This document shows positions 1 through 24,000 of a stretch of DNA of 24,000 nt, in pieces (positions within the stretch are counted from its first letter, which is position 1; each line of letters starts with the position of its first letter). The stretch is taken from contig JAYWAB010000196.1 of assembly GCA_043782835.1 (NCBI GenBank), forward strand, positions 2,019-26,018, read 5' to 3'. A program made the translations under genes and the position numbers. The stretch is from Aestuariivirga sp. GTDB lineage: Bacteria; Pseudomonadota; Alphaproteobacteria; Rhizobiales; Aestuariivirgaceae. The notes below the pieces were generated by a model. That model was not told the origin of the DNA, ran no database searches, and was given only the letters and a program-made list of their open reading frames with translations.

Positions 1-1215
1 TTTGTGAACCGAAAAAATGAAGTTGACCGTCGTGTCTTTGAACTTCTTTCTGAAAAATTCAAGCTATTCGAAGGTGTGTTTGGTGCCAGCGATGAGGTAT
101 TGGGCGCAATTGAGTCGGGCGTAGATTTTGAGAAGCGTATCAATGGCATTTACCAAAAGTGCCGCCAGCCCGATGAAATCAAGCTGGCATTTGATCAATT
201 GCAACTCGAGCTCAATCTCGAGATTAGCGCAGCGATGAATGAGACAAATCGTAAGCTGCTGGAAAATTTTGATGACGAGGTGCGCGATAAACTCAAAGTT
301 CGCGATGCGGATGCGAAAGTCTATCTTGATCGGTTCGAAAAGACATTGATGCGGATCACGCAACACGAACTTTCTGACCATGCAAATTTTATGAATGGTG
401 CGACCTTTAAATTGGAGTCACACCCGTCATGGACGCTGCCCACCCACGTCCCTCTTGGGCTTTACGAACTCCCACGCAGAACGGGCGAAGCACATTTCTA
501 CCGATTGACACACCCCTTAGGAGAGGCCGTCGTTTCGCGCGCCAAAGTCAGACAGCTCGAACCAGCGGAAGTCATTTTTGACTACAATGCCTATGAGGGC
601 ACGGTCGCAATACTCAAACCTTATGTAGGGCAGTCTGGGTGGATTGTTTGTACTCAGCTAAGTGTCGAGGCGCTAGACACTTCAGAAGATCACCTCTTAT
701 TGGTGGGCAGACAAGACTCTGCGCACGGTGGCGTTGACCTCCCGCCTGCTGTGATTGCCCGCATGTTGTCTCTTCCTGCAAAATCAGGAGCAAGTTGGAG
801 TTCTGCCGATGAAATTGAGAGCGATGCCCAACAACAGCTGAATAAGGCACAAGCAACTATTCAGGGCGAAATATCTGAGCGTAATGCGGCCTTCTTCTCG
901 ACCGAGGCTGACAAGCTGGATGGATGGGCGGATGATCTCAAGGTAGGTCTAGAGCGCGAAATCAAGGAAGTTGACCGGCTGATCAAAGAAGCGCGCAGAG
1001 CTGCAACAACAGCATTGAGCTTGGAGCAAAAGCTCGACATGCAGAAAAAAATAAAGGCGCTGGAAGCAACAAGGAACACCAAACGACGCAATCTATTTGA
1101 CGCTCAGGATGAAATCGAGAAGCAAAGGGCGGACTTGATTGCAAAGATTGAGGGCAAGCTTGAACAGCGAGTCGAAGTCAGCAAGTTATTTTCAATCCGA
1201 TGGAGGGTTCAGTGA
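1..1215 (+). CDS. C-terminal ~400 aa of a large SNF2/helicase-family protein (5' end outside window)
   Basis: The frame is open from nt 1, so the GTG at 4 is probably internal. The segment VDRRVFELLSEKFKLFEGVFGASDEVLGAIESGVDFEKRI, followed by a long charged coiled-coil tail (LEREIKEVDRLIKEARRAA...DAQDEIEKQRADLIAKIE), matches my recollection of the region after the helicase-C domain in bacterial SNF2-type helicases found beside mod/res genes. No ATPase motifs fall inside the window, so the family call is by recollection only. Confidence 0.55.
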   Translation, partial: FVNRKNEVDRRVFELLSEKFKLFEGVFGASDEVLGAIESGVDFEKRINGIYQKCRQPDEIKLAFDQLQLELNLEISAAMNETNRKLLENFDDEVRDKLKVRDADAKVYLDRFEKTLMRITQHELSDHANFMNGATFKLESHPSWTLPTHVPLGLYELPRRTGEAHFYRLTHPLGEAVVSRAKVRQLEPAEVIFDYNAYEGTVAILKPYVGQSGWIVCTQLSVEALDTSEDHLLLVGRQDSAHGGVDLPPAVIARMLSLPAKSGASWSSADEIESDAQQQLNKAQATIQGEISERNAAFFSTEADKLDGWADDLKVGLEREIKEVDRLIKEARRAATTALSLEQKLDMQKKIKALEATRNTKRRNLFDAQDEIEKQRADLIAKIEGKLEQRVEVSKLFSIRWRVQ

Positions 1216-1400
1216 CAAAATCTGGCAACACGCCATCACAATTGTTGGCGCAGAAATTTGCAGAAAAACTTGCGGCGAGTGGGCTAGTTCGAAAGGAAAA
1301 TCAGGACAAACTGGCTGAAAAAATTGCTGAAGGAAAGATGGCGATGGCCGACTGGCGACTTGAAATTGAACTGGCAGCAGGTGTTGGAGGTGCTAAATGA
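1200..1400 (+). CDS. small hypothetical protein (62-66 aa), helical/charged
   Basis: The ORF overlaps the upstream stop (1213-1215). Its stop overlaps the next ATG (ATGA at 1397-1400). The in-frame GTG at 1212 is preceded by GGAGGG (1202-1207) and forms a GTGA overlap with the upstream stop, so 1212 may be the true start. No recognisable domain. Confidence 0.45.
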   Translation: MEGSVTKSGNTPSQLLAQKFAEKLAASGLVRKENQDKLAEKIAEGKMAMADWRLEIELAAGVGGAK

Positions 1401-2545
1401 ATGCACCTGTGTCACTAAAAGCACTGACACTGAAATCCTTTCGCGGTTCCACGGCGACATTCAAGCTGGCCTTCGAGAAGGATCGAAAGCTCACTCTCGT
1501 TTATGGTGAGAATGGCTGCGGCAAAACCACAATCTGCGACGCATTTGAATTGCTGGCAGTGGAAAAAATTGGTTCTCTCGAAAACAAGGGAATGGGAGCT
1601 GGACTCGACAAGTACTGGCCTTCGGCTGGGCAGAAGCCGGAAGACCTAGAGATTCTTTTGGAAACTACAGCGGGCCACTGCGCTGGTCGCTTCGTCAACA
1701 AGAAGCTCACAATAAATCCTGCAAACGGCAAGCCGAAAATTGAGCTGCTGCGTCGCAAGCAAATTCTTGACCTGATTGAAGCACAGCCGAACAAGCGTTA
1801 CGAAGCGATAAAGGCGTTTATCGACATCGATCTGTTTGAGCAGTCGGAGAAAACGCTCCGAGAACTCGCAAAAAGCCTACCCGATGACAGCAAACGCGCC
1901 AAGGAACGGGAAGGTGAAAGTCTGACGACACTTGCTGGGTTTTTTGATGCTGCCGGCAAGCCTTCGGGCCACAATCCGGTATCGTGGGCAAAAGAATTGC
2001 TAAAGGCGACTGCGGAACAGTATGCGGCAGACATCGCAACAATAAAGAAGTTGTCCAGTCTTTTTGACGATCTTGAAAAGCTGCGGCAGCGAATTTCTGA
2101 CAGTTCACAAGAGGCATTCCAGTGCGCCGCTCAGCTGAAGGATGCCGAGACAGCCGTCGAAATTGCATTGGAAGCCTCCAAAGGTACTGGTGACGGCGAG
2201 TTGCTGGCACTGTTCGATGCGGGTCGCCACTACCTTGAAAAGCATCCTGATCATTCTGCATGTCCGTTGTGTGATAGTGCGGAGAAAATTGGGGGCCTAT
2301 TAGACCGCATTCAGTCAGGTTTGGGTTTGCTTGCCGAAGTCAATAAGGCAACCCAAACGCGGAGAGGTGCTCAGACCAAAGTCGATCAGGCGAACACGCT
2401 GTCCAACGGTGTGCAACTTGAATTTGCCAAGAAGCGGGTACAACGCTCAATAAGGCATTCGCCTCGCACAAGCGAATTCCAGAAAAGGTCCTTAAGAAAG
2501 AATTGGGCGATGAATATGAAGCTGAAATATCAGGCTTTGTTCTAG
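1397..2545 (+). CDS. SMC/Rad50-like (AAA_13/15/23-type) ATPase, N-terminal half only; apparently truncated or frameshifted
   Basis: GGAGG at 1386-1390 lies before the ATG at 1397. The N-terminus LKALTLKSFRGSTATF...LTLVYGENGCGKTTICDAFELL carries a Walker A motif (nt 1505-1531). A long alanine/charged helical region follows, then a CPLC motif (nt 2261-2272) resembling a Rad50/RloC zinc hook. No Walker B, ABC signature or D-loop follows. The last ~35 codons (RVQRSIRHSPRTSEFQKRSLRKNWAMNMKLKYQALF) look like out-of-frame sequence. Confidence 0.6.
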   Translation: MNAPVSLKALTLKSFRGSTATFKLAFEKDRKLTLVYGENGCGKTTICDAFELLAVEKIGSLENKGMGAGLDKYWPSAGQKPEDLEILLETTAGHCAGRFVNKKLTINPANGKPKIELLRRKQILDLIEAQPNKRYEAIKAFIDIDLFEQSEKTLRELAKSLPDDSKRAKEREGESLTTLAGFFDAAGKPSGHNPVSWAKELLKATAEQYAADIATIKKLSSLFDDLEKLRQRISDSSQEAFQCAAQLKDAETAVEIALEASKGTGDGELLALFDAGRHYLEKHPDHSACPLCDSAEKIGGLLDRIQSGLGLLAEVNKATQTRRGAQTKVDQANTLSNGVQLEFAKKRVQRSIRHSPRTSEFQKRSLRKNWAMNMKLKYQALF

Positions 2546-3561
2546 AAAACGCGAAGTCTGTGATTCAGCTCGCTAGACCAGACTACAACGCCGTTAGTGC
2601 TGCTGCCCGACTGGTCATTGATGAATCTCGAAAGCGCCCCACAGAAATACTCAAGCTTGAGAGGCTTGGACTTTCTGACATGTTATTCTTGGGGGGCCAG
2701 CGAATTCTGTTCTACTCAGACAAACTCAAGCTTGTTGACGGCGAATATGTTGCAGGAGAACCGTTGACTAGTATCTGGGAAGATATTCTTTCCAATAACT
2801 TACACAACGAAGGTGGCATGGAGTTTCCAAAAGGAAAGAAGCCAGAAGCGTTGATAAAACGTTGCATGGAACTTTCCACCGAAAAAGGTGACCTTATTCT
2901 AGATTCATTTGGCGGTTCTGGCACCACAGGCGCAGTTGCCCATAAGATGGGCCGTCGTTGGGTTATGGTGGAATTGGGTGAGCATTGCCATACGCACATC
3001 ATACCGCGCCTGAAAAAAGTGATTGATGGTGTCGACAAGGGTGGCGTGACCGAAGCCACGGACTGGAAGGGCGGTGGCGGCTTCCGCTATTTCAAGCTTG
3101 CACCGTCATTGCTGGAGAGGGATCGGTTTGGCCGAGACGTAATCAGCAAGGACTATAATGCCGCCATGCTCGCCGAGGCCATGTGCAAGCTGGAAGGTTT
3201 CACCTATCAACCCAGCGACACTCTCTATTGGAATCAAGGTTTTTCCTCCGAGCGGGATTTCATTTACGTCACCACGCAAACGCTTTCTGCTGATCAATTG
3301 GCTGATTTGAGCGAAGAAGTGGGCAGCGAACGTTCACTTCTGGTTTTGTGTTCTGCCTTTCGAGGCCATGTAAATTCGTGGCCCAATCTCACGGTTAAGA
3401 AGATACCTAACTCCGTTCGTAACAAATGCGAATGGGGCCATGATGACTATAGTTTGAATGTGCAAAACCTGCCGCAAGCGCCCGAAGTACCAACCGAAAC
3501 GCTCTCATCCAAACGCGCCGCACCCAATCAGGACGACCTGTTCACTGACGGTGCGATATGA
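2503..3561 (+). CDS. Type III Mod-like (beta-class N6/N4) DNA methyltransferase, C-terminal portion only (lacks DPPY/NPPY motif IV half); likely pseudogene or fusion remnant
   Basis: Contains FPKGKKPEALIKRCMELSTEKGDLILDSFGGSGTTGAVAHKMGRRWVMVELGE, which includes AdoMet-binding motif I (nt 2903-2932), plus a conserved-looking C-terminal domain (GGGGFRYFKLAPSLLERD...). No (D/N)PPY motif occurs in this ORF or in any frame of 1397-2900 that I could see. The only starts are the TTG at 2503 or the ATG at 2680, and neither has a clear SD. The stop overlaps the res ATG (ATGA at 3558-3561). Confidence 0.65.
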   Translation: MGDEYEAEISGFVLENAKSVIQLARPDYNAVSAAARLVIDESRKRPTEILKLERLGLSDMLFLGGQRILFYSDKLKLVDGEYVAGEPLTSIWEDILSNNLHNEGGMEFPKGKKPEALIKRCMELSTEKGDLILDSFGGSGTTGAVAHKMGRRWVMVELGEHCHTHIIPRLKKVIDGVDKGGVTEATDWKGGGGFRYFKLAPSLLERDRFGRDVISKDYNAAMLAEAMCKLEGFTYQPSDTLYWNQGFSSERDFIYVTTQTLSADQLADLSEEVGSERSLLVLCSAFRGHVNSWPNLTVKKIPNSVRNKCEWGHDDYSLNVQNLPQAPEVPTETLSSKRAAPNQDDLFTDGAI

Positions 3562-6215
3562 CTGAGCGCATCGCCAATGGCATCGCCGGACGCTTGAGCC
3601 TGCGCCCACCGCAGCAACAATCCCTCGATATTCTTCAGCGCATCACCGAGATTGCTCCGCCGCAAAAAAACATCGACATTGACGCGGCATTGGCCGCCAT
3701 CGCCAAAGAATATCCCAGCGTTACCAGCTTTGAGCGCGAATTCCTTTCGCTCTGCTTTGCCTTGGCCACAGGTGTTGGCAAGACACGGTTGATGGGCGCA
3801 TTCATTGCTTACCTCCACAATGCCCACGGCTTTCGCAACTTCTTCGTGCTGGCCCCAAATCTGACGATCTATGGCAAGCTGATTGGCGACTTCACGCAGA
3901 ACAACCCGAAATATGTTCTGAAGGGTATCCAGGAATTTGCCATTTCGCCGCCTGTGATCACCACGGGCGACAACTTCGAACGCCATCTTGCCAGCGGTGG
4001 CAGCTTGTTCCCGACCACAATCAACATCTTCAACATTTCCAAGATCAATTCCGAAGTGCGCGGCGGGCGTTCACCCAAAATGCGCAGCTTCCGAGAGGAA
4101 ATTGGCGAAAGCTATTTCGATTATCTGGCAGGGCTTGATGACCTTGTGTTGATCATGGACGAGTCTCATCGCTATCGCGCTTCTGCCGGTATCCGCGCCA
4201 TCAATGAGCTTAAGCCCGTGCTGGGACTGGAACTGACAGCCACGCCATTTGTGGAATCCACTAGAGGGCCAATGCCTTTCCAAAATGTGATTTATGATTA
4301 TCCATTGCGTCGCGCCATGGAAGACGGATTTGTGAAGGAACCAGCCGTTGTCACCCGCGAAAATTTCGTGAGCATTGGCAAGTCGCCGGAGACTATTCAA
4401 GAGATCAAGCTGCAAGACGGCGTTCGCCTGCATGAAAGTGTGAAGGTGGAGCTTGAAACCTATGCCCGCAATTCGGGTGAGCGGATCGTCAAGCCCTTCA
4501 TGCTGATTATCGCTCGAGACACAACTCACGCCGCTGAACTTCTTGCCATCATCAAGAGCAAGGATTTCTTCGAAGGCCGCTATGCCGAAAAGGTAATCCA
4601 AGTCGATTCAACGACCAAGGAAGAGGAAACGATTGAGCGGCTACTCAAAGTCGAACACTCGGACGAGCCAACGGAAATCGTTATCCATGTGAACATGCTA
4701 AAAGAAGGTTGGGATGTGACCAACCTCTACACCATCGTTCCCTTGCGTGCCGCCAATGCGCGGACGTTGATTGAACAGTCCATTGGGCGCGGCCTTCGCC
4801 TGCCTTATGGCAAGCGCACAGGCGTCGAGGCCGTAGACACATTGAGTATCGTGGCCCATGACCGCTTTCAGGAGATTGTGGACGAAGCGCGGAAGCCCGA
4901 CTCCATCATACAAATGAAGACGATCATCCTGAAGGATGACGCAGCGGCAGAAAATCCGACGACTGTTGTTTCCAATCCGAAACTGTTGGATGATTTTGGA
5001 CTGGGGACAGAAAGTTCTCACGGTTCACTCCAAGAAGGTTCAACGCCACCAATCTTCAATCTCGAAGAACAAAAAATCGCGCAGTTGGCCTATGAGGAAA
5101 TCCGTAAGCTTGAAACGCTGCCCAGCTCCAGAGAGTTGAGCAATCCGGAACAACAGGCAAAGATCATAGAAGCTGTGCAAAGCCGCTGGCAGGTTCCGCA
5201 GTTGGAACTGGATGGCATCGTGACTAAGCCTGATTTCTCACGGATTGTAGCGAGATCAGTTGAGCTTGTGCAGAGACAGACAATTGATATTCCGCGCATT
5301 CTAGTCGTGCCACGCGGCGAAGTGAAGGCGGGCTTCAAGCCGTTCAAGTTGGATTTGCGCGGGTTGAATTACGAAGTCCCAGATCAAACGCTGCTTTCAC
5401 AAACCTTGCGGACAGGTGAAATCAGCAGGATCAGTTCAACGGTTGGCAACGTCAACGAAACGCGTCTCGAAGATTTCATCGTAAGTGGCCTGATAGACTT
5501 CGATGATGTGGCCTATGATGAACATGCCGAGCTTCTCTATGAACTCGCCGGTCAAGTCACAAGCCACTTTGTTTCTCGGCATACTGAAAGCGGCGCACGC
5601 AAGATTCTACAAGTCTATCGCAAGGAAATTTCCAAATTTGTCCACGCGCAGATGCAACAGCATTATCTTGCCGATGGAAGTGTCGAATATGATGTGAAAG
5701 TGTCGCGAGGCTTCACGGCGCTCAAGCAAAGTGCATACACCGCGAATGTCGGAGATACGTTAGATTTCCGAACCTCACCGACCGATAAGAGCAACATGGC
5801 GCGGTATGTCTTTTCAGGATTTAAAAAGTGCCTTTATGACTTCCAGAAATTCCAGTCTGATGCCGAGCGAAGGCTTGCCATCATTCTCGACCGTGAAACT
5901 GAGAAGTGGTTCAAGCCCGCCAAGGATCAATTCCAGCTCTACTATCGGCGCGGAATGGATGACATTCCGTACCAGCCGGATTTTGTCGCCGAATCAAAGT
6001 CGGGCATATCCATGTTGGAACCAAAGTCGACGGCAGAGCTGGATGATCTGGAAGCCAGGGCGAAAAAAGACGTGGCAATGACATGGTGCGGCCACGCCTC
6101 TGCTCATGCAAAATCGCATGGTGGGAAGGCTTGGACCTATGCGGTTATTCCTCACAATGTCATCGCGGAAAACATGACACTGGACGGGCTGGTGAAGGCC
6201 TATTCTACAGTTTGA
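3558..6215 (+). CDS. res: Type III restriction endonuclease Res-like subunit (SF2 DEAD/DEAH helicase plus C-terminal PD-(D/E)xK nuclease)
   Basis: 885 aa. Motif I is ALATGVGKTR (nt 3771-3785). Motif II is LIMDESHR (DESH at nt 4158-4169). A late helicase motif reads EGWDVTNLYTIVPLR...QSIGRGLR. The C-terminal YQPDFVAE...MLEPK (nt 5976-6026) fits a PD...ExK nuclease core. The gene is translationally coupled to the upstream mod fragment. Confidence 0.85.
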   Translation: MTERIANGIAGRLSLRPPQQQSLDILQRITEIAPPQKNIDIDAALAAIAKEYPSVTSFEREFLSLCFALATGVGKTRLMGAFIAYLHNAHGFRNFFVLAPNLTIYGKLIGDFTQNNPKYVLKGIQEFAISPPVITTGDNFERHLASGGSLFPTTINIFNISKINSEVRGGRSPKMRSFREEIGESYFDYLAGLDDLVLIMDESHRYRASAGIRAINELKPVLGLELTATPFVESTRGPMPFQNVIYDYPLRRAMEDGFVKEPAVVTRENFVSIGKSPETIQEIKLQDGVRLHESVKVELETYARNSGERIVKPFMLIIARDTTHAAELLAIIKSKDFFEGRYAEKVIQVDSTTKEEETIERLLKVEHSDEPTEIVIHVNMLKEGWDVTNLYTIVPLRAANARTLIEQSIGRGLRLPYGKRTGVEAVDTLSIVAHDRFQEIVDEARKPDSIIQMKTIILKDDAAAENPTTVVSNPKLLDDFGLGTESSHGSLQEGSTPPIFNLEEQKIAQLAYEEIRKLETLPSSRELSNPEQQAKIIEAVQSRWQVPQLELDGIVTKPDFSRIVARSVELVQRQTIDIPRILVVPRGEVKAGFKPFKLDLRGLNYEVPDQTLLSQTLRTGEISRISSTVGNVNETRLEDFIVSGLIDFDDVAYDEHAELLYELAGQVTSHFVSRHTESGARKILQVYRKEISKFVHAQMQQHYLADGSVEYDVKVSRGFTALKQSAYTANVGDTLDFRTSPTDKSNMARYVFSGFKKCLYDFQKFQSDAERRLAIILDRETEKWFKPAKDQFQLYYRRGMDDIPYQPDFVAESKSGISMLEPKSTAELDDLEARAKKDVAMTWCGHASAHAKSHGGKAWTYAVIPHNVIAENMTLDGLVKAYSTV

Positions 6216-6277
6216 CATTGTATTGATTGGTACATGCACAAAAGGGGGAAGTGGTTACTTCAATTCTGCCATGCCAC

Positions 6278-6568
6278 CTAGTTGCTGCCAGATAGGTGTT
6301 TCCGCACTCGCCGCCATTTGCCCTGCTCGTAGGTGTCAGACCGATACCACGCATTCTGTTCCTCAGTGAATGCCGCCTCCGCCGGATCGGCCGGATGGCT
6401 TCGCCTCAGTTCACCTGCCAATCGTTCAATCTCGACCTTGGGTATGAGCAGTGGCCGAATGTAAAGTTCATTGAGGAACCAAATGAGAGTTCCCCAGATT
6501 GGGGCAGTGCAAATGACAACTAAACCCCACCACCAATCGTGCCAACCCATGTGCTGTATTCCCTGCAT
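6278..6568 (-). CDS. small hypothetical membrane protein (one predicted TM helix)
   Basis: 96 aa. A Trp-rich hydrophobic segment, WHDWWWGLVVICTAPIWGTLIWFL, is followed by a charged tail. The gene is divergent from the XRE gene. No recognisable domain. An alternative start at Met7 is possible. Confidence 0.4.
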   Translation of the reverse strand: MQGIQHMGWHDWWWGLVVICTAPIWGTLIWFLNELYIRPLLIPKVEIERLAGELRRSHPADPAEAAFTEEQNAWYRSDTYEQGKWRRVRKHLSGSN

Positions 6569-6586
6569 TATCTGAATTTAAGATAA
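6568..6586. repeat. inverted repeat TTATCT-N7-AGATAA in the divergent intergenic region; possible operator
   Basis: Perfect 6-bp arms (6568-6573 and 6581-6586). The repeat abuts the start codon of the minus-strand ORF and lies 47 nt upstream of the XRE start. Its function is inferred only. Confidence 0.3.
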
Positions 6587-6632
6587 GCTGAAAATCAGAT
6601 TACCGAAAGCCCATTGATCAGGCGGGCATTAG

Positions 6633-6872
6633 GTGAACAAGACACTGGGTTCAAAACGGCACGTGGCGCTCATCGCGTTTCTGAAAGACAGGCGAAAGGC
6701 GGCTGGCTTGTCACAAGAAGAGCTGGCAGAGCACATGGGAGAGTATCAGTCATTCGTGGCGCGCATGGAAAGCGGTCAGCGGCGAGTGGACGTGGTGGAG
6801 TTCATTGCCCTCGCAGAGGTCTTGAATTTTAATGCCGCAAAGGCCTTGGCGAATATCGCCAAGGCCGAATAG
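6633..6872 (+). CDS. XRE/Cro-C1 family helix-turn-helix transcriptional regulator
   Basis: 79 aa with a GTG start. LKDRRKAAGLSQEELAEHMGEYQSFVARMESGQRRVDVVEFIALAEVL is a typical HTH_3 pattern (GLSQxELA...ESGxR). Confidence 0.75.
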   Translation: MNKTLGSKRHVALIAFLKDRRKAAGLSQEELAEHMGEYQSFVARMESGQRRVDVVEFIALAEVLNFNAAKALANIAKAE

Positions 6873-6970
6873 TGAAAGTCAGTTGCGGCCGGGGACCTTG
6901 CACGGAGGCAAATGTGCTTAAGGCTCTGCCAGCCGCGCTATACTGGGTCGCTTCATGACCTCAGAGGCAG

Positions 6971-7402
6971 TCAGGCTCGGGCGCTAAAAACCCGCACGCG
7001 CGATACTGCGTCAAGTTGCTTGTACAGATAAAACAGACACTGGCGATAGTTGAACGTCACAGTAGTTTCTTCGCCTTCGTCGTCGATATACTCCGCAGCG
7101 AATGTCCTCCCACCATATCCCACTCGGATGACCCGAAAACAACTAGGGTTTCGGTGAACCGAAAACATCATGCGCTGCACTGACGCGTTGTAAAGTGCCA
7201 ACATGGTTTCGCGACTTGGGTCATCTTCGTATGCCTCCAGTCCGTCACCAGCAAACCGGCGATCTTCATCGAGTTCAAGCAAGAAGCTGGCGAATGTATC
7301 GTCAGCGCCATCAAAACAATCGAAGCTCAGTTCTCCGATAAATAAGTCATCTTCATTCGGGTCATCTTCAGCGAAATTACTTTCAATAAAATTTTCTTCC
7401 AT
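6971..7402 (-). CDS. hypothetical protein with extremely acidic N-terminal half
   Basis: 143 aa. ATG at 7402-7400 with the purine-rich SD region AAGGTAAGAAGGTAAG upstream on the minus strand. The N-terminal ~75 aa are rich in D/E (MEENFIESNFAEDDPNEDDLFIGELSFDCFDGADD...LELDEDRRF...EAYEDD). The gene is divergent from the integrase. Confidence 0.5.
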   Translation of the reverse strand: MEENFIESNFAEDDPNEDDLFIGELSFDCFDGADDTFASFLLELDEDRRFAGDGLEAYEDDPSRETMLALYNASVQRMMFSVHRNPSCFRVIRVGYGGRTFAAEYIDDEGEETTVTFNYRQCLFYLYKQLDAVSRVRVFSARA

Positions 7403-7634
7403 GCTGCTTACCTTCTTACCTTACTGTTGAGTGAGCCGATCCGCTTGGACGTGCTTGCGTCACAACGTCGACAGACACATCGTACTTTCATGCGCCACGC
7501 TGGCGCAAGTTTGGACAGCAGCACGCATCGCAGAATTCAATGCCAAACGAGGACATATGATCCGTGGACTGATGAATATGCTTTCTTTTGGATGCAGTGC
7601 AGTTATTTCGAGTGTCGAAAGGGAGCCTTGAGCC

Positions 7635-8819
7635 ATGCCAACACTGCGACTGATAAAATCGATCATCGATAAGATTCCACTCACGGACAGCGGCCAGTGC
7701 CTGTACCGCGACACTGATCTGACCGGATTTGGACTCTGCGTGGGCACACGCAGAAAGACATATTTCGTTGAAGGGCGTCTTAACAACCGCCGTGTCCGTC
7801 AGGCTTACGGGCAATACCCGTTGATGACCGTGGAACAAGCGCGGAGCGAAGCCATGGGCAGGCTTGCTTCGCTGATGCAGGGCATCAACCCCGAAGCCGC
7901 CAATAGAGCCAAGAAGGCGCGGGACATGACATTAGGCGAGGCTTTTGCCGCTTATTTTGAGGCGAAGCCAAATCTGGCCGCGCCGACGATGGACAACTAT
8001 CAACGCTCGCGTGACCTTTATCTAAAAGATTGGCTGAAGTTGTCACTGCGCGAAATCACACGCGACTTGGTGTTAGCGAAGCACCGTCAGATTGGCAGGG
8101 ATCATGGCGGTATAACCGGCAACAACGCGATGAGGCACTTTCGGGCTGTCTTCAATTTTGTGGGCTCGCTCCACGATGAATACCCACCGTGCCCTACGGT
8201 TGTCCTGACCAGAACGCGGTCATGGGTGCCACAGCACCGTCGTCGAACTTTGGTTGCCGCTCACCAGTTACCCGCGTGGTGGCGCGCGGTGATGGCTGAG
8301 GAACCTCACGCGAGAGATTTTTTGTTAGTGGCGATTTTCACAGGTATGAGGCGCAACGAAATTTCTAAATTGAAGTGGGAACATATCGACCTTGTAGGTA
8401 AAACGTTGAACATTCCGCGCACAAAAAATGGTGACCCGCTTGAACTGCCATTGTCTGAATTTCTCTGCGGCGTAATCGCGCGACGTCGTGAATTGGTTGG
8501 CCAATGCGAATACGTGTTTCCCGGACCGGGAGCCACAAAACACATCGTCGAGACGAAGCGGTTCCTGAGCCGCGTTGTGTGGAATTCGGGCGTGAAGTTT
8601 ACTCTGCACGATTTGCGCAGGAGTTTTATCACAATCGCTGAGTCACTGGATATTTCAACCTACGGATTGAAACGCTTGCTGAACCACAGGGCTGACAACG
8701 ATGTAACGGCTGGCTACATTGTGATCGGGGCTGAGAGACTGCGTGGGCCCGTGGAACGTATAGCTGCACAGATATTGGAGTTAGCCAATGCCCAAGAAAA
8801 AGCCCCAATCGGAACTTGA
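7635..8819 (+). CDS. int: tyrosine recombinase / phage-type integrase (P4-like, N-terminal DUF4102 arm-binding domain)
   Basis: 394 aa. GGGAG lies upstream of the ATG. The N-terminus LYRDTDLTGFGLCVGTRRKTYFVEGRLNNRRVRQAYGQYPLMTVEQARSEA is DUF4102-like. The catalytic pattern is FTGMRRNEISKLKW (R), TLHDLRRSF (HxxR), LLNHR (H) and VTAGYI (Y). Confidence 0.9.
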   Translation: MPTLRLIKSIIDKIPLTDSGQCLYRDTDLTGFGLCVGTRRKTYFVEGRLNNRRVRQAYGQYPLMTVEQARSEAMGRLASLMQGINPEAANRAKKARDMTLGEAFAAYFEAKPNLAAPTMDNYQRSRDLYLKDWLKLSLREITRDLVLAKHRQIGRDHGGITGNNAMRHFRAVFNFVGSLHDEYPPCPTVVLTRTRSWVPQHRRRTLVAAHQLPAWWRAVMAEEPHARDFLLVAIFTGMRRNEISKLKWEHIDLVGKTLNIPRTKNGDPLELPLSEFLCGVIARRRELVGQCEYVFPGPGATKHIVETKRFLSRVVWNSGVKFTLHDLRRSFITIAESLDISTYGLKRLLNHRADNDVTAGYIVIGAERLRGPVERIAAQILELANAQEKAPIGT

Positions 8820-9504
8820 TGACATTGTACCACAACACCTTTTGGATAGTGCGGCAAAATTCGCCAATGTGAATTTTGGTGTCCACCTTGAAGAAGCAAA
8901 TGTGGGAGATGAGAATCTACAGGCAGCAGGTGTCTCAAGGTCGGTTTTGGAAACAGTCCTCCTCGCAATTATTCAAGGTCACCCCGATCCGAAAGACCAA
9001 CAGCGCACCGATCTAAGCCGATTAAAGTGCGCCGTCGAGGCGCTAACAAGTCGCGAGGCTGCTTGGACACCGTGGATGGACCCTGAGCGTCGGTATATTG
9101 AAATGGCGTTACAGATAGCACAACGGCACGGTAAGCTGCGAGAAGTCATGAGTGTTGGAACGCGTCACGGCAGCAAGAAGGACAAATTCACGCCGTATGT
9201 TCGTTTGGCAAAGGAACAAATAGACAAAAAGAAAATCGAGGAGTTCACAGTTGCTGATGAAGAGAACGTGAAGAACATTGCTGCGAAATTTTCTGGAAAA
9301 TACTATACTAAGCAAGCAGCGCTGAAGAATGACTTAAATCCCAAGAACGCATATCATAACTCCAACTTTCCTGAGATTTGGCATCGCATCACAATGCGAC
9401 ACGATTTTTTGGCTGAAAGTCTCGAATTGCAAACGGCGGATCGTATTTTGCGGGAGTTTGGCAATTGGGGACTGAACTACAAAATTCGACTACCATGGGA
9501 CTAG
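8788..9504 (+). CDS. hypothetical protein
   Basis: 238 aa. GGAG at 8777-8780 lies 7 nt before the ATG. The ORF overlaps the integrase 3' end by 32 nt. No domain recognised. Confidence 0.5.
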   Translation: MPKKKPQSELDDIVPQHLLDSAAKFANVNFGVHLEEANVGDENLQAAGVSRSVLETVLLAIIQGHPDPKDQQRTDLSRLKCAVEALTSREAAWTPWMDPERRYIEMALQIAQRHGKLREVMSVGTRHGSKKDKFTPYVRLAKEQIDKKKIEEFTVADEENVKNIAAKFSGKYYTKQAALKNDLNPKNAYHNSNFPEIWHRITMRHDFLAESLELQTADRILREFGNWGLNYKIRLPWD

Positions 9505-9593
9505 CAGCCAGCCAATCAAGCGAACAGTTTGAATAATCCTTCCCGTGTTGCTAGCAGCAATTTCATTGAGAGTTCGAAGCCAAGCATCACTAC

Positions 9594-9851
9594 TTGGAGT
9601 CGAACAAGATGGAAAAAGAAAAGAAGAAGCGTGGTCCCGTAGTTTCTACCCACCACGCACTGAGTGAGCGCCACGCAGCTATCCGCTGTGGCGTTTCCTA
9701 CAGGACTATGATCCGCAATCGCGAGAAGGACATTGGCCCGCCTTACTTGCAGGCAGGCGGCAAGGGCAAGCGCGTCACTTATCCGTTAAGGCAACTTGAG
9801 GCTTGGATTACGGACAATTTGCTTGGCGCAAAGTCCAAGGTGGAGGCGTGA
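9594..9851 (+). CDS. AlpA/excisionase-family (HTH_17, MerR-like) DNA-binding protein
   Basis: LSERHAAIRCGVSYRTMIRNREKDIGPPYLQAGGKGKRVTYPLRQLEAWI fits the excisionase/AlpA HTH followed by a wing and the xxLxxWI ending. The first ATG is at 9609, and the TTG at 9594 is the ORF-track start. The position between int and the primase gene is typical. Confidence 0.6.
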   Translation: MESNKMEKEKKKRGPVVSTHHALSERHAAIRCGVSYRTMIRNREKDIGPPYLQAGGKGKRVTYPLRQLEAWITDNLLGAKSKVEA

Positions 9852-9853
9852 CC

Positions 9854-10042
9854 ATGGCCGACACAAATCCAGCAGATATGCCAGCTCAAATCAGCGAAGA
9901 TTCTGAAGCGAAATTCGTTCAACCTGCGAAGCGCCCTGCGTCTAATGTTGCACCTGACTCATGCGCAACTTGTAGCACCCACCACACCTGCGAATTGATG
10001 AAGCTGAAGCTCGCCTTCAAGCCATCTGCCCAGTCGCGCTAG
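9854..10042 (+). CDS. small hypothetical protein (62 aa)
   Basis: The ATG at 9854 lies 2 nt after the previous stop. It fills the gap before the primase-helicase gene. No domain. Coding status is uncertain. Confidence 0.3.
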   Translation: MADTNPADMPAQISEDSEAKFVQPAKRPASNVAPDSCATCSTHHTCELMKLKLAFKPSAQSR

Positions 10043-10063
10043 TTTTGCAAGGAACACGCCAAA

Positions 10064-12037
10064 ATGTCCTTAAAAATTGACGCGCAAGTCATTGCAGATG
10101 GCCTCGGCAACCCAAAGCGCAGTGGCAGAGGCTTCATGGTGCGCTGTCCTGCCCACGAAGACAATAAACCCTCGCTTTATGTTGCTGACGGCATTGACGA
10201 CAGCATCGTCCTGAAATGCCATGCTGGCTGCACGTTCCAAGAAGTGCGGTCAACGCTCCAGGCGCGAGGGTTATGGCCTTCCTCGGTAACGGGTAAAGAC
10301 AAGGGGCAGGCTAAGGCCGCAAAGCCCGCAGAAGAGTATGAAATTGTCTCGCCTGTTCCAAGTGACGCGCCACCTATAGAATATCAAAAAGTTGTGGGCT
10401 TCGAACCAACTCATAAATATGCATACCGCGATGCACTGGGGCAGGTGACATTCATTGTCGCCCGCCAAGACAAAGAAAACGGCAAAGAAATTCGACCTGT
10501 AATCTATACCCGCAACAAGACTACTGGCGCGTTCCAGTGGCTTGCCAAGGGCTTGCCCGCGCCGCGCCCGTTATACGGCCTCGATAAGTTGGCAAAGCGT
10601 GCAGACGCTCCTGTGATCCTTGTGGAAGGCGAGAAAACCGCGAATGCTGCGGCCAAGCAACTGAGTGAATATGTGGCAGTCACTTGGGCAGGCGGTGCGA
10701 AGGGGATTCAGTATTGCGACTTTTCCGCGCTGAGGGGCCGAGACGTAACGCTGTGGCCAGACAATGATGACGCTGGCAAGGCTGCCATGGCATCGCTTGT
10801 GCCGATCCTGAAACAGCACGGTGCAAAGAGGATCAGGCAAGTTCAGATTCCTGACAGCCTGCCCAAAAAGTGGGATTTGGCCGATCCCATTCCTGAGGGG
10901 ATCGACATAAATGCGATGCTAACAAACGCCTCAGAAGCGAACACTGGTTTGCGGTCGCATGTGCTCACATCATCCGCGCTTTCACGACTCAACATTCCTC
11001 CCCGCGAATTCATCGTTGAGCCGTTTTTACCAAAGGCCAGCCTCAGCATGATCTACGCTGAACGCGGTATAGGCAAAACGTGGCTGACGCTCAGTCTGGC
11101 GGTAGCAGTAAGCCATGGCGATGACTTTCTTGCCTTTCCTGTTTCAAAGGCACGGCATGTTTTGTACATCGACGGTGAGATGGCGCTCTATGATCTGAAG
11201 TCGCGCATTATAGCTCTGGATGACGGCGACAATGATCACTTACACCTGTTGCCATCAGAAAGCCTTTTCCGAATGGATCGCCCGCTCAACATCAACGCCG
11301 TTGAAGATCAGCAACGCATTGTTGAGGTGATCCAAACAATGATTGCCGAAGGAAGCCCGCCGGAGCTTATTGTTTTGGACAACTTGTCCTCGCTATCAGC
11401 TGGCACTGACGAAAATAACAACTCGGAGTTGGACAAACTTTTGCACTGGTTGGTAGGAATGCGCCACCTCAACCTCGCCATTCTGCTTGTGCATCATGCG
11501 GGAAAATCTGGCGACCAGCGCGGTGCATCGCGCCGTGAGGACTTGTTGGACACGTCAATAAAGCTCAGCCGCCCCAAGCCCCAGAAAGGCCCCAAGGGCG
11601 GTGATAATAATGATGACGAGCCGGACGAAGAACATGACGGTGCATTCTTCGAACTTGAGTTTGTAAAAACGCGGGGTATCCGGCCAATGCCGCATAAATT
11701 CTTCATGCGCTTGGTTGAAGGTGAAAACGGCAAGCTGGAATGGTCCACAGAGACGGGCAGCGGCGCAACATCGTTGGACAAGATGCTCAAGCGGATGGCG
11801 CTGAAGCCATACAGCAGCCAGCTGGATTTGGCGAACGAGATGAAGCGCTCTACGGGCCTGATCAGCCAGAATTGCACAAAGTTGAGAGACAAGGGCTTCT
11901 TGGGCGAAGGCTTGAGAGTCACAAGGGAAGGGCGCATTCACTTGATTGCTCTTTGGCCGGAACTCGAAAAAGATTTTTTGAAACAGGAAACGCTACCATT
12001 TCCGAAGCAGCAGTTGCCCGACGACGACACGATTTAG
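10064..12037 (+). CDS. bifunctional primase-helicase: zinc-binding N-terminus, Toprim domain, RecA-like AAA_25/RepA-type ATPase and a C-terminal winged-helix-like region
   Basis: 657 aa. Zinc motif CPAHEDNKPSL...LKCHAGC. Toprim motifs VILVEGEKTANAA and LWPDNDDAGKAAM. Walker A is AERGIGKTW (nt 11061-11080). Walker B-like LIVLDNLSSL, then LLVHHAGKSGDQRG. An acidic linker GGDNNDDEPDEEHD follows. The C-terminal LDLANEMKRSTGLISQNCTKLRDKGFL looks like a wHTH. Confidence 0.8.
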   Translation: MSLKIDAQVIADGLGNPKRSGRGFMVRCPAHEDNKPSLYVADGIDDSIVLKCHAGCTFQEVRSTLQARGLWPSSVTGKDKGQAKAAKPAEEYEIVSPVPSDAPPIEYQKVVGFEPTHKYAYRDALGQVTFIVARQDKENGKEIRPVIYTRNKTTGAFQWLAKGLPAPRPLYGLDKLAKRADAPVILVEGEKTANAAAKQLSEYVAVTWAGGAKGIQYCDFSALRGRDVTLWPDNDDAGKAAMASLVPILKQHGAKRIRQVQIPDSLPKKWDLADPIPEGIDINAMLTNASEANTGLRSHVLTSSALSRLNIPPREFIVEPFLPKASLSMIYAERGIGKTWLTLSLAVAVSHGDDFLAFPVSKARHVLYIDGEMALYDLKSRIIALDDGDNDHLHLLPSESLFRMDRPLNINAVEDQQRIVEVIQTMIAEGSPPELIVLDNLSSLSAGTDENNNSELDKLLHWLVGMRHLNLAILLVHHAGKSGDQRGASRREDLLDTSIKLSRPKPQKGPKGGDNNDDEPDEEHDGAFFELEFVKTRGIRPMPHKFFMRLVEGENGKLEWSTETGSGATSLDKMLKRMALKPYSSQLDLANEMKRSTGLISQNCTKLRDKGFLGEGLRVTREGRIHLIALWPELEKDFLKQETLPFPKQQLPDDDTI

Positions 12038-12052
12038 GGGGCACGGCCCCCT
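12036..12052 (+). terminator. GC-rich hairpin overlapping the primase-helicase stop codon (AGGGGGC-ACG-GCCCCCT)
   Basis: Perfect 7-bp stem with a 3-nt loop. It is followed by TATGAGTTT, which is only a weak U-tract, so terminator function is tentative. Confidence 0.35.
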
Positions 12053-12086
12053 TATGAGTTTGCATGCCACAAGGGTAAAGTTTACT

Positions 12087-12111
12087 GTTTAACCCGCCTA
12101 GCGGGTTAAAC
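12087..12111. repeat. perfect 25-nt palindrome GTTTAACCCGC-CTA-GCGGGTTAAAC
   Basis: 11-bp arms and a 3-nt loop, read directly. Related half-site-like words lie downstream: CTAAACCC at 12111-12118, TTAACCC at 12126-12132 and CTAAACC at 12143-12149. TGCCACA(A/G)G occurs at 12065 and 12133. Candidate protein-binding, origin or terminator structure. Confidence 0.5.
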
Positions 12112-12228
12112 TAAACCCAGCCCCCTTAACCCTGCCACAGGACTAAACCAAACCGCTGGAACCCGATTTCTGAAGGCCACACTGGAGCCGATTGTTATCT
12201 TAGGGCTCATACCCTTATTTTTCTTGGC

Positions 12229-12711
12229 ATGCACCTTTCGTTGCCAGCGGTTGCCCCACATTCCAATCATACGGAAACAAGCAGCCAAATATTGTTAAAG
12301 CGAGCCGCATACGTGGCCGCGCACCGCGAATACTTTGACTACCTGCAATTGTTACTTGACCGAGCCGCGTTGCCTTATTGCGATGTGCATCTGCCGAACC
12401 TTACCACAATGGCGGCGATGGTGGCTGAGTTGCAGGACATGAACCATATGGTGCCATGGCTCAATAGCGTGGTGCTGGGCCGCGTCTTGCATCGCTTATT
12501 GCCCGGATTGTTGAAGTGGCATGGCTCTGACCATGCAATCTGGTTTCATGGGAATCAGGTCCAGATACATTTATCCACGACCTGCTATCGTTTTCCCGAA
12601 GTAAGTAAAGCACGAATTGCCTATGAGATGTTCTCTGATTCCAGAATTGATTGGCGCAACGATTTCGACCAGTGGCAGGAAATTGCGTCGCGCTCAGACG
12701 GTCAGATATAA
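12229..12711 (+). CDS. hypothetical protein
   Basis: 160-aa ORF. Its stop lies 3 nt from the stop of the convergent HExxH gene. No domain recognised, the start is uncertain, and coding status is only moderately supported. Confidence 0.35.
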   Translation: MHLSLPAVAPHSNHTETSSQILLKRAAYVAAHREYFDYLQLLLDRAALPYCDVHLPNLTTMAAMVAELQDMNHMVPWLNSVVLGRVLHRLLPGLLKWHGSDHAIWFHGNQVQIHLSTTCYRFPEVSKARIAYEMFSDSRIDWRNDFDQWQEIASRSDGQI

Positions 12712-12714
12712 AAT

Positions 12715-13704
12715 CTAAGTTGCGAGATGACGGTGTAATCTAAAAAGTGCTTCATCAAAGATTGAAGCTGCCGTGTGCGATAATTCGCTGGATTTAAAGC
12801 TCTCTTCCGGCGCAATCCAGACTTGGATAATGTCTGAGAGAATTTCGGCTGCGGCACTATCTTGTCGAAGCTTGAAAACATCAAGACATTTGAATAGCCT
12901 CTCTGCAACCGGAGGATATTCGGCGCTTATTCTTGACTGGTCATGTTCAAATAAAGCAACCCAGATTAAACCTAACCCGTTTGCAATAGCTTGCCGTTCG
13001 AGTTGCAGTTCTGCTTTATCGGGTTTTTCGCCTACAGCTCGGTTAGGGGCAGCTTGCAGGCCACCCTTCAACCATTTTGTAGCTTCGAGATCAGCCTCAA
13101 GTTCACAATCTTGATGCGAAAGAAATTCATTTTTTTGTCGAGCAGCGTGTCGTAACTGGACGTGCGCGATCTCATGACGTAAAATCCAATCAAGAGCCCA
13201 CGTAAAGAACTTCAAACCTAATTCATCGTCGGAACCTGCTGGCGGTGATGGATCAATTCGTGCGGCCCATGCGGGCCAATATTCGAGCGAAGCGACTTGG
13301 GATGGTATATCTTGACTGCAAAATCGGCGAGCAAGTTCGAGGCAGTCCAGGCCTTTTTCAAGTTCATGGTCAGCGTCTATTTCTAGACGGTCCATCTTGT
13401 TTCTCTTTCCTTCGAACATACGCCGCGCCAAGCGGGCAGCTCCTTGGGAAAATGCCCAAAGGCTCGCAATGCCGTTCCAAGTAATGCGTACCGGACCAGC
13501 GGGATCAATGACCATGAATTCGGCGCGAGCATTTCCCTTACCAAGCGGAACCTCTTCGATCTGGAGGGCGAGATCTGCAACGCTCACTCCCGCTCCCGCT
13601 TTGGCCGCAGCAAATCTTGACTCGATCAAGGGTAGAAAGACATTGAAGAGGGGACTGATAGGCAAAGGCAGATTCCAAGTCATGACAAGAGTGAGTGGGA
13701 ACAT
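12715..13704 (-). CDS. HExxH zinc-metallopeptidase-like protein (possibly peptidase U49/Lit-like)
   Basis: 329 aa. WILRHEIAHVQLRH carries the HEIAH motif (encoded at nt 13162-13176, minus strand), followed by acidic residues (ELEADLEA) that could supply a third ligand. The size and the central position of the motif resemble Lit-type phage-exclusion proteases. That assignment is from memory and is unverified. Confidence 0.6.
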   Translation of the reverse strand: MFPLTLVMTWNLPLPISPLFNVFLPLIESRFAAAKAGAGVSVADLALQIEEVPLGKGNARAEFMVIDPAGPVRITWNGIASLWAFSQGAARLARRMFEGKRNKMDRLEIDADHELEKGLDCLELARRFCSQDIPSQVASLEYWPAWAARIDPSPPAGSDDELGLKFFTWALDWILRHEIAHVQLRHAARQKNEFLSHQDCELEADLEATKWLKGGLQAAPNRAVGEKPDKAELQLERQAIANGLGLIWVALFEHDQSRISAEYPPVAERLFKCLDVFKLRQDSAAAEILSDIIQVWIAPEESFKSSELSHTAASIFDEALFRLHRHLAT

Positions 13705-13819
13705 GATAACTTAAAGTGGCCTCTAAAAACAGTCGCACGTTGTGTTGGTGAAAATATGGACAATTCCAGCCAAAGCGATAACACTTTGTAGTGTTTCAGT
13801 GACCAACTTTATGGAGGGC

Positions 13820-13895
13820 TGGTGCTGCTTGCAGGATTCGAACCTGCGACCCCCGCATTACGAATGCGGTGCTCTACCAACTGAGCTAAAGCAGC
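13820..13895 (-). tRNA. tRNA-Thr (anticodon CGU), CCA encoded
   Basis: The reverse complement is GCTGCTTTAGCTCAGTTGGTAGAGCACCGCATTCGTAATGCGGGGGTCGCAGGTTCGAATCCTGCAAGCAGCACCA. It folds as a clean cloverleaf. The acceptor stem is GCTGCTT/AAGCAGC and the D stem is GCTC/GAGC. The anticodon stem is CCGCA/TGCGG with loop TTCGTAA. The T stem is GCAGG/CCTGC with loop TTCGAAT. Confidence 0.92.
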
Positions 13896-14002
13896 CTATT
13901 TTCGCCAAACGGATATTATTTGGCGCTTAATTTTTTTCACAGTCTTAATTCACCGCTCTAACTCATTGTCACCATTCGTTTTTCAAAAGAGCGACTCCCC
14001 TT

Positions 14003-14043
14003 TTACGAATGCGGTGCTCTACCAACTGAGCTAAAGCGGCCTA
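14003..14043 (-). repeat. direct repeat of the 5' half of tRNA-Thr (positions 1-38 plus 3 upstream nt); att-like scar or tRNA pseudogene fragment
   Basis: 14003-14043 matches 13858-13898 at 40 of 41 positions. The single A/G difference falls at tRNA position 3. Identity starts exactly at the 3' edge of the anticodon loop. The ~20 nt to the left (13982-14002) keep only patchy similarity to the 3' half (GCGACTCCCC vs GCGACCCCCG, TTCAAA vs TTCGAA). Confidence 0.85.
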
Positions 14044-14064
14044 AGCTCGGGCAGTGCACCCGAA

Positions 14065-14095
14065 CCTGAAAGACCGCTGGTTAGACGGTTTCAGG
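14065..14095 (-). terminator. hairpin just downstream of the hemY-like stop; candidate terminator
   Basis: CCTGAAA(GA)CCG-CTGGTTAGA-CGGTTTCAGG forms 7+3 bp stems with a 2-nt bulge. It lies 8 nt beyond the stop codon (14103-14105). There is no strong U-tract. Confidence 0.35.
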
Positions 14096-14102
14096 GTCAT
14101 TT

Positions 14103-15497
14103 TCAACTGCTTTGCTCAACACCGGGGTCATCGGGCGGGCGGGGCAAGGCGGCAGTGGTTGCTGGGGCAGGGTCAATGATATCCGCAGCTTCCGGGCGAA
14201 ACCGCAAAAGTGGCGGTGTTGGTTGGGAAAAAGGCACGCGCCACTCACAAGGCACAATCTCGCCAGTCACCGGCGAAACCGGCACCCATTGAGATGCCGC
14301 CACACCATCTGAAACCCACATCGGGTCGCGCGGCGCGTGCAGAGCCTGCGCCAGCCACTGGCGGCTTTGACCTCTATTGCCTGCGGCATCTTCCACTTCG
14401 GCCATCAAGGCGCAAATGCTGGCAGCGGGCTGATCATTTGCGATGGAGGCGAGAATTTCACGCGCTGCTTCATGGCGGCCTGCACCCAGCGCCGCTTTGG
14501 CCAAGGCGTATCGCCCCTCAGCCGAAGTAGGCTCTTTGCCTGTCAAATCGCGCACCCGTTCAAATTGATTTTCAGCCGTGCCATCAGAAAGCTGTGCGGC
14601 CAAAGTGGCAAGATCACGATGAGGCGAGAGCGCCCAAGTCTCACGCAACGCTTTCAGTGCCTTGCGTGTATTGCCAGCTGCAAACAGCGTCCGCGCCAGA
14701 ACACAGGCCGCCGGAACCAATGCGGCGTCAAGCCCATGTGCGCTGGCAGCAAGGTCTTGCGCTTTGGATTTATTGCTGTCTTCTTCGGCCAAGGCCTGCG
14801 CTGTGAGCAATGCCGCCTGTTTGCGTGCTGCCGCGTCACGTGCCATCAAACCCACTTTGCTTTGCTGGGCCACATTGCGCGCTGCCCCTTCCCATTCCTT
14901 ATGCGCAATCAAGCTTTCAAGAACAGCGGCAGAAGCCCAAGGCAGGCGCGGGTTCTTGGCCAAAGCTGCTTCAGCATGTTTGCGCGCTGCCTGCCAGTCG
15001 CCCGCCCCGCGCGCGTCAGCAAAAAGCCCGCGCAATCCGAGAACCTCGGTGTCAGGGCTTTTGGCCATGCCTTCGAACACGCGTTTAACTTCGGCCCGGT
15101 CGCCGCGCAGCTGTGCAGCTTGCGCGCCCAGAAGTTTGACCAATGGTTCAACTGTCAGCGTCTCTCCTGCGATTGACGCATGACGGGCCGCAGCTTGATG
15201 ATCCCCCGCACCGGCAGCGACAATGCCGCGTGAAAGAGCTTCGTACGCCTTGCGCCTGCGCCTGGTTTTAGAATGCTCCCGCAGCCGCAAAGGCGCGCGC
15301 CAAATATGGTGGGCAACCCGCAGCACAAAATACAAAGCTGCAAAACTTAAGCACAGCAGCGTCACCCCCACCAAAACTGAAAGATGAATTTCGCGGCCCA
15401 GCCATTGGATGCTGATGTTGCCCGGCCTTTCGGCCAGCCACGTGATCGCCAGCCCGGCCAGAACCAAAAGCCCAAAGCGCCAGACCAGCTTGATCAT
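14103..15497 (-). CDS. hemY: HemY-like heme biosynthesis-associated TPR membrane protein
   Basis: Two N-terminal TM segments and the HemY_N-like pattern (ITWLAERPGNISIQWLGREIHLSVLVG...), then Ala-rich TPR-like repeats. The position after hemC-hemD-mic60-like is conserved. The ATG at 15497 is preferred over the TTG at 15503 used by the ORF track. Confidence 0.8.
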   Translation of the reverse strand: MIKLVWRFGLLVLAGLAITWLAERPGNISIQWLGREIHLSVLVGVTLLCLSFAALYFVLRVAHHIWRAPLRLREHSKTRRRRKAYEALSRGIVAAGAGDHQAAARHASIAGETLTVEPLVKLLGAQAAQLRGDRAEVKRVFEGMAKSPDTEVLGLRGLFADARGAGDWQAARKHAEAALAKNPRLPWASAAVLESLIAHKEWEGAARNVAQQSKVGLMARDAAARKQAALLTAQALAEEDSNKSKAQDLAASAHGLDAALVPAACVLARTLFAAGNTRKALKALRETWALSPHRDLATLAAQLSDGTAENQFERVRDLTGKEPTSAEGRYALAKAALGAGRHEAAREILASIANDQPAASICALMAEVEDAAGNRGQSRQWLAQALHAPRDPMWVSDGVAASQWVPVSPVTGEIVPCEWRVPFSQPTPPLLRFRPEAADIIDPAPATTAALPRPPDDPGVEQSS

Positions 15498-15499
15498 TC

Positions 15500-16588
15500 T
15501 CAACCTTTCGCTGCCACTTCCCGCGCAACGGCGGCGGTGATTTTCGCAATCGCCTGATCAAGCTTGATGCGCCTTGTTGCCGTGTCGCGCCAAGCTTGCA
15601 GGCCAGAAGGCAGAGCGGCCTCAGCCTTGCCCAAAACATCCACCGCCTGTGGCAAATCGCCAGACGCCGCAAAGGCCGAAGCCTTGGCTGCCGCTTGGCC
15701 CACATCATCGCTGCTCAAGGATTTCACACTGACAAGGTTTGAGAAGAACGCGCCAATCCTGTCTGTCCAACTCGCACCAGCCGTCGTTGACGGCTGCGGT
15801 TTCGGCAGGCCCGGCACCACTTGCGCCAGCATATCGCTGAGCTGCATTGCATTGGGCAAGCCCAATGACGCTTCTGCAGTTAACACATCAAACCCATCGG
15901 CCGCAGGCACAAGCTTCTGCAGCGCCGAAGCCTCTTCAAGAAAACCTTGCCCCGCCGCCGCCTTGGCTTTCAAATGATCAAGGGCTTGTTTGATCTGCGC
16001 GCCGTCTACTCTGTTTGGGGGAGGTGCTGCATCGCGCGTTGCCAACTGCTTTTCGAGAGCCTCAATCCGCGTCGTCAAGGCAGGATCCGCAGCGACGATT
16101 GCCCCACTTCCTGAGCCACTTTCCAGCTTGGCTTGAACATCACTCAACGCCTTTTTCTGGGCGTCGAGCGTCTGCTGTAAATCACTGACTGTGCCTGCGG
16201 TAATTTGAGCGATGGCCGAAACATCGGCACTTTGTTTTGCGCTTTTGTCGGACGCCGCCTGCGCTGCCCCCAGCTTGGCCTTTAATTCATCTGTGAGCGC
16301 GATCACCGCATCTACGCGTTTGGCGGCTTGTTTATTGCCACTTTCCAGGGCGTCAACCCGGGTGTTAAGCACTTGCAATTGATCATTGGGCAGATAATTG
16401 GCCAGCACATCGCGGTAGAGCCAGCCGCCAAGCACAGCCGAACCGAGCGCAAGTGCGGCACCAAAACCCAGCACGCGTTTCACATTGCTGCGCCCGGGCT
16501 GCGCTACAGCAGGCTTTACATCCTCAATGACATGAGGCTCAACGTCGATCACATCATCATTTTGTTTATCATCACTCATAACGCCCAC
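15500..16588 (-). CDS. Mic60/mitofilin-like (COG4223-type) coiled-coil inner-membrane protein
   Basis: 362 aa. N-terminal TM segment (VLGFGAALALGSAVLGGWLY), then a long Ala/Gln/Lys-rich coiled coil and a conserved-looking C-terminal domain. It sits between hemD and hemY, as described for alphaproteobacterial Mic60 homologues. The start is the GTG at 16588 or the ATG at 16579. Confidence 0.6.
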   Translation of the reverse strand: MGVMSDDKQNDDVIDVEPHVIEDVKPAVAQPGRSNVKRVLGFGAALALGSAVLGGWLYRDVLANYLPNDQLQVLNTRVDALESGNKQAAKRVDAVIALTDELKAKLGAAQAASDKSAKQSADVSAIAQITAGTVSDLQQTLDAQKKALSDVQAKLESGSGSGAIVAADPALTTRIEALEKQLATRDAAPPPNRVDGAQIKQALDHLKAKAAAGQGFLEEASALQKLVPAADGFDVLTAEASLGLPNAMQLSDMLAQVVPGLPKPQPSTTAGASWTDRIGAFFSNLVSVKSLSSDDVGQAAAKASAFAASGDLPQAVDVLGKAEAALPSGLQAWRDTATRRIKLDQAIAKITAAVAREVAAKG

Positions 16589-17299
16589 CTATTCTGCTTT
16601 GCCTGCAAGATCAAGCAGACCGAGCAGGGCCGCTTCCGTGGGCTCTGCTGCGATGGAAATGTGGGTATTTGGCGGCAATGCTTCTGCAACCTGCACGGAT
16701 AAACAATAATGCCTCAGCCGCAAAAGCGCCCGCGCCAGCCCCAGTCTTGCCAATTCATTCTGCCAGAGCTTGGCGCTGCGCGGAGAGTAAAGAAGAACGC
16801 CATCACTATCGGCTATTGCTTCGCGCCAACGATCGAGCTTTTGGGCAACCGCATCATAGGTAATCACGCGGTCCACATCAAAGCCAGCGGCCTTGAGCTG
16901 ACCTTCAAGATCGCCGGACGTTTCAGCCCCTGAAAGATAAAGCACCGGACCTTTGCGAGGGCTAAACCGCGCCTTAATATGCGCCACCAAACCATGCACA
17001 TCACCGCCAGCAGCAAGCACATTTGTGAAGCCCAAATTTTCAGCAGCCGCAGCCGATTGTGCGCCCACCGCCAAAACCGGAATAGCAAGATTGAGACCTC
17101 GACGTGCCTTATGCGAAAGTGCGCGCGGCCCATTGGCGCTGGTAACGGCGATCACTTGATAGACGCGTTTAGGAACCTGAACGTCGCGCCGCGGCCTGAT
17201 CGACAGCACCGGTGCAATCACCGCGTCATGGCCGCGCAGCCGCAGCGCTGCGGCAAGCTCCGGCGCATCCGCCTCAGGCCGTGTGACAACAAGTTTCAT
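16589..17299 (-). CDS. hemD: uroporphyrinogen-III synthase
   Basis: 236 aa. MKLVVTRPEADAPELAAALRLRGHDAVIAPVL is a typical HemD N-terminus. It lies directly downstream of hemC. Confidence 0.8.
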   Translation of the reverse strand: MKLVVTRPEADAPELAAALRLRGHDAVIAPVLSIRPRRDVQVPKRVYQVIAVTSANGPRALSHKARRGLNLAIPVLAVGAQSAAAAENLGFTNVLAAGGDVHGLVAHIKARFSPRKGPVLYLSGAETSGDLEGQLKAAGFDVDRVITYDAVAQKLDRWREAIADSDGVLLYSPRSAKLWQNELARLGLARALLRLRHYCLSVQVAEALPPNTHISIAAEPTEAALLGLLDLAGKAE

Positions 17300-17307
17300 G
17301 GCCAGCC

Positions 17308-18228
17308 TTAATAGGCAATGAGAGATCCGCCTTTTGCTTTCACTTCTTGGCCAGCTTCACGGCCCATACGCTCTGCATCAACAATCGTCCCTTGCCGCGT
17401 GGTGCCGAACACATGAACACCGTCCAACGTCAGGGCCTCGCCCCGAAAGGAAATCACCCCATCTTTCAAAACCGCATAGCCTGCAATCGGCGTGCGGCAA
17501 GAACCATCCAGCGCCGCCATGAAACCGCGTTCGCACGAAACCGCATGATGACTTTCAGCGTGATCAATTTTTGCCACAGCGGCCTTCACATTTTCCGCCT
17601 TCAATGTCGTTTGGATGCCAATGGCACCTTGCGCCACGGCGGGCAACATGTCGTTGATGTCAATCAAGCTGGTGATCCGGTCCGCCAATCCCAAACGCCT
17701 GAGGCCCGCTGCCGCAAGAAATGTTGCATCCGCCACACCGTCTTTCAGCTTTTGCAAACGGGTCTGCACATTGCCGCGAAAAGGGGCAGGCTGAAGATCA
17801 GGGCGCAGCCGCAAAGTTTGTGCCGTGCGCCGCACTGAGGATGAACCCAGCCTTGCGCCTTGCGGCAACGACCGCAAATCTGACGCAGCAAAACTGATAA
17901 AGGCATCGCGCACATCTTCGCGCGGCAAGATCGCGGCCAAGCCCAGGCCTTCTGGCATCTGCGCGGGCACATCCTTCATCGAATGTACCGCAAGATCGAT
18001 ACGCCCGGCGTAAAGCGCTTCTTCCAACTCTTTGGTGAACAGCCCCTTGCCGCCAATTTCGCTGAGCGGCCTGTCGCGCACTTCATCGCCCGTGGTGCTG
18101 ATCACCACAATTTCAAATGCATCTTCCGGCAACGCATGGGCAGCCATCAAACGCGCCCGCGTTTCATGCGCCTGTGCCAAGGCCAAAGGGGAACCACGCG
18201 TGCCGATTCGGAGAAAGTGCTTCGTCAT
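17308..18228 (-). CDS. hemC: hydroxymethylbilane synthase (porphobilinogen deaminase)
   Basis: LRIGTRGSPLALAQA...VVISTTGD...GGKGLFTKELE...DLAVHSMKDVP...VRGNVQTRLQKL...AAAGLRRLG...CRTPIAGYA are hallmark HemC motifs. The ATG at 18228 is preferred, and the ORF track begins at the TTG at 18237. Confidence 0.92.
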   Translation of the reverse strand: MTKHFLRIGTRGSPLALAQAHETRARLMAAHALPEDAFEIVVISTTGDEVRDRPLSEIGGKGLFTKELEEALYAGRIDLAVHSMKDVPAQMPEGLGLAAILPREDVRDAFISFAASDLRSLPQGARLGSSSVRRTAQTLRLRPDLQPAPFRGNVQTRLQKLKDGVADATFLAAAGLRRLGLADRITSLIDINDMLPAVAQGAIGIQTTLKAENVKAAVAKIDHAESHHAVSCERGFMAALDGSCRTPIAGYAVLKDGVISFRGEALTLDGVHVFGTTRQGTIVDAERMGREAGQEVKAKGGSLIAY

Positions 18229-18284
18229 GTTTGCCAAGATAGGGGCTGGCTGCTACAGCCTCAAGCAGGATTGCATATAAAATT

Positions 18285-19373
18285 ATGAATTTCACGACCT
18301 TGATATTGGGGATCGAAACCTCATGTGATGAAACCGCCGCCGCCGTGGTGCGTCGCCGTGCCGATGGCTCTGGTGATTTATTATCCAACATGGTCTATTC
18401 ACAGCTCAAAGACCACGCGCCCTACGGCGGCGTGGTGCCTGAAATTGCCGCCCGCGCCCATGTCACCCATCTGGACGGCCTGATCAAACAGGCGCTGCGA
18501 GAAGCCAAGGTGAGCTTCTCTGATCTTGACGGCGTGGCCGCTACCGCTGGGCCGGGCCTCCTGGGCGGGCTGCTTGTGGGCGTGATGGAGGCCAAAGGAA
18601 TTGCTTTGGCACGCGGTATTCCATTCTTAGCCGTGAACCATCTCGAAGGCCACGCACTGACCCCCCGCCTGTTGACGAAATGCGATTTCCCCTACCTGCT
18701 GCTGCTTATTTCCGGCGGCCACACGCAATTTCAGCTTGTTGCGGGCGTGGGCCGTTACACCAGGTTGGGCACAACCATTGATGATGCTTTGGGCGAAGCG
18801 TTCGACAAAGTGGCCAAACTTCTGGGCCTCGGGCTGCCCGGCGGCCCGCGCGTGGAAGCTGAAGCCAAGCGCGGCAATGTAGCACGCTTTGATTTCCCGA
18901 GGCCCCTGAAAGGCCGCGCTGATTGCAACTTCTCTTTCTCTGGTCTCAAAACCGCTGTGCGTGAATCTGTGCGTGAACTGGGATTGTTGTCCGAGCAAGA
19001 TATTGCCGATGTCTGTGCGTCTTTCCAGCAGGCCGTGGCGGATACGCTTTCAGATCGATTGGTCAAAGCTTTTGCCGCATTCCGAAACCTGCACACAATC
19101 GTCCAGCCCACACTGGTCGTTGCAGGCGGTGTCGCCGCCAATGCGGCCTTGCGTGGTGTGCTCGAAAAGCAATGCGCCGTCCATGGCGTCACGCTCAACG
19201 TGCCGCCTTTTCATCTGTGTACGGACAATGCCGCCATGATCGCTTGGGCCGGCGCCGAGCGCTTGGCGCTGGGCCTGACGGACGGGCTCGATTTTGCCGC
19301 CCGCCCGCGCTGGCCGCTCGATTCAATTTCAGCGCCGGTCTACGGCTTTGGCAAAATGGGAGCCAAGGCATGA
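18285..19373 (+). CDS. tsaD: tRNA N6-adenosine threonylcarbamoyltransferase
   Basis: [16 protein letters not shown]...[13 protein letters not shown]...VNHLEGHAL...LLISGGHTQ...[13 protein letters not shown]...GGVAAN are typical TsaD/Kae1 motifs. Confidence 0.92.
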
Positions 19374-20254
19374 GCAGGATTGTCATTATCGGTGATGGTG
19401 CGTGGGGCAGGGCTTTAGTCATAGTTTTTGCAAAAGCGGGTCATGAGATTGCCATTTGGTCGCGCCGCAATCCGGTTTTGCCACACTCAAACGATGTATT
19501 TGTTGCCGCCGTTCCCGCTCAACATATGCGTGAGGTGTTGAGTAAAATCGCTGTTGGCCGAACTCCGTTGATCTCAGCCGCAAAGGGTATCGAACGCGCC
19601 AGCGGCAAGCTGATGGCCGAAGTGGCTGCCGAAGTTGCCCCGCAATCGGAATTTTATGCCCTCTCTGGTCCGAGTTTTGCGGCCGATGTGATCGCAGGAT
19701 TGCCCACCGCAGTGACACTCGCGGGGCCTGCCGCTATTCAATGGGCAGAAAAACTGGGCACCACGCATTTCCGCATCTATCCAACGACTGATGTGAAGGG
19801 CGTTGAGATCGGCGGGGCCATGAAGAATATTCTCGCGATTGCTTGCGGCATCTGTGAGGGACAGGGCTTGGGCGAAAGCGCGCGCGCCAGCCTGGTCACA
19901 CGCGGCTTTGCCGAACTTTCGCGCTACGCCCGCGCGCAAGGTGCGCAAAGCGAAACCTTAATGGGGCTATCCGGCATTGGTGATTTGATGCTGACCTGCA
20001 CCAGTGCAAAATCCCGCAACTATGCCTATGGTCATGCCATTGGGCGTGGAGCCTCGCTGGTGGAGGCGATGGCTGAAGCACGCGGTGTGGTGGAGGGGGC
20101 TTACTCAGCAGGCATAGCGGCAAAGCTTGCGCTCGAAAAGAAAATAGACATGCCTATCGTCACCGCCGTTGCCAATATTGTGGCAGGCCATTCCACCCCG
20201 CATGATGAAATCACAAAATTGCTCGCACGACCTGTGCGGGCCGAAAATCAATAA
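19370..20254 (+). CDS. gpsA: NAD(P)H-dependent glycerol-3-phosphate dehydrogenase
   Basis: [17 protein letters not shown] is a Rossmann GxGxxG motif. Also [11 protein letters not shown] and [17 protein letters not shown]. The ATG at 19370 overlaps the tsaD stop (ATGA). The 66-codon upstream extension in the ORF track (from 19172) lies inside tsaD and is Arg/Ala-rich junk. Confidence 0.9.
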
Positions 20255-20262
20255 GGACCAAA

Positions 20263-20553
20263 ATGCTCTACGCCCTTCTCTGCACCGACAATGCCAACAG
20301 CAGCGAGCTGCGCGCCAAAGTGCGGCCTCAGCACCTTGCCTATTTGACCAGCTTGGGCGAGAAGATGAAATTTGCCGGGCCGTTTTTGAATGATGAAGAA
20401 ATTGCAATCGGCAGCTTGGTGATGATCGAGGCCGAAACCCGCAACGCCGCCGCAGTGATTGCTGCCAATGATCCTTATAAAATGGCAGGCCTCTTTGCAT
20501 CGGTTGAAATCAAAGCCTGGCGTTGGGCGCTGAATAATCCGGAGGCAAAATAA
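20263..20553 (+). CDS. YciI-like family protein
   Basis: 96 aa. MLYALLCTDN...RPQHLAYL...AGPF...GSLVMIEA...DPYKMAGLF...IKAWRW fits the YciI family pattern. Confidence 0.7.
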   Translation: MLYALLCTDNANSSELRAKVRPQHLAYLTSLGEKMKFAGPFLNDEEIAIGSLVMIEAETRNAAAVIAANDPYKMAGLFASVEIKAWRWALNNPEAK

Positions 20554-20972
20554 TGGCGAAATGGCTCTTCAAATCCGAGCCGGATGTGTTCTCTTATGAT
20601 CAGCTTGCCGCCAAGGGCAAGGCCGGCGAAGCGTGGACGGGAATCCGCAACTACCAAGCCCGTAACAACATGCGCCTGATGGAATTAGGCGATCAGGGCT
20701 TCTTTTATTATTCCAATATCGGCAAAGCCGTGGTGGGCATCGTGGAAGTGTGCCAATTGGTCCATGTCGATTTAACCGCTGAAAATCCGACATGGGAATG
20801 TGTAGATATTCGTGCCGTTGCGCCCTTGCCGCGCCATGTGACTCTCGATGAAATCAAGCTGGAAGCAAAGTTGAAAGGCATGGTTCTGGTTGTGAACTCG
20901 CGCCTCTCGGTGCAGCCTGTGACCGACGCCGAATGGAGCCATATTTGCAAAATGGCAGGTCATCGGGCTTGA
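20553..20972 (+). CDS. EVE (PUA-like, DUF55) domain protein
   Basis: 139 aa. WLFKSEPDVFSYDQL...WTGIRNYQARNNMRLMELGDQGFFYYSN...VGIVEV...RLSVQPV is the EVE-domain signature. There is a TAATG overlap with the preceding gene. Confidence 0.75.
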   Translation: MAKWLFKSEPDVFSYDQLAAKGKAGEAWTGIRNYQARNNMRLMELGDQGFFYYSNIGKAVVGIVEVCQLVHVDLTAENPTWECVDIRAVAPLPRHVTLDEIKLEAKLKGMVLVVNSRLSVQPVTDAEWSHICKMAGHRA

Positions 20973-21607
20973 TCAACCATACATCGTTCGTTGATCAGCA
21001 CACGGAGCAACTCCCAGTTCCGCTTGTGCCGGAAATCAAACTTCACCTTGCCCATGAAGCTTTGCCCCTGTGGCAGAAGACCGAAGAGGAATTGGGTGCC
21101 ATGGGTCTGCCGCCGCCCTTCTGGGCCTTCGCTTGGGCCGGTGGCCAAGCGCTGGCGCGTTATATTCTCGATCACCCGGAACTGGTGCGCAACAAAGCAG
21201 TTCTCGATCTGGCCTCTGGCTCCGGCCTTGTCGCCATTGCCGCCAAGCTTGCGGGCGCCAGCTCCGTTCTCGCCGCTGATATTGATACAATTGCCTGTGC
21301 TGCAATCGCATTGAACGCGAAATTGAACAATGTTGAACTGGCCATCACCAGCCAAGACCTTCTGGCCAAAACCCCAGATGTCTTTGACCTGATTTTAGTC
21401 GGCGATCTTTTCTATGAACAGTCCACCGCAGCAAGTTGCATGAGCTTTCTCAAACAGTCCAGGGCTGAAATCCTGATTGGTGATCCCGGCCGCGCCTATC
21501 TGCCCAAAGACCAATTGACAGAAGTGTCCCATTATGAAGTGCCTGTGACGCGTGACTTGGAAGACACAGAAATCAAGCGCAGCGCCGTGTGGAAGCTGCG
21601 CGCTTAA
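20933..21607 (+). CDS. class I SAM-dependent methyltransferase (COG3897-like)
   Basis: PPPFWAFAWAGGQALARYILDHPELVRNKAVLDLASGSGLVAIAAKLAGA carries motif I. Also LILVGDLFYE. The start is uncertain. The ATG at 20933 overlaps the EVE gene by 40 nt. The in-frame TTG at 20969 would give a TTGA overlap with its stop. Confidence 0.65.
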   Translation: MEPYLQNGRSSGLINHTSFVDQHTEQLPVPLVPEIKLHLAHEALPLWQKTEEELGAMGLPPPFWAFAWAGGQALARYILDHPELVRNKAVLDLASGSGLVAIAAKLAGASSVLAADIDTIACAAIALNAKLNNVELAITSQDLLAKTPDVFDLILVGDLFYEQSTAASCMSFLKQSRAEILIGDPGRAYLPKDQLTEVSHYEVPVTRDLEDTEIKRSAVWKLRA

Positions 21608-21707
21608 ACGGGTCATGACGCAAAAATCACTTTTATCCCAAGCATTCTGCGCTTAAACACAATGCAACGGCTATGCAAAGTGGCGATTGAATTCTGGGAG
21701 AAATGCT

Positions 21708-23651
21708 TTGTCTGATAAAATATATCCAGTTCCCGCCGCATGGAAAAAACGCGCCCATGTCGATGCTGCTGCCTACAATAAATCCTATGCGGATTCGCTG
21801 AAAGACCCAGCAAAATTCTGGGCCAAAGAAGCCAAGCGCATTGATTGGTTCAAGTTCCCCAAAAAAATCAAGAACACAACTTTCGAATATCCGAATGTCT
21901 CAATCAAATGGTATGAAGACGGCGTTCTCAATGTCTCATATAATTGTATTGATCGCCACCTGAAAAAGCGCGGCCACCAAGTGGCGCTGATCTGGGAAGG
22001 TGATAACCCTTATGATGAGCGCAAAGTCACCTATCAGGAACTGCACGATCATGTCTGCCGCTTTGCCAATGTTTTAAAAAAGATGGGCGTGAAGAAGGGC
22101 GACCGCGTGACCATCTACTTGCCGATGATCCTGGAAGCTGCTTACGCTATGCTGGCCTGCACGCGCATCGGCGCCGTCCATTCCATTGTCTTTGGTGGCT
22201 TCTCGCCCGAAAGTCTCGCGGGCCGCATGGATGACGCAGATTCGCATTTTGTGATCACTGCGGATGAAGGCGTTCGCGGCGGCAAAAAGATTCCGTTGAA
22301 GGCCAATACGGATGCAGCCGTCGCAAAAACCAAAGCGGGTGCCAAAGTTTTGATGGTCCGTCGCACGGGGGCTGCCGTGCCATTCAATGCTGAGCGTGAT
22401 GTCTGGTATCATGAGGCCGCCGCCAAAGTCTCTGCCATCTGCGAGCCCGAGAAAATGAAAGCGGAAGACCCGCTTTTTATTCTTTATACATCGGGCTCCA
22501 CTGGCAAGCCCAAAGGCGTGCTCCACACCACGGGCGGCTATATCACTTATGCCGCCTCCACATTCCACACCGTCTTTGACTATCACGAAGGTGAAATCTT
22601 CTGGTGCACGGCAGATGTGGGTTGGGTGACAGGCCACAGTTATATCGTTTATGGCCCGCTCGCCAATGGTGCCACATCACTCATGTTTGAAGGCGTGCCG
22701 AACTATCCATCGGTCTCACGTTTCTGGGAAGTGGTGGATAAATATCAAGTCAATATTTTCTATACGGCGCCAACAGCCTTGCGCGCGTTGATGCAACAGG
22801 GCGATGCGTCTGTGAAGAAAACGTCGCGCAAGTCGCTCAGGCTTTTGGGCTCAGTGGGGGAACCAATCAATCCTGAAGCGTGGGAGTGGTATCACCGTGT
22901 GGTAGGCGATGGCCGCTGCCCCATCGTGGATACATGGTGGCAAACTGAAACCGGCGGCATCATGATGACGCCGCTGGCCGGCGCACATAAGTTAAAGCCG
23001 GGTTCCGCTGCCATGCCGCTCTTTGGTGTAACGCCCGCCCTGGTCGACGAAAAAGGCGCGTTCCTCGAAGGCGAAACCTCGGGCAACCTTGTGCTGCTTG
23101 ACTCTTGGCCGGGCCAGGCTCGTACGGTTTATGGCGATCATCAGCGTTTTGTTGAAACCTATTTTTCCACCTACAAAGGCATGTATTTCACTGGCGATGG
23201 CTGCAAGCGTGACAAGGATGGCTATTACTGGATCACCGGGCGGGTTGACGACGTGCTCAACGTCTCGGGCCACCGCATCGGCACAGCAGAAGTTGAATCA
23301 GCACTCGTCGGCTGGGCTGGCGTGTCCGAAGCTGCCGTGGTGGGCTATCCGCATGACATCAAAGGACAGGGCATCTATTGCTACGTGACGCTGATGGCCG
23401 GCAAAAAGGGTGATGATGAAACCCGCAAGGATCTCGTCGCCCATGTGCGCAAAGAGATTGGCGCTTTTGCAAGCCCGGACAAAATCCAGTTCGCCCCGGG
23501 CCTGCCCAAAACCCGCTCTGGAAAAATCATGCGCCGCATCTTGCGCAAGATCGCCGAAGATGATTTTGGCGCGCTGGGTGATATTTCAACACTGGCAGAC
23601 CCGACGGTGGTGGACGATCTGGTGGCCAATCGGCAGAACCGCATAAATTGA
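21708..23651 (+). CDS. acs: acetyl-CoA synthetase (AMP-forming)
   Basis: Matches Acs throughout ([76 protein letters not shown]). The TTG at 21708, preceded by GGGAGA, gives the canonical MSDKIYPV N-terminus. The ORF track starts at the upstream TTG at 21687. Confidence 0.9.
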
Positions 23652-23722
23652 AGGCTACGACTTGATAAATCAGGGCAGGCTCCCTAAATAAAGTGTAATG
23701 TTTTATCTCCGGGGCAAGCCCA

Positions 23723-24000
23723 TTGTTTGAACACGTGCTCGCGCCTGATGCGCTGACCGCCTTTTTCAAGGTGGTGATGATTGATCTTGTGCTCGCGGGC
23801 GACAATGCCATTGTCATTGGCATGGCGGCGGCAGGCCTTCCGAAAGAGCAGCGCGCCAAGGCCATTCTTGTCGGCATCGGAGCGGCTACGGTCCTGCGCA
23901 TTGTTTTTGCGCTTGTGGCCATTCAATTGCTGAGGTTGATCGGCTTGGCACTTGTGGGCGGGCTGCTTCTGCTCTGGGTCTGTTGGAAAATGTGGCGAGA
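23723..24000 (+). CDS. TerC/YjbE-family integral membrane protein (5' part; runs off the window end)
   Basis: This ORF is absent from the ORF track because no stop lies within the window. My own translation from the TTG at 23723 is FEHVLAPDALTAFFKVVMIDLVLAGDNAIVIGMAAAGLPKEQRAKAILVGIGAATVLRIVFALVAIQLL...GGLLLLWVCWKMW. It contains the TerC-family DLVLxxDNAIVI motif. The frame is closed upstream by TAA at 23684-23686. Confidence 0.65.
   Translation, partial: MFEHVLAPDALTAFFKVVMIDLVLAGDNAIVIGMAAAGLPKEQRAKAILVGIGAATVLRIVFALVAIQLLRLIGLALVGGLLLLWVCWKMWR

Follow-up and report, generated by a model that had tools for sequence, protein, structure and literature searches.

In Type III restriction-modification systems Res acts only in complex with Mod, as has been established for EcoP1I and EcoP15I. 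ARMADA defence requires both ArmA and ArmB. In the Hma operon, other defence genes are found inserted between the operon genes, a documented hotspot (PMC11232893). RloC agrees in architecture and size range with an ATPase family described below (PMC2610378). Components resembling parts of these systems lie side by side at positions 1-6215 of the window analysed here, i.e. the whole stretch of 24,000 nucleotides from Aestuariivirga sp. This locus is very probably a recently inactivated copy of a widespread SNF2-linked Type III operon, in which one recombination event halved the ATPase gene and mod.

Results

Five ORFs on the same strand fill this region, at 1..1215 (cut by the window edge), 1200..1400, 1397..2545, 2503..3561 and 3558..6215. 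ATGA overlaps occur at 1397-1400 and 3558-3561, and the ATG of the second ORF (1200 or 1212) lies ahead of the stop of the first at 1215. The initial annotation had described these overlaps correctly and had read the five coupled ORFs as a single operon with an SNF2-like first gene, an SMC/Rad50-like ATPase with a CPLC hook and an intact Res. These three assignments were borne out by our searches; the operon itself is not intact, as ATPase and Mod are fragments and the overlap at 2503/2545 is a scar. The features are:

1..1215, plus strand: 3′ part (last 404 codons) of a gene for a DrmD-like SNF2/RapA-like helicase (PADLOC DrmD, 1.9e-33)
1200..1400, plus strand: gene for a mini-protein of 66 aa (start at the ATG at 1200) or 62 aa (start at 1212), ATGA-coupled to the ATPase gene
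1397..2439, plus strand: 5′ fragment of a Rad50/SMC-like ABC ATPase gene, codons 1-347 of about 770
2439..2440, plus strand: illegitimate-recombination junction, ATPase codon ~347 joined out of frame to mod at base 1 of codon 213
2440..2545, plus strand: out-of-frame end of the ATPase ORF, where mod DNA is read in the wrong frame for 35 codons up to a stop
2440..3561, plus strand: 3′ fragment of a Type III mod gene, codons 213-585 (PADLOC MTase_III PDLC03636, 3e-105)
3558..6215, plus strand: intact Type III res gene, 885 aa (PADLOC REase_III PDLC03648, 2.4e-194; Pfam ResIII)
13820..13895, minus strand: tRNA-Thr(CGT), found with ARAGORN on contig L081, integration site of the operon-bearing island of ~15.8 kb

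The full SNF2 gene begins 1,650 nt to the left of the window, encodes 954 aa and is intact in contigs L081-L083, which contain the same locus. A full-length homologue (L013) matches PADLOC DrmD at 3e-208 and scores 695 bits against NCBIfam DISARM_DrmD_b, under the cut-off of 950 bits; the HmaA HMM matches the SNF2 protein at 2.8e-57. In Res, an SF2 helicase-like motor precedes a PD-(D/E)xK nuclease at the C-terminus. Walker A (GVGKT, residue 72), DESH (201), motif VI (QSIGRGLR, 407) and PD...EPK (807) were all located, and residues 4-883 align with relatives of 891-900 aa. Identity to 80 relatives from many phyla is 57-69%, and PRK15483, the model of enterobacterial Type III Res, is matched only weakly. 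The mini-protein has no match in Pfam, NCBIfam or PADLOC. Its homologues (58-73 aa) are encoded directly 5′ of the ATPase gene in 16 of the 18 loci checked and have in common the consensus PS..LA..V.RL..GL...K(I/L)A.G.M..DW(K/R)LEI(D/E)L.

The ATPase fragment matches Pfam AAA_23, SMC_N and AAA_15 as well as PADLOC LmuB. Still present are Walker A, the ascending arm of the coiled coil, the CPLC zinc hook and the beginning of the descending arm; missing are Walker B, the signature motif, the H-loop and, at the C-terminus, the HEPN-like domain. The 382-aa ORF aligns to residues 1-345 of its relatives, which measure 767-808 aa in all 15 cases with an ATPase at the neighbouring position. Mod is likewise incomplete: its ORF covers the MTase_III profile only at positions 310-560 of 575 and Pfam N6_N4_Mtase only at 134-217 of 221, whereas intact homologues of both proteins cover their profiles in full. 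The fragment still has the target-recognition region, motif I for AdoMet binding (FGGSG) and the C-terminal domain of Mod; the N-terminal 212 codons are gone, including catalytic motif IV, and the ORF contains no [DNS]PP[YFW] motif. Mod comprises 534-696 aa in 37 of 40 relatives, and intact copies have DPPF at residue 75. The longest possible ORF of the fragment starts with TTG at 2503 and encodes 352 aa.

A single junction at 2439/2440 truncates both genes. In tblastn searches, ATPase homology ends at nt 2395-2431 and Mod homology begins at nt 2440 in a different frame. Exactly at 2440 (position 8380 of L087, part of a sibling island) nucleotide identity to L087 rises from background to 58/60. 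The segment 2440..2545 is mod sequence in frame 1, 95.7% identical to L087 Mod at the amino acid level, and shows no family homology in the ATPase frame. By the homology breakpoints, the 43-nt overlap between the TTG at 2503 and the stop at 2545 is a recombination scar and does not reflect coupled translation. The junction is absent from the ~90% identical sibling and from all 15 ATPase-bearing relatives. Since this one junction breaks both ATPase and Mod, an inactivated remnant is the best reading of the locus.

The sibling island (L087/L088, ~90% DNA identity) was located through the Mod fragment, whose 90% identity cluster includes a 585-aa Mod. It carries SNF2, the mini-ORF, a 771-aa ATPase, an HD protein, a 173-aa protein, the 585-aa Mod and Res. 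DNA identity is 86.9% over window positions 1-1161 and reaches 89.8% over 2439-6814, the change at 2440 being abrupt; at the protein level it is 90.8% for SNF2 (up to about nt 1161) and 95.7% for Res. The stretch 1162-2438 is a different allele, with only 43% amino acid identity for the ATPase. Because of this difference, a simple deletion and the import of a truncated cassette are both compatible with the data. The dN/dS values relative to the sibling (SNF2 0.063, Mod fragment 0.098 with no extra decay visible, Res 0.048) suggest that inactivation was recent, and as they come from a branch mostly older than the deletion they carry little information on present constraint. Intact SNF2, mini-ORF and Res together with an undecayed Mod fragment fit a very recent event; they would also fit some retained activity.

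Positions 1-6215 are best explained as the cargo end of a tRNA-Thr genomic island carrying a Type III restriction-modification operon. The opposite island end, ~2 kb left of the window, is a diverged copy of the tRNA 3′ half, with an identical core of 17 nt (GACCCCCGCATTACGAA) and flanking similarity at L081 4431-4475, 320 nt upstream of the SNF2 start. The GC content lies at 49-53% within the island, against 56-60% in the chromosome around it.

An architecture that combines SNF2 with a ~60-aa protein, a zinc-hook ATPase, Mod and Res is real and recurs; it is no isolated insertion. A DrmD-like SNF2 gene lies upstream in 37 of 52 informative Res relatives, and accessory genes sit between SNF2 and mod or between mod and res. 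The comparison of gene neighbourhoods proposed in the initial annotation placed the mini-ORF/ATPase pair between SNF2 and mod in 15 of the 40 SNF2-bearing relatives of the window Res. That the pair might be an insertion unique to this genome is contradicted by its presence in each of the 21 ATPase-family loci that were examined, at identities as low as 25%, while it is true that some relatives (L002, L007) have SNF2-Mod-Res alone, the pair thus being optional. Wherever enough sequence is available, ATPase-family loci have SNF2 or a large helicase gene on the upstream side and either Mod or Mod-Res on the downstream side, with the pair always right after SNF2 or after AIPR. Other cargo in the SNF2-mod slot includes AIPR/AbiU (19/40), the HD protein with the 173-aa protein, PLD-like genes and others. 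The initial annotation could not assign the ensemble to a named system, and the searches gave no name either: PADLOC and NCBIfam models recognize parts only (MTase_III, REase_III, DrmD-like helicase), and neither they nor the literature found name the whole. The operon family is widespread and apparently unnamed.

Full-length members of the ATPase family have a modal length of 760-790 aa. The AF2 model of one of them, P0016 (pLDDT 90.8), has Rad50 (7zr1), SMC (5xei) and Lamassu LmuB (9hqu) as top fold matches, and LmuB is also the best PADLOC match of the full-length ATPase (9e-22). GxxGxGK, CPxC, DD, H and R-N-x-x-G-x-H are invariant; faint sub-threshold matches to Pfam AAA_13 in several members cover the P-loop only. 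For the C-terminal domain, Pfam gave no match and a profile search of PDB sequences was empty. The PDB fold that superposed best was the HEPN protein 1wwp, a match that is not significant (probability 0.57, TM 0.52, Foldseek E-value 0.65). By the HEPN motif rules of PMC3710099 this part is probably an HEPN RNase domain, a weak assignment. With a Rad50-type head, a CPxC zinc hook and this probable HEPN domain, the full-length ATPases look RloC-like.

Discussion

The following history may be proposed from what was directly observed, namely the two truncations and their junction, a sibling locus that is intact, and an architecture that recurs. In the operon family a DrmD-like SNF2 gene stands before mod-res, the SNF2-mod gap serving as a slot for exchangeable accessory genes. 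In the lineage of the window this slot presumably held the small-protein gene and the RloC-like ATPase gene. One illegitimate recombination would then have joined ATPase codon ~347 to mod codon 213 and removed the C-terminal catalytic half and effector domain of the ATPase, any further cargo and Mod residues 1-212. The locus should be unable to methylate DNA, because motif IV, the catalytic one, lies in the portion of Mod that is missing. Most probably restriction would be lost too, because Type III Res depends on Mod; a second mod at another genomic site might, in principle, provide Mod in trans. With an inactive locus, the intact SNF2, mini-ORF and res genes would be leftovers of recent inactivation.

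The five ORFs have one strand, three overlapping junctions, an intact Res and signs of purifying selection on Mod fragment and Res relative to the sibling island in common with a functional, atypical Type III-like defence operon. It is hardly credible that they form one as they stand, given a Mod without its first 212 residues and motif IV, an ATPase without Walker B, signature motif, H-loop and C-terminal domain, and a sharp out-of-frame junction seen neither in the sibling nor in the 15 ATPase-bearing relatives. Very unlikely, too, is that the truncated Mod still docks Res on DNA in a modification-independent restriction or translocation complex with SNF2. The fragment does begin almost exactly at the start of the variable recognition region, most relatives align only from its residue ~113, motif I and the C-terminal domain are kept, and dN/dS is 0.098, a value that mostly reflects the branch older than the deletion. 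However, the methyltransferase fold is split and motifs IV-VIII are lost, the sole in-frame start is the TTG at 2503 without obvious coupling, and sequence-specific cutting would attack an unmethylated host chromosome. Finally, contigs L081-L083 come from metagenome assemblies, in which a truncation might arise by mis-assembly or chimera formation. Such an artefact is extremely improbable here: the three assemblies, for which the pipelines and the samples differed (two are from ENA, one from Logan), match the window at 100% identity across the junction and over about 14 kb, and gene callers report the same 382-aa and 352-aa products in each.

In intact relatives of the inactivated operon, Mod2-Res would perform standard Type III restriction, and SNF2 may be an auxiliary translocase by comparison with DISARM, ARMADA and BREX type 3. 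The mini-protein/ATPase pair would most likely act as a second-line toxin linked to restriction-modification, in the manner of PrrC/RloC. A less probable reading, though one to be taken seriously, makes the pair an autonomous Lamassu-like or Abi-like module at a recombination hotspot, independent of SNF2, Mod and Res. Unrelated cargo fills the same slot elsewhere, the pair allele has been swapped between islands otherwise ~90% identical, and Hma sets a precedent for operons as defence-gene hotspots (PMC11232893). An autonomous module should also occur in other contexts, yet the pair is found in this operon type in all those of the 21 examined loci that offer enough sequence, the contexts sampled being limited to the best 150 of 711 ATPase homologues. 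The intact relatives of the broken operon merit study.

Comparison with known systems

As in DISARM class 1 and ARMADA (DrmD/ArmA), a DrmD-family SNF2/RapA-like helicase adjoins an adenine methyltransferase. Unlike these systems, the family of the window has no YprA/DUF1998 helicase (DrmA/B, ArmC), PLD DrmC or UvrD ArmD; its effector is a Type III Res, its helicase falls below the DrmD_b cut-off, and a Type III Mod takes the place of ArmB, which has NPPW at residue 971. Hma also combines an SNF2 helicase (HmaA), a methyltransferase (HmaB) and an ATPase (HmaC), and in both operons further defence genes have entered between the operon genes. However, Hma has no Res, and the NOV_C nuclease domain of HmaA, the DUF1156 of HmaB (described as an m5C methyltransferase) and the DUF499 ATPase HmaC are absent from the family of the window. 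Lamassu LmuB, Rad50 and SMC give the best PADLOC (LmuB) and fold matches of the ATPase family, whose loci nevertheless lack an LmuA effector gene and a recognizable LmuC, and whose members have an extra C-terminal domain and are embedded in a Type III operon.

The core is that of Type III systems of the EcoP1I/EcoP15I type: mod precedes res and overlaps it by ATGA, Mod, a beta-class N6_N4 methyltransferase, has motif IV ahead of the recognition region and motif I behind it, and Res joins an SF2 ResIII motor to a C-terminal PD-(D/E)xK nuclease. It differs in that an upstream DrmD-like SNF2 and accessory genes are usually added and in that Mod is truncated in the window. In contrast to RloC and PrrC, members of the ATPase family are always accompanied by a ~60-aa partner gene and have SNF2 as a neighbour, and the window copy lacks the whole C-terminal half; the Arg-x3-Glu...His triad spacing of RloC is not seen. 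In other respects the full-length ATPases resemble RloC: a coiled coil bearing a CxxC zinc hook interrupts the ABC head, the C-terminal domain of ~170 aa has R-N-x-x-G-x-H of HEPN type and an invariant Glu (the HEPN assignment being weak), and their 760-810 aa fall within the 658-897 aa of RloC. Like PrrC and a minority of RloC genes, they are embedded in a restriction-modification operon.

A single scar truncates both the ATPase and the Mod gene

Five reading frames on the same strand occupy the left part of the window:

1..1215 (+), open at the left window edge: ORF1, 3′ part of the SNF2 gene, encoding a DrmD-like SNF2 helicase of which the C-terminal part is present (PADLOC DrmD 1.9e-33)
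1200..1400 (+): mini-ORF, with ATG at 1200/1212
1397..2545 (+): ORF3, ATPase, N-terminus of an SMC/Rad50-type ABC ATPase (AAA_23, SMC_N, LmuB)
2503..3561 (+): ORF4, Mod (N6_N4_Mtase / MTase_III)
3558..6215 (+): ORF5, Res (Pfam ResIII 2.6e-20; PADLOC REase_III 2.4e-194)

The initial annotation had described this cluster as an intact, atypical Type III-like operon. Its reading frames and their overlaps were borne out (ATG at 1200 or 1212 ahead of the stop codon at 1215; ATGA at 1397–1400 and 3558–3561), and Pfam and PADLOC searches returned the domains it had named for SNF2, ATPase, Mod and Res. The second ATGA links mod to res, directly 3′ of it in one operon, an arrangement shared by the relatives. 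The Walker A, DESH, motif VI and PD...ExK elements reported for Res were found as GVGKT at residue 72, DESH at 201, QSIGRGLR at 407 and PD..EPK at 807; Res combines the SF2 helicase motifs (ResIII) with the PD-(D/E)xK nuclease expected of a Type III enzyme. Promoter and terminator scans of 1–7700 gave counts not above those of shuffled sequence and were uninformative on operon structure.

The operon is not intact. The Mod ORF matches only positions 134–217 of the 221 in Pfam N6_N4_Mtase and 310–560 of the 575 in the PADLOC model. It contains the AdoMet-binding motif I (FGGSG), lacks motif IV, (D/N/S)PP(Y/F/W), and does not encode the complete beta-class N6-adenine methyltransferase that defines a Type III Mod. 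The ATPase ORF matches only the N-terminal parts of its profiles. We compared both with 80 loci from many phyla encoding Res relatives (57–69% identical), in which the ATPase has 767–808 aa in all 15 loci carrying one and Mod has 534–696 aa in 37 of 40. Full Mod proteins of 534–696 aa with DPPF at residue 75 (position read in L001, one of these loci) occur in the relatives and in a sibling island. When the relatives' proteins were aligned to the window by tblastn, ATPase homology stopped at nt 2395–2431, and Mod homology began at nt 2440, corresponding to residue 213 of a 588-aa Mod, in a different reading frame. DNA identity to contig L087, which carries the sibling island, switches on sharply at the same base, the first of mod codon 213, with 58 of the next 60 bases matching. 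The ATPase ORF thus consists of 347 authentic codons, to which mod DNA read in the wrong frame adds another 35.

The mod remnant is devoid of residues 1–212 and hence of motif IV, FGGSG being the only motif kept; the truncated ATPase retains Walker A and CPLC and nothing beyond codon 347. The window thus lacks the catalytic half of Mod as well as the Walker B, signature motif, H-loop and effector domain of the ATPase. A single scar has halved both genes. The annotation should be corrected, since the products listed as "AAA ATPase" (382 aa) and "DNA methylase" (352 aa) are the two halves of this scar. The earlier description therefore stands for the reading frames and overlaps and falls for intactness, and its interpretation is supported in part. 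Most probably, the window locus is an inactivated remnant, ordinary in itself, and the strain is probably without this restriction barrier. In the EcoP1I and EcoP15I systems, Res by itself has no specificity for DNA and can restrict only within the Mod2Res complex, so that loss of Mod should abolish restriction without killing the host.

The sibling island carries a different cassette allele

At 90% identity, the Mod fragment clusters with a 585-aa protein, whose contigs L087 and L088 share the island backbone with the window. The genes on these contigs are, in order, SNF2 (954 aa), mini-ORF (61 aa), ATPase (771 aa), HD protein (491 aa), a 173-aa protein, Mod (585 aa) and Res (885 aa). DNA identity to L087 is 86.9% over window 1–1161 and 89.8% over 2439–6814. 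No DNA similarity to L087 was found at 1162–2438, and the mini-ORF and ATPase products share 35% and 43% amino acid identity with their L087 counterparts; the cassette in the window is thus another allele. The scar may have arisen either by later deletion within a full cassette or by import of a truncated one. As the sibling holds the other ATPase allele, the left breakpoint in the donor ATPase is not definable at the nucleotide level. At window 1100–1215 (L087 2884–2999), similarity fades gradually, starting some 50 nt ahead of the stop codon of SNF2. This fading suggests that the 3′ end of the SNF2 gene acts as the left homologous-recombination arm for exchange of cassettes between SNF2 and mod.

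Compared with L087, Res has a dN/dS of 0.048, SNF2 one of 0.063 and the Mod fragment one of 0.098. None of the three shows further decay, suggesting that the inactivating event was recent. Mis-assembly was ruled out, as three assemblies from different samples match the window at 100% identity along some 14 kb, though all three represent the same strain. Between ATPase and mod of the sibling island (L087 5672–7665), the 491-aa HD-domain protein gave a weak PADLOC dGTPase match (2.6e-06) and the 173-aa protein matched the C-terminal part of the DarG model (1.8e-11). These two may constitute another embedded defence pair.

The operon is cargo of a tRNA-associated genomic island

The operon is carried by an island of about 15.8 kb with the following ends:

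13820–13895 (−): tRNA-Thr(CGT), one island end
320 nt upstream of the SNF2 start, outside the window: other island end, where the tRNA 3′ half recurs in diverged form

GC content is 49–53% in the island vs 56–60% in the adjoining hemY-hemD-hemC-tsaD-gpsA-acs chromosome. Further island genes encode an HTH protein, a tyrosine integrase, a Toprim/AAA_25 primase-like protein and a Lit-like protease. The integrase, with an Arm-DNA-binding domain, lies mid-island rather than terminally (7635–12037, +, together with the genes that follow it); it overlaps a 238-aa ORF without assigned function, behind which stands the Toprim/DUF6371 and AAA_25 primase-helicase-like gene. The integrase and primase-helicase-like genes resemble a satellite-like or replicative-island backbone. 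An att repeat was looked for beside the integrase (about 7430–7630) and none was found; the tRNA-derived repeat is instead upstream of SNF2. A 41-nt near-perfect copy of the tRNA-Thr 5′ half at about 14003–14043, some 145 nt right of the tRNA and outside the island, may be a relic of an earlier integration event.

The Lit-like protease gene (12715–13704, −; Pfam Peptidase_U49 3.6e-13, PADLOC Lit 5.6e-23) is located at the tRNA-proximal end. L087 has a DUF2188 gene and small ORFs at this position, which thus represents a second variable cargo site. A highly acidic 143-aa ORF (6971–7402, −), lying between the HTH and integrase genes, gave no family match; its place in the sibling island is taken by a 118-aa ORF with only about 72% nucleotide identity.

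The operon architecture recurs in many phyla

Upstream sequence of 7 kb or more was available for 52 Res relatives, of which 37 are accompanied by a DrmD-like SNF2 gene. In 40 SNF2-bearing loci, the interval between SNF2 and mod contains AIPR/AbiU (19 loci) and the mini-ORF/ATPase pair (15 loci), along with assorted other genes, and a second slot between mod and res is variable too. The ATPase family comprises 117 representative clusters at E ≤ 1e-30 in an exhaustive HMMER search; an earlier word-indexed search with the ATPase fragment had given only 13 matches, most of them fragments, its candidate list having been filled up by P-loop words. The pair was present in all 21 family loci inspected, down to 25% identity, and wherever the contig extends far enough, the upstream gene is SNF2 or a large helicase-like one and Mod or Mod-Res follows downstream. 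The mini-protein itself forms a conserved family of 58–73 aa.

The pair is thus not an insertion unique to this genome, the outcome by which the initial annotation had proposed to refute itself. The architecture is real: SNF2, pair, Mod and Res recur together, but the pair is optional, since L002 and L007, two loci of Res relatives, are plain SNF2-Mod-Res. No name for the ensemble was found in PADLOC-DB v2, NCBIfam r20 or the literature searched; the initial annotation, too, had been unable to assign the combination to a named defence system. The intact relatives represent a recurrent, apparently unnamed Type III R-M variant accompanied by an RloC-like module.

L091 (13–6057) and L092 (3–3944) carry another copy of this operon type that has decayed independently, adjoining the housekeeping genes metE/MTHFR. 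Its 70-aa mini-ORF and 776-aa ATPase, which on L091 stand behind a helicase-like gene of 747 aa, lead into a Mod truncated to 361 aa, and res is missing. Among the loci of Res relatives, L018 has SNF2 fragments and no Mod, Mod of L050 is split (268 + 221 aa) and that of L042 has 443 aa. Erosion of this operon type seems to be common. The natural allele swaps and natural knock-outs (this window, L091/L092) could guide experiments.

The full-length ATPase resembles RloC

An AF2 model of a full-length family member (pLDDT 90.8) had its best fold matches in Rad50, SMC and Lamassu LmuB. Invariant in the family are Walker A, a CPxC at the coiled-coil tip, the Walker B DD and the H-loop His, and in the C-terminal domain an R-N-x-x-G-x-H motif and one Glu. 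The latter motif fits the published HEPN rule (PMC3710099), in which the Arg of Rx4-6H is followed by a polar residue and an earlier helix supplies an acidic one. Modelled alone (pLDDT 86.6), the C-terminal domain had no significant fold match in the PDB, the best-superposing structure being the HEPN protein 1wwp (probability 0.57, TM 0.52), and Pfam and PDB profile searches with it gave no match. In architecture and size, the full-length family is similar to RloC, an ABC ATPase of 658–897 aa with a zinc hook and a HEPN anticodon nuclease (PMC2610378). It differs from RloC and PrrC in AAA_13 membership, the match of full-length relatives being sub-threshold and limited to the P-loop. The window ATPase itself is without the full set expected of RloC/PrrC, namely all ABC motifs, a CxxC zinc hook and a C-terminal HEPN anticodon-nuclease domain with catalytic Arg, Glu and His.

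Possible function of the intact operon

In the intact relatives, Mod-Res would perform Type III restriction and SNF2 would act as an auxiliary translocase, like DrmD, BrxHII and ArmA, the last of which is required for ARMADA defence. The mini-protein/ATPase pair would be a toxin module acting as a second line, much as PrrC and RloC do. Tentatively, intact relatives such as L087 and L013 might even form an undescribed composite system, in which Mod-Res, the DrmD-like SNF2 translocase, the ~60-aa protein as adaptor and the RloC-like zinc-hook ATPase with its HEPN toxin domain are functionally interdependent, the pair being a dedicated guard triggered by inhibition of the R-M/SNF2 complex or by its stalling on DNA. 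If such a guard system existed, the single event in the window, with its joint removal of the toxin domain and the methyltransferase catalytic half, could be a non-lethal route of loss. The main rival, which we likewise consider rather doubtful, is that the pair works autonomously and merely sits in a recombination hotspot. The diversity of cargo and the swapping of alleles favour this rival, whereas the strict context of the pair favours its dependence on the operon.

Comparison with known systems

The full-length SNF2 homologue of L013 scores 3e-208 with PADLOC DrmD, but its 695 bits with NCBIfam DISARM_DrmD_b stay below the 950-bit cut-off. DISARM (class 1) was rejected, as no ORFs or domains corresponding to its core genes DrmA (helicase), DrmB (DUF1998) and DrmC (PLD) were present in the island or the relatives' operons. 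ARMADA was rejected because ArmC (YprA-family helicase-nuclease) and the UvrD-like ArmD are absent from the window and from L081, a source contig of its island. The LmuB HMM matches the window ATPase (2e-11) and the full-length protein (9e-22), but neither LmuA nor LmuC is encoded in any locus examined, and Lamassu was rejected for want of the LmuA effector. For Hma, defined by a NOV_C HmaA, a DUF1156 HmaB and a DUF499 HmaC, the HmaA match covers only the generic SNF2 core; the window SNF2's C-terminal region has no Pfam domain of any kind and so no NOV_C, Mod is of the N6_N4_Mtase and the ATPase of the SMC/Rad50 type, and this candidate was likewise discarded. MADS was dismissed, as only the ATPase head matches the 374-aa mad3 model and the other genes have no mad matches.

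Type III R-M systems hemimethylate their asymmetric site; for cleavage they require ATP and two unmethylated sites in inverse orientation. The locus is a derivative of such a system, of which this copy lacks a complete Mod. The operon type, found in many phyla, consists of a DrmD-like SNF2, a protein of ~60 aa, a zinc-hook ATPase resembling RloC, variable cargo, and a Type III Mod with Res. It joins Type III restriction with SNF2 helicases of the DISARM/ARMADA/BREX kind and with R-M-linked HEPN toxins of the PrrC/RloC kind.

Follow-up and report, generated by a model that had tools for sequence, protein, structure and literature searches.

How did an intact type III restriction gene come to lie beside a methyltransferase gene that lacks its catalytic N-terminus and an ATPase gene that stops halfway? 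The arrangement was noticed in a stretch of 24,000 nt (hereafter, the window) from a metagenome-assembled genome of Aestuariivirga sp. (268 contigs, 84% complete). A first, sequence-only reading proposed three origins for it: a deletion, an assembly or frameshift error, or a genuine novel fusion. Our analysis indicates that the junction is very probably the scar of one illegitimate (non-homologous) deletion of ~3.8 kb in a multi-gene defence operon of an integrative island; it reflects common gene decay rather than the birth of a fusion protein. The features concerned are the following.

1..1215, plus strand: SNF2/DrmD-like helicase, C-terminal 404 codons (full gene 954 aa)
1212..1400, plus strand: gene of ~62 aa, conserved, with a start/stop overlap with each neighbour
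1397..2438, plus strand: Rad50/SMC-like zinc-hook ABC ATPase remnant, codons 1-347 plus one base
2438..2439, plus strand: deletion junction, placed by blastn ends and flank identities
2439..2545, plus strand: out-of-frame tail of the ATPase ORF, 35 R/K/S-rich residues and a TAG stop, from translations in both frames
2439..3561, plus strand: type III Mod remnant, residues 213-585, from PADLOC and alignment to P0391/P0002
3558..6215, plus strand: type III Res, intact, 885 aa, from PADLOC and invariant motifs

The ATPase ORF as read (1397-2545) encodes 382 aa. As first noticed, it contains a Walker A motif, a coiled coil and a CxxC hook: GENGCGKTT (nt 1502-1528) and CPLC (nt 2261-2272) align with invariant columns of the ATPase family, and the remnant retains the first coiled-coil arm and the beginning of the second. 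In the model of the 773-aa relative P0380, the hook is flanked by two long helices (residues 209-260 and 301-354), and the top Foldseek matches of the ATPase model are Rad50/SMC proteins (E 2e-11). The signature motif, Walker B and H-loop are absent from ORF 1397-2545, which bears out the earlier failure to see the first two; in full-length relatives, the signature, Walker B/D-loop and H-loop are found at approximately residues 502-567 (YFSxSHLDTLG, LVLDDVLGSVDEPH, TTHY). The family does not naturally end near 380 aa: its more than 100 homologues measure ~770-773 aa, and the window copy, which is truncated, matches residues 1-347 only (86% aa identity to residues 1-346 of P0380). Family homology ends at about residue 347, in accordance with the R/K/S-rich tail described from about nt 2435; these last 35 residues are Mod coding sequence in the wrong frame, as frame 1 gives 96% identity to Mod P0391. 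When the ATPase was sought in 400 genomes of the same class, only the window's own genome matched, and a Walker A pattern search of the genome contigs returned at least four loci, all weak.

The second remnant derives from a type III Mod and comprises a portion of its central region, the AdoMet-binding motif I (FGGSG, nt 2908-2922, already recognised from sequence) and the C-terminal domain. Its frame is open from 2422, after the TGA at 2419-2421, as had been reported; the earliest start, a TTG at 2503, would yield 352 aa and is not preceded by a good Shine-Dalgarno sequence. The translation upstream of 2503, which had looked protein-like by eye, is genuine Mod: from nt 2440 it reads TTLNKAFASHKRIPEK..., and the remnant shares 96% identity with residues 213-584 of P0391 (585 aa, intact) and 85% with P0002, again starting at residue 213. 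PADLOC matches it, C-terminal domain included, to MTase_III PDLC03636 (profile positions 224-560 of 575), and Pfam to positions 134-217 of 221 only of N6_N4_Mtase. Full-length relatives are 575-605 aa long, and 373 homologous codons are left here. That this family might naturally lack an N-terminal catalytic domain is contradicted by the DPPF (motif IV) at residue 75 of P0391, P0002 and P0003; it is missing from the window's Mod, a truncated copy, because homology begins only at residue 213. Across nt 1-3600, [DNS]PP[YFWH] is absent from every coding-length frame, in line with the unsuccessful first search for motif IV upstream. Its sole occurrence there is an SPPF on the minus strand, within a 64-aa open stretch.

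Alignment to full-length homologues and related loci places the break between these two remnants at 2438|2439. By blastn, window 1-2438 matches positions 2066-4503 of locus L027 without gaps (86.7% identity) and the match stops at 2438; window 2439-6814 matches positions 8379-12756 of locus L033 (89.8%), and this match begins exactly at 2439. The 40 nt on the left (2399-2438) are 72% identical to L027 and 20% to L033, and the 40 nt on the right (2439-2478) are 23% identical to L027 and 97% to L033. At the junction, ATPase codon 348 contributes only its first base and is followed directly by base three of Mod codon 212. The frames differ by -1 (1397 in frame 2, 2422 in frame 1), with a 124-nt overlap, a geometry that the sequence-only reading had described correctly. 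Because of this mismatch, the ATPase ORF continues for 35 codons of Mod sequence before its stop, and a proper start is lacking for what remains of Mod.

An artefact is one alternative to a deletion: an assembly chimera or a sequencing frameshift, with two complete separate genes in the cell. The fragmentation of the genome would fit this, as would the start of two Logan contigs at window 2318, ~120 nt left of the junction. However, the junction is reproducible: five of five assemblies from different runs and assemblers (one ENA k141 contig and four Logan contigs) are 100% identical across it, and, with at most 1 nt shared at the join, a de Bruijn assembler crosses it only with junction-containing reads. 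In addition, an error would have to account for the absence of more than 3.7 kb rather than of a single base, and no other contig carries the missing parts. We consider an error extremely unlikely, and the five identical assemblies, together with the absence of any repeat at that point, lead us to treat the junction as real DNA. Relocation of the missing parts instead of their loss was also considered and rejected, since a search of the whole 84%-complete assembly for the ATPase C-half, AIPR and the Mod N-half found them on no other contig. A minority intact allele may coexist in the same samples; a scan of metagenome contigs yielded no intact allele more than 97% identical.

The gene order in which the deletion occurred is conserved among the relatives. 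L027 contains, in order, SNF2 (954 aa), the 62-aa gene, the ATPase (773 aa), an AIPR gene (615 aa) and the start of Mod; L029 and L030 have an L027-like order followed by Mod and Res. L033 has Res and a 585-aa Mod (96% aa identity to the remnant), and its island backbone is that of the window through Res, HTH, integrase and a 238-aa ORF. The ancestral operon would have been composed of an SNF2 helicase, a ~62-aa protein, a ~772-aa zinc-hook ATPase, an embedded effector, a type III Mod and a type III Res. The embedded effector of the closest relative is of the AIPR/AbiU type, and the window's ancestor probably carried such a gene, to judge from the closest ATPase relative alone.

A deletion that began in ATPase codon 348 and ended in Mod codon 212 would have deprived the ATPase of its second coiled-coil arm, of the signature motif, Walker B and the H-loop, and of the Rx5H domain at its C-terminus. 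The whole of the embedded gene would have gone with them, as would the N-terminal part of Mod, including the DPPF catalytic motif. The estimated loss is 3,760 nt by the L027 layout (426 ATPase codons, probably the whole AIPR/AbiU gene, and 212 Mod codons) or 4,159 nt by the L033 layout; both this length and the microhomology are estimates, because the left parent is represented only by a proxy at 87% identity, which falls to 72% over the final 40 nt. The deletion of the ATPase C-half and the Mod N-half, one of the three origins first proposed, is therefore strongly supported, to which we add a missing gene between the halves (probably AIPR/AbiU) and a break placed to the nucleotide.

The site between ATPase and Mod is occupied by AIPR in L027, L029 and L030 (Pfam 2.8e-31; PADLOC AbiU 1.9e-33), by HD plus a DarG-C-like protein in L033, and by a 297-aa protein plus ASCH in G009. 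Among the compared loci, the SNF2...Mod-Res backbone carries interchangeable cargo cassettes: between L027 and L033, SNF2 is 94.7% identical and the Mod starts 96.8%, the ATPases share only ~44% identity, and the embedded genes are not the same.

This mosaic structure, together with a left part nearest L027 and a right part nearest L033, would also be expected if illegitimate recombination had occurred between two island copies or alleles, one L027-like and the other L033-like. However, L027 ends 102 nt into Mod, so the right part is not comparable, and the window SNF2 is near-equidistant from the two relatives (91% and 87%). A single intralocus deletion is one event that explains all of these observations, and the outcome, two truncated genes, would be the same; recombination between two copies is accordingly judged unlikely.

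With regard to how the deletion formed, the sequence shared at the join is at most 1 nt and no mobile element is present at the break. A single exact repeat lies nearby, an 11-mer with copies at 2340 and 2447; it does not support a repeat-mediated deletion, as both copies are retained and ~0.7 such pairs are expected by chance in 2.4 kb. The parent proxies also have in common a GCGG 1-2 nt away from the join, to which no meaning was attached because its use would give a product 1 nt too long. A breakpoint hot spot in Mod was dismissed, since an independent truncation, in L021, begins at residue 137, not 213.

The genes on either side are intact. The res start (ATGA) overlaps the mod stop, and Res, at 885 aa, is equal in length to the L033 copy (dN/dS 0.048). 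It is matched by REase_III (PADLOC, 2.4e-194, profile 2-861 of 871 covered) and is full length, with SF2 helicase motifs and a C-terminal PD-(D/E)xK nuclease motif; ATGVGKT, MDESHR, QSIGRGLR and PDF...EPK are invariant with respect to three orthologues. The helicase gene begins upstream of the window, at contig position 369. Its portion in the window (1..1215) has a DrmD match at 1.9e-33 (PADLOC), its full ORF contains SNF2-rel_dom and Helicase_C domains (Pfam), and it encodes 954 aa, likewise in L027, L033 and L016, with a dN/dS of 0.04-0.06 versus relatives. The ~62-aa gene, for which an ATG at 1200 is an alternative start, has 18 invariant columns in an alignment with four orthologues. In the relatives its position is constant, with SNF2 on one side and the ATPase on the other, as an ATPase partner; family searches with it gave no match.

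Could the two remnants nevertheless be functional? A -1 ribosomal frameshift between 2422 and 2545 would produce a fusion of ~720 aa, or the remnants could work separately, for example as a non-methylating Mod fragment that still partners Res. The 124-nt overlap can be joined by such a shift; there are no stops or frameshifts over the 346 ATPase and 373 Mod codons; dN/dS is low (0.10 for the Mod remnant versus 0.05 for Res); and Res and SNF2 are intact. However, the ATPase frame contains no X_XXY_YYZ heptamer in 2422-2545, no ATPase-Mod fusion occurs among the family matches, and the arrangement was seen in one lineage only. Moreover, neither catalytic domain is complete, since the ATPase lacks Walker B and the signature and the Mod lacks motif IV. 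A functional arrangement is thus highly improbable and, as the frames differ and no slippery site is present, no fusion protein is expected; the genuine novel fusion first envisaged is not supported. The low dN/dS of the remnants can be attributed to divergence accumulated before a recent deletion.

It is, similarly, very doubtful that the remnants are kept for a purpose, of which three forms can be given as examples: the Mod fragment, with its AdoMet-binding part and a portion of the central region, may still dock to the intact Res and SNF2 and so yield a modification-independent nuclease; the N-half of the ATPase, headless but with its zinc hook, may serve as a decoy or regulator; or a junction-spanning fusion may arise by an unconventional frameshift.

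The reading that we favour remains decay after a single deletion. In beta-class methyltransferases, the N- and C-terminal parts together form one catalytic domain. From domain content, we infer that methylation and restriction have both been lost, because such an enzyme needs both terminal parts and Res acts only with Mod; by the same kind of evidence, the ATPase cassette is predicted to be dead. The stop-free remnants suggest a recent event, although retained function would fit too, and a recent event would explain why Res and SNF2 have remained intact. That res is intact next to a dead mod was at first thought noteworthy, which is an overstatement: since type III Res needs Mod to act, an orphan Res is harmless and is the expected transient state after such a deletion, with an independent case in L021.

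The two ORFs should consequently be annotated as pseudogene fragments, not as 'AAA ATPase' or 'site-specific DNA-methyltransferase', and the locus should be left out of any count of working type III systems. It provides a clean, nucleotide-resolved example of the loss of a composite defence operon, in which one deletion would have removed the catalytic part of Mod, an embedded abortive-infection gene and the effector end of an RloC-like ATPase together, leaving an SNF2 helicase and a Res that is orphaned and harmless. The interchangeable cargo on the SNF2...Mod-Res backbone may hold more general interest than the scar itself.

Compared with type III R-M systems (EcoP15I/EcoP1I; PMC4490356, PMC3413136), the locus has the same order of mod then res with overlapping stop and start, a Mod that in intact relatives is a PF01555 beta-class N6-adenine methyltransferase (DPPF N-terminal, FxGxG C-terminal), and a Res with SF2 helicase motifs and a C-terminal PD-(D/E)xK. 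Unlike in these systems, Mod here lacks residues 1-212, including motif IV, so the Mod-Res pair is predicted not to be a working system: type III Res acts only with Mod, EcoP15I being Mod2Res1 (PMC4490356). In addition, classical type III systems lack the upstream SNF2 helicase and embedded cargo genes that this operon has.

The ATPase recalls RloC, a Rad50-like zinc-hook anticodon nuclease of 658-897 aa (PMC2610378, PMC3458546). Its full-length relatives, at ~772 aa, fall within this size range, are linked to an R-M locus, and show the RloC layout, in which a coiled coil bearing a CxxC hook interrupts the ABC head and a C-terminal domain of ~175 aa follows. In contrast to RloC, AAA_13 matches only the P-loop of these relatives (Pfam), and the window ATPase has lost the whole C-terminal region. 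The RloC ACNase/HEPN domain has a catalytic Arg-Glu-His triad; in the relatives, an Rx5H motif is invariant (R707, N708, G711, H713), and the top Foldseek match of a C-terminal domain model with pLDDT 64, the helical-bundle protein 1wwp_A, is not significant (probability 0.93, E 0.31). With respect to a possible HEPN identity of this domain, Foldseek with the whole model gave Rad50/SMC only, and the domain-only model gave nothing significant.

The AIPR genes of L027, L029 and L030 resemble AbiU/AIPR genes associated with type III R-M and embedded defence genes (PMC3506569; bioRxiv 10.1101/2024.01.29.577857), whereas no embedded effector is left in the window. Finally, a 5'-truncated mod next to an intact res is a known form of R-M pseudogenisation by deletion or IS. 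In the independent case, L021, Mod is matched only from residue 137 onwards, next to IS elements, and Res has 896 aa; unlike L021, the window has no mobile element at its break, which is a clean deletion.

The first 6.2 kb of the window hold five overlapping genes, all on the plus strand; downstream of Res the island continues with genes for an HTH protein and a tyrosine integrase, among others.

Genes in the first 6.2 kb of the window
up to 1215, plus strand: SNF2/DrmD-like helicase, 954 aa, last 404 codons in the window (start upstream, at contig position 369)
1212-1400, plus strand: ORF of ~62 aa
1397-2545, plus strand: ATPase ORF, 382 aa, matching the Rad50/SMC-type ABC ATPase models AAA_23, SMC_N, LmuB and PbeC in their N-terminal parts only
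2422-3561 (open frame), plus strand: type III methyltransferase Mod, matching PADLOC PDLC03636 at profile positions 224-560 of 575 only
3558-6215, plus strand: type III restriction subunit Res, 885 aa, model matched end to end (2.4e-194)

The join between the two partial genes was mapped against two related islands. The JGI contig L027 carries the SNF2 gene (954 aa), a 62-aa gene, a 773-aa ATPase (P0380), a 615-aa AIPR protein and the first 34 Mod codons; window 1-2438 aligns with its positions 2066-4503 at 86.7%, ungapped, and the match ends at 2438. The 63.7-kb JGI contig L033, present a second time as L034 in a different run, shares the window's island backbone, in the order SNF2 (954 aa), 61-aa gene, ATPase (771 aa), HD protein (491 aa), 173-aa gene, Mod (585 aa, P0391), Res (885 aa), HTH, integrase (394 aa) and 238-aa ORF. 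Window 2439-6814 matches L033 8379-12756 at 89.8%, beginning exactly at 2439. Because identity switches sharply from L027 to L033 (72% and 20%, respectively, over 2399-2438; 23% and 97% over 2439-2478), the alignments place the junction at 2438|2439, where the first base of ATPase codon 348 runs directly into the third base of Mod codon 212. No more than one base is common to both sides there, and the missing DNA amounts to 3,760 nt by the L027 layout or 4,159 nt by that of L033. The ATPase and Mod frames are not the same, so the ATPase ORF continues through 35 Mod codons out of frame, which accounts for its R/K/S-rich tail and its stop at 2543-2545. An exact 11-nt repeat in direct orientation, TCAATAAGGCA, has one copy on each side of the junction (2340-2350 in the ATPase part, 2447-2457 in the Mod part), both of them retained; by chance, 2.4 kb should contain about 0.7 pairs of this kind.

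The sequence-only reading had seen half an ATPase meeting half a Mod, and had proposed a deletion in a decaying system, an assembly or frameshift error, or a novel fusion. The first proposal is correct, with the scar now mapped to the nucleotide; besides the two halves, an entire embedded gene has gone. Given the mosaic nature of the operon, two different island alleles may instead have been joined, as opposed to a deletion within one copy; this is quite improbable and would give the same result.

An assembly error is contradicted by five assemblies (one 74-kb ENA k141 contig and four Logan run assemblies) in whose contigs the Mod (352 aa) and ATPase (382 aa) fragments turn up; wherever these contigs overlap the window, junction included, identity is 100%. 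There is no repeat at the join, so an assembler needs reads containing the junction to build it. Neither ATPase residues 350-773, nor an AIPR homologue, nor Mod residues 1-209 were found elsewhere in the assembly (genome 84% complete), and metagenome scans yielded no near-identical intact allele. Window 2318 is the shared starting point of the Logan contigs L019 and L020, each from a different run; it adjoins an imperfect 14-nt inverted repeat (2319-2332/2345-2358) and may be where strain variants branch or coverage drops.

A genuine fusion, with a programmed -1 frameshift joining ATPase and Mod, is unsupported: the 124-nt overlap contains no X_XXY_YYZ slippery heptamer, no homologous fusion protein appears among the family hits, and only one lineage shows the arrangement. 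A breakpoint hot spot in mod is likewise unsupported, as an independent truncation in the comparison locus L021, with IS elements on its flanks, has its break at residue 137. There (L021:7803-11851), a 5'-truncated Mod, with homology from residue 137, adjoins an intact 896-aa Res amid genes for rve, IS21 and Mutator-type transposases, and is thus a second case of this state of decay, arrived at by another route.

On the ATPase side of the deletion, the Walker A (GENGCGKTT) and CPLC hook of the window copy align with invariant family columns. When 1.84 billion representatives were scanned with HMMER, the 382-aa ORF serving as query, 115 relatives emerged at E < 1e-30, all with matches ending at about query residue 346-350; a profile search added more than 100 members of 770-773 aa. 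The nearest full-length relative, P0380, is 86% identical over residues 1-346. In the family alignment, the head N-lobe, coiled coil and CPLC hook are followed by a return coiled coil, then by the signature motif, Walker B and H-loop (~residues 502-567, absent from the window copy) and a ~175-aa C-terminal domain. The remnant would thus lack half its nucleotide-binding head and a putative effector domain.

On the Mod side, the frame is closed upstream by the TGA at 2419-2421, and its translation from nt 2440 (TTLNKAFASHKRIPEK...) is genuine Mod sequence, which bears out the impression that the stretch upstream of 2503 looked protein-like. Motif I (FGGSG) lies at 2908-2922, and the coding-length frames of nt 1-3600 contain no (D/N/S)PP(Y/F/W/H) motif; in intact relatives, DPPF stands at residue 75. 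The best 120 homologues, almost all of 575-605 aa, cover 90-99% of the 379-aa open frame, and P0391 falls in one 90% cluster with the window fragment, being 96% identical to it from P0391 residue 213 on. All sequence statements of the earlier reading (Walker A, CPLC, missing head motifs, TGA, FGGSG, no motif IV) hold. It had allowed that the ATPase family might naturally end near 380 aa, or the Mod family lack an N-terminal DPPY domain; both fall away, because complete ATPases cluster at 765-790 aa and Mod relatives carry the N-terminal DPPF.

The catalytic domain of beta-class methyltransferases is formed by N- and C-terminal segments together. Because it needs both, and motif IV is absent, the Mod fragment is probably unable to methylate. 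Type III Res is active only when complexed with Mod (PMC4490356); restriction has therefore presumably been lost too, which would leave the orphan Res harmless. No second homologue of the window Mod was found elsewhere in the 84%-complete assembly, and thus Res has no evident substitute partner. An orphan full-length Mod without res, P0002 (L010:1354-4264; 85% identical to the window fragment), lies between two IS1595-family transposase pieces (243 aa, Zn-ribbon and DDE, upstream; 142 aa, DDE, downstream) with overlapping start and stop codons, on contigs from at least six runs.

Res retains all conserved motifs relative to three orthologues, with a dN/dS of 0.048 against L033; the SNF2 part gives 0.04-0.06, and the Mod remnant 0.10, free of stops and frameshifts over 373 codons. 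With a window-L033 split at dS of about 0.25-0.5, this pattern fits a deletion that is recent relative to that split, and is also compatible with retained function. The locus represents ordinary, unsurprising pseudogenisation of a defence operon; it has value for annotation and neatly illustrates the 'safe' loss of a composite system.

The overall layout of the full-length ATPases is that of RloC (PMC2610378), of which they are candidate members at most. Their match to AAA_13 is confined to the P-loop. Foldseek matches of the whole-protein model (pLDDT 80) are Rad50/SMC only, and the best for the C-terminal domain alone (pLDDT 64), 1wwp_A, is not significant (E 0.31). In P0380 this domain (residues ~600-773; L027:5244-5780) is predicted to form a helical bundle with a beta-hairpin; R707, N708, G711 and H713 (Rx5H) and a tail GWP...KSGSYW...RR.HPLK.P are invariant in the family.

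The probable ancestral arrangement (SNF2, ~61-aa protein, zinc-hook ATPase, AIPR, Mod, Res) is found again in Caulobacter sp. Root487D2Y (L030) and on L029, an ENA contig of 1.78 Mb, in both cases adjoining integrase, relaxase or TraD genes. Downstream of Res, window 6278-9504 and L033 12216-15368 have a common backbone (85-90% nucleotide identity: small minus-strand ORF, 79-aa HTH, minus-strand ORF, 394-aa integrase, overlapping 238-aa ORF), so the defence operon travels with the integrase module. Between SNF2 and Mod-Res the cargo is interchangeable. L027, L029 and L030 hold the zinc-hook ATPase and AIPR (Pfam AIPR, 2.8e-31; PADLOC AbiU, 1.9e-33), and AbiU1/AIPR has been linked to type III R-M (PMC3506569). 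At the same position, L033 (3178-7665) and L034 have a divergent, 44%-identical ATPase, then the 491-aa HD protein and a 173-aa DarG-C-like protein, and the same-genus genome G009 has a 297-aa protein and an ASCH protein (L008:6010-7335). The kind of ATPase changes together with the effector downstream of it, even though SNF2 and Mod on either side show 95-97% identity between L027 and L033. This variable cargo fits the picture of embedded defence genes (bioRxiv 10.1101/2024.01.29.577857).
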